A DNA stretch of 64,000 nt from Escherichia phage ST2. Below, piece after piece: positions 1 to 64,000 of this stretch. The position numbers were made by a program, and so were the translations under genes. The stretch is from the sequence record OM982647; one strand, 5' to 3'. A model generated the notes under the pieces. It made no database searches. It was given only the letters and a program-made list of their open reading frames with translations, and was not told where the DNA came from. How positions within the stretch are numbered: the first letter of the stretch is position 1; every line of letters starts with the position of its first letter.

Positions 1-1461
1 ATAAGCTCTAAGTTAGACAGATTAGCTACATTATTAGAGCAAAAATTACAAACATCTACCGCTATTCAAAATACAGGAGGCACCTCTCTTGAAGTAATTG
101 AGAACGCAATACCTGTTAAAGTGGTTGAGAACGAAACTTCTGATGAGTTGTTTAAAGCATTACCTACACCTGAAAAGATTGATAATAAGCCAGACGAAGA
201 TTTCTTCCCGGTCCCGGTTCAAGAAAGTGCTAATTCTACTTCCGATTCTAAAAGCGGAATTAGCTTTAAATTGAGCGATAAAATTGCAATGCTCACCAAA
301 ACAGTTCAAACCGGGTTTAATAAATCAATATCAATTTCAGACAGAATTGCTGGAATGCTTTTCAAATACACTATAACGGCCGCTATTGAAGCAGCAAAAA
401 TGGCCGCACTTATTCTTGGTATTGTTATCGGTATTGATTTATTGATAGTCCATTTCAAATATTGGACAGACAAGTTCACTTCTGCTTGGGATTTATTTGA
501 TGAAAACTTTACTAAATTCTCCGATGAAGCTAAAGAGTGGGGTAAATTCTTAAGTGATATATTCACTTCTATTGACTCGATAAAACAATTATGGGAAGCT
601 GGAGACTGGGGTGGTTTAACCGTTGCTATTGTCAAAGGTGTAGGAACAGCATTAATGAACTTAGGTGAACTAATTCAATTAGGAATGGCTAAACTCTCCG
701 CGTCTATATTGCGTGCTATAGGTTTTGGTGATACTGCGGACGAAATAGAAGGACGTGCTTTGGAAGGATTCCAAGAAACTACTGGGAACAAATTAAAGAA
801 AGAAGACCAAGAGAAAGTCGCTAAATATCAAATGAAGCGTGACGATGGGGAATTAGGAACCGTTTCTAAAGGTCTTGATATGTTACAGCGCGGCAAAACA
901 TTCGTTACTAACTGGGTTCGTGGTAATGACAATAAAGAAGAGTTTAGTACAAGCGATGAGCGTGCTGCGGAATCAGCAAAATTAAAAGAGTTACCTGAAG
1001 AGGAGCGTAAAGAAGCGTATATAAAAGCTAATGAAACTCGTGCGGCACTTGTTAGATTTGAGGATTATATCGATAAAATCGATATGACTAATCCGGAAAA
1101 TGCTAAAAACGTCGAGAAGTCTTATGCTGATTTAAGTAAACTTATTAAAGACCCTGAACTTAATAAAACTCCTGTTGTTAAAAAGGAATTAGATGCTAGA
1201 TTTGAAAAGCTAAATAATAAAATGGCTGAAGCCAAAAAGGCTCAGACAACAGTTAAGCCTGAATCTTCGTCTAAATCTCCGGAAGCAAAACAAGTTCAGT
1301 CAATAGAGAAAGGACGTGCTTCTGAATCTAAACAACAGCAACCGGTAGCGGCGATTAGTAACACAAATAATGTCGTCAAAAAGAATACCGTAGTCCAGAA
1401 TATGACCCCTGTAACAAGTACAACGGCTCCTGGAATTTTCCATGCCACCGGTGTTAATTAA
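1..1461 (+). CDS. 29: Baseplate hub / tail-length determinator, 3' portion (reading frame open from window edge)
   Basis: Frame open from nt 1 with no stop; hydrophobic segment plus coiled-coil-rich C-terminus; order 29-48-54 as in T4. Confidence 0.55.
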   Translation: MSSKLDRLATLLEQKLQTSTAIQNTGGTSLEVIENAIPVKVVENETSDELFKALPTPEKIDNKPDEDFFPVPVQESANSTSDSKSGISFKLSDKIAMLTKTVQTGFNKSISISDRIAGMLFKYTITAAIEAAKMAALILGIVIGIDLLIVHFKYWTDKFTSAWDLFDENFTKFSDEAKEWGKFLSDIFTSIDSIKQLWEAGDWGGLTVAIVKGVGTALMNLGELIQLGMAKLSASILRAIGFGDTADEIEGRALEGFQETTGNKLKKEDQEKVAKYQMKRDDGELGTVSKGLDMLQRGKTFVTNWVRGNDNKEEFSTSDERAAESAKLKELPEEERKEAYIKANETRAALVRFEDYIDKIDMTNPENAKNVEKSYADLSKLIKDPELNKTPVVKKELDARFEKLNNKMAEAKKAQTTVKPESSSKSPEAKQVQSIEKGRASESKQQQPVAAISNTNNVVKKNTVVQNMTPVTSTTAPGIFHATGVN

Positions 1462-1469
1462 GGATTATT

Positions 1470-2579
1470 ATGATTAGTGTAAAAGAAATAGTAGTAGATG
1501 CAAAGGATTTAAATAAAGCAATCCCAGTCTCAGAAAGTGCTGGGCAAAGCACTAAAACCGAAACAACTACTAAAACTTATGTTGCTCAATTTCCTACAGG
1601 AAGAGCAGCCGGAAATGACTCCACAGGAGACTTCCAGGTAACAGACCTTTATAAGAATGGATTATTATTTACCGCGTACAATATGTCTGCACGCGATTCA
1701 GGATCCCTCAGGAATTTACGTCCGGCATACGCCGGGACTTCATCTAATGGTATCATATCAGATTTAGCTGATAATGTGAAAGATGCAGTGACTAAATTCT
1801 CAAACGGATTGCTTCCTGCTGGAGCTAATAAATCTACTATAAATAAAACTCCTGTTGCCAATATCCTTTTGCCACGTTCCAAATCTGACGTTGATACAAC
1901 TTCACATCGTTTTAATGATATCGGTGATAGTCTTATTACTAAAGGTGGAGGTACTGCTACGGGTGTTTTAAGTAACATTGCTTCTACTGCAGTTTTTGGT
2001 GCATTAGATTCTATTACCCAAGGGCTTATGGCTGATAATAACGAACAGATTTATACGACTTCTCGTAGTATGTATGGTGGTGCCGAGAACCGTACTAAAG
2101 TCTTTACATGGGATTTAACTCCACGTTCAACTGAAGACCTTATGGCTATTATAAACATTTACCAGTATTTTAATTATTTCTCATATGGTGAGACCGGTAA
2201 ATCACAGTACGCCCAAGAGATTAAAAGTTATTTAGACGAATGGTACCGTTCAACGTTTATTGAGCCTATGACACCAGACGATGCTGTAAAAAATAAGACA
2301 TTGTTTGAAAAGATTACTGCGTCGTTAACAAACGTATTAGTTGTAAGCAACCCTACGATTTGGATGGTTAAAAACTTTGGACACACATCTAAATTTGACG
2401 GGTTAACTGATGTATTTGGCCCATGTCAAATTCAAAGCGTACGTTTTGATAAAACTCCAAATGGACAATTTAATGGTCTCGCTGTTGCTCCTAACTTACC
2501 GTCAACATTTACGTTAGAGATAACAATGCGAGAAATTATTACATTAAACCGTTCTTCACTTTATGCGGGGACTTTCTAA
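1470..2579 (+). CDS. 48: Baseplate tail-tube cap protein
   Basis: 369 aa vs 364 aa in T4; position between 29 and 54; SD aggatt upstream. Confidence 0.65.
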   Translation: MISVKEIVVDAKDLNKAIPVSESAGQSTKTETTTKTYVAQFPTGRAAGNDSTGDFQVTDLYKNGLLFTAYNMSARDSGSLRNLRPAYAGTSSNGIISDLADNVKDAVTKFSNGLLPAGANKSTINKTPVANILLPRSKSDVDTTSHRFNDIGDSLITKGGGTATGVLSNIASTAVFGALDSITQGLMADNNEQIYTTSRSMYGGAENRTKVFTWDLTPRSTEDLMAIINIYQYFNYFSYGETGKSQYAQEIKSYLDEWYRSTFIEPMTPDDAVKNKTLFEKITASLTNVLVVSNPTIWMVKNFGHTSKFDGLTDVFGPCQIQSVRFDKTPNGQFNGLAVAPNLPSTFTLEITMREIITLNRSSLYAGTF

Positions 2580-3541
2580 TGTACTCTTTAGAAGAATTTA
2601 ATAACCAAGCTATAAATGCAGATTTCCAACGAAACAATATGTTTAGTTGTGTATTTGCTACTACACCATCAACCAAATCGTCTTCACTAATTTCGTCAAT
2701 TGGTAGTTTTGCTTATAATAACTTAGGGTTGGATTCTGATTGGCTAGGATTGACTCAAGGTGATATCAATCAGGGCGTAACAACCCTGATTACAGCAGGA
2801 ACACAGAAATTAATTCGAAAATCAGGTATAAGTAAATATCTGATTGGAGCAATGAGTCAACGTACGGTACAAAGCTTGTTAGGTGAGTTCACAGTAGGAG
2901 CTTATCTGATAGACTTCTTCAATATGGCATATAATAATACAGGTTTAATGATTTATTCTGTAAAAATGCCTGAGAACCGATTATCTTATGAAACAGATTT
3001 CAACTATAACTCACCGAACATCCGAATTACCGGTCGTGAAATGGACCCGTTAGTAATAAGCTTTAGAATGGATTCTGAAGCATCTAACTTTAGAGCAATG
3101 CAAGACTGGGTAAACTCAGTCCAAGACCCTGTAACAGGTCTTCGTGCTTTACCACAAGACGTCGAAGCAGATATTCAGGTTAATTTACATGCACGAAATG
3201 GTTTACCACATACCGCTGTCATGTTCACCGGATGTATTCCTGTTAGTGTCTCTTCTCCTGAGTTAACGTATGATGGCGATAATCAGATAACAGTTTTTGA
3301 TGTAACATTTGCTTATCGCGTTATGCAATCAGGTGCTGTAAATAGACAGGCTGCTTTAGAATGGTTGGAATCAGGACTTATTAGTAGTGTTTCAGGAATG
3401 TTTGGAAATAATCAGAATGATTCTGGACTAGGAAGTGCCGTATCAAGACTTTCTAGATTAGGTGGGACTGCTGGAGGTGTGTCTAATATAAACACATTGA
3501 CAGGTGTGGTGAATTCTGCGTCAAGAGTTTTAGGACTATAA
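2579..3541 (+). CDS. 54: Baseplate tail-tube initiator
   Basis: 320 aa as in T4; start overlaps gp48 stop (TAATG); followed by terminator hairpin. Confidence 0.65.
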   Translation: MYSLEEFNNQAINADFQRNNMFSCVFATTPSTKSSSLISSIGSFAYNNLGLDSDWLGLTQGDINQGVTTLITAGTQKLIRKSGISKYLIGAMSQRTVQSLLGEFTVGAYLIDFFNMAYNNTGLMIYSVKMPENRLSYETDFNYNSPNIRITGREMDPLVISFRMDSEASNFRAMQDWVNSVQDPVTGLRALPQDVEADIQVNLHARNGLPHTAVMFTGCIPVSVSSPELTYDGDNQITVFDVTFAYRVMQSGAVNRQAALEWLESGLISSVSGMFGNNQNDSGLGSAVSRLSRLGGTAGGVSNINTLTGVVNSASRVLGL

Positions 3542-3548
3542 GAAAAAA

Positions 3549-3565
3549 GGGAGACGTTGTCTCCC
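3549..3565. terminator. Bidirectional hairpin terminator between convergent genes 54 (+) and the minus-strand early block
   Basis: GGGAGAC-GTT-GTCTCCC flanked by A6 on one side and T3 on the other. Confidence 0.6.
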
Positions 3566-3574
3566 TTTAGGGGT

Positions 3575-3868
3575 TTATTTACGGAATGAAAGGAATGCTG
3601 GTGCTCGAAATGGAGTATCATCTTTAGAGTATTTAACTAATACGACCATTGGTACCTCTGTTTCTAAATGACCTGTCAATACACCGATAAAAATTTGATC
3701 AGTGTGCTCAGGGTCACGAAAGTTTTTAAGAGGTTCCATAGCAATATGGAATGCACCTGGGAATACTCGATTCAATTCGTCAATCACAGCTTCGTTAAAA
3801 ACATCATCTGCCGGGATAACATCTTCAACTACTAGTTCTTGACCATTAAAGCGAAGCATAGATTTCAT
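3575..3868 (-). CDS. Hypothetical early protein (alt-downstream ORF); track start trimmed to ATG with SD GAGGAA
   Basis: ORF track 3575..3940 runs through promoter; ATG at 3868 preceded by GAGGAAAACGTT. Confidence 0.5.
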   Translation of the reverse strand: MKSMLRFNGQELVVEDVIPADDVFNEAVIDELNRVFPGAFHIAMEPLKNFRDPEHTDQIFIGVLTGHLETEVPMVVLVKYSKDDTPFRAPAFLSFRK

Positions 3869-3895
3869 AACGTTTTCCTCATGTTGTTGATGAGA

Positions 3896-3930
3896 TGATA
3901 GTATCACACATCCATGTGTTTGTAAACTAT
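3896..3930 (-). promoter_or_regulatory. T4-type early promoter
   Basis: Minus strand GTTTACA, 18-nt spacer, GATACTAT -10. Confidence 0.5.
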
Positions 3931-6014
3931 CCTTGGACAAATTTAAACGGAACTGATTCTAAATCCATTAAAGATGCTAACAATTTCAAACCTTTAGGTG
4001 CACTAGTTTTTTCTACAAATGAGGAGAACGATACCGGCTCATCTGATTCGATTTCACCCGCCATAGCAACCACCTCGCCTGTTTCCATGAGAACATCGCC
4101 GTCGTAAATGACAGCTTCATCCAACTGGTCCGAGGACATGACTTCAGCTTGAATAAATTTAAGGTTGGATTCTAAACCTGCACCGGTGTCAGATGACGCA
4201 TCTGTAATTTTATTTATCTGCAAGAGAATGCCTCTAGGCAAAATAATTTCTTGCTCATTAGGGTGATTACTCAACTGTCCTGGATAAATCACGTTAACTT
4301 TATGGGCGCCATCAATAGCCCATCCAACGTTAACACGGATTTGTTCTGGTGCATGCATAGCTGTTCTTACTTGACTAGGAGAAATGGTAACACCTTCGTC
4401 ATTATTGTCAATGTTAAGCTCTTTGCGAACTTCTTCAGGAGCAAGTCCAAGGGCAACGTTCTCTTTAAACCCGCCGAAAATAATAGGAGCTAGTGAAGTG
4501 GAAACATAGTTTCTGAAGTAGAATACCTTATTTTTAACCATTGCTTCGTAAATAGGCATTCTGATAGACTGAGCTCTATATAACGTTAGTCCTTCAGGTA
4601 AACGGTCTCCATTTAAAAACGCCGAATCAAGACCATCAATAGCGCGTTTAACTTCATCTTCATCCGCAACATCGTAAAAATCTGGTTTATAACGACCTAA
4701 CAACATATTATTGATATCGGTATACGCAGAAGAGGCATATTCACGAATAGCTCGTTTTTCAGCAACAGAGTATTGTTTAGGGTCCCGATTCATTGTTATA
4801 TTAAAGGTGCCTCTAGCCGATTCTCGTGCATAAGTATACATCACATTAGACAAGAACGCTGATTTACGTTGTTTCCAAGTTTTTTCAGATACTTCAGCTA
4901 AAACATCGTCGGCCAGTTGGAAATTATCACGTCTAAAATCTTCAAACCATTCGTCTTTAATAGAGTCTGCAATTTCGTTTGCAGCTTCAACAAAAGCAGC
5001 TAATGCTTTAACAGATGTTGTTTTTTCAGTTTTAATTTTCTTAGCAAACTTTTCTAAAGTTGGCTTAATAACACTACCATAAGAAACTTCATCAGCAAAT
5101 CTAAAGGATTCATCAATACGATTATAAATCTTATTTTCGATATCAGCAACTAAAGTGCCTTTTGCTGTGGATGATGCTTGGGCTAGTACGATTTCATATG
5201 CTTCAGGAAGTAATTCGGCTGTAGCCGGGCCACTAACTTCTTTAGCAGAATTTTCGTATTTCTGGAATAACTCACCTTCTTGGCGGTCAGCTTCTAAAGA
5301 TTGGCTTGCGGCAATAGCGCGCCGAGAAATTTTAGTACGAGCAATAACAGGCTTATCTTTACGTTTTTCTTCTACAGCAGCAATAGAACCAGCGATAGCC
5401 GTTTCTTTGGTGACCTTTTCGCCAGTCTTTTTACTCACATAAACTTCGCCAACATCAGAATCTACTTTCGTGTACAACTCTGTGTTAATGTTAGGGATGC
5501 CTTTAATATCTTCAATGTTGGCATTTTTACGAACCATCATCACATAGGTGTGTTTACCTGTGAATTGATACATTGCCGACAATACTTTAAAACGACCACC
5601 GGTTTTAGTAGAAACTAAACGAGCAAGAAGAGTTTGAAGTTGTTGTCCGCGTCCTTTCAATTTCTTGGTAGGGAATCTGAACAGAACCGCGTCCATACGA
5701 AGAGCTTTAACCTGTTCATATACTGTATTGAAAATGGTGTTGATTGCATCAATAGGAGCAGGACCAAGACCGTTTTTCAATTCAGCGAGATTACCCTTTT
5801 CAGACAGACTCATAATAACGACATGAGCATATTTGTCGCCAAGTTTAACTTGTTTTACAGCATCGCCTTCAGAAAGGTAAGAGAATAAGCGAACTACGAT
5901 GTTTGTATCGATATCACCAATTTTCCAGACTTGTGGAACTTTAGCTTTAGGGTTCAAATTGACGACAGGAAGACTGCCTTCAGATTCAAACACTTCATTT
6001 AATTGTTCAGACAT
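3927..6014 (-). CDS. alt: Alt-like ADP-ribosyltransferase (virion-injected)
   Basis: 695 aa (T4 Alt 682 aa); R-S-EXE motifs LYRAQ / YVSTS / NEQEI; between 54 and 30 as in T4. Confidence 0.75.
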   Translation of the reverse strand: MSEQLNEVFESEGSLPVVNLNPKAKVPQVWKIGDIDTNIVVRLFSYLSEGDAVKQVKLGDKYAHVVIMSLSEKGNLAELKNGLGPAPIDAINTIFNTVYEQVKALRMDAVLFRFPTKKLKGRGQQLQTLLARLVSTKTGGRFKVLSAMYQFTGKHTYVMMVRKNANIEDIKGIPNINTELYTKVDSDVGEVYVSKKTGEKVTKETAIAGSIAAVEEKRKDKPVIARTKISRRAIAASQSLEADRQEGELFQKYENSAKEVSGPATAELLPEAYEIVLAQASSTAKGTLVADIENKIYNRIDESFRFADEVSYGSVIKPTLEKFAKKIKTEKTTSVKALAAFVEAANEIADSIKDEWFEDFRRDNFQLADDVLAEVSEKTWKQRKSAFLSNVMYTYARESARGTFNITMNRDPKQYSVAEKRAIREYASSAYTDINNMLLGRYKPDFYDVADEDEVKRAIDGLDSAFLNGDRLPEGLTLYRAQSIRMPIYEAMVKNKVFYFRNYVSTSLAPIIFGGFKENVALGLAPEEVRKELNIDNNDEGVTISPSQVRTAMHAPEQIRVNVGWAIDGAHKVNVIYPGQLSNHPNEQEIILPRGILLQINKITDASSDTGAGLESNLKFIQAEVMSSDQLDEAVIYDGDVLMETGEVVAMAGEIESDEPVSFSSFVEKTSAPKGLKLLASLMDLESVPFKFVQG

Positions 6015-6054
6015 AGTGTTTTCCTTTTAGTAATAATTTATATTTATGCCAAAA

Positions 6055-6070
6055 AGAGCCCGAAGGCTCT
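6055..6070 (-). terminator. UUCG-tetraloop hairpin
   Basis: AGAGCC-CGAA-GGCTCT on + strand (UUCG loop on transcript), followed by U-run. Confidence 0.5.
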
Positions 6071-6258
6071 TAATCCACAATCGGGAGCAAAGTACGATAA
6101 ACTTCAAAATTAGGGCCTTTTTCGTACCCATTAACGTTATCTACGAAAACCCGATACGAATTTTCATTAGGAAAATCTAATATAATCTGAGAGCAAGAGG
6201 TGGAAACATCTCCACCATCCTTCTTAGCTACAATAACTGTTTCTAAATAAGCTTTCAT
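6070..6258 (-). CDS. Hypothetical small protein, start coupled to ligase stop
   Basis: ATG at 6258 overlaps gene 30 stop (TAATG); 62 aa. Confidence 0.4.
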   Translation of the reverse strand: MKAYLETVIVAKKDGGDVSTSCSQIILDFPNENSYRVFVDNVNGYEKGPNFEVYRTLLPIVD

Positions 6259-7751
6259 TATAAACCTGTCTGGGACCACGGTCCAAATACGTCTTCAAAT
6301 GAATCCGCTTCTGTTTTATCAAAACGGAACCCTTTAATAATTGGAAGGAAAATACCTACAGTACCTTCACGGCCTTTAGAATGAACCCAACCATTACATT
6401 CACAATCAGCGATACGTCCAATTAATTTACCTTCACGAGCTTCGGTCATTAATCGTTCACGGTCTAAATCATGACGCTCGTCTAAAGGAATAAGAACCTT
6501 TACACCATCAACTGTTTTATGAGTTGTATCTTTAAAACCTGAACCACAATCGGTTGTAATACGACGACAACGTGATACGAGTTCGACACCACCTAATTTG
6601 TTAGGGTCTTTAGAGTGTTCATAGTATCCTACAACTTCTAAAGCGATATCAATAACTTCTTTAAATTTAATTAGATTCTTAGAGCGTTTGTTTTCCCAAT
6701 ATGAATCACGGTTTTTAAGGATAATACCTTCAAGACCTTGGTCAACATATTTTTTATAAACCACTTTAGCTTCGTCAAGATTACGAACTAACTGATTTTC
6801 AATTGGCTCAATTCGCTTAAAGCCTTCAGCCATATTTTCAAGAGCAGCAAAACGAACATCGTATTTCTGACCTTTAATTTTGCCGTCAGAATAGACTTCA
6901 TCTAAAGGAACATAGTCCCAGGCTTGAAGAACCATACCTTCCGCTTCTTTAGGAGAAATAGTCCCTTGAAGAGATTTATTTGCTAAACCGTTTGAAGTGC
7001 TACGGTCTGCAACTTGTACTTCTTCGGATTCTTCATTATCACCAAATAAGAACGACAGGTCATTTCCTGAGCTCACAGCCTTTTTAATATCAAATGAATG
7101 ATAAACTAATTCACCGTCGATTAAAACCCCATTAGGGTGTCTTTCACGAGCTTCTTTAGTCATTTCCATTAGTTCATCTGCTAATAGAGTAAGACCATGG
7201 TATTCATTACCGGCACGAGAAAAGAATTGAACACCATCATCGCGAACTTCAGCGAAACAACGAGCACCATCGGCTTTTAATTGAGCAAATGCAGGCCATT
7301 TAATATTTTTAGTAATCAATTTCTCATCATATGCAGATGCTAACATCTGTGGCTGCAATTGAATAAGACCAGGCCACACCTTATTCGCGATAGACACTGA
7401 AGCACCTACTTCAAGGTCGCGCATCATTACACGACGAAGGACTTCTACATCATCAGGTTTACCATCAGCGATATAACCCATGAGCTCTTTAATTGCAGCA
7501 TTACCAGTGAGTTTACGAGTGGCTAATGTGAACTCAATAAAATCCAACATGTCATCTAATTCAAGAAGACCATACGCTTGAGACCTTTCACCTGGTCCTG
7601 GCCATTTCTTAATATAATACTGGATACCACGTGCATATGTTAAACGATACACACGTTCAAGTAATTTGTTGTCCTTATTTTTCTTAAGGATTTCTTGTTT
7701 TGTTTTAGTAGAACCGATCGCAGCTATTTGGTTTAAAATATCTAAAATCAT
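6258..7751 (-). CDS. 30: ATP-dependent DNA ligase
   Basis: 497 aa; N-terminus MILDILNQIAAIGSTKTKQEILKKNKDN and C-terminus ...FEDVFGPWSQTGL match my recollection of T4 ligase nearly residue for residue. Confidence 0.95.
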   Translation of the reverse strand: MILDILNQIAAIGSTKTKQEILKKNKDNKLLERVYRLTYARGIQYYIKKWPGPGERSQAYGLLELDDMLDFIEFTLATRKLTGNAAIKELMGYIADGKPDDVEVLRRVMMRDLEVGASVSIANKVWPGLIQLQPQMLASAYDEKLITKNIKWPAFAQLKADGARCFAEVRDDGVQFFSRAGNEYHGLTLLADELMEMTKEARERHPNGVLIDGELVYHSFDIKKAVSSGNDLSFLFGDNEESEEVQVADRSTSNGLANKSLQGTISPKEAEGMVLQAWDYVPLDEVYSDGKIKGQKYDVRFAALENMAEGFKRIEPIENQLVRNLDEAKVVYKKYVDQGLEGIILKNRDSYWENKRSKNLIKFKEVIDIALEVVGYYEHSKDPNKLGGVELVSRCRRITTDCGSGFKDTTHKTVDGVKVLIPLDERHDLDRERLMTEAREGKLIGRIADCECNGWVHSKGREGTVGIFLPIIKGFRFDKTEADSFEDVFGPWSQTGL

Positions 7752-8017
7752 TTGATGTCCTCGATTTTGGTTACGGTTCTATTATAAGCCACTTCATCTA
7801 GAAGCGATTTCAGCGTTTTCTGATAAGTGGTAATCCGTTTACCGAGTCCTTCAACGTAGTATTCTGAAATGTAGATGAACCCTTGTTCAACACACTCTTT
7901 AAATATTTCTGCGTCTTTTACTGAACGAAACAATGGCCAGTCTCGAAAGAACATGTTAACGTGACCGTAGTCACGCGTTGTGTTTTTACCATCTGTAATA
8001 TCATGAACTACAAACAT
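7748..8017 (-). CDS. Hypothetical protein (30.1 position)
   Basis: 89-aa ORF, ATGA overlap with ligase start. Confidence 0.45.
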   Translation of the reverse strand: MFVVHDITDGKNTTRDYGHVNMFFRDWPLFRSVKDAEIFKECVEQGFIYISEYYVEGLGKRITTYQKTLKSLLDEVAYNRTVTKIEDIK

Positions 8018-8026
8018 AAGTATCCC

Positions 8027-8851
8027 TTAACAATTTATAGACCAAGTCCATTTAGACGAATCTAAAGGAAAGTTTTGAATCGTCCACCACGGCCGCATAT
8101 CGGTTGGTCCTGGGGTTCGCCAGGTATATGGAGTACGTGTTGTCGAGGGGCCACCAATTTGATTAGGCCATGCACCTGGACTTGTTGCACCAGATTCTTT
8201 AAGCAAATCCGCCAATCGTTTTAAAAGGTCTTCACGATCTGAATCTGAATTATGCTCGGGTGGAACCAAACGAGATTCAATATCATCCCACGTGTGTACA
8301 CGTTGTGCAGTGCGAGGAATATCATCACGTTCACCACGAGCCAACCAATAAATCGGTACATTAAGAATTTCTGCCGCATGGTCACAGTGATGAGCTAAAT
8401 CGTCAACGTAACAAATCACGTTATATTTTGTTTTAGCTAGTTCGAATAATTGTTCCTTTGAAGAATCATGACCACACATCATTACTTCAGAGAAAGCGCC
8501 TGGGAACAAAGCGTTCAAATTAAATTGTCTATTCAATCGAGCATCAATTGAATCACCTAGCGCCGTCACGGCTACAAAATTATAGTCTTCTTTTAGTTTA
8601 TTGATAACTCGAAGAGCATCCGAATAAGGCGCTAAGTAACGAATAAAATCAGAGCGATTATATTTTTCTATTAATTGTTTACCAAGGTTATCGTCGGTAT
8701 TGAACAGTTTACCAGGAGAAATAAATTTTTCGTCCTGAATCATTTTTAAAATATGTTCTAATGGAAGATTATATTTTTGGGCAAAATAAGGAAGCCCAGA
8801 TTGCCAGCTTAAACATACACCATCAATATCAGTCAAAATAGTAGGTTTCAT
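8027..8851 (-). CDS. HAD-superfamily hydrolase-like protein (30.2 position) with W/P-rich C-terminal tail
   Basis: Motif I DIDGV near N-terminus, YVDDL motif; C-terminal 60 aa Trp/Pro/Thr-rich and GC-rich. Confidence 0.5.
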   Translation of the reverse strand: MKPTILTDIDGVCLSWQSGLPYFAQKYNLPLEHILKMIQDEKFISPGKLFNTDDNLGKQLIEKYNRSDFIRYLAPYSDALRVINKLKEDYNFVAVTALGDSIDARLNRQFNLNALFPGAFSEVMMCGHDSSKEQLFELAKTKYNVICYVDDLAHHCDHAAEILNVPIYWLARGERDDIPRTAQRVHTWDDIESRLVPPEHNSDSDREDLLKRLADLLKESGATSPGAWPNQIGGPSTTRTPYTWRTPGPTDMRPWWTIQNFPLDSSKWTWSINC

Positions 8852-9300
8852 AAAGAGTCTCTTAATAGGTTTAACACATCAATAAATTCAACTTCGGTTA
8901 GTATTGTATCATCTTTTGTTAGGTGGCTGGCCATGCTGTGCTTCAAAATTTTTCCTTTAGAGGCTTGTAATGCATCACGAAACCCCTTGTTTTGGATCGC
9001 GGCTTCAAAATATGCATTTGTATATAATTCTTTCCACGCTTCGGAGTATCTTGAAAATGGAACTCCTAACCAGAAGAGAGTCCCACGGTCCTGAGCTCTT
9101 GCATAAGACCTTCCAGCTTGCTGTGCAGCCAATCCAGACAACCTGAATATACGTCTTTGTTGTTCAACATTTTTCACCTTACATCCTTGGAGAAATCCTT
9201 CAAGTCCTCCGAATTGAATACCATCCATGACGAAAGGCCATTGGGCGAAGTTACTTAATGCACATGACGGCCATGGAAAATTGCTTCTGATTTCAATCAT
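8848..9300 (-). CDS. NADAR-domain-like protein (30.3 position), candidate ADP-ribose processing enzyme
   Basis: SNFAQWPF ... GLEGFLQGCK ... WKELYTNAYFEAAIQNKGFRDAL pattern resembles NADAR/YbiA family. Confidence 0.45.
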   Translation of the reverse strand: MIEIRSNFPWPSCALSNFAQWPFVMDGIQFGGLEGFLQGCKVKNVEQQRRIFRLSGLAAQQAGRSYARAQDRGTLFWLGVPFSRYSEAWKELYTNAYFEAAIQNKGFRDALQASKGKILKHSMASHLTKDDTILTEVEFIDVLNLLRDSL

Positions 9301-9491
9301 AGTCTTTTAAGGCTTTTGATAACTTCTAATTCAGAACTCATGCGAACGTCTTCAGTTCCATCGACCCATAGGACGGTGTAGGCTTCTTTAATTTGAGTAT
9401 TACCTAATTTAAAAGCAGGTAGAACCTTTGAAATCATTCCAGGAATACCTATGCCTTTTAACTGGACTGTTTGCGATAAAAATAGTTGCAT
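9297..9491 (-). CDS. Hypothetical small protein
   Basis: 64-aa ORF; ATG overlaps upstream stop (TAATG). Confidence 0.4.
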   Translation of the reverse strand: MQLFLSQTVQLKGIGIPGMISKVLPAFKLGNTQIKEAYTVLWVDGTEDVRMSSELEVIKSLKRL

Positions 9492-9778
9492 TAGAACCTC
9501 ATCTGGAACCCGTGTGATTTAACATTACCACCGTAGATGTCAGAGGTATTGACTTCACGGGCGGCACTATGGACGATATTGATATCGTGGTTGAGCTTAG
9601 TGATTGCTAAGGTATCACGGCCGTTAACAGTACGGAATTCTACCGGGCACACAACATCAGCATAAGCCTTAATAGATTCACGAGTAGGTTGTTTGTCGGC
9701 AGGAACGTCTTTACCTGCTTTAGAGAAAACAACTTCACAGAAATTTTTACGAGTATCGAAATAAGTGGTCATAAACAT
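9491..9778 (-). CDS. Hypothetical protein; start trimmed to ATG after hairpin
   Basis: ATG at 9778 with SD GAGGAAAATATT; track start lies inside terminator hairpin. Confidence 0.45.
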   Translation of the reverse strand: MFMTTYFDTRKNFCEVVFSKAGKDVPADKQPTRESIKAYADVVCPVEFRTVNGRDTLAITKLNHDINIVHSAAREVNTSDIYGGNVKSHGFQMRF

Positions 9779-9793
9779 AATATTTTCCTCAAA

Positions 9794-9809
9794 GGAGGCC
9801 GAAGCCTCC
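9794..9809 (-). terminator. UUCG-tetraloop hairpin
   Basis: GGAGGC-CGAA-GCCTCC. Confidence 0.5.
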
Positions 9810-9818
9810 ATTTTAAGA

Positions 9819-10184
9819 TTAGATATCGAATTCGTTAAGAACTACATCAAAGATTGCTTCGAGATGTTCAGGTTTAGCTCGGTTACTCAGGATATGACGA
9901 ATCCAAGTTTTAACCAGAAGTTTACGATTAACACCATTCCAGCAAGGATGAGTACCTAAATCACGTTGACGGAAATCGTCATCTAATGCAATTTTGAAGT
10001 TGGAACCTTCCATCGTGATTGAAACCGTGATGCCGTTTTCAAATCGCATATAAACGTAATTAGGAGTCATGCACTGTTCGATTTCACAAACTGAACCGTT
10101 ATTATGCTTCCATAAGCAAATAACTTCAGAAGAACCAGCGATACCGTTAGAAACATATTTACGTTCGAAGTTGGTGTAGTTCAT
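9819..10184 (-). CDS. Hypothetical protein
   Basis: 121-aa ORF with own early promoter. Confidence 0.45.
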   Translation of the reverse strand: MNYTNFERKYVSNGIAGSSEVICLWKHNNGSVCEIEQCMTPNYVYMRFENGITVSITMEGSNFKIALDDDFRQRDLGTHPCWNGVNRKLLVKTWIRHILSNRAKPEHLEAIFDVVLNEFDI

Positions 10185-10221
10185 TTTATTCTCCAGATGT
10201 TTAAGTTGTTTGTTGGTACAG

Positions 10222-10256
10222 GTCTATAATAACATAACCTGTACCAAAGTAAACAT
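10222..10256 (-). promoter_or_regulatory. T4-type early promoter with 8-bp inverted repeat flanking -10
   Basis: GTTTAC, 17-nt spacer, TATTAT; GGTACAGG/CCTGTACC arms at 10215..10245. Confidence 0.5.
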
Positions 10257-10258
10257 TT

Positions 10259-10630
10259 TTATTTGATTTTTGTCCACTTAGCTGAATCAATAACACCTTT
10301 TGCTTTAATCTTCTCAATTAATGACTCTGCGCGATTTCTGGCGTTTTCGTACCATACAACATCTTCAGAGTAACCAGTTTCTTCATCTTCGTAAGTTTTA
10401 GAACGAATACAGCCGTAAACTGTAGAATTCAGGCGGTAAATTTCACCAGTGAAAAAGTTTTCGATTTCGATATGATAACAAAAATCGTCTGAAGGGCCAT
10501 CAGGAGTTGTACAATAAACCACATCACCTTGAACTGAACGAACCATCCACTGTAACTCGTTAACAACTTGAGATTTATATCCATCATGGTCGCGGCATTT
10601 AATTGTAGCATTTAAATTGATAGTGTTCAT
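10259..10630 (-). CDS. Hypothetical protein
   Basis: 123-aa ORF with own early promoter. Confidence 0.45.
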   Translation of the reverse strand: MNTINLNATIKCRDHDGYKSQVVNELQWMVRSVQGDVVYCTTPDGPSDDFCYHIEIENFFTGEIYRLNSTVYGCIRSKTYEDEETGYSEDVVWYENARNRAESLIEKIKAKGVIDSAKWTKIK

Positions 10631-10664
10631 TTTATTCTCCGGTTGTTTTATTGATTAGGTGGTA

Positions 10665-10702
10665 CAAGTCTATAGTAACACATCCTACAGGAGAGTAAAC
10701 AT
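10665..10702 (-). promoter_or_regulatory. T4-type early promoter
   Basis: GTTTAC (10695..10700 revcomp), -10 TACTATAG. Confidence 0.45.
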
Positions 10703-10736
10703 CTTTTTAAACTTTTTCTGCCCTAAACGCACAAAA

Positions 10737-10754
10737 GGGAGACCGAAGTCTCCC
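10737..10754 (-). terminator. UUCG-tetraloop intrinsic terminator
   Basis: GGGAGAC-CGAA-GTCTCCC, followed by UUUU on transcript. Confidence 0.6.
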
Positions 10755-10759
10755 TAAAA

Positions 10760-10939
10760 TTATGCAACAACCTTTCCAAAACGAGAAGCATCATCTCGAA
10801 GAACTGCACGTGCTCTGCGCATGATCTTCTCAACTGTTTGATTAATACGAGAGTTCGACCCACGCTTGTATCCAGCGCGTTTAGAGGTACCATCAACTTT
10901 CTTTTCAACTGCTTTCTTTGCTTTAGCTTGTTTTGCCAT
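10760..10939 (-). CDS. Small basic protein, 59 aa (MAKQAKAKKAVEKK...), absent from ORF track
   Basis: ATG..TAA ORF translated by hand; lies between long non-coding stretch and strong terminator; track instead lists overlapping TTG-start ORF in another frame. Confidence 0.4.
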   Translation of the reverse strand: MAKQAKAKKAVEKKVDGTSKRAGYKRGSNSRINQTVEKIMRRARAVLRDDASRFGKVVA

Positions 10940-11202
10940 TATAAATTCTCTTTAAATGAAAATGCAGGACTTATTGACATTGCCTGCGCAAGCCCTCAAG
11001 GGGAACATAGGTTTTGAATATTTACCGACAGGATAACCATAAACCCGTCATCATACCAACCACGACTTAGACAGATAACCTTTTTCTGACGCGTGATAGT
11101 ACAAAATACATTCAAGAGGTACACCGTAAAACTGCCGGGGTCTTAAAACTATAATGATTCGCAAATCATTAATCAGACAGTTCGACGGCTCCTCGATTTA
11201 AC

Positions 11203-11451
11203 TTACTTCAGGGTAATAACAAAATGACGTACTGCTTTACGAGCCGCAGAAGCCAAAGGCTTAGCATATTTCAGTTCATCTTTTGCTTCCAGTTCAGAGG
11301 CCAATACAGCTTGGGCAGGGTTCAGATGTTTGAAATAACGCAGGATTTCCAATGCTTCGGCTTCAACATCAATAGATGCACCGTAGTTTTCGTGACCATT
11401 ATTCCATGCGTTTCGTTGCAGTTCAAGAGCGTGTTGTAATTGTTTAATCAT
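11203..11451 (-). CDS. rIII: rIII lysis-inhibition accessory protein
   Basis: 82 aa as in T4; position downstream of gene 31. Confidence 0.75.
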   Translation of the reverse strand: MIKQLQHALELQRNAWNNGHENYGASIDVEAEALEILRYFKHLNPAQAVLASELEAKDELKYAKPLASAARKAVRHFVITLK

Positions 11452-11567
11452 TTTAAATTCTCAATTCGAGATAATATTTAGTAGCCACGTTCGTCTGAAT
11501 TTCACCTTCTTTCGACAAGTCTCTCAGTTGTAGGCTACCGCTTAGAAGAGTGTTCTCTTCATATAGT

Positions 11568-11575
11568 TATTTATA
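11568..11575 (-). promoter_or_regulatory. Late promoter core TATAAATA
   Basis: Exact TATAAATA on minus strand immediately after gene 31 stop, about 115 nt upstream of rIII. Confidence 0.4.
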
Positions 11576-11908
11576 TCACTTATAAAGACACGGAATAGCT
11601 TTATAGTGGCATGTTACGAATTTCTGTTTAATTTCTTTAGGTTGTTTAAGTCCCAAAGCCACAAATGGATGTGGAACATTTCGAATTTGTCCAACTGGTA
11701 GTGGAGTCAAATCACCGACTTCAACAAAACCTTCAGGAACATCAGGACCTACAGAATGAACTACACATAGTTCAGGAACTTCACCTTGAACACGTTTACC
11801 AATCACAAGTCCTGATTCGGTAACTTCTTCATCACCTGCTTGAGCGGGTTCAGAAACCAGAATAACATATTCACCAACAGCACGAATTGGGAGTTGTACT
11901 TCAGACAT
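11576..11908 (-). CDS. 31: GroES-like co-chaperonin for capsid protein folding
   Basis: 110 aa; [34 protein letters not shown]... near-identical to T4 gp31 as I recall it. Confidence 0.9.
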
Positions 11909-11934
11909 CTTATTTCCTTGTTGTTTGACGATAG

Positions 11935-11965
11935 ATTAATAATACCATACTATTCGTAAAGCATA
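11935..11965 (-). promoter_or_regulatory. MotA-dependent middle promoter for gene 31
   Basis: Minus strand TATGCTTTAC (MotA box) then 12 nt then TATTAT. Confidence 0.5.
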
Positions 11966-12274
11966 TTACATAAGAAGCAAACGTTCAACCGGAGTACCAT
12001 CAACCGAAATTACTTTATCAAGGCGGAAAGAACGCCACTGACCTAACTCGGTATCGAATGCTCGAACTGATTCACGAGGTTCATAACGAACTTCTGTTGC
12101 CGGATTGTTATTTTCATATTTGACTTCAAGTTCATCGCGCGAAGCAAACATAGTGCGTACCTCGCCGTTAGCCTTTTCAAATACAACACAATGAACGCCT
12201 ACAGACAGAATAGTTTTAATACGTTCACGAAGAACCATAGTTTCTTGTTCAGTTAAAATCATATTATTCACCAC
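11966..12274 (-). CDS. Hypothetical protein (31.1/31.2 position)
   Basis: 102-aa ORF overlapping cd start region. Confidence 0.45.
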   Translation of the reverse strand: MVNNMILTEQETMVLRERIKTILSVGVHCVVFEKANGEVRTMFASRDELEVKYENNNPATEVRYEPRESVRAFDTELGQWRSFRLDKVISVDGTPVERLLLM

Positions 12275-12845
12275 AAAAGTTTCGAATTTGTTCCCAATTC
12301 AGAGAACGAAGATTATTACGAGAGTACTGAATTACTTCAATACCAGCTTGTTTTAGAATGTCGGCCCAATTTTCAGGAGATCTGTCATATAATTCTGCGT
12401 ATACAACCTTTTTAATACCTGACTGCGTAATAGCTTTAGTGCAATCAGGACACGGAGAAAGCGTAGTATATAACGTAGCACCTTCAATAGAATTACCTTT
12501 ACGAGCTGCAAACAAAATTGCATTCAATTCCGCATGGATTTCATTATTAGCAGACCATGCACTATGAGCGGCCCGATGTTCTTTAGCCAAAACAAAATTA
12601 TCCACCCGTCCAAATGCTGTAGTGCCTTCTTTATGCCCAGCAACGATGACCGGGCTTGGTTTATTCTTCAACCAACCGTTTTCGGATGCATGTTCGCAAC
12701 AGTTTGTACCACCTGAAGGAGAGCCATTATAACCTGTAGAAATAATGCGTCCATCTTTTTCAATGACGGCACCAACTTTCCATGAACAACATTTTGATTC
12801 TTGAGAAATCAGATATGCAATCTGAAGGTATGTGCTAGCTTTCAT
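12264..12845 (-). CDS. cd: dCMP deaminase
   Basis: 193 aa; zinc-binding CxxC / HAE motifs; N-terminus MKASTYLQIAYLISQESKCCSWKVGAVIEK as in T4. Confidence 0.9.
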   Translation of the reverse strand: MKASTYLQIAYLISQESKCCSWKVGAVIEKDGRIISTGYNGSPSGGTNCCEHASENGWLKNKPSPVIVAGHKEGTTAFGRVDNFVLAKEHRAAHSAWSANNEIHAELNAILFAARKGNSIEGATLYTTLSPCPDCTKAITQSGIKKVVYAELYDRSPENWADILKQAGIEVIQYSRNNLRSLNWEQIRNFCGE

Positions 12846-13837
12846 TATTGAACCTTATTAATATAAGTTAACAGCTCTTTAGTTTGTTCCCAACTGATGC
12901 ACGCATCGGTAATGGAAACGCCATAGGACATATTATCAGAAATTTTTTGATTTCCTTCATGTAGGAATGATTCTATCATAATTCCTTTGACCAAATCATT
13001 AGCTGCTAAATTTTTACCAATACCAATTTGATTGCTATAATGCCCATCAGCGTTTGCATGGCTACAGTCAACCATTACATAATGATTCAGACCTACTGCC
13101 CTTGCTTTGTTAGAAGCTTCTTGAATATCAGAAGAATGATAGTTCGGGCCGTTGGTCCCGCCACGCAATACGATATGCGTATTCTGATTACCTTCAGCTT
13201 CAACAATGCCTACAGTACCATCGACGTCCATACCCATATACCGATGAGGCCAGGCGGCACTATACATCGCGTCTGTAGCTACTTTAATAGAACCATTGGT
13301 TGCGTTCTTGAAGCCTACGCACATCGGTAGACCTGAAGCAATTTCACGATGTGTCTGACTTTCAGTCGTACGGGCGCCAATAGCAACCCATGAGAAAATA
13401 CCAGAAAGATACTTAATCGTGAATGGGTCTAATACTTCAGTTGCTAATGGAAGTCCCATACGTAGAAGTTTACGACACAATGTTCGTGCAACTATAAGAC
13501 CGTGGTTCATATCAAAACTTCCGTCAAGATATGGATCATTTACAAGACCTTTCCAACCTACGGTAGTTCGAGGCTTTTCAAAATAAACGCGCATCACTAA
13601 CAGAACATTAGGAAGACGAGTTTGAAGTTCAGCCAGACGTTTGCCGTATTCAACAGCAGCAATAGGGTCATGAATTGAACAAGGACCTACAACAATAAGT
13701 TTGCGTGGGTCTTCACCATTCATAATCGAATTAACTTGTTCGCGATGAGAAGCCACTTGTGATGCGTAAGCTTCCGACAAAGGAATAATCTCAGCCAGTT
13801 CTTTTGGAGAAATAAGTTTTCCGACGACAGGTAACAT
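12845..13837 (-). CDS. Class I DAHP synthase (3-deoxy-7-phosphoheptulonate synthase, AroG/F/H-like)
   Basis: 330 aa; FEKPRTTVGWKG, GARTTESQ, VMVDCSHAN, IMIESFLHEGNQ motifs, alignable by eye along its length to E. coli AroG. Confidence 0.8.
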   Translation of the reverse strand: MLPVVGKLISPKELAEIIPLSEAYASQVASHREQVNSIMNGEDPRKLIVVGPCSIHDPIAAVEYGKRLAELQTRLPNVLLVMRVYFEKPRTTVGWKGLVNDPYLDGSFDMNHGLIVARTLCRKLLRMGLPLATEVLDPFTIKYLSGIFSWVAIGARTTESQTHREIASGLPMCVGFKNATNGSIKVATDAMYSAAWPHRYMGMDVDGTVGIVEAEGNQNTHIVLRGGTNGPNYHSSDIQEASNKARAVGLNHYVMVDCSHANADGHYSNQIGIGKNLAANDLVKGIMIESFLHEGNQKISDNMSYGVSITDACISWEQTKELLTYINKVQ

Positions 13838-13957
13838 AACAATCCTTAGGAGATATAAACAGATTCTGATTCAACAATACCTTTAACCGGATTAGACAGG
13901 CTAAGTTGGTAGTGCTCAGATTTATGACCATTCTCGATAGTAATTAGATAGCTCTCA

Positions 13958-14194
13958 TTATAGTGTTCCATATACTCGAGTTGCTTCAACAAGACCATCA
14001 CTGCCTAATTTAAGATTAGTAATTTGGTCACCATCTTTAGGATTAACGATTATGAGAAAAGAACGTGGAGATTCTTGAATAACTCGTAATGTTGCATCCT
14101 GGAAACGTTCAGATACTTTATTAATCAAAGTCTGAGCGAACTCTTTTACTTTAACATGAAATTCTTGAAGCGTGATAGGTTTTTCACTTAACAT
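13958..14194 (-). CDS. Hypothetical protein
   Basis: 78-aa ORF; ATG with SD GAGGAAAACAGA. Confidence 0.45.
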   Translation of the reverse strand: MLSEKPITLQEFHVKVKEFAQTLINKVSERFQDATLRVIQESPRSFLIIVNPKDGDQITNLKLGSDGLVEATRVYGTL

Positions 14195-14220
14195 TCTGTT
14201 TTCCTCATTGTGTTGGTAGA

Positions 14221-14255
14221 GTCATAGTATCACAACTCCACCATGTTGTAAACTT
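14221..14255 (-). promoter_or_regulatory. T4-type early promoter
   Basis: GTTTACA then GTGATACTATG. Confidence 0.45.
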
Positions 14256-14529
14256 AAATTGCAAAACATTTAATTTCTTGTGAATCGAAATCAACTTCGC
14301 ACTGAATTACTAGTTCAGCATCAAGTCCAAACACAACAATCACATGAGCCGAGCTGGGCAACAGTGTAACAGACACAGAATCCACTTGGTCAGGCACCAG
14401 CGTATTCAAAACGTAGAGTAGTTCAGAGTGGATCTTAAGCTCGGTAGCCGTGTCCAGCTTATCAAAGAAATGATTTGCGATAATCTGACTAAAAACGACC
14501 TTTACAATTTCAGAATATTTAGGGAACAT
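14254..14529 (-). CDS. Hypothetical protein
   Basis: 91-aa ORF, SD GAGGTAATT. Confidence 0.45.
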   Translation of the reverse strand: MFPKYSEIVKVVFSQIIANHFFDKLDTATELKIHSELLYVLNTLVPDQVDSVSVTLLPSSAHVIVVFGLDAELVIQCEVDFDSQEIKCFAI

Positions 14530-14536
14530 AATTACC

Positions 14537-14761
14537 TCAGTGTACAGTATTTACTTTAACTCGAACAACAAATTGCTCGGTCGGTTCGCCTACAGGAACA
14601 AACTCTACATGATATTCGCCTTTGTAACGAGTATTCAGGTCGTTACGAATTTCGGTAAGCTTGTTGATTAATGTAGAACTCATATTAAGTCCCACTAGTT
14701 TACGAAGCATTTTGTATGCTTCATCTTCGATTTCATGATGTTTATCGCACATAGTTTTCAT
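14537..14761 (-). CDS. Hypothetical protein (start uncertain)
   Basis: 74-aa ORF. Confidence 0.4.
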   Translation of the reverse strand: MKTMCDKHHEIEDEAYKMLRKLVGLNMSSTLINKLTEIRNDLNTRYKGEYHVEFVPVGEPTEQFVVRVKVNTVH

Positions 14762-14932
14762 TTAACCATTCAATTGCCTGGTCGACGTTATCAAATATAC
14801 CACCGTCCAAACGTTCTTCATACTCATAGTCCAGCACATCAATACCGAACTGTCCATTTACTAAAGGCCAGGCTACAAACAAATATTCTTTATGCTGTTC
14901 GATGGCCTCAATCACTTCATATAATCGTTTCA

Positions 14933-14933
<1 letters not shown>
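14742..14933 (-). CDS. Hypothetical protein
   Basis: 63-aa ORF; ATG overlaps pseT stop (TAATG). Confidence 0.4.
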
Positions 14934-16019
<1,086 letters not shown>

Positions 16020-16020
<1 letters not shown>

Positions 16021-16319
16021 TATTTTATTCCTAAGAAAGTTTCAAGAATACGAATGTTATGCTCGCGCCGGTCTTTATTAATTTCAGCAACGTTTTTATT
16101 AATTGACGTACTTCTAACGTTTGAAGAAATAAATTTAATCATATGACTTTTGAGTTGTTGCAAATCCAACCCTTTTTCTTTAGCAGCTTTACGAAGAGCT
16201 TTACCTGCTTCATCTAGTGCCTTTGCTGCATCTTTATCATAATTGCCAAGTGACATTCCACGGCAGATATCAATATACTCATCCGACCGTTTGATGTAAT
16301 TCTCTAGTAATGTTTTCAT
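16020..16319 (-). CDS. Hypothetical protein
   Basis: 99-aa ORF, SD GAGGAAATCTAA. Confidence 0.45.
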
Positions 16320-16342
16320 TTAGATTTCCTCAATTATCCATA

Positions 16343-16379
16343 GGAGCATTATACTCTGCTCCCGAGAGTTTGTAAACTA
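16343..16379 (-). promoter_or_regulatory. T4-type early promoter with palindrome GGAGCA/TGCTCC flanking TATAAT
   Basis: GTTTACA, then TATAAT; near-identical copy at 44664..44700. Confidence 0.5.
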
Positions 16380-16601
16380 TTTTACTAAAGATTCAATATA
16401 CTCATGAAGAGCTTTAGTCGCTACTGCCCACTTATTCTGATATTCATTTTTCAGATTAGCACGAGACTGAACTAACAAGCGGTCATTAGTCGGAGGCAAA
16501 GATTCTAATCGTTGAATCTGGCGCCCATAAATCATAGCCGCCATTTCAGATTCATAGATAAGCCCTTTAATGTATTCATGCTGTTCTTTAGTCATTGGCA
16601 T
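16377..16601 (-). CDS. Hypothetical protein
   Basis: 74-aa ORF. Confidence 0.4.
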   Translation of the reverse strand: MPMTKEQHEYIKGLIYESEMAAMIYGRQIQRLESLPPTNDRLLVQSRANLKNEYQNKWAVATKALHEYIESLVK

Positions 16602-16882
16602 TTTTCCTCTTTTAAACCACTACGATAATAACATATCATAGTCTTCTGGTCATGTACATATCTTTTTACGTCATTTAACCAGATACGAAATTCTTGAGAG
16701 TCTTCAAACGGCATTCCAACCCATGGATTACCATCAATAACCTTTACTTGCCATTTCTGGTTATATTCAACAATAGATTCAGGCCATGACGGATGTAAAG
16801 TTTCTTTAGGGCTTAAGGGCACATCCTGGGCACATCCAGCCAAAATGCCAATAGATAATACAACTGCGGTTAATTTAATCAT
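16592..16882 (-). CDS. Outer-membrane spanin subunit (lipoprotein, Rz1-like)
   Basis: Signal peptide with lipobox LAGC; overlaps upstream i-spanin by 4 nt. Confidence 0.6.
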   Translation of the reverse strand: MIKLTAVVLSIGILAGCAQDVPLSPKETLHPSWPESIVEYNQKWQVKVIDGNPWVGMPFEDSQEFRIWLNDVKRYVHDQKTMICYYRSGLKEEKCQ

Positions 16883-17235
16883 TCTGAGAGCTTCCTGAGG
16901 TCTTCTGCAAAGGAATCGAAGGACTTGTTGATTTGTTTTTCGACCAATCCTGGTTTACTTGCCACCACGTTCTTCTTCTTCGAATCCTTACGGAGCTTTT
17001 CATTTTCGGCCTTAAGTTGGTCAACTAAAACACGGTTCTTATAAGTCATTTCTTCGATTGACTGATATTGAACCTTGAAGTCGTCTAATACTTTAGCATT
17101 GTTTTTAGCGGTCTCTTTGACAGAAGCTAATTCAGTATTCAACGAATCAACTTTGTTGTTTAAGACAACTATTGTTACCGTAGAAACTAGAGCAAAAGCT
17201 GCTACTATAGCATAAATCGGATTTACTTTAAGCAT
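16879..17235 (-). CDS. Inner-membrane spanin subunit (Rz-like)
   Basis: N-terminal TM helix then coiled-coil-rich periplasmic domain; paired with lipoprotein. Confidence 0.6.
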   Translation of the reverse strand: MLKVNPIYAIVAAFALVSTVTIVVLNNKVDSLNTELASVKETAKNNAKVLDDFKVQYQSIEEMTYKNRVLVDQLKAENEKLRKDSKKKNVVASKPGLVEKQINKSFDSFAEDLRKLSE

Positions 17236-17723
17236 GTTTTAATAATCTCAATGATTTCATCTCGGGATAATCCATTGATAAGAACGGTTTTCAAACCATC
17301 ACACTGGATTTTGTACGATTCAAACAATACACACAACTCTTCTGCTGTATGATACGGACTTGAAATTCCGAGGCGGTTGAATTTGTCGGTAAGAGGGTCG
17401 CAAATAATGTAGAATTTTATACCTGCGATATGTACGTTTGGTTGACTAATATTAATGAACACATTAGCGTCATATTTAGTCAAATTGTTTTGAAGAAATT
17501 CTACCATGGCATTAACTGCTTCCGGCATTGCTTCACGTTTCTCTTCAGCGTATCGGGTGGAATACTCTTTTTGTTTTACTTTCTTTTTAAGATTTTTGGC
17601 CAGTGTAACACGTAGGTCAGTAAGATAACCAACTGGACGTCCTTTCTTAAAGACCCGGATTCCGTCAGTTGTATCTCCAAAAGCGGTTACGACCATATCG
17701 TTAGTAATCAATTGCATATTCAT
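17223..17723 (-). CDS. alc: Alc-like transcription-termination protein for cytosine-containing DNA
   Basis: 166 aa after trimming to ATG with SD GAGGAG (track start extends through promoter); position between rnlA and pseT as in T4. Confidence 0.55.
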   Translation of the reverse strand: MNMQLITNDMVVTAFGDTTDGIRVFKKGRPVGYLTDLRVTLAKNLKKKVKQKEYSTRYAEEKREAMPEAVNAMVEFLQNNLTKYDANVFINISQPNVHIAGIKFYIICDPLTDKFNRLGISSPYHTAEELCVLFESYKIQCDGLKTVLINGLSRDEIIEIIKTCLK

Positions 17724-17749
17724 AATTTTCTCCTCGTGTTGTTGATAAA

Positions 17750-17784
17750 AGCCATAGTAACACCTTCCTTGGTGTTTGTAAACC
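17750..17784 (-). promoter_or_regulatory. T4-type early promoter
   Basis: GTTTACA then GTGTTACTATGG. Confidence 0.45.
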
Positions 17785-17785
17785 A

Positions 17786-18919
<1,134 letters not shown>

Positions 18920-18924
18920 TCAGT

Positions 18925-18966
18925 TAGTTTTTTTTAAATTGTACCACAATCCTTGTGGTGTGTAAA
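18925..18966 (-). promoter_or_regulatory. T4-type early promoter with CCACAA/TTGTGG inverted repeat in spacer
   Basis: GTTTACA, 17-nt spacer, TACAAT. Confidence 0.5.
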
Positions 18967-19377
18967 CTACTTTTTCTTATGTTGGATATTCCAAGGCGGG
19001 TTGAACTTTTTGATAAAAAGCGGTTCTTCAAGGTCCATTGTTGCGATGGTCATTGAACCAAGTTCGTTGGTGACTGAAAGGTCAAAACATTGGCGGGCCC
19101 AGAATTCAACCTTTTTTCCTTGCATTAAGGCATCCAAAATCATAAGTGATTTTCTTGAATCTGAAGTCTGGTCTTTTCGATTTATGGCTGTTCGATAATA
19201 GTTAATGCGTTTCTTTAAATTCTTGGTTTTACCAATATACACAAGTTCGTCATCTATAGCAATAGCGTATATGACATTTTTCTTATTAGGGACATCAACT
19301 GTTTTAATTGTTGCATCTTCTAATAGCTCCAATTCTGTATATTTAATAAAGGAATATTCGGCGGCAATATCTTTCAT
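18967..19377 (-). CDS. denA: Endonuclease II (GIY-YIG family)
   Basis: 136 aa as in T4; GIY-YIG-like VYIGKTKNLKKRINYY; position after nrdB. Confidence 0.7.
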   Translation of the reverse strand: MKDIAAEYSFIKYTELELLEDATIKTVDVPNKKNVIYAIAIDDELVYIGKTKNLKKRINYYRTAINRKDQTSDSRKSLMILDALMQGKKVEFWARQCFDLSVTNELGSMTIATMDLEEPLFIKKFNPPWNIQHKKK

Positions 19378-19385
19378 AATAAAGT

Positions 19386-19399
19386 GGGACCGAAGTCCC
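19386..19399 (-). terminator. UUCG-tetraloop hairpin
   Basis: GGGAC-CGAA-GTCCC between nrdB and denA. Confidence 0.45.
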
Positions 19400-19403
19400 G
19401 TCC

Positions 19404-20579
19404 TTAGAAATATTTTTTGTATGAATTGATTACATTTTGGTCTACATCATTATCAATTTGTGCGACAAGATAAGAACTGATTTCAACTTCCTGAGGAGCT
19501 GCTTGAACTAAATCAGAGTTCAGATATTCACGAATCCAAGGATACGGATGTTTGGTCGGAGCATCAGTGATTGGGCATGGCAAACCACACTGTTTCATAC
19601 GAGACACAGTCAAGTAATCAACAAAAGCACACATACTCTGCGTATTGATACCCGGACATGTACCATCTTTAAAGAGGTGTGCAGCCCATTCCTTCTCTTG
19701 TCTATTTACTTCCATAAAAATGTCAACTGCTTCTTGTTCACATTCTTTAGCAATTTGAACCCACTCATCACCATCGGTACCGGACTGAAGTTGACGGATA
19801 ATGTACTGAGTACCCTTGAGGTGGAGTTGTTCGTCGCGAGCAATGAACTTCATAATCTTTGCATTACCTTCCATAATTTCCATATTTTTATGGAAGTTGA
19901 AAGTACATGCAAATGATACGTAAAAACGAATAGCTTCTAAGGCGTTGATAACATGCAAACAGAGATAAAGAGACTTCATTAAATCACGCTTGGCGTTAAA
20001 CATTATTTCTTCGTACATCTCAATATCATTCTGCTGGCATGAGCCTATTGAATACTCATAATTTTCCTTAGCATTTTCCCAATGACGAGTCTTGACTAGA
20101 ACATCATCATAATATTTGCCGATTGATTCCGCACGTTTCATAATTGCTTCATCTAATACAATCTCATCAAATACCTTCGATGGATCAGTATAAAGATTTC
20201 GCATGATATGAGTATATGAACGAGAGTGAATGGTTTCACTGAATGTCCATGTAGCAACCCATGTATCTAATGAAGGGTCGGAAAGCAATGCCATAAGTAC
20301 CGCAGATGGTGCCCTGCCTTGGATAGAATCCAATAATGATTGATACTTAAGGTTGTTCGTAAAGATGTTCTGTTGGAACTGTGGAAGCTTATTGAACTGC
20401 GCAGAGTCCAACATCAAGTTTACCTCTTCAGGGCGCCAAAAAAACGACAATTGCTTTTCAATAAGCTCTTCAAAAACTTTATGGCGTTGAATATCGTAAC
20501 GCGCCAGACCAAGACCGGAACCGAAGAACATTGGTTCATTCAAAACATCAACTTTTTGGGTATTAAAAACTGTACTCAT
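19404..20579 (-). CDS. nrdB: Ribonucleotide reductase small subunit (uninterrupted)
   Basis: 391 aa; di-iron/tyrosyl radical family features; contiguous ORF, no intron. Confidence 0.9.
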   Translation of the reverse strand: MSTVFNTQKVDVLNEPMFFGSGLGLARYDIQRHKVFEELIEKQLSFFWRPEEVNLMLDSAQFNKLPQFQQNIFTNNLKYQSLLDSIQGRAPSAVLMALLSDPSLDTWVATWTFSETIHSRSYTHIMRNLYTDPSKVFDEIVLDEAIMKRAESIGKYYDDVLVKTRHWENAKENYEYSIGSCQQNDIEMYEEIMFNAKRDLMKSLYLCLHVINALEAIRFYVSFACTFNFHKNMEIMEGNAKIMKFIARDEQLHLKGTQYIIRQLQSGTDGDEWVQIAKECEQEAVDIFMEVNRQEKEWAAHLFKDGTCPGINTQSMCAFVDYLTVSRMKQCGLPCPITDAPTKHPYPWIREYLNSDLVQAAPQEVEISSYLVAQIDNDVDQNVINSYKKYF

Positions 20580-20629
20580 TATATTCTCTCAATAGTGACT
20601 CATCCATGAGTCAATTATAAACAAAATTC

Positions 20630-22885
20630 TTAAAGCTTACAAGCGGAGCAATCTTCAGCTTTAGGCGTTTCTAACTCATAGTCATCTGTACCAGAACCAT
20701 CTCGAGTGTTATGATAGTAAAGGTTCTTACCACCAAAGTACCAGAAGTAAAGCAAGTCATCAAGCATTACAGACATTGGCACTTTGCCTTTCTCAAAGAC
20801 TGAAGGGTCGTAGTATGTATTAGCAGAAGCAGATTGGCACACCCATTTTAACATGATAACAACTTGTGTCAGATAAGGCTTATTACCTTTCTTAGCGAGT
20901 TTCCACGCATAGTCATAAAGACCCATGTTGTGTTCAATATTAGGAACTACTTGACGGAAATTACCTTCTTTAGATTCTTTAATACTTACTGGGCCACGAG
21001 GTGGTTCAATACCATTTGTGCTATTTGAGACCTGGCTGCTTGATTCGCATGGCATGAGAGCACTGAGTGTACTGTTACGAATCCCGTGTTCTTTAAGTTC
21101 GGCTCGTAGTTCTTCCCAATCACATACATAGTTTGGGGCTGCGATTTGGTCAATCTTTTTATTGTACCAGTCGATAGGTAATTCGCCTCGAGACCATTTA
21201 GTGTCTGAATAATACTCGCAACGTCCTTTTTCTTTGGCAAGTTTGATTGACGCTTTGATAAGGCCATATTGTAATCTCTCAAACAATTCATGAGTCAAAT
21301 CGTTAGCATCTTCATATGAAGCAAAGTTAGAAGCTAACCAGGCTGCATAGTTAGTAACACCAACACCTAGGTTTCGACGCTTTTTAGCTTTTAAAGCTTC
21401 TGGAACCGGATAATCTTGATAGTCTAACAAGTTATCAAGTGCACGTACTTGCACTTCAGCAAGTTCATTAATTTTATCTTGGTCTTGCCAATCAAATTTA
21501 TCAAGAACAAAAGCAGAAAGAGTGCAAAGTCCAATTTCTGCGTCAGGACTATTAACATCATTAGTTGGAATAGCTATTTCACAACATAGATTGCTCTGAC
21601 GAATAGGAGCTTTTTCACGAATAAATGGAGTGTAGTTATTTGTGTTATCAACAAACTGTGGATAAATTCGAGCAGTGCCAGAACGTTCAGTCATGAACAA
21701 TTCAAAGAGTTCTAGTGCTTTGATTCTTTTCTTTCTGATTGTTGGATCTTTTTCAGCTTTCTCATAAAGCTCACGGAATTTATCTTGATCTTCAAAGAAC
21801 GAGTAGTATAGTTCGCCTGACATTTCGTGAGGGCTAAATAAAGTAATATAATCATTTTTACCAAGGCGTTCCATCATAAGGTCATTAATCTGAATTCCGT
21901 AGTCCATATGTCGAATACGGTTTTCATCCACGCCTTTGTTATTTTTCAGAACTAATAGGTTCTCTACTTCTAAGTGCCACATCGGATAATACGCTGTAGC
22001 AGCACCGCCACGAATACCACCTTGAGAACAAGATTTTACTGCAGTTTGGAAATGTTTCCAGAATGGAATAACACCCGTATGTCGAACTTCACCCATACCG
22101 ATCTTAGAACCTTCCGCACGAAGCATACCAACGTTGATACCGATACCAGCTCGTTTAGAAATATATTCGATAATTGATGCTGAAGTTTTGTTAATAGATT
22201 TTAACGAATCACCAGCTTCAATAACTACACAACTAGAGAACTGGCGAGTCGGAGTACGAGCACCTGCCATAATTGGAGTAGGCAATGAAACTTGATGAGT
22301 AGAAACGGCATCATAAAAACGAATAATATGTTTCAAACGGTCACGAGTTTCGTCTTGATGTAAAGCCATGCCAATAGCCATAATAGCAAACTGTGGAGTT
22401 TCATAAATCTTCCCAGTTGTTTTATCTTTAACTAGATATTTTTCTTTAAGCTGCATAGCGCCAGCATAAGTCAGGTCAAAGTCTCGTTCATGTTTAATCT
22501 GTGAATCGAGATAAATGATTTCTTCTGCAGAATATCTAGACAACAACTCAGGGTCGTATTTGCCTTCATTAACACAATAAGAAATATGGTCGATAAAAGC
22601 AGGCGGTTCAAACTGCCCATATACATCTTTACGAAGTGCAAACATTAGCCCTTTGGCGGCGACATACTGATAATCAGGTTCTTCGACAGAAATCGAGTTA
22701 GCTGCAACTTTAATACAAATCTTCTGGATATCTTTGGTGCTCATCCCATCAACAAGATGGGTCTTAATTTCTTCGTACAATTCATATGGGTCAATTTGTG
22801 TTCCTTCACATTGCCAAGTTAATACTTGAATAATTTTCTGTGCATCAAAATTTTGGGATACACCACTGCTCTTAGTTACTTGCAT
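20630..22885 (-). CDS. nrdA: Ribonucleotide reductase large subunit
   Basis: 751 aa; ATP-cone N-terminus, catalytic Cys region NLCCEIA, C-terminal CSACKL. Confidence 0.9.
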   Translation of the reverse strand: MQVTKSSGVSQNFDAQKIIQVLTWQCEGTQIDPYELYEEIKTHLVDGMSTKDIQKICIKVAANSISVEEPDYQYVAAKGLMFALRKDVYGQFEPPAFIDHISYCVNEGKYDPELLSRYSAEEIIYLDSQIKHERDFDLTYAGAMQLKEKYLVKDKTTGKIYETPQFAIMAIGMALHQDETRDRLKHIIRFYDAVSTHQVSLPTPIMAGARTPTRQFSSCVVIEAGDSLKSINKTSASIIEYISKRAGIGINVGMLRAEGSKIGMGEVRHTGVIPFWKHFQTAVKSCSQGGIRGGAATAYYPMWHLEVENLLVLKNNKGVDENRIRHMDYGIQINDLMMERLGKNDYITLFSPHEMSGELYYSFFEDQDKFRELYEKAEKDPTIRKKRIKALELFELFMTERSGTARIYPQFVDNTNNYTPFIREKAPIRQSNLCCEIAIPTNDVNSPDAEIGLCTLSAFVLDKFDWQDQDKINELAEVQVRALDNLLDYQDYPVPEALKAKKRRNLGVGVTNYAAWLASNFASYEDANDLTHELFERLQYGLIKASIKLAKEKGRCEYYSDTKWSRGELPIDWYNKKIDQIAAPNYVCDWEELRAELKEHGIRNSTLSALMPCESSSQVSNSTNGIEPPRGPVSIKESKEGNFRQVVPNIEHNMGLYDYAWKLAKKGNKPYLTQVVIMLKWVCQSASANTYYDPSVFEKGKVPMSVMLDDLLYFWYFGGKNLYYHNTRDGSGTDDYELETPKAEDCSACKL

Positions 22886-22972
22886 ATATTCCTCAGTATA
22901 GGTTGATAGACATTACTCCAAACGGGATAGTATTTATCCCGTTAATTTATTATACACTTTTAAACTGAAGCG

Positions 22973-23227
22973 TTAATTATCCTCAGCAATAATTTCTTTA
23001 TATTCTTTAGGAGTCAAGACCGTGATATCGAAATAAACCAATGGTTCTTTTTCCATACCGTAACCACCACAAAATTCACGATATTCATAAATTCGTTCGT
23101 GTGAATGACAAATGAATCGTTCACCTTTAACTGTGATTTCACTATTCGGTGAAGGGATATCTAGTTCGGTAGGATTTTTCATTTCAAAAATTGTGGTGCC
23201 ATATGAATTAATAAAACGTAAAATCAT
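22973..23227 (-). CDS. Hypothetical protein
   Basis: 84-aa ORF between td and nrdA. Confidence 0.45.
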   Translation of the reverse strand: MILRFINSYGTTIFEMKNPTELDIPSPNSEITVKGERFICHSHERIYEYREFCGGYGMEKEPLVYFDITVLTPKEYKEIIAEDN

Positions 23228-24923
<1,696 letters not shown>

Positions 24924-24947
24924 TTTATTCTCCTTCACTTTTATTTG

Positions 24948-24990
24948 ATAGGGCTACTATAACATAGCCCTATCTTGTTATAAACTACTT
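24948..24990 (-). promoter_or_regulatory. Early promoter with 9-bp palindrome ATAGGGCTA/TAGCCCTAT flanking -10
   Basis: GTTTATA, 17-nt spacer, TATAGT. Confidence 0.45.
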
Positions 24991-25377
24991 TTTAAAAGTT
25001 TTTTGCAAAAGTTCGATGATTTCGTCGACGTTGGTTTCATCTACGATACAATGGATTTTTGTTACACCTAAAGTTATACCTTCGTTAGAAGGTTGAGGCT
25101 TTACTAAATCTACCTCAGTAAAGTATTTGAACTCGTCAGGATAAATCTCAAAATAAGTTTCAATTTCACCACCGGCAGAACATACAGTACCATCTTCCAT
25201 AGTTACACTTACTACGTTTGACGTATCGCTATCATAATCAGGTTCCATTCCGTTTACAACAAAACTAGGCCCGTGGAGTTCAATCAATTTTAACATCTTA
25301 GCGTTATTGTGTGGTGCTTCTTGAACAAAGTCATCTTTAAATAAAGGGTTAATGATATAAGATTTTCCGATTTCCAT
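24985..25377 (-). CDS. Hypothetical protein
   Basis: 130-aa ORF, SD GAGGAAATC. Confidence 0.45.
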   Translation of the reverse strand: MEIGKSYIINPLFKDDFVQEAPHNNAKMLKLIELHGPSFVVNGMEPDYDSDTSNVVSVTMEDGTVCSAGGEIETYFEIYPDEFKYFTEVDLVKPQPSNEGITLGVTKIHCIVDETNVDEIIELLQKTFKK

Positions 25378-25466
25378 TTTGATTTCCTCATGTTGTTGAT
25401 AAGTCTATACTAACACATCCAGGGAAGAAGTAAACAACTTTTTAGGCAATTTACAGATACTCAAAA

Positions 25467-25484
25467 GGGAGACCGAAGTCTCCC
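25467..25484 (-). terminator. UUCG-tetraloop intrinsic terminator after gene 32
   Basis: GGGAGAC-CGAA-GTCTCCC then U-run on transcript. Confidence 0.6.
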
Positions 25485-25490
25485 GATTTA

Positions 25491-26390
25491 TTATAGACCA
25501 GCTAACAGGTCATCGAGGTCGCCATCATCAGAGGATGAGGTAGAGCTCATGAAGTCGTCTTCAGTTTTTGCAGAACTAAAGGCTTCCATGTCTTTATCAA
25601 AATCGTCAAGGTCAGAAGCAACTTTATCTGCAACAGAAGCTGCGGCTGCTGCACCACCAAGAGCGGCAGTACCAAGAACCTTAGCGAAAGATTCATTTAA
25701 TTTTTCAAAGGATTTAAACTGGTCTTTAGCCGTCAAAGTAGTAAGATCTACCATCTGGTCATATAGTTCTTTCTGGAATGCTTCATCATTAATACGAGGA
25801 ATTTCAGATTGACCCAAGAATTTAGATTCATCATAGTTGCTAAAACCGGAAACCTGCTTAGCTTTCAGAACGAAGTTAGCACCTTCAAACGGACAAGTAA
25901 CATCAACTGGAGTTTCACCCATTTCGGTATCAACTGCAATCATTGCATTGATTTTGTCCCAAATCTTTTTACCGAAACGATATTTAAATACTTTACCTTC
26001 GTTATCTGGAGCTTGAGGGTCTTTAACAACCAGAATATTAGCCCAATAAGAAGTTTTACGTTTCAGTTGAGAATATTCATTTTTGTTGGTATTGTACAGG
26101 TCATTTTTACTAATGTACTGACATACAGGACAAGAGTCGTAATCACCGTGTGTAGAAGAGCAATTTTCAATATACCATTTACCATTTTTCTTGAAACCAT
26201 GGTTAACAAGAATTGCAAATGGTAGTGCATCATCAGTTTTTGCTGGCAAGAAACGAATTACCGCTTGACCATTACCTGATGCATCTAGCTTCAGCTTCCA
26301 TTCGCCTTTATCTTCTGAAGAGAAACCTTTGTTACCGTTCAGTTTAGCCATTTGAGCAGCGAGGTCAGCAGTAGATTTACGTTTAAACAT
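25491..26390 (-). CDS. 32: Single-stranded DNA-binding protein
   Basis: 299 aa; [36 protein letters not shown]... near-identical to T4 gp32; acidic C-terminus. Confidence 0.95.
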
Positions 26391-26506
26391 TATATTTACC
26401 TTTATTTAGATTATTTAATTTATTTACAGTTGGTTGCTACGACACTTATACCTCGTAGCTGGTACGATTTATTTATAAAGTAATTTTAACACACAAGAAA
26501 TAAAGC
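26391..26506 (-). promoter_or_regulatory. Gene 32 leader: late promoter TATAAATA (26470..26477) plus structured AU-rich translational operator region
   Basis: 116-nt leader with 7-bp stem GCTACGA/TCGTAGC and AU-rich repeats upstream of start. Confidence 0.5.
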
Positions 26507-27160
26507 TTAATACTTACACGATTTGATTGTTTCTATGAACAATTTCTTAGCAGCATTTCCATCGATTTGAAGTATTTTTCGATATGCCTTTAATTTGGTA
26601 GAATAATTTTGCCAGACTAAGTTATCGGTGAGTTCGTCGTGCTTATCTATAATATTCAAGAATGAATCCAACAACAAGAAGGTTTCAAACGAAATTATAT
26701 TGCTTTGTAGCAATTTAAATATGTAGCTCGACTGAACTTTATTATTATAATCAAATATCTCTTGAAGCGCACTAACTTCAACTTTCTTACTGAAATAGTA
26801 GATGTTACGTACATCTTCAGCAAACGTCTCCTTGGCTTGTTTGAGACGTCCAATATATTCCCTATAGAAAACTAATGCATCAGCGTCTGATATCTCACCA
26901 ATCCATGCATCTTGGTTAGCAACTAAGTTACTGATGAATATCAAAGTGAGTTCCTTTAACTTATATTTCTCTGCTAGTTTCTCAAAGAAATATTTATCTC
27001 GGCGTTTTTGATACGCATTATCCGAAACACGCATGCACCAGTTATATTTGATTACGTCATACCGACCATTAAAATGTTGTTTGCACATCAAGTATAGTTT
27101 GTATACCGATTTTCCGTTAATATAACGTTCTCCATCAGGAGGCATGCGTATTTTAATCAT
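26507..27160 (-). CDS. 59: Helicase loader
   Basis: 217 aa; MIKIRMPPDGERYINGKSVYKLYLM... as T4 gp59. Confidence 0.85.
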   Translation of the reverse strand: MIKIRMPPDGERYINGKSVYKLYLMCKQHFNGRYDVIKYNWCMRVSDNAYQKRRDKYFFEKLAEKYKLKELTLIFISNLVANQDAWIGEISDADALVFYREYIGRLKQAKETFAEDVRNIYYFSKKVEVSALQEIFDYNNKVQSSYIFKLLQSNIISFETFLLLDSFLNIIDKHDELTDNLVWQNYSTKLKAYRKILQIDGNAAKKLFIETIKSCKY

Positions 27161-27495
27161 AATAAGAAATCTAACGTATTAGTTTTTTCACCACGAGCAA
27201 CTGATGGGCGAAGCATGTTTTCGTCAATTGCTTCGCTTGTAATTTTTTCAACAATTCCTGTAGGAATAAATTTAGCAAATTGTGTTTCTGGAATAGAATT
27301 TTCTTCCAAGAAAGCAGTTGTTGCTTCTAAATAAGACATACCAAATTTTTCAACCATGGATTCGATAATGAATCCGTTTTCTTGTCGGTCAAGCAATTTA
27401 GCGATATCATCTTTATCGTGTTTTACTGCTAATTCTTGTTCAGATAAACCGGCCTCATCAACCGGTTTAATATCACTTAGTGAAAACTGTGTCAT
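27157..27495 (-). CDS. 33: Late transcription co-activator
   Basis: 112 aa as in T4; position between dsbA and 59. Confidence 0.65.
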   Translation of the reverse strand: MTQFSLSDIKPVDEAGLSEQELAVKHDKDDIAKLLDRQENGFIIESMVEKFGMSYLEATTAFLEENSIPETQFAKFIPTGIVEKITSEAIDENMLRPSVARGEKTNTLDFLL

Positions 27496-27760
27496 AAAGC
27501 TCGACTACCTCTTCGTTTTCAGCTTCAAATTGGTCACGAGCGTCTTTATGATAAAGAGCTAACAAACGATTAAACATTTTTCCATCGACACCAAGCTCTT
27601 CTTTAGCACGAGTACGAATGTCTTTAATCAGTTCGTTATAACCAGAAATTTTAAGTTTGTTATCGGAAGCTTCCTTGACTAGTTTAGCCAGTTCTTCACC
27701 ATGCACATCTTGATTAAATTCAACTGCTTCTTTCTTAGCCATGTTTACCTCAGAATTCAT
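27473..27760 (-). CDS. dsbA: dsDNA-binding protein DsbA-like
   Basis: 95-aa ORF between rnh and 33. Confidence 0.55.
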   Translation of the reverse strand: MNSEVNMAKKEAVEFNQDVHGEELAKLVKEASDNKLKISGYNELIKDIRTRAKEELGVDGKMFNRLLALYHKDARDQFEAENEEVVELYDTVFTK

Positions 27761-28667
27761 TAATTACACTTGTTAATTTAGAAAGACCAGATTTTACAAA
27801 GTATGAATAAATCTTGCCTTTAGGTTGTTGTTTATATGAGTTATAATACTCTATAATGGTTGAAGCAATATTATCAGGGATATAATCAAAATCAATGAGA
27901 ACCAAATTTTCTTGGTACCGTTTATATTCTTCTGCACTTAATAATACTTCAGCTTGAGAACGATCATTGGCAATTGCTTCAATGATCGTTGTTTTCATGC
28001 TTGGAGTTCGTTCGCCTTCAACTCGAGTAAACCAGAAATCACCACGAACTCGAACAGACGCAACACCATCTTTACGGTCGCCTTTAAGAATTTTAGTCAT
28101 GCAATCAATTTCGGCAGAACCATTCTTAATTTTAACCCATTTTTTCTGCGGTGGTGACCACTGTTTAACGTTAGGGTATTTGTGTAATTGTGTAAAGTCA
28201 CCATCTGATGCAACAATACATACCTTATGACCAGCTAATGACAAATATTTAGTTAATACACCGATATGGTCATCCGCTTCATACTTGTCAATATCCATTA
28301 CAACGTATGGCATGTATTTCTTAATCTCATCAACAACTTGACGGAGCGCAGTAAAATATCCTTCCCAATCCCACTTTGAAGCTTCACGATCGGTTTTACG
28401 ATTTTTCTTGTAATAGTAAGCAAAGTCACGACGCCAATAACCTGAAGTAGCATTATCCATACACAATACAAATTTTGTATAGCCTTGCTTACGGAACATC
28501 ACTACGTTTTTACGAATTGAATTCAAGATTACATGGCGAACCATCGGAACAGTAATTTTATCGCCGTCTTCAAAGTTGTTTAATGCAGCTGCCAATGCAA
28601 TGTTACTAAAGTCGGCAAGTGCAATACCTTCTTTGTAATCTTCATCCAACATCATTTCTAAATCCAT
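27750..28667 (-). CDS. rnh: RNase H / 5'-3' exonuclease
   Basis: 305 aa as in T4; FEN-family acidic motifs (VVMDIDKYEADD, SDGDFTQL). Confidence 0.9.
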   Translation of the reverse strand: MDLEMMLDEDYKEGIALADFSNIALAAALNNFEDGDKITVPMVRHVILNSIRKNVVMFRKQGYTKFVLCMDNATSGYWRRDFAYYYKKNRKTDREASKWDWEGYFTALRQVVDEIKKYMPYVVMDIDKYEADDHIGVLTKYLSLAGHKVCIVASDGDFTQLHKYPNVKQWSPPQKKWVKIKNGSAEIDCMTKILKGDRKDGVASVRVRGDFWFTRVEGERTPSMKTTIIEAIANDRSQAEVLLSAEEYKRYQENLVLIDFDYIPDNIASTIIEYYNSYKQQPKGKIYSYFVKSGLSKLTSVINEF

Positions 28668-28745
28668 ATGAACCTCTTGTTCAGTTAGTCAACTTGGACT
28701 ATAGTAACATACTAGTTCGAAAGCGTAAATAGTCTTTTACTCATT

Positions 28746-28753
28746 TATAAATA
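28746..28753 (+). promoter_or_regulatory. Late promoter TATAAATA for gene 34
   Basis: Exact TATAAATA 35 nt upstream of ATG, SD AAGAGGA. Confidence 0.6.
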
Positions 28754-28787
28754 GTAAAATAGAACACATAATGATAAGAGGACTACC

Positions 28788-31700
28788 ATGGTTGACATCA
28801 AACGTAAGTTCAGGGCCGAAGATGGTCTTGACGCAGGCGGTGATAAGATAGTTAACGTTGCGCTTGCTGACCGCACAGTTGGCACCGATGGCGTGAACGT
28901 TGACTTTTTGGTGCAAGAAAACACCGTACAGAATTATGACGATACGCGCGCGTATACAAAAGATTTTATTGTTCTTTATGATAATCGTTTTTATCAAGCT
29001 TTAAGCGATATTCCAGCTCCGGCAGGCCCTTTCTCTTTGGCTAAATGGAAGGCAACTCGTACAGATGCAGAATGGATTACAGTTCAAGGCGGAGATTTCC
29101 AATTATCAGTAGGTAACTCTATTGCGGTTGATACTTCAGCTGGCACTGATATTAATTTCACTTTGCCTCAAAATCCTTTAGATGGCGATACAGTTATTTT
29201 GTCTGATATTGGCGGTAGAGTAGGCTATGTAAAAGTTCAAATTACTGCAGCGGCTCAAAGTATTGTAGACTTTAGAGGACAACAGGTTCGTTCAGTTTTA
29301 ATGACGCACCCAAAATCTAAAATGGTCTTCATTTTTAGCAACCGCCTATGGCAAATGTATGTTTCTGATTACGAACGTAATGCAGTCACAGTAACTCCTG
29401 CCACGCCATATCAAGCGCAACCTAATGATTTTATCATTCGACGTTTTACATCAGCCGCTCCTATTAATATTACATTGCCTCGTAATGCTAATAATGGCGA
29501 TATTATTAATTTAGTGGATTTAGACAAATTAAACCCATTATATCACACAATTGTCAAAACTTACGATGAAACAACTTCTATACGAGAAGCTGGTGTTCAT
29601 GTAGCAGAAGGACGTAATACTGCGGAAGCATTCTTTGTTTATGATTCTGCCAATAGTTTATGGCGTGTTTGGGAAGGTGACCAGAAATCTCGTTTACGTA
29701 TAGTTCGTAATGATACTGATTTACGCCCTAATGAAGAAGTTCTTGTTTTTGGAACTAATAATGATACAATCTCGACGGTAAATCTTACTTTGCCTACAGA
29801 TATTTTGTCTGGCGATACTGTTAAAATATCGTTGAATTATATGCGTAAAGGGCAAACTGTAAAAATTAAAGCTGCTGAAGGCGATACAATTGCTAGCAGT
29901 ATTTCTTTATTACAGTTCCCAAAACGTTCGGAGTATCCACCTGATGCACAATGGGTTTCTGTTAGTGAGCTGGAATTTAATGGTGATACTTCGTATGTAC
30001 CTGTACTTGAGTTATCTTATATAGAAGATTATTCATCTGAAACAAAATATTGGGTAGTTCAACAAAACACCGTAACCGTCGAACGAGTCGATGCATCGAG
30101 CAATACCACTCGAGCTCGTTTAGGTGTTATTGCTCTTGCTTCTCAAGCGCAAGCAAATGTCGATTTAGAAAATGCTCCTGGTAAAGAACTGGCTATTACT
30201 CCGGAAACATTAGCAAATCGTACAGCAACTGAAACTCGTCGTGGTATTGCTCGTATTGCAACAACTGCACAAGTTAACCAGAATACCGATTTTGCATTCC
30301 AAGACGACTTGATTATTTCTCCTAAGAAATTGAACGAACGTACAGCAACCGAAACCCGTAGAGGTGTTGCTGAAGTTGCAACTCAGGCTGAAACTAATGC
30401 CGGAACAGATGACACCACTATTATTACTCCTAAGAAATTGGATGCCCGTCAAGGTTCTGAAGTTTTATCTGGTATTGTAAAATACACATCTACGACTGGT
30501 ACTACAGCTGCTACTATTCGTGGTAATGCTGGGACTAACGTTTATAACAAAGCCGTAGATAATTTAACTATTTCTCCAAAGGCCCTTGACCAATATAAAG
30601 CTACCCCTACTCAGCAGGGTGCAGTAATTCTTGCTATTGAAAGTGAAGTTATCGCTGGCGAATCACAGGCCGGTTGGGCTAATGCTGTAGTGACCCCTGA
30701 AACTCTGCATAAGAAAACTTCTACTGATGGACGTATTGGTTTAATTGAAATTGCTACGCAAGCAGAAACTAACACTGGAACTGATTATACTAGAGCAGTA
30801 ACGCCTAAGACGTTAAACGATAGGAAAGCTACGGAAGGATTATCTGGCATAGCCGAAATTGCTACGCAAGTTGAATTTGATACTGGAACTGATGATACTC
30901 GTATCTCGACTCCACTGAAAATTAAAACTCATTTTGATTCTTCTGACCGTACCAGTGTTAATTCTGATTCCGGACTTATTGAAGAAGGAACCTTGTGGAA
31001 CCATTATACTCTTGATATTTCTAAAGCAAATGAAACACAACGTGGTACACTTCGCGTAGCGACCCAGGCAGAATCTAATGCAGGAACTTTAGATGATGTT
31101 CTTATTACTCCTAAAAAGCTTTTAGGGACTAAGTCCACTGAAACGTCTGAAGGCGTAATTAAGGTTGCTACTCAGGCTGAAACTGTAACAGGAACTTCTG
31201 CTAATACTGCTGTATCACCTAAGAATTTAAAATGGATTGTTCAATCAGAACCATCATGGACTGCTACTACGGCAATTCGTGGATTCGTTAAAACTTCATC
31301 TGGTTCTATTACATTTGTTGGTAATGATACAGTTGGTTCAACACAATCTTTAGAATCATATGAGAAAAATAGCTATGCGGTATCACCATATGAATTAAAC
31401 CGTGTACTTGCTAACTACTTACCGTTGAAAGCTAAAGCAGCTGATAGTAATTTGTTAGATGGTCTAGATTCTCTTCAGTTCATCCGTAGAGACATCGACC
31501 AGACGGTTAATGGTTCTTTAAGTCTTACTAAACAGACCAACCTGAGTGCTCCTTTAGTATCTACAAGCACTGCTTCTTTTGGTTCCGAAGCATCTGTTAC
31601 TCGTAGATTAACTCTTAATGATTCTAGCGGTTCTGAAATAATTTTCACTAAAGGAACCCAATCTCTTAGTAATAAAGAGAATTTCGTTGTTAGAGCATGG

Positions 31701-32621
31701 GGTAATAGCGCTACAGATGGTGCCCGTGATACAGTATTTGAAGCGGGTGATGAAACCGGATACCATTTCTATTCTCAGCGCGCTGCTGATAATAGAGTAT
31801 CATTTAATATTAATGGAACACTTTATTCAACAGGTATTGTTTCTACAAATGGATTAAATGTTACAGGTGTTTCTACCTTTACAGGGCCTATTAGTGCTAC
31901 AGGCGAAATTGTTTCTAGTTCTCCTATTGCATTCAGAGCTATTAACGGTAACTATGGTGTTATGCTTTATAATGCTGGTAACAGTTCTTATATTGCATTA
32001 ACTAACTCAGGTGACCAGACCGGGACGTTTAATAACTTACGCCCGATCACGATTAACAACGCCACAGGCTTAGTTCGTCTTGACAATGGTGTTCAAATCA
32101 CGAGTGGTGCAACAATAACTACCGGTGGATTAACTGTAAATAACAGAATTATTTCTAACGGCGTTAAAACTGCCACTGTTTATACCGATAAACCAACAGC
32201 TTCTACTGTAGGTTTTTGGTCTATTGACATTAACGATTCTGCTGTATATAGCCAATTCCCTGGATACTGGACGCGTGATAACAAAGGTAACCGTGACCAA
32301 GAAATTAAATATCCTGGTACTTTGACTCAATTCGGTAATAGCTTAGATTCACTTTATCAGGATTGGATTTGTTATCCTACAGGTGCAAATGGTGGTAGCA
32401 TTCGATATACTCGTACCTGGCAGAAAAATAAAGATGCTTGGACTTCATTTGCAATGGTATTTGATAGTGGCAACCCACCTTCACCTAGCGATGTTGGTGC
32501 TATACCATCTGATAATGCTGTTATTGGAAACCTTACTATTCGAGACTTCTTACAATTAGGAAATGTGAGAATTGTTCCAGACCCGGTTAACAAAACAGTT
32601 AAATTTATATGGGTTGAATAA
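28788..32621 (+). CDS. 34: Long tail fiber proximal subunit
   Basis: 1277 aa (T4 1289); internal repeat motifs; first gene of 34-35-36-37 late cluster. Confidence 0.85.
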   Translation: MVDIKRKFRAEDGLDAGGDKIVNVALADRTVGTDGVNVDFLVQENTVQNYDDTRAYTKDFIVLYDNRFYQALSDIPAPAGPFSLAKWKATRTDAEWITVQGGDFQLSVGNSIAVDTSAGTDINFTLPQNPLDGDTVILSDIGGRVGYVKVQITAAAQSIVDFRGQQVRSVLMTHPKSKMVFIFSNRLWQMYVSDYERNAVTVTPATPYQAQPNDFIIRRFTSAAPINITLPRNANNGDIINLVDLDKLNPLYHTIVKTYDETTSIREAGVHVAEGRNTAEAFFVYDSANSLWRVWEGDQKSRLRIVRNDTDLRPNEEVLVFGTNNDTISTVNLTLPTDILSGDTVKISLNYMRKGQTVKIKAAEGDTIASSISLLQFPKRSEYPPDAQWVSVSELEFNGDTSYVPVLELSYIEDYSSETKYWVVQQNTVTVERVDASSNTTRARLGVIALASQAQANVDLENAPGKELAITPETLANRTATETRRGIARIATTAQVNQNTDFAFQDDLIISPKKLNERTATETRRGVAEVATQAETNAGTDDTTIITPKKLDARQGSEVLSGIVKYTSTTGTTAATIRGNAGTNVYNKAVDNLTISPKALDQYKATPTQQGAVILAIESEVIAGESQAGWANAVVTPETLHKKTSTDGRIGLIEIATQAETNTGTDYTRAVTPKTLNDRKATEGLSGIAEIATQVEFDTGTDDTRISTPLKIKTHFDSSDRTSVNSDSGLIEEGTLWNHYTLDISKANETQRGTLRVATQAESNAGTLDDVLITPKKLLGTKSTETSEGVIKVATQAETVTGTSANTAVSPKNLKWIVQSEPSWTATTAIRGFVKTSSGSITFVGNDTVGSTQSLESYEKNSYAVSPYELNRVLANYLPLKAKAADSNLLDGLDSLQFIRRDIDQTVNGSLSLTKQTNLSAPLVSTSTASFGSEASVTRRLTLNDSSGSEIIFTKGTQSLSNKENFVVRAWGNSATDGARDTVFEAGDETGYHFYSQRAADNRVSFNINGTLYSTGIVSTNGLNVTGVSTFTGPISATGEIVSSSPIAFRAINGNYGVMLYNAGNSSYIALTNSGDQTGTFNNLRPITINNATGLVRLDNGVQITSGATITTGGLTVNNRIISNGVKTATVYTDKPTASTVGFWSIDINDSAVYSQFPGYWTRDNKGNRDQEIKYPGTLTQFGNSLDSLYQDWICYPTGANGGSIRYTRTWQKNKDAWTSFAMVFDSGNPPSPSDVGAIPSDNAVIGNLTIRDFLQLGNVRIVPDPVNKTVKFIWVE
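30200..31230 (+). repeat. Imperfect in-frame tandem repeats inside gene 34
   Basis: Repeated peptide modules (T/A)ATETRRG(I/V)A..ATQA..N.GTD...I(T/S)PKKL at least 6 times. Confidence 0.5.
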
Positions 32622-32629
32622 GAGGTTAT

Positions 32630-33754
32630 ATGGAAAAATTTATGGCAAGGTTTGGACAGGGATACGTCCAAACGCCGTTTTTATCGGAAAGCAATTCAGT
32701 TAGATTTAAGCTAAGTATAGCGGGTTCATGCCCGCTTTCAACAACTAATCCGTATATTTTGTTCCAAAACGAGCCTTTAGGGTTGCAGTCTTTTGGTATT
32801 GGACTAAATGTTAGGGTGATAAATCCGGAAAATGGAACTATAGTTGATAGTAAATTATACAATTTTGCGCCTACAAATAATGCAACTTCGGCCGCGTTTA
32901 TTTCGTTTGTTAATACATACGCGGATAATTTCATTTTCGCATTTATTTCTAATAACAAATTTAATTTGCCGCCAGAAATAATTGAATGGTTTAAAGCTGC
33001 TGGGAGTTCAGTTATACCGTCAATTGAAGTTGCTAGTCTTGTTGATATTTCATATTCAGCGTTTTATGTTTCAGGTAAAAATACTATTGCATTAGAACAC
33101 ATAAAATACAGTAATAAGAAAACAATTTCTGATTACGCAACTCCATTAGATATTGTATATGACTCTATTGCTGATATAGGTGCTACCGGCTATCCTAGAC
33201 GTACATATGAAGCTTTAGAAACGTTTTTATCTCCTATTGGAGAAACTAACAATGAAATAAAAAGGATGCCTACATCATCCCTTGTTACTCCTATCGCAAA
33301 CTATGGATTAAAGCCTACAGATTTTCTTTATTTGAAATTTCAATTAATGGCTGATGAAGAATTATTAGAGGAAGGAACCACAAGACTTTCAATTCGTTTC
33401 TTTAAGTCTCCATCTAGCTCTCCTATATCATCTAAAGATATAAACTTTGATGGAACTGCCGGGGAGTGGAAGCTATATGAAGAATACGTTGAAATACCAG
33501 CTGAAGCTGATGGCTTTACAGTATATTGTTACCGTACGGCCTCAGTCGGTCAAGGTGGACTAAGAAATGTTATTTTCACTGAAGTATCATGTAACGGAAG
33601 TATAGCAAAACCCGCCGAGTTTGGTATAAACGGTATTCGTGTTAATTACATTGATGAATCATTAACCGGTAATGATATAATGGACTTGCCTACTCAGTTA
33701 TCTAACGACACAGGTAAGGTATTTGGGCAGGAATTTAAAGAGTACACAGAATAA
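32630..33754 (+). CDS. 35: Long tail fiber hinge connector
   Basis: 374 aa (T4 372); position. Confidence 0.75.
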   Translation: MEKFMARFGQGYVQTPFLSESNSVRFKLSIAGSCPLSTTNPYILFQNEPLGLQSFGIGLNVRVINPENGTIVDSKLYNFAPTNNATSAAFISFVNTYADNFIFAFISNNKFNLPPEIIEWFKAAGSSVIPSIEVASLVDISYSAFYVSGKNTIALEHIKYSNKKTISDYATPLDIVYDSIADIGATGYPRRTYEALETFLSPIGETNNEIKRMPTSSLVTPIANYGLKPTDFLYLKFQLMADEELLEEGTTRLSIRFFKSPSSSPISSKDINFDGTAGEWKLYEEYVEIPAEADGFTVYCYRTASVGQGGLRNVIFTEVSCNGSIAKPAEFGINGIRVNYIDESLTGNDIMDLPTQLSNDTGKVFGQEFKEYTE

Positions 33755-33755
33755 A

Positions 33756-33771
33756 GGAGACTTCGGTCTCC
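33756..33771 (+). terminator. UUCG-tetraloop intrinsic terminator
   Basis: GGAGAC-TTCG-GTCTCC followed by TTTT. Confidence 0.6.
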
Positions 33772-33779
33772 TTTTCGCG

Positions 33780-33787
33780 TATAAATA
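33780..33787 (+). promoter_or_regulatory. Late promoter TATAAATA for gene 36
   Basis: Exact TATAAATA 27 nt upstream of ATG, SD AAGGAGA. Confidence 0.6.
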
Positions 33788-33813
33788 CTTTAATATTAAT
33801 AAGGAGACACGAA

Positions 33814-34470
33814 ATGGCCGATTTAAAAGCCGGAAGTACAGTTGGTGGTTCCGTCATATGGCATCAAGGCAATTTTCCTTTAATGCCAGCTGGCGATGAC
33901 ATCCTATATAAAACATTTAAATTATACACCGAATATAACAAGCCAAAAGCGGCTGATAATGATTTCGTATCTAAAGCAAATGGTGGGACATATCTCAAAA
34001 AGGTAATCTTTAACGAAGGTATTGCAGTCAAAACAGCAGATGACCAAACGAATGGTATTTTTTCTGGTGGTGGTGACGCCGCGACATTCGACCAAACAAA
34101 CATGGATATTGTTTCGTGGTATGGTATTGGGTTTAAATCATCTCAAGGTACAGGTGAAAGAACTGTTGTAATTGATACTCGCACCGGTAATATAAGTTCT
34201 AAAGGTGTTATTGAAGCATCTCAATTCAGAGCCACAACGTTAGCACCTTTAAATAATTACGACCTTACTCGCAAAGATTATGTTGATAGTCAAATAAATA
34301 CAGTTAATGCTAATGCAAACAGTCGTGTACTCCGTTCAGGAGATACGATGACCGGCGCGCTAACAGCCCCAAACTTTTTCTCACAGAATCCTGCATCTCA
34401 ACCCTCGCATGTTCCACGATTTGACCAAATTGTTATTAAGGATTCTGTTCAAGATTTCGGCTATTATTAA
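33814..34470 (+). CDS. 36: Long tail fiber distal connector
   Basis: 218 aa (T4 221); position. Confidence 0.75.
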   Translation: MADLKAGSTVGGSVIWHQGNFPLMPAGDDILYKTFKLYTEYNKPKAADNDFVSKANGGTYLKKVIFNEGIAVKTADDQTNGIFSGGGDAATFDQTNMDIVSWYGIGFKSSQGTGERTVVIDTRTGNISSKGVIEASQFRATTLAPLNNYDLTRKDYVDSQINTVNANANSRVLRSGDTMTGALTAPNFFSQNPASQPSHVPRFDQIVIKDSVQDFGYY

Positions 34471-34478
34471 GAGGACTT

Positions 34479-37400
34479 ATGGCTACTTTAAAACAAATAC
34501 AATTTAAAAGAAGCAAAACTGCAGGAGCACGTCCTGCCGCTTCAGTATTAGCCGAAGGTGAATTGGCTATAAACTTAAAAGACCGTGTACTTTTTACTAA
34601 AGATGACCAAGGAAATATTATTGATCTGGGTTTTGCTAAAGGCGGTAGTATTGACGGGAATGTTATTCATACAGGCAATTATAACCAAACTGGCGATTAT
34701 ACTTTAAATGGGGTCTTCACTCAGACTGGTAATTTTAATTTAACCGGTATTGCTCGAGTAACTCGTGATATTATTGCCGCTGGGCAGATTATGACTGAAG
34801 GCGGAGAACTTATTACAAAAAGTTCGGGTACAGCGCATGTTCGTTTTTTCGATGGCAATAGTCGCGAACGTGGAATCATTTATGCCCCGGCTAATGATGG
34901 ATTAACTACACAAGTACTTAATATCAGGGTTCAAGACTACGCCGCTGGTAGCGAAAGCACTTATGCATTTTCAGGCAGTGGCCTATTTACTTCACCTGAA
35001 GTATCAGCATGGAAATCTATGTCAACTCCTCAGATTTTGACTGACAAAGTCATTACAGACGGGAAGAAGACAGGCGATTATGATATCTATTCATTATCAA
35101 ATAACACTCCAATGGCAGAAGGCGAAACGGCTATTAACCACCTCCGTGTTATGCGAAATGCTGTAGGAGCAGGTATTTTCCACGAAGTTAATGTTAATGA
35201 CGGAATAACCTGGTATTCCGGAGATGGACTTGACACTTATCTTTGGTCGTTTAACTGGGCCGGTGGATTGAAAGCCGGTCATTCTATTTCTGTAGGTCTT
35301 CCAGGCGGCCCCAAAGGATATTCTGAATTAGGAACGGCCTCAATTGTTCTTGGGGATAATGATACCGGGCTAAAATGGCATCAGGACGGATATTTCTATA
35401 CAGTAAACAACGGAACAAAAACTTTCATCTATGGTCCAGGAGAAACGCAAAGCCTTAGAAAAATGGTTATGGCTTATTCTCCAGATGGGCTTCTTATGAC
35501 AACGCCGCCGACAGAAAACTATGCTTTGGCTACTGTTGTTACTTACCATGATAATAATGCGTATGGTGACGGTCAAACTCTTTTAGGATATTATCAAGGT
35601 GGTAATTATCATCATTATTTCCGCGGCAAGGGTACCACAAACATTAATACTCATGGCGGTTTGTTAGTTACTCCAGGTAATATTGATGTTATTGGCGGTT
35701 CTGTTAATATAGATGGTAGAAATAATTCTTCTACACTAATGTTTAGAGGCAACACAACAGGATACAGCTCGGTTGATAATATGGATATTAAAGTTTGGGG
35801 TAATACGTTTGTTGATCCAAGCGGAGGTATCCGTAAAAACATTATGGAAATTTCTGATGCAACTAGCTGGATGAGCTATATTCAAAGACTTACTACTGGC
35901 GAAGTAGAAATGAACGTTAATGGTTCATTTGAATCATCTGGTGTTACTGCTGGAGATAGAGGAGTTCACACAACAGGTGAAATTTCATCTGGAGCAGTGA
36001 ATGCTCTTCGTATTTGGAACGCAGATTATGGAGCCATTTTTAGACGTTCAGAAGGAAGTCTTCATATTATTCCAACTGCTTATGGCGAAGGCAAAGATGG
36101 CGATATCGGTCCACTTCGCCCGTTTAGTATGGCTTTAGATACCGGTAAAGTTACTATTCCAGATTTACAATCAAGTTACAATACGTTCGCTGCGAACGGC
36201 TATATTAAATTTGTTGGCCATGGTGCAGGCGCAGGTGGATATGATATTCAATATGCCCAAGCGGCTCCTATTTTCCAAGAAATTGATGATGCTGAGGTAA
36301 GCAAATATTATCCTATTGTTAAGCAGAAATTTTTACAAGGAAAAGCAGTTTGGTCTTTAGGTACTGAAATTAATTCAGGTACATTCGTGATACACCATAT
36401 CAAAGAAGACGGGACTCAAGCTCATACATCAAGATTTAATGCTGACGGTACAGTTAATTTCCCTGATAATGTTCAGGTTGGTGGCGGTGAAGCTACTATT
36501 GCTCGAAATGGTAATATCTTCTCCAACATTTGGAACGTATTTACCTCTGCTGGTGATATAACCAACATTCATGATGCCATTGCCTCCCGTGTGGCTAAAG
36601 AAGGCGACACGATGACAGGTAAGTTGAGTATTAATGCCCCAGACGATGCTTTAGTATTAAATGCTCCTAGTGCAACTAACTCATCTCATATTCGTTCGAC
36701 TGTCGCTGGAGCAAATAGCTGGTTCATAGGTAAAGGTGGAGTGTCAGACACCGTATCTTTTTATAACTATAAGTCCCAGACAGGTATAGATATATCAGCA
36801 GAAGGTAATATTTCATTTAACCCACAATCGGGTAACCTGGTCAGCATGAGCCAGAACCGTATGTATGTTAACGGCGAAAGATGGGTGGCCACAAACCAAG
36901 GTGCAATTAATGTGCAATACGGCGTTGAAGCTCCAGTATTTGTTAACTTAGGCGAGTTAAATGGTAACGTATACTATCCATTGATAAAGGGTCGAAGCTC
37001 TTCCACCGGATATGGTTACCTAAGTAGTGTTGAGCTTGGCCAATTACGTACAGGTGACAATAACTGGGGTATTGGTTGTATAATTGTTCGCTCGGCTGAA
37101 AATACACCAGAACAAGGACATCCGGCAGCAGTATACCAGTTTGACGCTAGAGGTAACTTTAGTGCTCCAGCCGGGGTTTATTCGAACGTTAATATGGGCA
37201 TTGGCACTATTCCTGTATGGGGTGGTCCATCTCTTGCAATCGGCGACAATGATACTGGATTTGTATGGGAAGCAGACGGTATTTTCAACGCATATGCAAA
37301 CGGCCAAGGTGTGTTTAGTTTTAGACCTGGTTTAGCTCAGACATTCGGTAATGTTAACTTCCACTGTAATGCAGGTATGTATGTTCGTGATAACATTGAT

Positions 37401-37742
37401 GTTAACGACGTTTATATTCGTTCTGATATTCGTTGTAAGTCGGAAATTAAGCTTATTAAGAACGCTCAAGAGAAATCTAAACTATTGGGCGGTTATACTT
37501 ATCTGCTTAAAAACTCTGTTACAGACGAAGTTAAACCGTCCGCAGGTTTAATTGCTCAGGAAGTTCAAGAAGTATTACCTGAACTTGTTTCTGAAGATAA
37601 AGAGACCGGACTGCTTCGTTTGAACTATAACGGTATTATTGGTTTAAATACAGCTGCAATAAACGAGCATACAGATGAAATCAAGGAATTGAAATCTGAA
37701 ATTACCGAATTGAAAGCATTAATTAAATCATTGATAAAATAA
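34479..37742 (+). CDS. 37: Long tail fiber distal subunit with C-terminal intramolecular-chaperone-like domain
   Basis: 1087 aa; C-terminal ~105 aa carries SDIRCK and GLIAQEVQEVLPELV motifs typical of auto-cleaving chaperone domains. Confidence 0.8.
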   Translation: MATLKQIQFKRSKTAGARPAASVLAEGELAINLKDRVLFTKDDQGNIIDLGFAKGGSIDGNVIHTGNYNQTGDYTLNGVFTQTGNFNLTGIARVTRDIIAAGQIMTEGGELITKSSGTAHVRFFDGNSRERGIIYAPANDGLTTQVLNIRVQDYAAGSESTYAFSGSGLFTSPEVSAWKSMSTPQILTDKVITDGKKTGDYDIYSLSNNTPMAEGETAINHLRVMRNAVGAGIFHEVNVNDGITWYSGDGLDTYLWSFNWAGGLKAGHSISVGLPGGPKGYSELGTASIVLGDNDTGLKWHQDGYFYTVNNGTKTFIYGPGETQSLRKMVMAYSPDGLLMTTPPTENYALATVVTYHDNNAYGDGQTLLGYYQGGNYHHYFRGKGTTNINTHGGLLVTPGNIDVIGGSVNIDGRNNSSTLMFRGNTTGYSSVDNMDIKVWGNTFVDPSGGIRKNIMEISDATSWMSYIQRLTTGEVEMNVNGSFESSGVTAGDRGVHTTGEISSGAVNALRIWNADYGAIFRRSEGSLHIIPTAYGEGKDGDIGPLRPFSMALDTGKVTIPDLQSSYNTFAANGYIKFVGHGAGAGGYDIQYAQAAPIFQEIDDAEVSKYYPIVKQKFLQGKAVWSLGTEINSGTFVIHHIKEDGTQAHTSRFNADGTVNFPDNVQVGGGEATIARNGNIFSNIWNVFTSAGDITNIHDAIASRVAKEGDTMTGKLSINAPDDALVLNAPSATNSSHIRSTVAGANSWFIGKGGVSDTVSFYNYKSQTGIDISAEGNISFNPQSGNLVSMSQNRMYVNGERWVATNQGAINVQYGVEAPVFVNLGELNGNVYYPLIKGRSSSTGYGYLSSVELGQLRTGDNNWGIGCIIVRSAENTPEQGHPAAVYQFDARGNFSAPAGVYSNVNMGIGTIPVWGGPSLAIGDNDTGFVWEADGIFNAYANGQGVFSFRPGLAQTFGNVNFHCNAGMYVRDNIDVNDVYIRSDIRCKSEIKLIKNAQEKSKLLGGYTYLLKNSVTDEVKPSAGLIAQEVQEVLPELVSEDKETGLLRLNYNGIIGLNTAAINEHTDEIKELKSEITELKALIKSLIK

Positions 37743-37747
37743 TAAAA

Positions 37748-37761
37748 GGGCCTTCGGGCCC
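37748..37761 (+). terminator. UUCG hairpin (no U-run; likely mRNA-stabilising stem-loop)
   Basis: GGGCC-TTCG-GGCCC immediately after gene 37 stop. Confidence 0.4.
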
Positions 37762-37772
37762 TGGAGGTTTAT

Positions 37773-38552
37773 ATGGCAGTAGTAGGAATCCCTGGTTGGA
37801 TTGGGACCTCAGCCGTTGCTGAAACGGGTCAAAGATGGATGACGGCTGCTTCAAGGGAACTTCGTTTAGGAAACCCTTCATGGATGTCCCAATTCGCGGG
37901 CCGTTCAAGAGAAATAATTCATACACTTGGTGCAGACCATAACTTTAACGGACAATGGTTCCGAGATAGATGTTTTGAGGCAGGTAGTACACCTATAGTG
38001 TTTAATATCACTGGAGATTTAGTATCATATTCTAAAGATGTTCCTTTATTCTTCATGTACGGAGATACACCGAATGAATATGTTCAGTTGAATATACACG
38101 GCGTAACGATGTATGGACGTGGGGGTAATGGCGGTAGCAATAGTCCTGGCTCAGCTGGAGGTCATTGTATTCAAAACGATATTGGTGGGAGACTAAGAAT
38201 TAATAATGGTGGAGCTATTGCAGGCGGCGGTGGCGGCGGTGGCGGCGGTATATATGGCAGACTATCATTTGGTGGTGGCGGTGGTCGTCCATTTGGTGCT
38301 GGTGGGTCTTCCTCTCATATGGGTGCTGGTGCAACCGCTGGCACCATTTCCGCTCCGGGTGCAGGATCTGTCGGTGAGGGGTCTCTTTGGGTATATACAG
38401 GCGGGAATGGCGGCGAAGTTGGCTCTGCAGGAGGAAGATGTAATATTCATGGTAACGGCACAGAATATAACGGCGGCGGTGCTGGTTATGCTGTTATAGG
38501 GTCTGCTCCAACGTGGATAAATGTTGGAGCAATATATGGTCCAAGAGTATAA
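37773..38552 (+). CDS. 38: T2-type receptor-recognising adhesin gp38
   Basis: 259 aa; N-terminus [15 protein letters not shown]...; C-terminal poly-Gly motifs separated by variable segments. Confidence 0.8.
38223..38249 (+). repeat. Perfect (GGCGGCGGT)x3 tandem repeat encoding Gly9 within gene 38
   Basis: 27 bp exact triplication. Confidence 0.8.
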
Positions 38553-38582
38553 TTTGAATAAATATCCTTAAAAGGAGGTATT

Positions 38583-39242
38583 ATGGCAACACCAAAAGTG
38601 TCATTTTCGCCTAGTGATATTCTATTTGGGTTGCTAGATCGTATTTTCAAAGATAACGCTACTGGAAAGGTTTTAATGTCTCGAGTAGCGGTAATTATTC
38701 TTTTGTTCCTAATGGCACTAATATGGTACAAAGGAAGTATTTTGCTGGATTATTATGTAAGAGCTAAGTATGATACTTATACTGAAATAATCCAAAAAGA
38801 ACGAGCTTTACGTTTTGAATCTGCGGCTCTAGAACAACTGCAAATAGTTCATATCTCATCTGGTGCAGATTTTAGTGCTGTGTATTCTTTCAGACCTAAA
38901 AACTTAAATTATTTCGTCGACCTTATAGCTTATGAAGGCAAACTACCTAGCACAATTTCTGAAAAGTCCCTTGGCGGATTCCCGGTGGATAAAACGGCTA
39001 ATGAATATATAATTCATTTAAGTGGCCGTCATTTCTCATCTAAATCAGAATTTGCATTTTTGCCTACAAAATCTAAGACCGCCGAACTTTCTTATATGTA
39101 TAGTTGCCCATACTTTAATTTGGATAACATCTACGCTGGAACTGTGACGATGTATTGGTATAAGGGGAATAATATACTTGAGGAGGAACGCTTAGCGGCT
39201 ATATGCAACCAAGCGGTCCGAATACTAGGAAGGGCTAAATAA
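38583..39242 (+). CDS. t: Holin
   Basis: 219 aa; MATPKVSFSPSDILFGLLDRIFKDNATGKVLMSRVAVIILLF... as T4 T; single TM then periplasmic domain. Confidence 0.9.
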   Translation: MATPKVSFSPSDILFGLLDRIFKDNATGKVLMSRVAVIILLFLMALIWYKGSILLDYYVRAKYDTYTEIIQKERALRFESAALEQLQIVHISSGADFSAVYSFRPKNLNYFVDLIAYEGKLPSTISEKSLGGFPVDKTANEYIIHLSGRHFSSKSEFAFLPTKSKTAELSYMYSCPYFNLDNIYAGTVTMYWYKGNNILEEERLAAICNQAVRILGRAK

Positions 39243-39515
39243 TTAGTTGTTAGAATACATCGCTAAATGACGATAAATATTTTCAAAACCTTCATTGAAT
39301 TCACTAATCAGTGTTTTCTTTTCTTCGGCAGTTAAATTTGTAATTAGTTTTCTGAACGAATTCTGATTTAGCTGCCGACCATCTTTTTTAATTCCAATCT
39401 CATTCAAGAATCCGATGAAACTTGCTCGGTCTTCAACAATATCTTCCCTAGAGAATTTAATCAAAATAGAAGCAATAGTAATAATTTCACGTACGATTTC
39501 AATGTCTTTATTCAT
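39243..39515 (-). CDS. asiA: Anti-sigma70 factor
   Basis: 90 aa; MNKDIEIVREIITIASILIKFSREDIVEDRASFIGFLNEIG... as T4 AsiA. Confidence 0.9.
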   Translation of the reverse strand: MNKDIEIVREIITIASILIKFSREDIVEDRASFIGFLNEIGIKKDGRQLNQNSFRKLITNLTAEEKKTLISEFNEGFENIYRHLAMYSNN

Positions 39516-39547
39516 AACGTTTTATTCATTCCACTTAGTTGATATGG

Positions 39548-39580
39548 ATATAGTACCATTATCAGTGTTGATTGTAAACA
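39548..39580 (-). promoter_or_regulatory. T4-type early promoter for asiA
   Basis: GTTTACA, 18-nt spacer, TACTATAT. Confidence 0.5.
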
Positions 39581-39723
39581 GCTTTTTCTACGCTTTTAAC
39601 GTAATTGGTATAGTCTTCCTGTTCATACGAGTGTAAGGCCAAGAATGTGGCTAATAGTTCATTATAAACTAAAGCCTCACGCTCACGTTCGGCCTCTACT
39701 ACGTTCTGAAGATTATGACTCAT
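39562..39723 (-). CDS. Hypothetical small protein (start trimmed to ATG)
   Basis: 53 aa from internal ATG; track start 39777 non-ATG. Confidence 0.35.
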   Translation of the reverse strand: MSHNLQNVVEAEREREALVYNELLATFLALHSYEQEDYTNYVKSVEKAVYNQH

Positions 39724-40012
39724 ATCGTTCCTTATAACTATCAATGTAGTCCTGTATGTCAAAGAATGACATTTCATATTCTAGGACATTAAGAGCCTGT
39801 TCTTCAGTGTAGTCAGAACCAAATACGATAGTGATTTCACCTGGTTTAGAATGACTGAAATCAACACTAAACTCAATTCGAGAGCAGACTTCATCTTCCA
39901 TATCTATGACAACACTACGATACACTTCTCGGTTAACCTGATAAAGCTCTGCAAGTTCTTCACATTGAATAACAAGTTCAGTGGCAGGATTTTCTTTGAT
40001 TTTAGTAAGCAT
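39713..40012 (-). CDS. Hypothetical protein (start trimmed to ATG with SD AAGGG)
   Basis: 99 aa. Confidence 0.4.
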   Translation of the reverse strand: MLTKIKENPATELVIQCEELAELYQVNREVYRSVVIDMEDEVCSRIEFSVDFSHSKPGEITIVFGSDYTEEQALNVLEYEMSFFDIQDYIDSYKERYES

Positions 40013-40095
40013 AGTCTTTACCCTTATGTTTTTGTTTGCGTTTAGATTGAAGTTCTGATTTCTTTTTGTCCTTATGGACGGAAGCCTTATTGAAA

Positions 40096-40314
40096 TCATG
40101 TTTTGCTACAAGATTGTTCATAATGATTTATAACCTCATTTAAACATTTATCGGTAAAAGAAAACTTTTTAGCCACAGAACATTCGATAATGTGCTCTTT
40201 CAAATCTTTAGAGTCGGTATAACCCATCTCAGTAATAAAGTGGCGAATTAAAGCTTTATTCTTATCATTAACAGAATTAAAATAATCTGCTTTAGAATCA
40301 ATTATTCTCATCAT
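40096..40314 (-). CDS. Hypothetical protein
   Basis: 72-aa ORF. Confidence 0.4.
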   Translation of the reverse strand: MMRIIDSKADYFNSVNDKNKALIRHFITEMGYTDSKDLKEHIIECSVAKKFSFTDKCLNEVINHYEQSCSKT

Positions 40315-40579
40315 CTAATTTCCTTAATTGATATTGCAACGAGCTAATAATTTCTTCATTCATTTTAATATACATGTCGCGCAAGAAAGGTTTTAACCCA
40401 TCACGAATAATTGCTAACGTATCACCTTTACATAGATTGACCAAATAAGGATGATCTAAAGCATCCCAACCAGGCTGATTAGCATACATACCATAGTTTT
40501 CTTCCATCATATGATTAAGGCGTTTGATATCTTGGATACGTGATTCAATAGCATCTTTCTGGAGTTGTTTAATATTCAT
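40298..40579 (-). CDS. Hypothetical protein
   Basis: 93-aa ORF. Confidence 0.4.
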   Translation of the reverse strand: MNIKQLQKDAIESRIQDIKRLNHMMEENYGMYANQPGWDALDHPYLVNLCKGDTLAIIRDGLKPFLRDMYIKMNEEIISSLQYQLRKLDDENN

Positions 40580-41040
40580 TAATAAAGGTCCTCTGAATAA
40601 AGTTCTTTCTCACTTCCGCCACGTTCAATACGTACCTGTCCAGCATATGTTGCAATAATCATTGCTTCTTCACGAGTCCAGTAATTAGAGTATTGGTCGA
40701 TAAAGCCTTGGTCGTCACCACAAACCTGTTGCGAGACTAATTGAGGACCAACTATATCAAGTACTTCAGCCATATCTTTAGAGTAATGACGAACTCCAGG
40801 AATAACCAGAGTTCCACCGCTCTTCAATTTAAACCTATTAGCTGCACATACTATAACACGTTGAACTTTTTGGTCATTATTCCAATAGCACGTTTGCCAA
40901 CAGATTTCAGGAACTTCATTCGTTACATCATCAGCAGAATAATTATAACCGTAGGACTGGAATTTTTCTGCTAGACTTTCAGGAGTCTCACGAGACAAGG
41001 CCAGATCTAATAGCTCTAAACGTTCTTTAAATGATTTCAT
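40579..41040 (-). CDS. Hypothetical protein
   Basis: 153-aa ORF, TAATG-type coupling. Confidence 0.45.
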
Positions 41041-41366
41041 TTAAACCATTCCTTAATACGTTGCCAAATAGATTTTTGTGCTTGTTTATTTACACCAATC
41101 GAACGAATAACCGGTTGTGACTGCTGATATTCTTTATAATCTTCTTTATAGATTTCGTAAGCTACATCAACAAATGAACTGATCGCTGCCATGTAGTTTT
41201 TACGAAGGCCAAATGGCGCGTCATTATTTTCACGAATAACCGTATATTGACCTGCTTTAATCTTTACAATTGTCCCTAAATAAGCCCCGTGGTACCAAAT
41301 ATCCCATCCTTCCTGAGTAGGTTCTGCACATTTACGAAGTTCGTTAATAATATTCAGCTTATTCAT
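41037..41366 (-). CDS. Hypothetical protein
   Basis: 109-aa ORF, ATGA overlap. Confidence 0.45.
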
Positions 41367-41376
41367 TATGTATTCC

Positions 41377-42009
41377 TCACAGTACGTTAGTTACAAGGGT
41401 AATGATTTCTTTGGACACATTAGGGAAGTCAATGTAAGTATATTTACCACCGATCTTAATCTTAACATCATTTTCAAGAGAAGTAAACAGCTTTGATTCA
41501 GTTTCTGACATGTTGTATGCAAAGATTCTAAGAGAACCATCTCGACGAATTTCGATCTGACGAATACCTAGAACTCGTTTTGCAAATCGAACTTCTAAGT
41601 TACTACGGTTTTCGCCAATTTCTTTAACTTCAACTTTATCTTTAATATTTTCAAAAACAAAGTTTGCTAATTCATGCATTTCAGGAGTAACTCCACGTGC
41701 TTTTCTAGTGTTACGTTTCTGAAGAAGTTCTGGAGCATTTTCTTGGGCAAAGAGGTCTGCAGCTTTTTGGATAATATCCATTGCTTCGCCTGTTGCTACA
41801 AGTCCATCACCGGATTTTTCGACTAAACCTTTCTTAATCAATACACCAATGTTAGAGTTAACAACCGATGCATTGTATTCCGCTTCTAGAGCTTCACGGA
41901 CATTGGCAGCAGTGGTGAAGTTGTTCTTAATGATATAAACCATTATTGCAGCAGTTTTTTCATTCAGAGCGTTTTCAGAAGCTTTGATGATGTAAGTAAC
42001 TTTAGACAT
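41377..42009 (-). CDS. motA: Middle-transcription activator
   Basis: 210 aa (T4 211); MSKVTYIIKAS...NIGVLIKKGLVEKSGDGL as T4 MotA. Confidence 0.85.
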   Translation of the reverse strand: MSKVTYIIKASENALNEKTAAIMVYIIKNNFTTAANVREALEAEYNASVVNSNIGVLIKKGLVEKSGDGLVATGEAMDIIQKAADLFAQENAPELLQKRNTRKARGVTPEMHELANFVFENIKDKVEVKEIGENRSNLEVRFAKRVLGIRQIEIRRDGSLRIFAYNMSETESKLFTSLENDVKIKIGGKYTYIDFPNVSKEIITLVTNVL

Positions 42010-42066
42010 TTTATTTCTCCAAATTAGTATTTGTTTTGATAGGTCTATAATATCATGTTTGAAGCA
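42001..42066 (-). repeat. Promoter-leader module copy A (66 bp identical to 42320..42385)
   Basis: Exact 66-bp direct repeat spanning start codon, SD and early promoter -10. Confidence 0.8.
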
Positions 42067-42076
42067 AAAGTAAACT
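42045..42076 (-). promoter_or_regulatory. T4-type early promoter for motA
   Basis: GTTTAC, 17-nt spacer, TATTAT. Confidence 0.5.
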
Positions 42077-42112
42077 TTATTTTGGGCTCTTTTTCAAAAG
42101 CCCTGGTAAAAT

Positions 42113-42328
42113 TTACAAACTCATTTCTTTAATAAGGCTAATAAGTTTTGCCTTTTTAGAACGAAGCTTTTCTAAATGATGACCATTCGAACCGCGAACC
42201 ACTAAAGAATTGATTTCAACTTCTAAGAAATTTAATTCTTCAACAAGTGCTTTACGGAGAGCATTCATACCAGGTTTGACTTTACCGAAACGAGTAGTTG
42301 TGTTTTGGGTTAATTTCATTTTAGACAT
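42113..42328 (-). CDS. Hypothetical basic protein, 71 aa (start trimmed to ATG)
   Basis: ATG at 42328 with same leader as motA; track start runs through promoter. Confidence 0.45.
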   Translation of the reverse strand: MSKMKLTQNTTTRFGKVKPGMNALRKALVEELNFLEVEINSLVVRGSNGHHLEKLRSKKAKLISLIKEMSL

Positions 42329-42385
42329 TTTATTTCTCCAAATTAGTATTTGTTTTGATAGGTCTATAATATCATGTTTGAAGCA
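42320..42385 (-). repeat. Promoter-leader module copy B
   Basis: Exact 66-bp direct repeat of 42001..42066. Confidence 0.8.
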
Positions 42386-42420
42386 CATGTAAACTGTTTT
42401 GTGAGAAAAAATGCACAAAA

Positions 42421-42436
42421 GGGAGCCGAAGCTCCC
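42421..42436 (-). terminator. UUCG-tetraloop intrinsic terminator
   Basis: GGGAGC-CGAA-GCTCCC then U-run. Confidence 0.55.
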
Positions 42437-42512
42437 TAATCATGTTTGTCCAACCAATACAGCCAAATCACTAGTGCAGCTATTGCACCGAGAAATCCTA
42501 AGGCTAGGGCAC

Positions 42513-43838
42513 TCAAAGTGCCTCCAAGTCTTTAGTGTACTCTGTCACAACATCAGTAGACTTCCAATACTCATTTTCTTCTTTCTTAGCTTTAGCTTCT
42601 TCTGCTAGTTTACGTGCTTCGTCGGAAGTGATATGGAAGATGTTAAGACCTACCAGTTTATCGACATGTTCTTTATACATTTCGATTTGTGCTAGCTCTT
42701 CAGTCAAAGCTTTACGAGTCTTGCCCTGAATCACAATTTCGCCACTGATAACTTTTTTGATGAAGTGTGCCTTAGCAAAAGCAAGTTTAAATGCTTTTTC
42801 AGATTCAAGGATTTTGTTATCAATACGTTTCTGAACGTAAGTCTTACGGACTTCAACAAAATCTTTGATTAAGTCCACTACGTTATCGTAGACCGCTAAT
42901 TTACCCTTTTCATTAATCACTGTGATGTTTTGTGAACGACGTTCGATGAGACTAAAATCTTTCATGATTTTTTCATGACGTAGCTCTTCATCATCAGGAA
43001 GCGAGTACTCTTTACGGAACTTCACCTTAAACCCAAAGCCATGTTCACCACAATCATCTTCCCATGAGATTAGACCTTTGTCTTCCAACGGGTCAAGAAC
43101 CTTACTCACATACGTTTCACGGTCGAATTTATATGGGATTTCAGTTATCTGCATTTGAGTGCGAGATGTGAACTTATATGTTCCGTGAATCTCATAACGC
43201 CCATCAACTTCATGTACTTCACCACGGAATTCTGGGAATTCAACTTTTGGCTTAGTGACATTTTTACCTTGAAGAGCTTGTAATACGGCCTTTTTGACTG
43301 ATTTAAAACTATGAGGCAGAATATTTGTTGCGTAACCGGTTGCAATACCAGAGACGCCATTCAAAAGAACTGTCGGAATAATAGGAAGATAGAATTTTGG
43401 TGGAATATGTTCTTTATCTTCATGAGCTGGAGCATATTCAGTATCTTTATATACGTTATAGAAATTTTTACTTACACGAGCAAAAATATAACGAGATGCT
43501 GCAGCTTTTTGGACTGTTCGAGAACCAAAGTTGCCTTGGCCATCTAACAGTGGATAGTTGTTGTTCCATGTGTTAGCCATCAATGCACCTGCATCTTGTG
43601 CAGAAGATTCACCATGGTGATAACCTAAATCTGCAACACCTCCTGCAATTGACGCAAGTTTATGAAATTTTTCTTTATTACCACGAGCCAAATCTAACGC
43701 ACGATGAACCACAAAACGTTGAACCGGCTTAAATCCATCAATCATGTTTGGGATTGCACGGTTTTCAACGGTGTACATCGCATATGCTAAGGCTTCGTTA
43801 TCAATAATACTTTTTAGATTACGAGAATTCAATTGCAT
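42513..43838 (-). CDS. 52: DNA topoisomerase II medium subunit (GyrA-like)
   Basis: 441 aa (T4 442); MQLNSRNLKSIIDNEALAYAMYTVENRAIPNMIDGFKPVQRF... Confidence 0.95.
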   Translation of the reverse strand: MQLNSRNLKSIIDNEALAYAMYTVENRAIPNMIDGFKPVQRFVVHRALDLARGNKEKFHKLASIAGGVADLGYHHGESSAQDAGALMANTWNNNYPLLDGQGNFGSRTVQKAAASRYIFARVSKNFYNVYKDTEYAPAHEDKEHIPPKFYLPIIPTVLLNGVSGIATGYATNILPHSFKSVKKAVLQALQGKNVTKPKVEFPEFRGEVHEVDGRYEIHGTYKFTSRTQMQITEIPYKFDRETYVSKVLDPLEDKGLISWEDDCGEHGFGFKVKFRKEYSLPDDEELRHEKIMKDFSLIERRSQNITVINEKGKLAVYDNVVDLIKDFVEVRKTYVQKRIDNKILESEKAFKLAFAKAHFIKKVISGEIVIQGKTRKALTEELAQIEMYKEHVDKLVGLNIFHITSDEARKLAEEAKAKKEENEYWKSTDVVTEYTKDLEAL

Positions 43839-43842
43839 ATTT

Positions 43843-43983
43843 TCACCATATTAATGAACGAATAACCATTATAACATCTGAAATGAAAAGCACTACTTGG
43901 ATTAGTCCAAACATCACACCGTAGTACAGAACCGTAAGCAACAACAAGAGCCCGAAGGCTCCTGCTAAGATTTTCTTAATCAT
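43843..43983 (-). CDS. Small hydrophobic membrane protein, 46 aa (not in ORF track)
   Basis: ATG overlaps upstream stop (TAATG); single predicted TM. Confidence 0.4.
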   Translation of the reverse strand: MIKKILAGAFGLLLLLTVLYYGVMFGLIQVVLFISDVIMVIRSLIW

Positions 43984-44129
43984 TACTCGCCTTTTAACAC
44001 GTTAACAAGAGCTAAGACCGCTAAGGTGCCTTGTGATACGGCCTGTTGAAATACCGTTGTTTCGCCTGTAACTAAAGTGCTAACGAATAAAAACGACCAA
44101 CACAGCAATGCAATAATCCATGCCACCAT
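43983..44129 (-). CDS. Small hydrophobic membrane protein, 48 aa (not in ORF track)
   Basis: ATG with SD GAGGTAATTAAA; single predicted TM. Confidence 0.45.
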   Translation of the reverse strand: MVAWIIALLCWSFLFVSTLVTGETTVFQQAVSQGTLAVLALVNVLKGE

Positions 44130-44181
44130 TTTAATTACCTCAAAAATAAATTAAAGGCCCAACTTAATAGGCCCGTATAAA

Positions 44182-44628
44182 TTAGTAACTCTGCAGAATG
44201 AATTTGAAATTATCTGCCAGAAGACGGTTCATTTCAGTGAGTGTTTGATATTCTGATGTATGGTTGCGAGTGAATGCCAGAGCCAATTGTCCTTTACCAT
44301 AACCAGTAGTCAGTGGTTTCATGTTCTTAGCTGCAACAAAGATTACATCATATTCAATATTGTTAGTGCCCATAGTGCGAGCTAGTTGCGAACGGCCTTG
44401 ACGAATGTGAGAAAGAATTGCATCCAACCCTTGTTTAGAACGTTGACGTCCTACAAAGAATCGTGCTGCTACTTGTCGCCAATCAGATGAACCTTTAACA
44501 AAGAAGTAAAAACCTTCACGAGAACGAAACTCTTTAGAAACTTCAGAACCGTATTCGCCATTGCGAACTACTGCAACAACTTCACCGCCAACTGCCAGAA
44601 GGTCTTTACGAGTTAAATATTTAGACAT
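44182..44628 (-). CDS. ndd: Nucleoid disruption protein
   Basis: 148 aa; ...[25 protein letters not shown]...[20 protein letters not shown]...[12 protein letters not shown] as T4 Ndd. Confidence 0.85.
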
Positions 44629-44666
44629 GCTAATTTCCTCAATTGATTAATGTTTTTGTAATCCAT

Positions 44667-44700
44667 GAGAGCATTATACTCTGCTCTCAAGAGTTTGTAC
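44667..44700 (-). promoter_or_regulatory. Early promoter for ndd; near-identical to module at 16343..16379
   Basis: GAGAGCATTATACTCTGCTCTC palindrome around TATAAT, -35 GTACAA variant. Confidence 0.45.
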
Positions 44701-44704
44701 AATT

Positions 44705-44905
44705 TTATTCGGTCATATCAGAACGTTCAAAAAGCTCTTCAACGGTTAAACATTCGGTGTCATCCTCAATAAAGAATCGGGTCCAACACGTTGGGGCGAT
44801 GCAGTTATGAGTTTGTCCGGCTATAGAAGCTACACGAATAAGCTGCTGACCATTATTCAGGACAAATTTTTCACCAATTTCAACATCTTTAAAAAGCTTA
44901 GCCAT
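44705..44905 (-). CDS. Hypothetical protein
   Basis: 66-aa ORF, SD GAGGAACACAAA. Confidence 0.45.
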   Translation of the reverse strand: MAKLFKDVEIGEKFVLNNGQQLIRVASIAGQTHNCIAPTCWTRFFIEDDTECLTVEELFERSDMTE

Positions 44906-44965
44906 TTTGTGTTCCTCATATTTTGATAGGACTACTATACCATAATCCTACCTTGATGTAAACAA

Positions 44966-45076
44966 TTAAATTACATTAAAATATGTTAAAGCCAACCATG
45001 TTCCAGTGAACGAACATGCGATGTAAAAACCCGTATCACAAATTGTTCTTAGTACAATAAGAAGTGCATTTTTCAT
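44966..45076 (-). CDS. Small hydrophobic peptide, 36 aa (not in ORF track)
   Basis: ATGA-coupled to upstream peptide; hydrophobic. Confidence 0.3.
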   Translation of the reverse strand: MKNALLIVLRTICDTGFYIACSFTGTWLALTYFNVI

Positions 45077-45159
45077 AAGTACCTCAATACAATTGAAAAT
45101 ATTATACAAATCATAGGGATACTAAGCAACCATATTCCGATCCACATTTTAGAGCTCAT
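45073..45159 (-). CDS. Small hydrophobic peptide, 28 aa (not in ORF track)
   Basis: ATG overlaps stop of 45156..45419 ORF (ATGA). Confidence 0.3.
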   Translation of the reverse strand: MSSKMWIGIWLLSIPMICIIFSIVLRYL

Positions 45160-45419
45160 ATCTCAACTTCCGCGAGTTCCATATATCCTTTGTTGATAAC
45201 CTCTTTAAGGTCTTTAGAAAGAATGACATTAAAATGGTCGTTCATATGTCCATTAACTAAACGAGTTATTTCGGCTTCAGATGACATATAAGGCACGTCT
45301 GAGTCCCAATGAGATAGACCTAAATGGGTATAAATCATCCCTTCGTCGTCTGCAGTGTTGTACATTGAAACAAATTCGCCTGTTACTTTATGTTTTGCGT
45401 AGAAAAATTTAAATTTCAT
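45156..45419 (-). CDS. Hypothetical protein
   Basis: 87-aa ORF, SD GAGGATAACATC. Confidence 0.45.
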   Translation of the reverse strand: MKFKFFYAKHKVTGEFVSMYNTADDEGMIYTHLGLSHWDSDVPYMSSEAEITRLVNGHMNDHFNVILSKDLKEVINKGYMELAEVEI

Positions 45420-45438
45420 GATGTTATCCTCTTTTAGA

Positions 45439-45478
45439 TAGGACTACTATATCATAGTCCTACTTAGTTGTAAACACT
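45439..45478 (-). promoter_or_regulatory. Early promoter with 8-bp palindrome TAGGACTA/TAGTCCTA flanking -10
   Basis: GTTTACA, 17-nt spacer, TATAGT. Confidence 0.5.
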
Positions 45479-45487
45479 TTTATGAAA

Positions 45488-46045
45488 TTAAAGATGAAGA
45501 TACCACCCGTTGTAGTTGCTCTTGCGGACGATTTTCTTTAGGTCTTCATGGTCTCCCACGAACTTTATAGAATAGGAGAAGACGTCAGGTGAGGTTTCTT
45601 TGACATCTAATATAATAATGCAATCTGCGACTCGATGGTTCAAGAAGGGCCCTATATTGATTCCATTACCACCAGGATAATCACCACTGTATCCTGTGGT
45701 AACCGAAATCCATTTAGAATCTATCTGGTGCGTCTTGACTTCGACACGCAACCCGCAATATTTAGGATGAGCTAACACGTCCCATGCATACGTGTACGGG
45801 TCTTCGACGTCTTCAATACCTTTATTAACATATCCGTCTAGCCAATTTGCTACTACATACTCTGCAAAGACTGCAACCTTACAACGTCGAACAACGTCTT
45901 CTTTTATTTGACCTGGATCTTGTTTCAACGAATACCGAGCAGTATCAGCGATCTTAACCTTCATTTCGCTAGTCAAAAACTCATTCGACAGGATAAATGT
46001 CGGAAGACTCTTCAGCCTCAACAGTCCCAAGTTCGTCTTTACCAT
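45488..46045 (-). CDS. denB: Endonuclease IV-like (start uncertain; 185 aa from internal ATG)
   Basis: Position between ndd and rIIB and length 185 aa as T4 DenB; track start 46096 overlaps upstream ORF. Confidence 0.45.
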   Translation of the reverse strand: MVKTNLGLLRLKSLPTFILSNEFLTSEMKVKIADTARYSLKQDPGQIKEDVVRRCKVAVFAEYVVANWLDGYVNKGIEDVEDPYTYAWDVLAHPKYCGLRVEVKTHQIDSKWISVTTGYSGDYPGGNGINIGPFLNHRVADCIIILDVKETSPDVFSYSIKFVGDHEDLKKIVRKSNYNGWYLHL

Positions 46046-46268
46046 AGATACCTCTGATGTGTAGTTCACCAAAATAAATGCGGTCACCTTCTTCAAGATA
46101 TTCTGCGTCTACAGGCGGAATTTCAATAACAACTTCGTCGCATTCTAACCAGCCGTAGTGTGCATCACCAGGATGTTTTACCAATTTAGCACAATAAACT
46201 GATTTACACTTATGATGACCACGAAGATTAGCAATTTTGGATTCTGATACGTCAAATGGATGAATCAT
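45981..46268 (-). CDS. Hypothetical protein
   Basis: 95-aa ORF. Confidence 0.4.
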   Translation of the reverse strand: MIHPFDVSESKIANLRGHHKCKSVYCAKLVKHPGDAHYGWLECDEVVIEIPPVDAEYLEEGDRIYFGELHIRGIYGKDELGTVEAEESSDIYPVE

Positions 46269-46288
46269 AATTACCCCTAAAGAAAAAA

Positions 46289-46304
46289 GGGGACCGAAGT
46301 CCCC
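46289..46304 (-). terminator. UUCG-tetraloop intrinsic terminator after rIIB
   Basis: GGGGAC-CGAA-GTCCCC then U6. Confidence 0.6.
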
Positions 46305-46309
46305 AATTA

Positions 46310-47257
46310 TTATTCTGCAAATAATTCAGTAACGTCTGAAATTACTTCATAACGACAAGTACGCATCTTAGCATCACCATAGTCAACTGGGATGGATACA
46401 ACATCACGTGGATGAACTTTAACCTTAACAACTTTATCTGAGCTAGAACCAAAGTAACGAATATATGATTTAGCACAAACATGTAGACCGCTGGAGCAGG
46501 TTTGAGTATCATCATCGTTAACACGAGTACGAGGCATTGAAACAACTTTACCAGGCGAGTTATCAAATGTACCACTATAACAGTCTAAATAGTCCTTACG
46601 AACTACTTTCCATGCATAGAAATGTCCGTCTTCAGTGATTTCAATATCATTTGCAACCAAGAAGTCGAATAAACGTTGTACAGCTTTTTCGCTTGGGTTT
46701 TCTAACAGGTTTTCAAGGAACGGCAGATAGAATTTAAAGTCTTCGCCTTTTTCCATGGAATCAATAATACGGTTAACCAGCCCTGAACGAATCTCTATAC
46801 CTTGATAAAATAAACTACCACCTTCAATAGTAACATTACCATCAACAAACTTAGTAATAGCTTTCTTGATGTTAATAAGTTCGACAGCTTTACTAAGGTT
46901 TCCTGCGACCAGATTAGCTTTAATTTCTTCAAAATTTGCATGACTTGATGGAGTCGCATTGTATGCTACGCGTCCTTCAATAATTGAAATAAATTTAGAT
47001 GACGCGTTCCATATGATTTCAGGACGATGTCCGCCGATAATAGGTTCATTATTTTCTGGAACTTCTTCGATTACATAAGAGGCATCGTTTGCTTCAGGGA
47101 CAACGCCTTCTGCTTTAAAATTCTTAACAATCTTACGAAGAGTATCTGTTGAAATGTCAAAGTAATCGGCAATTTCTTTACGGGTCCATTGACCTGATTT
47201 AACCAGGCCATAAGCTTCTAACTGTTCTTCTTGGGACAAGCATTTGATATTGTACAT
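46310..47257 (-). CDS. rIIB: rIIB
   Basis: 315 aa (T4 312); MYNIKCL... and C-terminal half recalled from T4. Confidence 0.85.
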   Translation of the reverse strand: MYNIKCLSQEEQLEAYGLVKSGQWTRKEIADYFDISTDTLRKIVKNFKAEGVVPEANDASYVIEEVPENNEPIIGGHRPEIIWNASSKFISIIEGRVAYNATPSSHANFEEIKANLVAGNLSKAVELINIKKAITKFVDGNVTIEGGSLFYQGIEIRSGLVNRIIDSMEKGEDFKFYLPFLENLLENPSEKAVQRLFDFLVANDIEITEDGHFYAWKVVRKDYLDCYSGTFDNSPGKVVSMPRTRVNDDDTQTCSSGLHVCAKSYIRYFGSSSDKVVKVKVHPRDVVSIPVDYGDAKMRTCRYEVISDVTELFAE

Positions 47258-47266
47258 AATGTTTCC

Positions 47267-49480
47267 TTATTTGGCCGCTTCCACGGCCTTCATGAATTTA
47301 ACGATTTGAGCGACCTGTTCTTTGGAAAGAGTACCACGTCGTCCCATGTATTCTGACACAATATGATAATTGGTTTCGAATTCAATAACCATTTTATCAT
47401 CATTATCGTAAGCATTATCTTTAAGCTTATCGAAAATTTTGGCACACAATTCTAACTTCCTGTTCAGGTCTCTGTTATCAGCGCCTGCGAATCGATTCCA
47501 TCCCCAACGATTATTTACTGTTGAAAGTTTTGCGAAATCTTTACTGATTTCTTTGTTCTTAGAGCTAAAATACTTACTAAGGAAGTTAAGTTCTTCATTA
47601 CGAGTAATATGATTCAAATAAGGCTGTGCTCTACGACTTGGTGATACATACTCATCATAATCCACTTTATCAATTAGCGTAATATAGTCGTTAATTGATT
47701 TTTCAAACAAGCATTCTACTTCACCAAGTTTACGAACTTTCTTAGCAATCTGTGGGCGAACTACAGTGAACTCTTTAATACCTGACAAATCAGCAATACG
47801 GGTCAAAAAATTGGAGTCATAGTTCAACCAACCTTTATCTGCGTCAAGACATTCAGCGTTAGAACGATTACGAATTACAACATAACCTTGAATCTCATCA
47901 GCTTTACTGGCCGGAATAAAAAGGTCTTCTGATACCCAAACATCTTTTTCGTTCTTGAAGAAACGATGGGCACTCGGTGATTTAGGGCGAGGCTGCGATG
48001 AACGTTCTTTAACTTCAATCCACGGTTTAACTAATGCAAGAATTTCAGAGGTCTTATAAAATTTAAGGCTATCACCAGCGAAAATAACCTTTAATCGTTC
48101 CAGAAGTTTCATTGCAACTTCATCTTCTGGGTTAATGAATAATACGCTACTACCCCATCCGGAAGGAACCTTATCAACGAGTGTTGATGCATCTGTGGAA
48201 GTCAAAGCATCGTTCAGAGCACGCATCATTGGTACGCGGCCTTTCACATCGTCAATAACAATATCAATATGCTTACGACTAATACCTAGCAGGCTATTAA
48301 TTGAAATAGTTGCAGACGAGCTTCCGCTTTCACGAATACGACGAAGTCGTGGGTCTGAAACGATATCATATACAACACCAAGGTTGCACCATTCGGGACC
48401 CATTTTAAAACGTTTGTACAACTCGGAATAAGTTAGTTGTTCTTTAGAGTATTTCAGTGATTCAATATTAGAACCGGCTTTTTCCATGTATTTACGAGCA
48501 GAGTAACCAAGAGAATCGATTTCACGGAATACATGACGTGGATATTCACAATCAATCCATTTCTTAGAATCTTCAGCAAATAATTTTGCATCGATTTCTG
48601 CAACACGTTTATGGATATTTGCTACTGTGCGTTTATCAAATGACAATGCTTCACGAGACGGGGCTACATCTAGTTCACCCATAGGGAATTTAATATAAGC
48701 TGTAGTGCATCGCGTCATCATCCATGTTTGTTCTTTAATAACACTTCCGATTGGATATACAATACCACCATAAACAGCCATGATATTACCACGTTCACCC
48801 CATGGAGCTTCCTTGGCCAAATATACATCGTCAAATTCAGGAAAGTATTTAATATCTTTAACACCGCGAACTTCTGCAATATCACCTAGAGGACGCATAA
48901 CATATGCAATTTCAGATGCGAACTTTTCAAAATCTTCTGGGTTAACCGGCACAACTACTTCTACACCCGTACGGTCATCAGGACCCATCTTATCTACAAA
49001 GGTTGGCTTAATTTGTGGACCCGTGTCATCTTGGTAGATTACGTAACCACGAACTTCACCGTTGTGATAAGACGTAAGGTTAAACGTATCGGTATATGCT
49101 AGTGGAGCTTTAGAGCCGAGTCCGAATCCACCAATGAAATCATTACTCGATGTTTTAGTTGAAGCAAAATATGAGTTATAGATTCCTGGCTCTTCGTCAT
49201 TACCTCGAATGGTGAAATCACTCATACCAGGACCAAAGTCTCGAACTACAAAACGTGGGTCTAAACGACCTGGAGCCTGAACAATAAACTTATCAGTGCA
49301 ACCATTAAGAATTTGACCATCGATACAGTTTGTGATTAATTCACGTACACAAGCCAATTCTTTGTTTGTATAAAGGTCATTAGACAAAATCTTATAAACT
49401 TTGCTATTGCCTTGAATAGTGAATGCTGTGCTCTTACCGCCTGAACCAATAATCGTTTCTTTAGCCGTTTCAATAATCAT
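47267..49480 (-). CDS. rIIA: rIIA
   Basis: 737 aa (T4 725); MIIETAKETIIGSGGKSTAFTIQG... Confidence 0.9.
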   Translation of the reverse strand: MIIETAKETIIGSGGKSTAFTIQGNSKVYKILSNDLYTNKELACVRELITNCIDGQILNGCTDKFIVQAPGRLDPRFVVRDFGPGMSDFTIRGNDEEPGIYNSYFASTKTSSNDFIGGFGLGSKAPLAYTDTFNLTSYHNGEVRGYVIYQDDTGPQIKPTFVDKMGPDDRTGVEVVVPVNPEDFEKFASEIAYVMRPLGDIAEVRGVKDIKYFPEFDDVYLAKEAPWGERGNIMAVYGGIVYPIGSVIKEQTWMMTRCTTAYIKFPMGELDVAPSREALSFDKRTVANIHKRVAEIDAKLFAEDSKKWIDCEYPRHVFREIDSLGYSARKYMEKAGSNIESLKYSKEQLTYSELYKRFKMGPEWCNLGVVYDIVSDPRLRRIRESGSSSATISINSLLGISRKHIDIVIDDVKGRVPMMRALNDALTSTDASTLVDKVPSGWGSSVLFINPEDEVAMKLLERLKVIFAGDSLKFYKTSEILALVKPWIEVKERSSQPRPKSPSAHRFFKNEKDVWVSEDLFIPASKADEIQGYVVIRNRSNAECLDADKGWLNYDSNFLTRIADLSGIKEFTVVRPQIAKKVRKLGEVECLFEKSINDYITLIDKVDYDEYVSPSRRAQPYLNHITRNEELNFLSKYFSSKNKEISKDFAKLSTVNNRWGWNRFAGADNRDLNRKLELCAKIFDKLKDNAYDNDDKMVIEFETNYHIVSEYMGRRGTLSKEQVAQIVKFMKAVEAAK

Positions 49481-49492
49481 ATTTTTCTCTCA

Positions 49493-49693
49493 TCACAAGT
49501 TACGTTTAAAAATTTCTGCTACTTCAAGAAGTTCTTCTTTAGTAGCTGTATCGGTTTGTATTTTATATCGAATTTCTTTAAAGCGTTCTTTAAAGGCTTC
49601 AGCTGATTCGATATCAAAAAATCTTTGGATAAGACGGAATTCCCGGAGCACTGCTTTATCAAAAAGTTCCAAGTCCACGTTATATGTTCTCAT
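49493..49693 (-). CDS. Hypothetical protein (rIIA.1 position)
   Basis: 66-aa ORF. Confidence 0.45.
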   Translation of the reverse strand: MRTYNVDLELFDKAVLREFRLIQRFFDIESAEAFKERFKEIRYKIQTDTATKEELLEVAEIFKRNL

Positions 49694-49785
49694 AATATTC
49701 TCTTCAGTAGATTGCTAGGGCACTATTACTAAAGACCATATAATTTATCATCTTATATGTAATAGTGCCTCAGGCTATTCAGGAT

Positions 49786-50886
49786 TTACGCTGTGAAGAT
49801 TTTATCCCACATCGCAACAACTGCATCTCGATTATACTTCTTCCATACTGCTTCAGCACGTTTAACTCGAGCTTCGTATGTGTCAGTGAATTCTAATACA
49901 GCTTTTGTGTAAAGCGCAACTACTTCTTTCTTAGGAGTAGAGGAATCAATTTCTACACGCACAGTATCTGGGTCGTATTCGAATGTCGCATGAGGATAAT
50001 CCTTAAAAACTAACTGGATTACAGGGACACCTTTAGAGATGGCTTCAATAGAACTATTCTCTACCGTACCTGTGTCAGGACACGTATTAATAAGTGCTTT
50101 AGCTGTTTTAAGACGTTCCATGATTTCACTGTGTGGAGCATCAATAATAACAGGATATTTAGCTGGTGGTGCCCATTTGCTTGGACAATAACCAATACCA
50201 TTTTCGCCTAGTGCTTTAATCGCTTCGAGAGCAACATCAGTACGACGCATTTTAGTGTCATAACGTTGTGCACTAATAATCAGATCAGTCGCCGGAAGAA
50301 CTTCAGGTTTCTCATTCAAACAAATAACCGGATAATCTTCGGCTTCAAACAACGGATTTGCTCGCCAATAATCATAATCAATTTTGTCAGTCAGACCTGA
50401 AGTCATATAACAATATTTGCGTTCAAATTCACGGAAGGCTTTAGTAGGAGCATAACTCTTACCACCATTCTTATGAATTTGAATAGTCTGGTCCCAAATT
50501 TGAACAATGCCACGAGATACCGGTTCAAATGGTGTTGCCATAAAATTCTTATGAACTTTAGAGAGACCTGCGTCTTTAATTGCCTGAACGGTTAGTTTAG
50601 TCGGTTCCATAGTAACAACAAAATCGTATTCATGGATGCCGGCTAGTTCAACAATCTTACGAGCCATAGTATAACTCATACCTAGACTGAATTTTGTCAG
50701 ATGACCAACAGGATGGTGTGTAACTTTCCAATCACCAAACGTGTCATTATCAAAGCCGATATAATCAATATCAGCACCGATGGATACAAGATATTTCAAC
50801 ACATTTAAATGTACTGCTTCAAGACCACCTTGTACACGGTCAGGGTTAAATGGGACTGCACGAGATGGGATAAACATAACTTTCAT
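49786..50886 (-). CDS. GT-B fold glycosyltransferase-like protein (GT4-like signature)
   Basis: 366 aa; N-terminal ...RVQGGLEAVHLNVLKYL... and C-terminal ...ENSSIEAISKGVPVIQ... resemble GT-B donor-binding motifs. Confidence 0.5.
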   Translation of the reverse strand: MKVMFIPSRAVPFNPDRVQGGLEAVHLNVLKYLVSIGADIDYIGFDNDTFGDWKVTHHPVGHLTKFSLGMSYTMARKIVELAGIHEYDFVVTMEPTKLTVQAIKDAGLSKVHKNFMATPFEPVSRGIVQIWDQTIQIHKNGGKSYAPTKAFREFERKYCYMTSGLTDKIDYDYWRANPLFEAEDYPVICLNEKPEVLPATDLIISAQRYDTKMRRTDVALEAIKALGENGIGYCPSKWAPPAKYPVIIDAPHSEIMERLKTAKALINTCPDTGTVENSSIEAISKGVPVIQLVFKDYPHATFEYDPDTVRVEIDSSTPKKEVVALYTKAVLEFTDTYEARVKRAEAVWKKYNRDAVVAMWDKIFTA

Positions 50887-50912
50887 AATTAAGCCTTATT
50901 AAAATTAAAATG

Positions 50913-50930
50913 AAGCTCCCGAAGGAGCTT
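50913..50930 (-). terminator. UUCG hairpin immediately after gene 39 stop
   Basis: AAGCTCC-CGAA-GGAGCTT. Confidence 0.4.
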
Positions 50931-52746
50931 AGGACATCCATTCTTTACGAAGTTCTGAATCATCACCCATCAACATTTCAAAGAGTTCTTTCCAATTTTC
51001 AGGAAGTTTAACTACGTCGTACACAGGGTTCTGAATCATTTCACGATATTCTGACTTTTCAAGGGAGCCTAATCCCTTGATGTATCGAATACTATGCTTA
51101 GGCAGTGTATCTTTAACTTCTTCATACTCAGCTACAGTATAAAACCATTTTTGAGTTTTGCCAATTTGTGCAATAATTACAGGCGTTTTAACAAAGCGAA
51201 TACGTCCTTGTTCAAACAATTCAGGCCAATTACTAAAGAAAGCAAGCAAAGCCGGATAGATACTTCCAAGACCGTCATGATCGGCATCGGTCATAATTGC
51301 AATATTACGATAGTTCGTATTCTCTGCCTTTTCACCAAGAATAAGACCTGTGATAGCACAGATATCAAAGAGCTCTTTGTTCTTCATCATATCGGCATAT
51401 GACATACCCCAGCTATTCATCACCTTACCACGTAATGGGAATCCGCCATGTAGTTCACGGTCACGAACATCAATGAGATAACCAATTGCCGAATCACCTT
51501 CTGTTAAGAACAATGTCGTATCTGCATCTTTACCACATTGGTTAGCTTTAATATGCTTATGAACCTTAGCTTTAGTTGCCTTTTTAGCTGCTTTAGTTTC
51601 TGCAGCCTTTTCTGCTGCCAATTTACGAGCTAATGCTGCTTCAACAATAGGCATAATCAAGGCTTCGTTTTTAAGAAGTGCCTGAGCAATTTTCTTAGCA
51701 TCTAATTGGATATGATTACGAATATCACCGTACGTTGACGTTAAACGTTCTTTAGTCTGAGAATCAAAACGCATGTTGCTCATGTCTCTAATAAACATCA
51801 ACATTGTGAGGCATTCTTTAACACGAGCTTTAGTGACTTCAATACCCTTATATTTCTTTTTAATACCGGGCAAAAGATGTTCGCAGATATCATCCATTAC
51901 GCATTCAACATGATGACCACCATTTTTAGTATGGATGTTATTCACATAAGTTAAATGTCGGAAGCCATCTGGTGATGTTGTGAATGCTATAGAGACTTTA
52001 TCATTTTCTTGAATGATGTTATCTTCGCCAAATTGTTTAGCAAATCGTTTAAAATTACCATCAACCTTTTTACCATTAAATGTGAACTTGATATCAGGAT
52101 AAACGACTGCCAATGTTTGAAGTCGGTCTAAAGTAATATCTAAATAAACTTGAGATAAATTATGCTCTTCAAATGAAGAGAAATCAGGAGTGAAGATTAC
52201 TTTAGTGCCTTTACCTTTAGATTTCTTAGAAGACCATGATTTGTTTTCCATTCCATTTGAACAGTTAACAGTGATTTCATTTTCGCCATCTGACGTGATG
52301 CCTGTAAACAACGTAGAGAAGATATTAGTTAAACTACTCCCGACGCCATTCATACCACCAGTCTTGCGTTCAGAGTCATCACCAAAGTTACCACCTGCCT
52401 TTGGAATAGTCCAGGCTGCTACAGGCCCAGGAATTTGTTCACCTGTTTGGTCGGTAACTAAACCTTGAGGAATACCACGTCCGTTATCTTCCACCGAAAC
52501 TTGATTATTTTTAATTTGCACATCAATTTTATTTGCAAACTTAAATGATGTACGAATAGCTTCATCAACCGAGTTGTCAATAATCTCATCGATTAATTTA
52601 ACCAGACCAGGAACATATTCAACTTGTTGATATTTACCAAACAAAAAACGCTCGTGGGCTTCTTTAGCCGAAGAACCAATATACATACCACTACGTTTCT
52701 TAATATGTTCTACATCTGACAATACCTTAATTTCATTTTTAATCAT
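50929..52746 (-). CDS. 39: DNA topoisomerase II large subunit, unsplit (GyrB-like ATPase plus Toprim in one ORF)
   Basis: 605 aa single ORF; GHKL ATPase N-terminus; length as T2-type fused 39+60. Confidence 0.85.
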   Translation of the reverse strand: MIKNEIKVLSDVEHIKKRSGMYIGSSAKEAHERFLFGKYQQVEYVPGLVKLIDEIIDNSVDEAIRTSFKFANKIDVQIKNNQVSVEDNGRGIPQGLVTDQTGEQIPGPVAAWTIPKAGGNFGDDSERKTGGMNGVGSSLTNIFSTLFTGITSDGENEITVNCSNGMENKSWSSKKSKGKGTKVIFTPDFSSFEEHNLSQVYLDITLDRLQTLAVVYPDIKFTFNGKKVDGNFKRFAKQFGEDNIIQENDKVSIAFTTSPDGFRHLTYVNNIHTKNGGHHVECVMDDICEHLLPGIKKKYKGIEVTKARVKECLTMLMFIRDMSNMRFDSQTKERLTSTYGDIRNHIQLDAKKIAQALLKNEALIMPIVEAALARKLAAEKAAETKAAKKATKAKVHKHIKANQCGKDADTTLFLTEGDSAIGYLIDVRDRELHGGFPLRGKVMNSWGMSYADMMKNKELFDICAITGLILGEKAENTNYRNIAIMTDADHDGLGSIYPALLAFFSNWPELFEQGRIRFVKTPVIIAQIGKTQKWFYTVAEYEEVKDTLPKHSIRYIKGLGSLEKSEYREMIQNPVYDVVKLPENWKELFEMLMGDDSELRKEWMS

Positions 52747-52797
52747 GTTGTCTCCTCGTTATGAAGGTATTCTATCATCCGAAATCTAAAGCAAAAA

Positions 52798-52809
52798 GGG
52801 CCGAAGCCC
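52798..52809 (-). terminator. UUCG hairpin
   Basis: GGGC-CGAA-GCCC with flanking A/T pairs. Confidence 0.45.
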
Positions 52810-53247
52810 TTATTTAAATTTAATTTTCTGAAGTGTATCAATTGCAGCTAAACGCCCTTGTTCACTTTTAACTGTAATGACCACATCGCCTGATACAATC
52901 ACCGAACCATCAACAAATTCTATAGAGCCTTTTTTGAAATCGACAGCTGTATCTGGTTCCGGAACTTCTTCAAAGAATTTGAATTCTGCACCATAAATCA
53001 GAATATCACCTTGCATACTATGAATAGTTCGGCCATAATCGCCTACGGCTTCTACAGCAATCACTGAAACACCATAACCAATCATCTCTTCCACAATAAA
53101 ATCTTTGGACAATAAAGTAGTATGCAGATTAGTATTAAGACGTTTACCAGTCGTATTAAGAATTCTCAAGAAATTATCTTCTTGTCCTTTGATAATACGA
53201 TATTTCTTACCAACTTCAAAACCTTTAAAAGCCGTATTAAAAGCCAT
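52810..53247 (-). CDS. Hypothetical protein
   Basis: 145-aa ORF. Confidence 0.45.
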   Translation of the reverse strand: MAFNTAFKGFEVGKKYRIIKGQEDNFLRILNTTGKRLNTNLHTTLLSKDFIVEEMIGYGVSVIAVEAVGDYGRTIHSMQGDILIYGAEFKFFEEVPEPDTAVDFKKGSIEFVDGSVIVSGDVVITVKSEQGRLAAIDTLQKIKFK

Positions 53248-53249
53248 AA

Positions 53250-53429
53250 TTAACCCTTCTTAAGTAAGTCGTAAAAACCACCGTTCACATGTTTAGGAGC
53301 AGAAACCCGACGAGTAGACAGGCGATGACATTCAGGGCAAACATCGTTTTCTCGTTCAGAAATTCTTTTAATTTTTTCGTATTCATGGCCACAATCTTCA
53401 GATTGGCATTTATAGTCGTATAACGGCAT
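53250..53429 (-). CDS. Small zinc-ribbon protein (CxxC...CPxC), 59 aa (not in ORF track)
   Basis: Hand translation MPLYDYKCQSEDCGHEYEKIKRISERENDVCPECHRL... Confidence 0.45.
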   Translation of the reverse strand: MPLYDYKCQSEDCGHEYEKIKRISERENDVCPECHRLSTRRVSAPKHVNGGFYDLLKKG

Positions 53430-53431
53430 TA

Positions 53432-53842
53432 TTATTCCTTAAAATGTGCTTTCAACATTTGATACAAAGACCATGCCTGGTCATTATTTTCGATAGTAAT
53501 CGTCATCACAGGAAATTCAGTCAATTCATCAAGTTCACCAGAATCTTGCTCTTCAGACGCTTGATACGGATTTCCAACTTCGTCAAAGAACTCTGCTTCA
53601 TTCGTGGAGAGCCAGATAAAGTTTTCATCAAGGATATCACCGCCTGTTGCGTATCCAACCATGCCAGTAGATGTCACAATTTTAGTAGGACGACCAAGAT
53701 GGTCAACATCTAATACTTTAAATGGTTCCATGCCAAGACGTCGTGCATAAATCCCATTATCAGTGTGGTTTTTAATAAACTCTTCTTGGACACGTTTATC
53801 TTTAAATTGGTACCATGAGTTAACGCGGAATTTATTAGCCAT
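53432..53842 (-). CDS. Hypothetical protein (start trimmed to ATG with SD AAGGAA)
   Basis: 136 aa; track start is TTG. Confidence 0.45.
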
Positions 53843-54069
53843 TAGTAAGTTTCCTTCCAATAAGTTGTACCATTTTCAGTGATTTCACGGAAGATACCAT
53901 AGATAGGCATTTCATCACCGAGTTTTTCGTAAACGTAAACCACTTCAGTGTAGCATAAAAATTCAGTCCAGTTTTTCTGTACAACAACTAAATCAGGATT
54001 AAACAGAACATCTTCAAACTCATCGATGTTTGAATCAGTAGTTACGTTTTTAATGATTTGACGTTTCAT
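53842..54069 (-). CDS. Hypothetical protein (start trimmed to ATG with SD GAGGAG)
   Basis: 75 aa; track start runs through promoter. Confidence 0.45.
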
Positions 54070-54084
54070 AATATTCTCCTCTTG

Positions 54085-54125
54085 TTTTGATAGGTCTATA
54101 GTATCATAAACCAGAGGAGAAGTAA
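54085..54125 (-). promoter_or_regulatory. T4-type early promoter
   Basis: GTTTAC then GATACTATAGACC. Confidence 0.45.
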
Positions 54126-54131
54126 ACAACT

Positions 54132-54551
54132 TTATGCAAAAGATGCTGGACAATATTTTTTGATTTGGAACTCAGGAACTACCATGAACTGTCCAGCAAA
54201 AACAATGTTATAAAGCTTGACGCCATCTTCAACCCATTGGTCCGAAATAAAACCAGCAACTTTATTCGTTGTCCATGGAGACCCGTCAGTTGCAGCAGCA
54301 ATAGTAAATTCATGGTCTTTTACAACTAAAACAGATCTGCACAGTTTCCATTTGAACGCACGTTCTTCTGGCTCAATGAACTGGCTTGAGACGTAGCCAA
54401 TGTTGCCATCAGCATCACGAACTTTAACTTGATGTGGACTAAAGAGTCCACAACTTACAGAAAGAACTTCAACCAACTTCCCGGCAACTTTAGAGCGAGA
54501 AGCAACAGATACATATACGTAATCACCTGTAGAGAGATTTACAATATTCAT
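54132..54551 (-). CDS. Hypothetical protein, paralog 1 of tandem pair
   Basis: 139 aa; shares SRSK.AG.LVEV and GFISDQWVEDG.KLYNIVF.G.F.VV motifs with 54561..55016. Confidence 0.5.
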   Translation of the reverse strand: MNIVNLSTGDYVYVSVASRSKVAGKLVEVLSVSCGLFSPHQVKVRDADGNIGYVSSQFIEPEERAFKWKLCRSVLVVKDHEFTIAAATDGSPWTTNKVAGFISDQWVEDGVKLYNIVFAGQFMVVPEFQIKKYCPASFA

Positions 54552-54560
54552 AATAATTCC

Positions 54561-55016
54561 TTAAGCTTTAAGAGGAGACACATAGCGAGTGATTTCAGAT
54601 TCTTTAACAACTCGGAAGTCACCTAAGAATACGATATTGTATAACTTTTCACCATCTTCAACCCATTGGTCACTAATGAAGCCACACATAGTATCAGTTT
54701 TGCTTGGATAACCGTGTTCGTCGATGTAATCAAATTCTTTATCGGTTATAAATTCAACGCCTTTGCAAAGGGCCCATTTGAACTGTACATTAGGTTTGGT
54801 AGAAGCAAAATGAGCGCTCACAGGAGTTTCCAAGAATTTAGGACTTACATAAGCGAACTGAACATCTTTTTGCCCAAAGTTATGAATGATTCGAACTTTA
54901 ACTTCTTTAATGCGTCCCATGCCATTTGTGCGAAGTCCCACCACTTCAACCAATCGTCCTGCAGCTTTAGAACGAGATACAGGCGATACATACTTAATTT
55001 CACCAATAGTAATCAT
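54561..55016 (-). CDS. Hypothetical protein, paralog 2 of tandem pair
   Basis: 151 aa; see paralog 1. Confidence 0.5.
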   Translation of the reverse strand: MITIGEIKYVSPVSRSKAAGRLVEVVGLRTNGMGRIKEVKVRIIHNFGQKDVQFAYVSPKFLETPVSAHFASTKPNVQFKWALCKGVEFITDKEFDYIDEHGYPSKTDTMCGFISDQWVEDGEKLYNIVFLGDFRVVKESEITRYVSPLKA

Positions 55017-55034
55017 AATTTCTCTCTCTCTTTG

Positions 55035-55075
55035 TTTAAATTTAATTCATTATACTCCAACCATCCTTGGTTGTA
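55035..55075 (-). promoter_or_regulatory. T4-type early promoter (consensus GTTTACA-17-TATAAT)
   Basis: Spacer contains AACCA/TGGTT inverted repeat; (CT)n tract in leader. Confidence 0.55.
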
Positions 55076-55083
55076 AACTGGTT

Positions 55084-55761
55084 TTATCGCTGTTTTACAC
55101 TTAACGGGTCAGGATTCTCAGGGACATCTTCAAGGCCAAGCGCATAACGCTGAGCATATTTTAACATCAAAATATCTTTAGCACAATCATGAATACTATC
55201 ATGGGCAACGAATCCTTTTAGCGTACCCATCGGTAATGGACACATACTTAATCCTCGTGTCAACGAGTAAGCTTCGATTGCCGTACGAATATCGCGTTGA
55301 GCCCAGAATTTAACCGGTTCTAATTTATCAGTATCAATATCTGGTTCAAGAACACCTTCATCACGATAGAGGTCACGAATCAAATCGACCAAGATCGGGA
55401 AGTCAAAGCTCATACCACGGCACCACATCTGTGATTTCCATTGGTCAACTTTATTATCTCGGCAATAGTCTAAAAAGATTTTAATGCCTTCAAGCGTAGT
55501 GACATCGTCTTCAGACGGGGCCAAGTTTTTACGCGCTTCAGCCGATTGTTCTTTCCACCATTTCATAGTGGATTTAGCGAAAACTCTCTTCCCTTTCTGA
55601 GAAGCTAAATTAAATTTAATTCGCTTACCACGTTGAACAAGTTCTTCAAATGATTCAACAACTTCAGGGTCGGAATTATATGCAATAACCGCAAGGTCAA
55701 TAACGGCCGCTTTTGATGTATTGCCGAATGTTTCAAAATCTATAATAACATCAGTGCTCAT
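55084..55761 (-). CDS. dexA: Exonuclease A (DEDD 3'-5' exonuclease)
   Basis: 225 aa (T4 227); IIDFETFG motif. Confidence 0.8.
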   Translation of the reverse strand: MSTDVIIDFETFGNTSKAAVIDLAVIAYNSDPEVVESFEELVQRGKRIKFNLASQKGKRVFAKSTMKWWKEQSAEARKNLAPSEDDVTTLEGIKIFLDYCRDNKVDQWKSQMWCRGMSFDFPILVDLIRDLYRDEGVLEPDIDTDKLEPVKFWAQRDIRTAIEAYSLTRGLSMCPLPMGTLKGFVAHDSIHDCAKDILMLKYAQRYALGLEDVPENPDPLSVKQR

Positions 55762-55770
55762 AATTTTCTC

Positions 55771-57084
55771 TCAAATAAAATGGACGTCAAAACGACCACG
55801 AGTCGTGCCGACATACAATAACTGTTTAGCTAATTCTGAATCGGCATAATGGATACACGGTGTATAAACAAAGGCCGTGTCAACAGACATACCCTGGGCC
55901 TTATGGAAGGTTGATACTGGTAGCGCCTTCACCTTAGTGAACATACGTTTAGCATCCCAGAATTCGCTCCATGGAGCTTTACCACCTTTATTCCAGAATT
56001 TATATGTTTCTGCGGCCTTAGCCAAAAACAAATTGAATTTATAAAGCTCTTCTTCAGAAGAAATAACCTTTATATCTTCTCGGATGTATTCTTCATCATC
56101 CCCATATGTTTCTACTGTAAGATTCCAGTATCGTATCATATATTCGCCTGAAACGCCACGTGCTTTAACGAATGTAGACGTTTCTACAGCATCTCGAATA
56201 CGAACGAATTGCCCATTATTGAAAAGCATTTCGGTCATATTTTTACCATCTAGCTTGTACGTCTTAGTAAACGGCTCTTGTAGAACAATGACTTCGTCTT
56301 TAATAAATGGTTTTTCTGTTTCAAGAAGTTTTCGGCGAATAATTGAATTTAACTTGTCCACCGACTTATTTGTGAATGCCATCATTCGATTTTCGAAAAG
56401 GTCTTCAGGAGTTTTAACGACGTTAAAATAGTTCATCATATACGATTTAAGGTCTGTATATCCGTGAACACCGTGTCCATCAACTACTTTATCGTAAATC
56501 CATTTGCCATTACGAATATCAGTCGCAACATCAATAATTGGTGCATTGCTACGTTTAACTTCTGTAAGGTTGCATTGCACGAAGTCTTTGTGAGTGAAGA
56601 AAGGACTTAGATACGCAGTTGATTCGCCTGGGTCTACCGGACGAATCTGGCATCGGTCGCCGATTCCAATTACTGTACACCATTTAGGGATACTAGCTAA
56701 CATTATTTTAAACAGAGAACGGTCGCACATTGACGCTTCATCAAATAACAGTACACGACACAAGGCTAAGTCGGGAACCTTTTTCTGTTCAAACAATACG
56801 TTTTCTTCGTATGTAGTTGGGTTGATTTTAAGAATGCTATGAATAGTCGATGCTTCTTGGCCCGCAAGTTTGCTTAGAACCTTTTTAGCAGCATGTGTAG
56901 GGGCTGCTAAAATAATACCTGATTCTCCAGAAGAAATAAGGGCTTCAACGATGAATCTAGTAAGGGTTGTTTTACCTGTACCAGCAGGCCCATTAATAGT
57001 TACGTGATGTTTCTTTTCTTTAATAGCTTTCATAACAACGTTGAAGGCGTTTTTCTGGCCTTCAGTCAAATCATCAAATGTCAT
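55771..57084 (-). CDS. dda: Dda DNA helicase (SF1B)
   Basis: 437 aa; MTFDDLTEGQKNAFNVVMKAIKEKKHHVTINGPAGTGKTTL... near-identical to T4 Dda. Confidence 0.95.
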   Translation of the reverse strand: MTFDDLTEGQKNAFNVVMKAIKEKKHHVTINGPAGTGKTTLTRFIVEALISSGESGIILAAPTHAAKKVLSKLAGQEASTIHSILKINPTTYEENVLFEQKKVPDLALCRVLLFDEASMCDRSLFKIMLASIPKWCTVIGIGDRCQIRPVDPGESTAYLSPFFTHKDFVQCNLTEVKRSNAPIIDVATDIRNGKWIYDKVVDGHGVHGYTDLKSYMMNYFNVVKTPEDLFENRMMAFTNKSVDKLNSIIRRKLLETEKPFIKDEVIVLQEPFTKTYKLDGKNMTEMLFNNGQFVRIRDAVETSTFVKARGVSGEYMIRYWNLTVETYGDDEEYIREDIKVISSEEELYKFNLFLAKAAETYKFWNKGGKAPWSEFWDAKRMFTKVKALPVSTFHKAQGMSVDTAFVYTPCIHYADSELAKQLLYVGTTRGRFDVHFI

Positions 57085-57392
57085 CGTAAAGTCCCTGCAA
57101 TTGGAATACTAACAATACGGCCTGTGTCCAGGATTCGTTGATACAATCTTTGCGTCTCCGCATCTAGTTTAATGTGTTTCATTTCGAGCTTATTAAACCA
57201 GAACTTACGCGGAGTTTCGACCATTCTTAGAACTCCCATTTTTAAATCTGTTTTATACTGTGTTTTCAAAGTATCGAAAACTTTATCTGCAATATCCTTT
57301 CTAAAAAATACTGCAGGACGATGCTCATCAAGTGGAACCGGGACAGTAAATCCTTCCATATCTCGATAAACTATTGCATATACATAAACCAT
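57081..57392 (-). CDS. Hypothetical protein (dda.1 position)
   Basis: 103-aa ORF. Confidence 0.45.
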   Translation of the reverse strand: MVYVYAIVYRDMEGFTVPVPLDEHRPAVFFRKDIADKVFDTLKTQYKTDLKMGVLRMVETPRKFWFNKLEMKHIKLDAETQRLYQRILDTGRIVSIPIAGTLR

Positions 57393-57394
57393 AA

Positions 57395-58141
57395 TTAACC
57401 TTTAATCAGTTGGAATAATGATGCGCTAAGTGGTAAGCCACGTTTCAATTTTAATTTACCAATGAAACCAATCTTTTCAAAACGTTGCAGACCTTGGATA
57501 ACTTTATCATATGTATCGAAAAGCGATTCAGCGTCAGTTAATTTAGTTTTAGTTTTCCAGTCAGAGCCTTTAAGAAGAACGTTGAGTTTAGTAAGTTCAT
57601 GGCCTTCTGCTTGATGTGAGCCATTAATGCGTGCTTTCAAAGCAACAATTCTAAGTTTAGATTCGTTAGATAAAGGTTGATTTTTCATCATGTTTGCCAT
57701 ATGCTTAACACGATTTTCACGTTTTGCTCGGATTTTTAAAATAGTACCATAAACCTTTTTAATTTGGGCCCATTTCTTCTCGTCGAGATTAAGTTTCTCT
57801 ACTTTACGGGCAGAAGGATTAGCGATACGTCTTGCAACGGCATCACGTTTCTCAATAAGTTCTTCTAATGTTAAATCAGAACGAGCCGTGTTATATTTTT
57901 TCTTAACTGGGATGACATTACCTTTAATGTAGCCTATATCATTATTAAAACGTTCTAAGGATAATTTCTCACCTTCAACAGAGTTATTAAAAGATTCACC
58001 TGAGTAAGCGCAGACCTTTTGATCAAGAATGTTTTTAAGGTAATTAAAGTCTAAGTTAAAATCCTTAGAGCGTCTCTTCGCAGAAGCTCTGGTGTGATCA
58101 AGACGACGATTAATTTTGTTAATTTTATTATTTGATAACAT
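57395..58141 (-). CDS. Highly basic protein, possibly Srd-like
   Basis: 248 aa, K/R-rich; position between dda and mod genes as T4 srd. Confidence 0.35.
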   Translation of the reverse strand: MLSNNKINKINRRLDHTRASAKRRSKDFNLDFNYLKNILDQKVCAYSGESFNNSVEGEKLSLERFNNDIGYIKGNVIPVKKKYNTARSDLTLEELIEKRDAVARRIANPSARKVEKLNLDEKKWAQIKKVYGTILKIRAKRENRVKHMANMMKNQPLSNESKLRIVALKARINGSHQAEGHELTKLNVLLKGSDWKTKTKLTDAESLFDTYDKVIQGLQRFEKIGFIGKLKLKRGLPLSASLFQLIKG

Positions 58142-58294
58142 AATATTTTCCTCTGTCTTACGGACGTTAAGGTCATTTAGCTGATAAGCTTATAATATCA
58201 TGCCCTCAGGTAGTGTACACTCTTTTTTCATAAAATGCTTTAATTTTTTATGTGTTATAATGGTTCTGAGTTCCATCCGGTTATTCCAATTCAG

Positions 58295-58903
58295 TCAGTA
58301 ACTGACAATAGTCAGATTCCAGATTGTATAACGTCCATCTTGAATAATAGAATCTACACGCAGTGTAGTCCCTATAGGGAGCATAAATTCACATTCGTCA
58401 GATATAAGTCTAGCATTAGACCGTCTTGTCGCTTCAGGGAAAGCTCCATTGAACTCACAAGATGGCGCAGCCAGAATCATGTTAAGCATATGTTCACGGA
58501 AGTTGAAAGCAAATGGTGCATCTTTGATGCAGAACATATTAAATGTTCCGTAAAAATTATACGAAGCAAAGTTACGTGCTACACCGAACACTGGGCTGAA
58601 GCTCATTACTCTGTCAAATTTAATAATACTACCAATGCCTTTATCATCGAGTGTGGCCATAGTTTTCTTAGAGATTCCACGATACATTGTCTCAGGAACA
58701 GAAGACGACCAATTTCTACGAACAATTGCACTTAAATCTTGTTGGATGCTATCGGGCTTGTTTTCCATACACTGCCATAGTACACTTTGTTCAATGTCGC
58801 TGAATTGCTCATCGATTTTGTACTGAAGCATATCTTGATAATCCGGGCATTGAGCACGACGAACCATTTCCTCAATTTCACATTCATTATACGGCATAAA
58901 CAT
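58295..58903 (-). CDS. ModA/ModB-like ADP-ribosyltransferase, paralog 1
   Basis: 202 aa; R-S-EXE-like motifs MYRG / SFSPVFG / SDECEF; SD GGAG. Confidence 0.6.
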   Translation of the reverse strand: MFMPYNECEIEEMVRRAQCPDYQDMLQYKIDEQFSDIEQSVLWQCMENKPDSIQQDLSAIVRRNWSSSVPETMYRGISKKTMATLDDKGIGSIIKFDRVMSFSPVFGVARNFASYNFYGTFNMFCIKDAPFAFNFREHMLNMILAAPSCEFNGAFPEATRRSNARLISDECEFMLPIGTTLRVDSIIQDGRYTIWNLTIVSY

Positions 58904-58960
58904 TTATGTTTCTCCTGTGGTTGATAAAGATATAGTATCATCATCGGAAGAGTTTGTACA

Positions 58961-59542
58961 CTAAAAATTCAACATTTTCAAATGAATGATTTTGTATAAT
59001 CGAGATAAAGGGTCATATTCTAAGTCTTCAATTTCCACAATCTCAAATCTAGAGATACCTGAGACCATGTACTCTTGTTCAGATTCAATCATATCTAGGA
59101 CGTCAACACGCTTTTCTTCCATAACATGCTTAGGGTTCTTTCCGGCGAGTACAATGTTAACCATGTTTTGGTAGTAATCAAAAATGAATGGAGCATTCCT
59201 GAGACTAAGAATAGTGTACGTCTGATATTCCCATATCCCGGAGAATTGACGAGCTGTACTGAAATCAGTTGTGAACGATGTTACTCGTCCAGGAGACCAA
59301 TGGCATCCAACAGAAAGAAGGGAAAGACGTTCTGCTTCTTCTGGAGTTACACCACGGTAGAGTTCTACTGGTACTGTAGAAGTCATATGCTTACGAACAA
59401 GATGGTCTAATTCATAGTGGAAATCCGGGTCTTCCTTAGAATCGGTGCAAGCCCAGAGAATGTTTTGTTCTTGGCGGGTGAATTTGCTATCAATCAGATT
59501 TGTTAGGTATTCACGTTCTTGAAGTTCAGATTGACATGTCAT
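58961..59542 (-). CDS. ModA/ModB-like ADP-ribosyltransferase, paralog 2
   Basis: 193 aa; LYRG / SFTTDFS / ESEQEY; SD GGAGG. Confidence 0.6.
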   Translation of the reverse strand: MTCQSELQEREYLTNLIDSKFTRQEQNILWACTDSKEDPDFHYELDHLVRKHMTSTVPVELYRGVTPEEAERLSLLSVGCHWSPGRVTSFTTDFSTARQFSGIWEYQTYTILSLRNAPFIFDYYQNMVNIVLAGKNPKHVMEEKRVDVLDMIESEQEYMVSGISRFEIVEIEDLEYDPLSRLYKIIHLKMLNF

Positions 59543-59746
59543 GATAGACCTCCATTTAAAGATAAGCCTATCATAACACGAGAGGAGGGAATGTAAACTA
59601 CTTTTTAAGCTTTCCTACTAAAGGTCCATCAGGACCAGGTTGTTCTAACATGAATAAGGATGCTTTAAAAAGCAATGTCAACCCTTTCACCATTCGATAC
59701 CATGTCTCAAAGTCTTTTTCCTTGATTTCTAGTAAGAATTTCTCTT

Positions 59747-59935
59747 TCATTTCCAAGGACTCCATGGTGGTGGGTCGTCATAATAAGAGGCAAGGTCTTT
59801 CAGGGCTTCGACAGGTAAACTAAAGCCGTGTCGTTGTATAATACTATCTAGTTCATCAACAAGTTCACTACGATGCACTTTAGGAGCCTTGACTTCAGGC
59901 TCATCAAACATACTCATCAAGTCCATATTATTCAC
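59747..59935 (-). CDS. Hypothetical protein
   Basis: 62-aa ORF. Confidence 0.4.
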   Translation of the reverse strand: MNNMDLMSMFDEPEVKAPKVHRSELVDELDSIIQRHGFSLPVEALKDLASYYDDPPPWSPWK

Positions 59936-60392
59936 CGAGATAAAAACTAGCAGGTTCAGAGAACGTTTCTAGTGCTACACCTTTTGTCTTAAAAAATTTC
60001 CAAATAGCTCGTTGCAAATGGATTAAATCTGCTAATGATGTAATAAAGTATTTTTTGGCAAAATACTTGTGGTCTCGCTTTTCAAACAAGTCTAAACGCT
60101 TTTCAGGATTCACATAAACGGCATTTTCCGTAGATTCATAACCTAAGTCCTTTATGCCTTCTTCAAGACTAAACGGAGAATTTTTAGAACGAGTAATAGC
60201 TCCAACTCGCTCTACACGAATTTTGTAACCTTTAGGAATCTGTAATTTGCAGAATTCTTCTACGATATATTGCGGATTATTTAGACTTTTGTTAATGAGA
60301 ATAGCTATTTCTAGTGGAGTCTTATCTTCCACTGGTATATGTTTAAATGACTTGGCTTCAAGCAAATACATTTTAAATAGCATAGCATCCAT
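59928..60392 (-). CDS. Hypothetical protein
   Basis: 154-aa ORF. Confidence 0.45.
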   Translation of the reverse strand: MDAMLFKMYLLEAKSFKHIPVEDKTPLEIAILINKSLNNPQYIVEEFCKLQIPKGYKIRVERVGAITRSKNSPFSLEEGIKDLGYESTENAVYVNPEKRLDLFEKRDHKYFAKKYFITSLADLIHLQRAIWKFFKTKGVALETFSEPASFYLGE

Positions 60393-60567
60393 TATAATTT
60401 CCTCGATGGTTCACCCATATAAAGTTTTACAATACGTTCGCCTTCATCTTCGACGAGCTTTTCTTCATGTTTCTGGAATTCTTTAGCCATATTCTCTTCA
60501 AGAACATCCAGCCAATCTTCTGGACCGACGCCATCATTCCAGCTTTTAAACCATTTTACTATTCTGT

Positions 60568-60768
60568 TCATTCACAGCTCCCTGAGCTTGAACCACAATC
60601 AGAATAACTTGACCCAGAATCACCAGGCCAAGACGATACGTATGAATGATTATAACTTGAAGAGTTTGAAGCATTAACATGTTTTGTTTTTGGACGAACA
60701 ACTTCTTCCATCATGCCGTCACCAATGTATTCCCAACTTTTTTCGTGTGTATCAGGAATAGGCATCAT
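60568..60768 (-). CDS. Hypothetical protein with Ser-rich C-terminus (start trimmed to ATG with SD GAAGGT)
   Basis: 66 aa. Confidence 0.4.
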   Translation of the reverse strand: MMPIPDTHEKSWEYIGDGMMEEVVRPKTKHVNASNSSSYNHSYVSSWPGDSGSSYSDCGSSSGSCE

Positions 60769-60781
60769 ACCTTCGCCAGGT

Positions 60782-61078
60782 TTAGCAGCAAACAACTTCT
60801 TCAGCATCGTAAGCATTAATTGTTCCTCGAACAAAACGAACATCGCCATCATCCCAACGAATTTCGGCATTAAATTTGACGTCTTCACCATCCATCATGA
60901 ATGAGTGTACGACTACATCATCATAATATCCAAGACCGTATTTCAACGAAACTTCTTGAGCAATCAAAGCACCTAATGTGTTATTAGGTTTAATCCAACG
61001 ATTTAACATATTGTTCTCCTCTTGAGTAAGTAAGAATATCTTAACACAGTTTTTAGTGGTTGTAAACTGTAGAAACAA
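60782..61078 (-). CDS. Hypothetical protein
   Basis: 98-aa ORF. Confidence 0.45.
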   Translation of the reverse strand: MFLQFTTTKNCVKIFLLTQEENNMLNRWIKPNNTLGALIAQEVSLKYGLGYYDDVVVHSFMMDGEDVKFNAEIRWDDGDVRFVRGTINAYDAEEVVCC

Positions 61079-61084
61079 AAAAAA

Positions 61085-61104
61085 AGGAATCCCGAAGGAT
61101 TCCT
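61085..61104 (-). terminator. UUCG-tetraloop intrinsic terminator after soc
   Basis: AGGAATCC-CGAA-GGATTCCT then U10. Confidence 0.65.
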
Positions 61105-61112
61105 TAAATTAT

Positions 61113-61349
61113 TTAACCGCTTACTGGTGTAGGGGTAAACATTGCAGCATTCTTAGTTTTCCAAGTTGCTGCATCAGAAACGACATCAGAATAAGCTGCC
61201 TTTTCTGACGGAAAGATTTGATAATGAGAATCTGCAATCCGATGTTCGTTTGAATAAATCTCAAACGGTACAGAAACTTCCATACCTTTAACTTCTTTGC
61301 CTTCACCAGCCGGACGTGTAAAGGTTTTGATATTAACGTAACCACCCAT
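61113..61349 (-). CDS. soc: Small outer capsid protein
   Basis: 78 aa; GYVNIKTF...HYQIFPSEKAAYS as T4 Soc. Confidence 0.85.
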   Translation of the reverse strand: MGGYVNIKTFTRPAGEGKEVKGMEVSVPFEIYSNEHRIADSHYQIFPSEKAAYSDVVSDAATWKTKNAAMFTPTPVSG

Positions 61350-61380
61350 AATTAACTCCTTTGTTGTTTAATTACAGGTG

Positions 61381-61388
61381 TATTTATA
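61381..61388 (-). promoter_or_regulatory. Late promoter TATAAATA for soc
   Basis: Exact TATAAATA on minus strand 32 nt upstream of soc ATG. Confidence 0.6.
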
Positions 61389-61394
61389 ACTTAA

Positions 61395-61916
61395 TCAGTA
61401 ACCATTATCCTGACGTTCAAAGTTGTGTTGGTTTTTCAAGTAGTAAAGTTTAAAGATTTCTTCAGCAGAAAGACCCAGACCTTGGAACATATTTAGAACG
61501 AAATGCAGAATATCAATCATTTCAAATTTAATTTCAAGTTGGTCTTCAGGAGACAGTTCATCGATACGACGATTTCGATATTCAGCATGTTGTGCTTTCC
61601 ATGGCTTCCAAACACTGCTAGCGGCTTTCTCACCATTGCTCATACCGCCAAGTGAAGTCAACAGTTCACGGAATTCATCATCAATATAATCTTTCTGATT
61701 ACGCAGCCAATCAACAACATCGCCAGCAGTGGCCAATTCATCAGGATGTTTGTTATGTTCAGGCTTGTCATTTGCCAGACGAACCTGTAAAGATTTCTGC
61801 ATATCAAGCATTACCTGCAGTGGGTCTTTATCTTCGTGAATCAGAGCATTAAAATAAGCTTCTTCTGCTTTATCAACACCAGAAATAAGTTGTGAACATT
61901 CGTTAAAGTGTGCCAT
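61395..61916 (-). CDS. 56: dCTPase / dCTP pyrophosphatase
   Basis: MAHFNEC... start with SD AAGGA; ...PLQVMLDMQ...IDDEFRELLTSLG...EIFKLYYLKN as T4 gp56. Confidence 0.85.
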   Translation of the reverse strand: MAHFNECSQLISGVDKAEEAYFNALIHEDKDPLQVMLDMQKSLQVRLANDKPEHNKHPDELATAGDVVDWLRNQKDYIDDEFRELLTSLGGMSNGEKAASSVWKPWKAQHAEYRNRRIDELSPEDQLEIKFEMIDILHFVLNMFQGLGLSAEEIFKLYYLKNQHNFERQDNGY

Positions 61917-62005
61917 TATTTTTCCTTTCAATTCAGTATAAGAGAGTTAATTCTAACATTAATTTTATAAAGCGTAATAAATAATAAGGTAACTAAGGAG
62001 ATATT

Positions 62006-62203
62006 ATGTTTAAACTTCCATCGTTAATCAACGCTATTAAAGGCAATAAAAAGAAAACTGCTATCGCCGCAATAGTTGTAGGTGGCATTATTTCATGGAA
62101 CTTCGGTATCGCACCATTATTAGTTGCTAATGGTATTATAGTTCCTTCTGTTCCATTGGATACTGTAGTTGATTTGGCCTTTGCTTTAGTTGGGCTTGTT
62201 TAA
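62006..62203 (+). CDS. Small hydrophobic protein on opposite strand, 65 aa
   Basis: Strong SD AAGGAG 7 nt before ATG; two hydrophobic segments; stop overlaps gene 61 stop. Confidence 0.45.
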   Translation: MFKLPSLINAIKGNKKKTAIAAIVVGGIISWNFGIAPLLVANGIIVPSVPLDTVVDLAFALVGLV

Positions 62204-63222
62204 ATCTTAGAATAATGAGATAATCTCATTTTAGCATGCAACCCACTTGAAATATTCTGTTTCATATATTCTAAAATTTCTTGTGGTGTTGCATTTTCTT
62301 TCATTACCATATCATTCACATCCTTTGATCTCCATGGAGCTCGATCCCAGAACATGACACGTTCGCCTGCATCAACTAATCGCTTCATACGAGCTATAGT
62401 ATCCGGATGCCTAGGTTCATTATCCATTACCCATACCCGACGTTCTTTAAATGGTACCACATCTAAATCTATTGAGCCGCCTGTAATAGCGATTGCGTTT
62501 GGTATGAATAAACTATCAATAGGACCTTCCATTACCCAGACGTCCCCTTCCTTAACACGTTCAACACCATAAATTTTTGTTGCAGACTCAAACGCTTTAA
62601 TAGTGATATATTTCTGAGGAGCATCTTTACGAAGTGCACGTCCTTGGAACGACTCGGCCTTCCCATCTTTATTAAAAATAGGAATCACTAAACGCGGTTC
62701 AGGAATCTCTTTCTTATACGTACCCGGTTGAATCTTGTTGACCAATTTGGGCCATTCTAATGTGAACCATAATCTGTTCCATGATTCTTTAGGAATACAC
62801 CGAGACTTAACATATTTCACAATAGGATGCTCTTCAGGCAACTTGTCTAGACGAGAACAAGACGGCAAAGAATTTATAGTCTTTTTCTCTGGCTCCGGTT
62901 TAGCTTCAGGAACCTTTTCAATCTTTGGTTCCATTCTAGCTTTTTCTTTACGAACTTCCATTAGATATTCGCGATAAAGCTCTTCATCATACTCTTTTAA
63001 GTATCCGGAAATTGTATTGTGGTATTGACAGTTATAGCAATGCACATTACCAGGAGTACCGCCATAATACCATCCGCGAGCTTTCATTGCATCTGTCTGG
63101 GAGTCGCCACAAACTGGACATCGAAATGTTAATTTAAATGTGCTTGAATTATTGATTTGTCTAAAACGAGGTAGGTGAGAAAACGCACGATAAGCAAATT
63201 CATTATCTATCCATTCAGCCAT
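62200..63222 (-). CDS. 61: DNA primase
   Basis: 340 aa from ATG with SD GGAGAA; WIDNEFAYRA...FRCPVCGDSQTD...HCYNCQYH zinc-binding domain as T4 gp61. Confidence 0.9.
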   Translation of the reverse strand: MAEWIDNEFAYRAFSHLPRFRQINNSSTFKLTFRCPVCGDSQTDAMKARGWYYGGTPGNVHCYNCQYHNTISGYLKEYDEELYREYLMEVRKEKARMEPKIEKVPEAKPEPEKKTINSLPSCSRLDKLPEEHPIVKYVKSRCIPKESWNRLWFTLEWPKLVNKIQPGTYKKEIPEPRLVIPIFNKDGKAESFQGRALRKDAPQKYITIKAFESATKIYGVERVKEGDVWVMEGPIDSLFIPNAIAITGGSIDLDVVPFKERRVWVMDNEPRHPDTIARMKRLVDAGERVMFWDRAPWRSKDVNDMVMKENATPQEILEYMKQNISSGLHAKMRLSHYSKI

Positions 63223-63262
63223 AGTATTCTCCAGAGGCCTTAAATTAATAAGGCCCATCTTA

Positions 63263-63757
63263 TCACAACTTATTAATATTTACTTTAATTCGCTTTCTTT
63301 TCTTGGAAGGAATTTGTTCGGGACCTTTATTTACGACTGCACCTGTAGTTGTTCCTGATGCAATAGCTTGAGGGCTGCCACCTGAATCGCCAGCAACCAT
63401 ATCCTCAAATAAAGGGAGCTCTTTAAATATTTCTTTCTGTTGTTCTTCCGTAATGTTATAGCGTGAAGCTACAGCACTCCAGGCAGACATCATTGAGGCC
63501 ATTCCATTAAGACCCGGAACAGTGCTCATCATTCGCTTCATTGAACGAACTGAAGCATGAAAAGGTGTATACGCCGCTTTTTCTTCGGGAGTAGAAGGAC
63601 GTTTAAGAACACTTCCACGTTCATCGATGATTTTGGCGTCGTATGCTTTCCATTCGGTAAAAGGTTTTTGCATTAGTCGAATAAACTTATATGCGTAAAC
63701 AGAATCTATTGCAGTGTTAATAATACCCATAGGTACCTCCTGAGTATATTTAATCAA
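63263..63757 (-). CDS. Hypothetical protein (61.1 position)
   Basis: 164-aa ORF. Confidence 0.45.
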   Translation of the reverse strand: MIKYTQEVPMGIINTAIDSVYAYKFIRLMQKPFTEWKAYDAKIIDERGSVLKRPSTPEEKAAYTPFHASVRSMKRMMSTVPGLNGMASMMSAWSAVASRYNITEEQQKEIFKELPLFEDMVAGDSGGSPQAIASGTTTGAVVNKGPEQIPSKKRKRIKVNINKL

Positions 63758-63947
63758 TTACAAAGATTGCTTTGTCACCATTTATATCTGTGACTTCATA
63801 CGTAGTGCCTTCATACTGTGGAATATTCCAAATTACACCATCATTAGCTTTTACGCTAATATGGCATTGGTGTTTTGAAACAACTTCATAATCTTCAAAA
63901 CTTGTAAAAACACTAATTTTAGAACCAGTGCAAATTGCAGTAGTCAT
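63750..63947 (-). CDS. Hypothetical protein
   Basis: 65-aa ORF. Confidence 0.4.
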   Translation of the reverse strand: MTTAICTGSKISVFTSFEDYEVVSKHQCHISVKANDGVIWNIPQYEGTTYEVTDINGDKAIFVID

Positions 63948-64000
63948 TTTAACCTCGATTCATAAATGCATTAAATATTTGGTCATCAACAGAAATTTCT

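What the first reader, a model, noticed from the sequence alone, without database searches (positions are those of the whole stretch)
62006..62203. Opposite-strand small membrane protein gene wedged between genes 56 and 61, convergent with primase
A 65-aa hydrophobic ORF with a strong SD (AAGGAG) lies on the + strand inside an otherwise all-minus early block. Its stop codon overlaps the primase stop codon within the palindromic TTTAAA. Converging transcription here could also provide antisense regulation of gene 61 or 56.
Basis: seen in the sequence. Interest (0 to 1): 0.4.

Follow-up and report, generated by a model that had tools for sequence, protein, structure and literature searches.

The report
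Late holin-like mini-gene beside T4-type primase
The small opposite-strand ORF is a real, conserved gene of T4-like phages (unannotated in the T4 reference genome) that appears to be switched on late from a T4 late promoter and encodes a 65-residue membrane protein distantly related to the core of a known family of phage holins; its function is untested.

Summary
The window comes from a Mosigvirus (RB69-like, 98% identical to PhAPEC2). ORF 62006..62203 (+) lies between gene 56 and primase gene 61, has an AAGGAG ribosome-binding site, and overlaps the primase stop codon inside TTTAAA.

It is a real gene. Orthologues (RB69 ORF029w, T4 "dam.1", phrog_2024) sit convergent with the primase gene in at least nine genera. 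dN/dS is about 0.06-0.2, and W31, N32 and P37 are invariant in the T4-type alignments (N32 is replaced in a few remote members); G43 and P47 are nearly so.

An NATAAATA box lies in a 16-position window 10-25 nt upstream of the ATG in 9 of 11 genus-level loci (0 of 41 control ORFs). Here it is AATAAATA, the commonest accepted variant of the T4 late promoter, and the same variant precedes holin t in this genome. Late transcription would explain the reversed strand.

The protein has a basic N-terminus, one strong transmembrane helix and a short C-terminal helix. Profile comparisons link it, via 96-99-residue prophage proteins, to the TM2-loop-TM3 core of GTA_holin_3TM (PF11351), the family of the tested ICP1 holin TeaA. 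It scores below Pfam's cutoff and lacks the linker and C-terminal tail.

Best reading: a late, holin-derived accessory membrane protein. Antisense control of primase remains possible but untested.

The parts
61976..61983 (+). AATAAATA, a T4 late-promoter (gp55-type) box of the A(-13) variant, ending 22 nt before the ATG
   Evidence: Read from the sequence and located by motif scan. NATAAATA occupies the same upstream window in 9 of 11 genus-level loci, against 0 of 41 control ORFs. A(-13) is the commonest variant, at 9 of 50 listed T4 late promoters (PMC2988020). In this window the same variant precedes holin t, where T4 has a perfect TATAAATA.
61989..61990 (+). Predicted late transcription start, about 6 nt downstream of the box (inferred, not shown)
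   Evidence: Inferred from the geometry of T4 late promoters, in which the box sits at the -10 position about one helical turn upstream of the start (PMC2988020). No RNA data are available.
61995..62000 (+). Shine-Dalgarno sequence AAGGAG, 5 nt before the ATG
   Evidence: A GGAG or GGAGG element sits at the same position in every orthologous locus.
62006..62203 (+). CDS of the 65-aa membrane protein; orthologue of RB69 ORF029w and T4 dam.1; member of phrog_2024
   Evidence: phrog_2024, E=4.1e-27, full length; dN/dS 0.06-0.2.
62057..62128 (+). Codons 18-41: the main transmembrane helix, containing W31, N32 and P37
   Evidence: Hydropathy: best 19-mer at residues 22-40 scores 1.93, and the preceding N-terminus has net charge +5. 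AlphaFold places a helix at 15-41 with pLDDT 86-92. Invariant columns are listed.
62063..62200 (+). Codons 20-65: the core that aligns with TM2-loop-TM3 of GTA_holin_3TM (PF11351) holins
   Evidence: hhalign gives probability 72.5%, E=3.3e-5, score 31.5. None of 200 column-shuffled controls reaches that score, and reversed profiles score about 9. Bridge comparisons give 98.1% and 94.4%.
62156..62191 (+). Codons 51-62: short C-terminal amphipathic or hydrophobic helix (LDTVVDLAFALV), equivalent to a truncated holin TM3
62199..62204 (.). TTTAAA palindrome holding the two overlapping convergent stop codons (+ TAA 62201-62203; - TAA 62202-62200)
   Evidence: The same 4-nt overlap of the two ORFs occurs in T4, RB55, Marfa, CF1, Kosakonia 305 and JS98.
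62200..63222 (-). Gene 61 DNA primase, the convergent neighbour; a + strand late transcript would be antisense to its 3' end
   Evidence: No intrinsic terminator was found on either strand in 61200-63400. The hairpin just past the ORF stop is weak and not conserved.
61395..61916 (-). Gene 56 dCTPase, the divergent neighbour

Best explanation
ORF 62006..62203 is a genuine gene, the Mosigvirus orthologue of RB69 ORF029w and T4 'dam.1'.

It is oriented against the surrounding early genes because it is most likely a late gene. The gp55/gp33/gp45-modified RNA polymerase would recognise the AATAAATA box at 61976-61983 and start at about 61989. That gives a short leader carrying a strong SD, and a monocistronic message that has no terminator and so runs on, antisense, into the 3' end of primase gene 61. 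Early and middle (- strand) transcription and late (+ strand) transcription of this spot would be separated in time.

The product is a 65-residue inner-membrane protein. It has a basic cytoplasmic N-terminus with a short amphipathic helix, one full transmembrane helix (about residues 18-41) ending in the conserved WN...P motif, a short periplasmic loop (G43, P47, conserved acidic residue 52), and a 12-15-residue C-terminal helix too short to span the bilayer comfortably.

In evolutionary terms it is a shortened derivative of the TM2-loop-TM3 core of the GTA_holin_3TM (PF11351) holins, the family that includes the tested ICP1 holin TeaA. It has lost the Q/E-rich linker and the basic C-terminal tail.

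Proposed mechanism (inferred, not shown): it accumulates in the inner membrane late in infection and, through the conserved core, oligomerises or binds a partner. This would tune membrane integrity or proton-motive force and hence lysis timing, acting as an accessory to the T-holin system and not as a stand-alone holin.

My step-by-step confidence: real protein-coding gene 0.95; membrane protein 0.9; late promoter 0.75; homology to the PF11351 core 0.7; lysis-related function 0.35.
For: Gene reality. tblastn finds it in 692 phage records and the profile search finds 59 small phage proteins. It is convergent with the primase gene in Tequatro-, Mosig-, Gapriver-, Dhaka-, Marfa-, Jiaoda-, Moon-, Kanagawa- and Gelderlandvirus, although the gene on the other side varies. 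dN/dS is 0.11 (window vs L008), 0.12 (T4 vs L013) and 0.057 (PEi20 vs Kosakonia 305); JS98 vs Marfa gives pS 0.80 against pN 0.13. W31, N32 and P37 are invariant in the T4-type alignments, and G43 and P47 nearly so.

Late promoter. NATAAATA lies 12-22 nt before the ATG in 14 of 16 loci, with a perfect TATAAATA in Marfa, Kosakonia 305 and IME523. It is present in 9 of 11 genus representatives against a per-locus expectation of 0.6-2.6%, and in 0 of 41 control ORFs. The A(-13) variant accounts for 9 of 50 listed T4 late promoters (PMC2988020). In this window AATAAATA also precedes holin t, where T4 has TATAAATA, and TATAAATA precedes soc. No sigma-70-type + strand promoter was found. In Marfa, Kosakonia 305 and PEi20 the box abuts the divergent gene's start codon, so it cannot be that gene's -35 element.

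Membrane protein. Hydropathy and charge pattern are conserved across clades. AlphaFold predicts helices at 4-11, 15-41 and 51-62 with mean pLDDT 80.

Holin link. CRP-125 gp44 scores 57.9 bits against PF11351 and sits in the T7 holin slot. Family profile vs PF11351 profile: probability 72.5%, E=3.3e-5. Controls: shuffles average about 11 with a maximum of 27.8, and none of 200 reaches the real 31.5. T4-type vs prophage-type: 98.1%, E=1e-13. Prophage-type vs PF11351: 94.4%, E=9e-8, and 93.5% in global mode. All 38 members vs PF11351: 93.7%. PF11351 is the only Pfam family touched by many members (9 of 38; the next best is touched by 2), and phrog_3427 'holin' is also hit. TeaA, identified through the PF11351 domain, collapses PMF and is triggered by dinitrophenol (PMC7182436). 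Relatives of gp44 are widely annotated as holins, and several lie next to lytic-enzyme genes.
Against: There are no expression data of any kind: I found no RNA-seq, Ribo-seq or proteomics covering this ORF.

The window protein itself matches no Pfam family. Family members reach PF11351 only below its gathering score. The direct T4-type vs PF11351 comparison gives only 65-72% probability; the stronger figures depend on a bridge family.

The protein lacks the linker and the C-terminal basic tail of PF11351 and is not next to an endolysin gene.

From established T4 genetics (my own knowledge, not tested here), t-defective T4 fails to lyse. This protein therefore cannot be a sufficient holin in T4.

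The genomic context of the prophage-type relatives is ambiguous: the nearby lysozyme scores best as a tail lysozyme.

CF1 and CGG4-1 carry ATTAAATA instead of ATAAATA. T4 has G at position -13, which is not the commonest variant.

Two laboratory T4 derivatives carry frameshifts in the ORF. If these are real, the gene is dispensable in culture.
Confidence: 0.55

Rival explanations
1. The selected function is convergent, antisense transcription. A late + strand RNA from this promoter runs into gene 61 and pairs with primase mRNA (and with read-through 61->56 mRNA), shutting down or destabilising it late in infection. On this view the ORF is mainly a vehicle that keeps the RNA translated and stable.
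For: The stop-stop overlap with the primase gene leaves no room for a terminator, and none was found. The downstream hairpin is weak and not conserved. The tail-to-tail linkage with the primase gene is kept in nine genera while the other neighbour changes. [quoted passage not shown]
Against: dN/dS of 0.06-0.2, with synonymous sites saturated between genera and residues W31, N32 and P37 conserved, shows selection on the peptide and not only on an RNA. In CJ20, Mineola and CGG4-1 the ORF does not overlap the primase gene. In TH15 a second tandem copy lies between the first copy and the primase gene. Homologues exist in prophages that have no primase gene nearby. The promoter points away from gene 56, so it cannot be antisense to the gene 56 coding region.
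Confidence: 0.12
2. It is a late inner-membrane protein whose job is unrelated to lysis, for example membrane-associated head assembly, blocking superinfecting DNA, or countering a host membrane-based defence. On this view the resemblance to the holin core reflects only shared ancestry or a common helix-packing motif.
For: The membrane topology and late-promoter evidence apply equally. The gene lies in a region rich in small membrane or periplasmic accessory genes: sp, imm and imm.1 are within 3.5 kb in PhAPEC2. It is not adjacent to any lysis gene. T4 r-gene genetics has not assigned a locus here; rIV is sp (PMC6832632).
Against: The only family with detectable similarity is a holin family. 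Nothing matched in the defence-system models, and PDB gave no significant match: the one Foldseek hit had E=7.7 and the best profile hits (E about 0.01-0.03) were acetylcholine-receptor transmembrane segments. No positive evidence points to any specific alternative function.
Confidence: 0.28
3. The gene is real but is expressed early or middle from an unrecognised promoter, and the NATAAATA box is conserved for another reason, such as AT-rich divergent-promoter sequence for the - strand neighbour.
For: In T4 the box overlaps the -35 element of a potential early promoter, P(E)17.40, annotated on the opposite strand in X01416. The region is 65-80% A+T.
Against: No sigma-70-like + strand promoter lies upstream. 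The box keeps its distance to the + strand ATG while the - strand neighbour differs: dam, gene 56, or a ~94-102-residue ORF that some records label as a pyrophosphohydrolase and others leave hypothetical. In three genera it abuts that neighbour's start codon. None of 41 control ORFs has the box. [quoted passage not shown]
Confidence: 0.08
4. It is a chance ORF in an AT-rich intergenic spacer and not a gene.
For: It is short, has no Pfam match, and is unannotated in the T4, JS98, PEi20 and IME523 records. Similar-sized spurious ORFs are common in the window.
Against: Conservation across nine genera, low dN/dS, conserved residues, a conserved SD and promoter box, and a PHROG family.
Confidence: 0.02

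Closest known systems
RB69 ORF029w / T4 'dam.1' / PHROG phrog_2024 (function unknown)
   Same: Orthologous. The window protein matches phrog_2024 over its full length (E=4.1e-27). It is 90-97% identical to Mosigvirus proteins and about 55% identical to the T4 ORF. It has the same position and the same 4-nt stop overlap with gene 61.
   Different: Nothing material differs; this is the same gene. In T4 the dam gene lies between it and gene 56, whereas here gene 56 is the direct neighbour. The T4 RefSeq record does not annotate the ORF at all.
GTA_holin_3TM (Pfam PF11351, formerly DUF3154): 3TM holins such as ICP1 TeaA; by its Pfam name, the R. capsulatus GTA-release holin
   Same: The core (TM helix with aromatic-N/A-aromatic...P, then G, then LP..P-x-D/E, then a hydrophobic helix ending in G) aligns with holin residues 69-121, well above shuffled controls. 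It is linked through an intermediate prophage family at 94-98% probability. Both are small phage inner-membrane proteins. TeaA is made by a lytic myovirus that shows lysis inhibition.
   Different: It is about half the length (65 vs 120-146 aa). It lacks the Q/E-rich linker and the basic C-terminal RTFEKMKG tail. It scores below Pfam's gathering threshold; the window protein gives no hit at all. It is not next to an endolysin gene. T4-like phages already have an unrelated holin (T), so a stand-alone holin role is unlikely.
T4 late genes transcribed on the strand opposite to the early genes, from gp55-dependent TATAAATA promoters
   Same: An 8-bp box at the expected distance from the SD and ATG, with AT-rich sequence downstream, + strand polarity, and the A(-13) variant recognised in T4.
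   Different: It is a single late gene isolated inside a run of more than 40 early and middle genes. It is not part of a late operon. Its promoter has not been mapped experimentally.
Small T4 membrane accessory proteins of lysis and exclusion (RI antiholin, Imm, Sp)
   Same: Similar size class, inner-membrane or periplasmic location, accessory and probably dispensable. sp and imm are encoded within 3.5 kb in PhAPEC2.
   Different: No sequence similarity was detected to any of them in the Pfam and PHROG scans. Those genes lie on the early (-) strand in PhAPEC2, whereas this one lies on the + strand behind a late-type box.

Membership tests
phrog_2024 (ORF029w / dam.1 family) | Full-length match to the family HMM | tested here: met
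   E=4.1e-27, 94.8 bits, residues 1-65 on profile positions 1-65 of 65.
phrog_2024 (ORF029w / dam.1 family) | Position convergent with the 3' end of the primase gene (gene 61) in a T4-like genome | tested here: met
   The same arrangement is seen in nine genera.
phrog_2024 (ORF029w / dam.1 family) | Conserved core W31, N32, P37, G43, P47 and an acidic residue at position 52 | tested here: met
   The window protein has every one of these residues (alignments).
GTA_holin_3TM (PF11351) | Score at or above Pfam's gathering threshold (24.8 bits) | tested here: not met
   The window protein gives no Pfam hit. Nine of 38 family members hit PF11351, all below threshold; best E=0.0021, individual scores about 14-15 bits where listed.
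GTA_holin_3TM (PF11351) | Homology of the TM2-loop-TM3 core by profile-profile comparison | tested here: met
   Probability 72.5%, E=3.3e-5, with none of 200 shuffled controls reaching the score. Bridge comparisons give 98.1% and 94.4%; the whole family gives 93.7%.
GTA_holin_3TM (PF11351) | Full architecture: N-terminal hydrophobic helix, Q/E-rich linker, two C-terminal TM segments and a basic C-terminal tail, about 120-146 aa in total | tested here: not met
   The protein is 65 aa with no linker and no basic tail. A short N-terminal helix is present, but its similarity is not statistically supported.
GTA_holin_3TM (PF11351) | Location in a lysis cassette, next to an endolysin or in a known holin slot | tested here: not met
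   The neighbours are the dCTPase and primase genes.
GTA_holin_3TM (PF11351) | Holin activity: PMF collapse and triggering by energy poisons, as shown for TeaA | not testable with these tools
   This needs expression experiments. The reference assay is described in PMC7182436.
T4 late (gp55-dependent) transcription units | TATAAATA-type box placed as a -10 element a short distance upstream of the SD and ATG | tested here: met
   AATAAATA at 61976-61983, ending 22 nt before the ATG. It is conserved in 9 of 11 genus-level loci against 0 of 41 controls. The A(-13) variant is accepted for T4.
T4 late (gp55-dependent) transcription units | A gp55/gp33/gp45- and replication-dependent RNA 5' end in vivo | not testable with these tools
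   No transcript data were found for this ORF.
T4 holin T family | Sequence similarity to gpt | tested here: not met
   No Pfam or PHROG hit to T-holin models. gpt is a separate 219-aa gene at 38583..39242.
cis-antisense RNA regulators | A demonstrated antisense transcript overlapping its target and affecting the target's level | not testable with these tools
   Only the geometry can be shown: convergent genes with no terminator between them.

The most novel reading that the evidence does not exclude
T4 and its relatives carry a second, cryptic holin-family gene, missing from the T4 reference annotation. It would be a late-expressed 'mini' derivative of the TeaA/GTA-type 3TM holins that modulates PMF collapse, lysis timing or lysis inhibition alongside the unrelated T holin. 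Its unterminated late transcript might at the same time silence the primase gene by antisense pairing.
Probability: 0.25. Interest if true: 0.7.

Novelty: new variant of a known kind. Interest (0 to 1): 0.48.

Why it matters
T4 is one of the most thoroughly annotated viruses, and its lysis system (T, E, RI, RIII, spanins) is generally treated as complete. Yet a conserved, apparently late-promoter-driven membrane gene sits unannotated in the 309-bp gap between dam and gene 61 of the T4 reference genome (17738..17938 +).

If the link to the TeaA/GTA holin family is real and functional, it adds a new component to T-even lysis or membrane physiology. It also connects the T-even and ICP1 lysis-inhibition systems through a shared protein module.

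Practically, the ORF should be annotated consistently. At present it is missing from several reference genomes and is mislabelled as dCTP pyrophosphatase, thymidylate synthase or DNA packaging ATPase in others.

The locus is also a clean natural test case for separating a peptide function from an antisense function at convergent, stop-overlapping genes.

Tried and rejected
- **Rfam.** A scan of 61300-63400 at E<=1 found nothing.
- **Promoter and terminator scans.** The sigma-70 and intrinsic-terminator scan found no + strand promoter and no terminator. A - strand TTGATT-17-CATAAT site overlaps the ORF start, but such sites are no more frequent here than in shuffled sequence. I looked by eye for a MotA box on the - strand and found nothing convincing.
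- **Downstream hairpin.** The inverted repeat after the stop (62214-62230) folds at -5.1 kcal/mol with z=-1.3, and it is absent in T4, JS98 and Marfa. I rejected it as a terminator.
- **Structure.** The AlphaFold model is a plain helical hairpin. Foldseek against PDB returned one meaningless hit (E=7.7), and a PDB sequence-profile search hit only acetylcholine-receptor transmembrane segments.
- **Other family libraries.** PADLOC and NCBIfam gave nothing meaningful.
- **Prophage context.** The neighbourhood of the 96-99-residue relatives at first looked like a lysis cassette. However, the lysozyme scores best as a tail lysozyme and the other neighbours have no family, so I do not use that context as evidence.
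- **Literature.** Searches for dam.1, ORF029w, T4 Ribo-seq and T4 TSS maps found nothing on this ORF. The T4 genome review PMC150520 is not held. rIV, which maps nearby, is sp and not this ORF.
- **Search tools.** The search for related loci could not use the broad alignment. Word-indexed protein searches missed the T4 clade entirely.
- **TeaA.** I did not retrieve ICP1 TeaA for a direct comparison.
Full report
**1. What is there**

The window is a T4-type phage of the genus Mosigvirus. The 2-kb stretch around the finding is 98.2% identical to Escherichia phage PhAPEC2 and 97% identical to JS09 and many others.

- ATG at 62006 and TAA at 62201-62203, encoding 65 residues.
- AAGGAG at 61995-62000, 5 nt upstream of the ATG.
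- Gene 56 dCTPase (61395..61916, -) lies on one side and gene 61 primase (62200..63222, -) on the other.
- The primase stop (TTA on the + strand, 62200-62202) and the ORF stop overlap inside TTTAAA at 62199-62204.
- In PhAPEC2 this is the only + strand CDS among the first 47 genes.

ORF length alone is not evidence, because one search lists many equally long ORFs in the wrong frames of real genes.

**2. It is a real and widely conserved gene**

The ORF is annotated as a hypothetical protein in PhAPEC2 ("similar to RB69ORF029w") and as "dam.1" in RB55, a member of the T4 species. It belongs to phrog_2024, function unknown, with E=4.1e-27 over its full length. It has no Pfam family.

The T4 RefSeq record leaves the 309-bp dam-61 gap empty, although the ORF is intact there. 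It would be NC_000866 17738..17938 (+).

tblastn finds the ORF in 692 phage records. Searches with more divergent members extend it to Dhakavirus, Marfavirus, Jiaodavirus, Moonvirus, Kanagawavirus and Gelderlandvirus.

In every locus I opened, the ORF lies on the strand opposite to, and convergent with, the primase gene. The gene on the other side differs: dam in T4, gene 56 here, and a ~94-102-residue ORF elsewhere that some records label as a pyrophosphohydrolase and others leave hypothetical. The 4-nt overlap of the two ORFs recurs in T4, Marfa, CF1, Kosakonia 305 and JS98. CJ20, Mineola and CGG4-1 have a short gap instead.

Codon-level comparison shows purifying selection on the peptide:

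| Pair | Result |
|---|---|
| window vs L008 | dN/dS 0.11 |
| T4 vs L013 | dN/dS 0.12 |
| PEi20 vs Kosakonia 305 | dN/dS 0.057 |
| JS98 vs Marfa | pS 0.80 (saturated), pN 0.13 |

W31, N32 and P37 are invariant in the T4-type alignments, and G43 and P47 are invariant or nearly so. When the remote members are added, only P37 stays invariant, with N32 and P47 above 90%.

An exhaustive HMM search of 1.84 billion representative proteins finds only 20 clusters, all 33-99 residues long. The family is narrow and consists only of small proteins.

**3. Why it is on the "wrong" strand: a late promoter**

Upstream of the ATG there is no sigma-70-type + strand promoter. There is an AATAAATA at 61976-61983, ending 22 nt before the ATG.

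Comparing genera, an NATAAATA box sits 12-22 nt upstream of the ATG in 14 of 16 loci, while the surrounding sequence cannot be aligned:

| Box | Where found |
|---|---|
| TATAAATA (perfect) | Marfa, Kosakonia 305, IME523 |
| CATAAATA | Gaprivervirus, PEi20, Mineola |
| AATAAATA | this window, JS98, a Tequatrovirus contig |
| GATAAATA | T4 |
| ATTAAATA | CF1, CGG4-1 |

With one locus per genus, 9 of 11 have ATAAATA in a 16-position window. The expectation is 0.6% per locus from the local background and 2.6% from composition, and 0 of 41 control long ORFs have it. The binomial figures from that call assume independent loci, which related phages are not. Still, the flanks have diverged beyond alignment while the box has stayed in place.

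The T4 late-transcription review states that of 50 listed T4 late promoters, 32 are perfect and 9 have A at -13. [quoted passage not shown]

Within this window:

- TATAAATA precedes soc on the - strand.
- AATAAATA precedes holin gene t by 18 nt, exactly where T4 has a perfect TATAAATA 17 nt from the ATG.

So this phage does use the A(-13) form at a site that is a canonical late promoter in T4.

One rival reading is that the box is a -35 element of a divergent early promoter. In T4 it does overlap the potential promoter P(E)17.40 annotated in X01416. That reading fails in Marfa, Kosakonia 305 and PEi20, where the box directly abuts the start codon of the divergent gene.

I therefore infer, without RNA data, that this is a late gene with a transcription start near 61989.

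**4. What happens downstream**

No intrinsic terminator is found on either strand between 61200 and 63400. The inverted repeat just past the stop is weak (-5.1 kcal/mol, z=-1.3) and is absent in T4, JS98 and Marfa. Rfam finds nothing.

A late + strand transcript would therefore continue antisense into the 3' end of gene 61. It would also be complementary to any early 61->56 read-through mRNA. It cannot be antisense to the gene 56 coding region, because the promoter lies beyond the gene 56 start and points away from it.

Whether this antisense RNA has any effect cannot be decided here. The strong peptide-level constraint argues that it is not the main function. So do the tandem second copy in TH15 and ESCO47, the loci with gaps, and the homologues in prophages that lack a primase gene.

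**5. The protein**

All clades share the same layout:

- a basic N-terminus (net +5 here);
- one strongly hydrophobic stretch of about 22 residues (best 19-mer at residues 22-40, Kyte-Doolittle 1.93);
- a moderately hydrophobic, slightly acidic C-terminal tail of about 24 residues.

AlphaFold, with a 24-sequence alignment, predicts helices at 4-11, 15-41 and 51-62, with mean pLDDT 80.

By the positive-inside rule the N-terminus is cytoplasmic. The loop with G43 and P47 and the conserved acidic residue would face the periplasm. The last helix is too short to span the bilayer comfortably. This topology is inferred.

Structure and sequence searches of PDB give nothing meaningful. The defence-system models give nothing.

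**6. A remote link to a holin family**

Remote members found by the exhaustive search (P0064, P0067, P0069, P0070, P0073) independently give sub-threshold hits to the same C-terminal region of Pfam GTA_holin_3TM (PF11351) and/or of phrog_3427, annotated "holin". Across 38 family members, PF11351 is the only Pfam family touched by many: 9 members, best E=0.0021, against at most 2 members for any other family.

A weak tblastn hit led to Roseobacter phage CRP-125 gp44. This is a genuine PF11351 protein (57.9 bits against a cutoff of 24.8). It lies between the tail-fibre genes and maturase A, which is the slot of the T7 holin.

The profile-profile comparisons:

| Comparison | Probability | E-value | Note |
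|---|---|---|---|
| T4-type family vs gp44 alone | 49.5% | 1.7e-4 | |
| T4-type family vs 12 gp44 relatives | 72.5% | 3.3e-5 | family residues 20-65 on holin residues 69-121 (TM2-loop-TM3) |
| T4-type vs prophage-type | 98.1% | 1e-13 | |
| prophage-type vs PF11351 set | 94.4% | 9e-8 | 93.5% in global mode, end to end |
| all 38 members vs PF11351 set | 93.7% | 1.8e-7 | |

Controls for the 72.5% result (real score 31.5): reversed profiles score about 9. One hundred column shuffles of the family average 10.8 (maximum 17.3). One hundred shuffles of the holin's C-terminal half average 10.9 (maximum 27.8). None of the 200 reaches 31.5.

The "prophage-type" bridge is a family of 96-99-residue proteins found in enterobacterial prophages.

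PF11351 has experimental support. [quoted passage not shown] The R. capsulatus locus rcc00555-rcc00556 is required for GTA release (PMC5026251); I take the link between rcc00556 and PF11351 from the Pfam family name only. Relatives of gp44 are widely annotated as holins, and several lie next to peptidase M15A or glycoside-hydrolase genes.

**7. Limits of the holin link**

- The window protein does not meet Pfam's threshold.
- It has about half the length of PF11351 proteins, and it lacks both the Q/E-rich linker and the basic C-terminal tail.
- It is not in a lysis cassette.
- From established T4 genetics (my own knowledge), t mutants do not lyse, so this protein cannot be a sufficient holin in T4.
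- The prophage context is ambiguous.
- No r-type locus has been assigned here; rIV is sp (PMC6832632).
- Two laboratory T4 derivatives carry frameshifting indels in the ORF. These suggest dispensability in culture, if they are not sequencing errors.

I therefore file the protein as a truncated relative (a variant) of the 3TM holin family and not as a member. I propose an accessory, membrane-modulating role late in infection, with low confidence in the specific function.

**8. Verdict**

- The gene itself is already known as an uncharacterised ORF in relatives.
- What this analysis adds: evidence that it is a late gene, its distribution across nine genera, its absence from the T4 reference annotation, and the remote relationship to TeaA/GTA-type holins.
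- Interest is moderate.

Noticed in passing
window 61381-61388 (- strand): A perfect TATAAATA lies 31 nt upstream of the soc start codon (soc is 61113..61349, -). Gene 56 is therefore flanked by two outward-facing late-promoter boxes: this one for soc and the one for the small ORF.
   Followed up: partly
window 38557-38564 (+), upstream of holin t (38583..39242): The holin t gene is preceded by AATAAATA 18 nt from its ATG, where T4 has a perfect TATAAATA 17 nt from the ATG. This phage therefore uses the A(-13) variant at a classic late promoter.
   Followed up: yes
L005 (TH15) 2501-2698 and 2707-2907; L006 (CJ20) 2699-2816: Gaprivervirus TH15 has two tandem copies of the family, one T4-type and one Dhakavirus-type. 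In CJ20 the second copy is disrupted (ATG followed directly by TGA, and only 118 bp remain before the primase gene). ESCO47 also has two adjacent copies (P0006 and P0043).
   Followed up: partly
NC_000866 17626-17934 (L004 2627-2935); also JS98 (L017), PEi20 (L021), IME523 (L024): The conserved ORF is not annotated in the T4 RefSeq record or in several other reference genomes. Elsewhere it carries wrong names: 'dCTP pyrophosphatase' in CGG4-1, and 'DNA packaging ATPase' or 'thymidylate synthase' in other records.
   Followed up: yes
L045 (T4_ev240) and L046 (mutant T4_583L), aligned in A5: Both laboratory T4 derivatives have frameshifting indels in the ORF: -1 nt in an A-run in ev240, and -2 nt plus a 4-nt deletion in the SD-ATG spacer in 583L. 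Either the gene is dispensable in culture or these are sequencing errors.
   Followed up: partly
L026-L032 (E. coli and Serratia chromosomes), gene at 5001-5297: A family of 96-99-residue relatives is widespread in enterobacterial prophages; one exact sequence occurs on more than 900 contigs. It lies at the end of a block that follows the tail-tip gene and includes a phage lysozyme and several ORFs with no family. The function of the block is unknown.
   Followed up: partly
window 62003-62031 (- strand): A sigma-70-like site, TTGATT-17-CATAAT, has a -10 element that overlaps the small ORF's start codon. It could drive gene 56, but such matches are no more frequent here than in shuffled sequence.
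   Followed up: partly
window 63223-63258 (- strand): The primase ORF extends 12 codons upstream of the start annotated in PhAPEC2 (MGLINLRPLENT before MAEWIDNEF). Which ATG is used was not examined.
   Followed up: no
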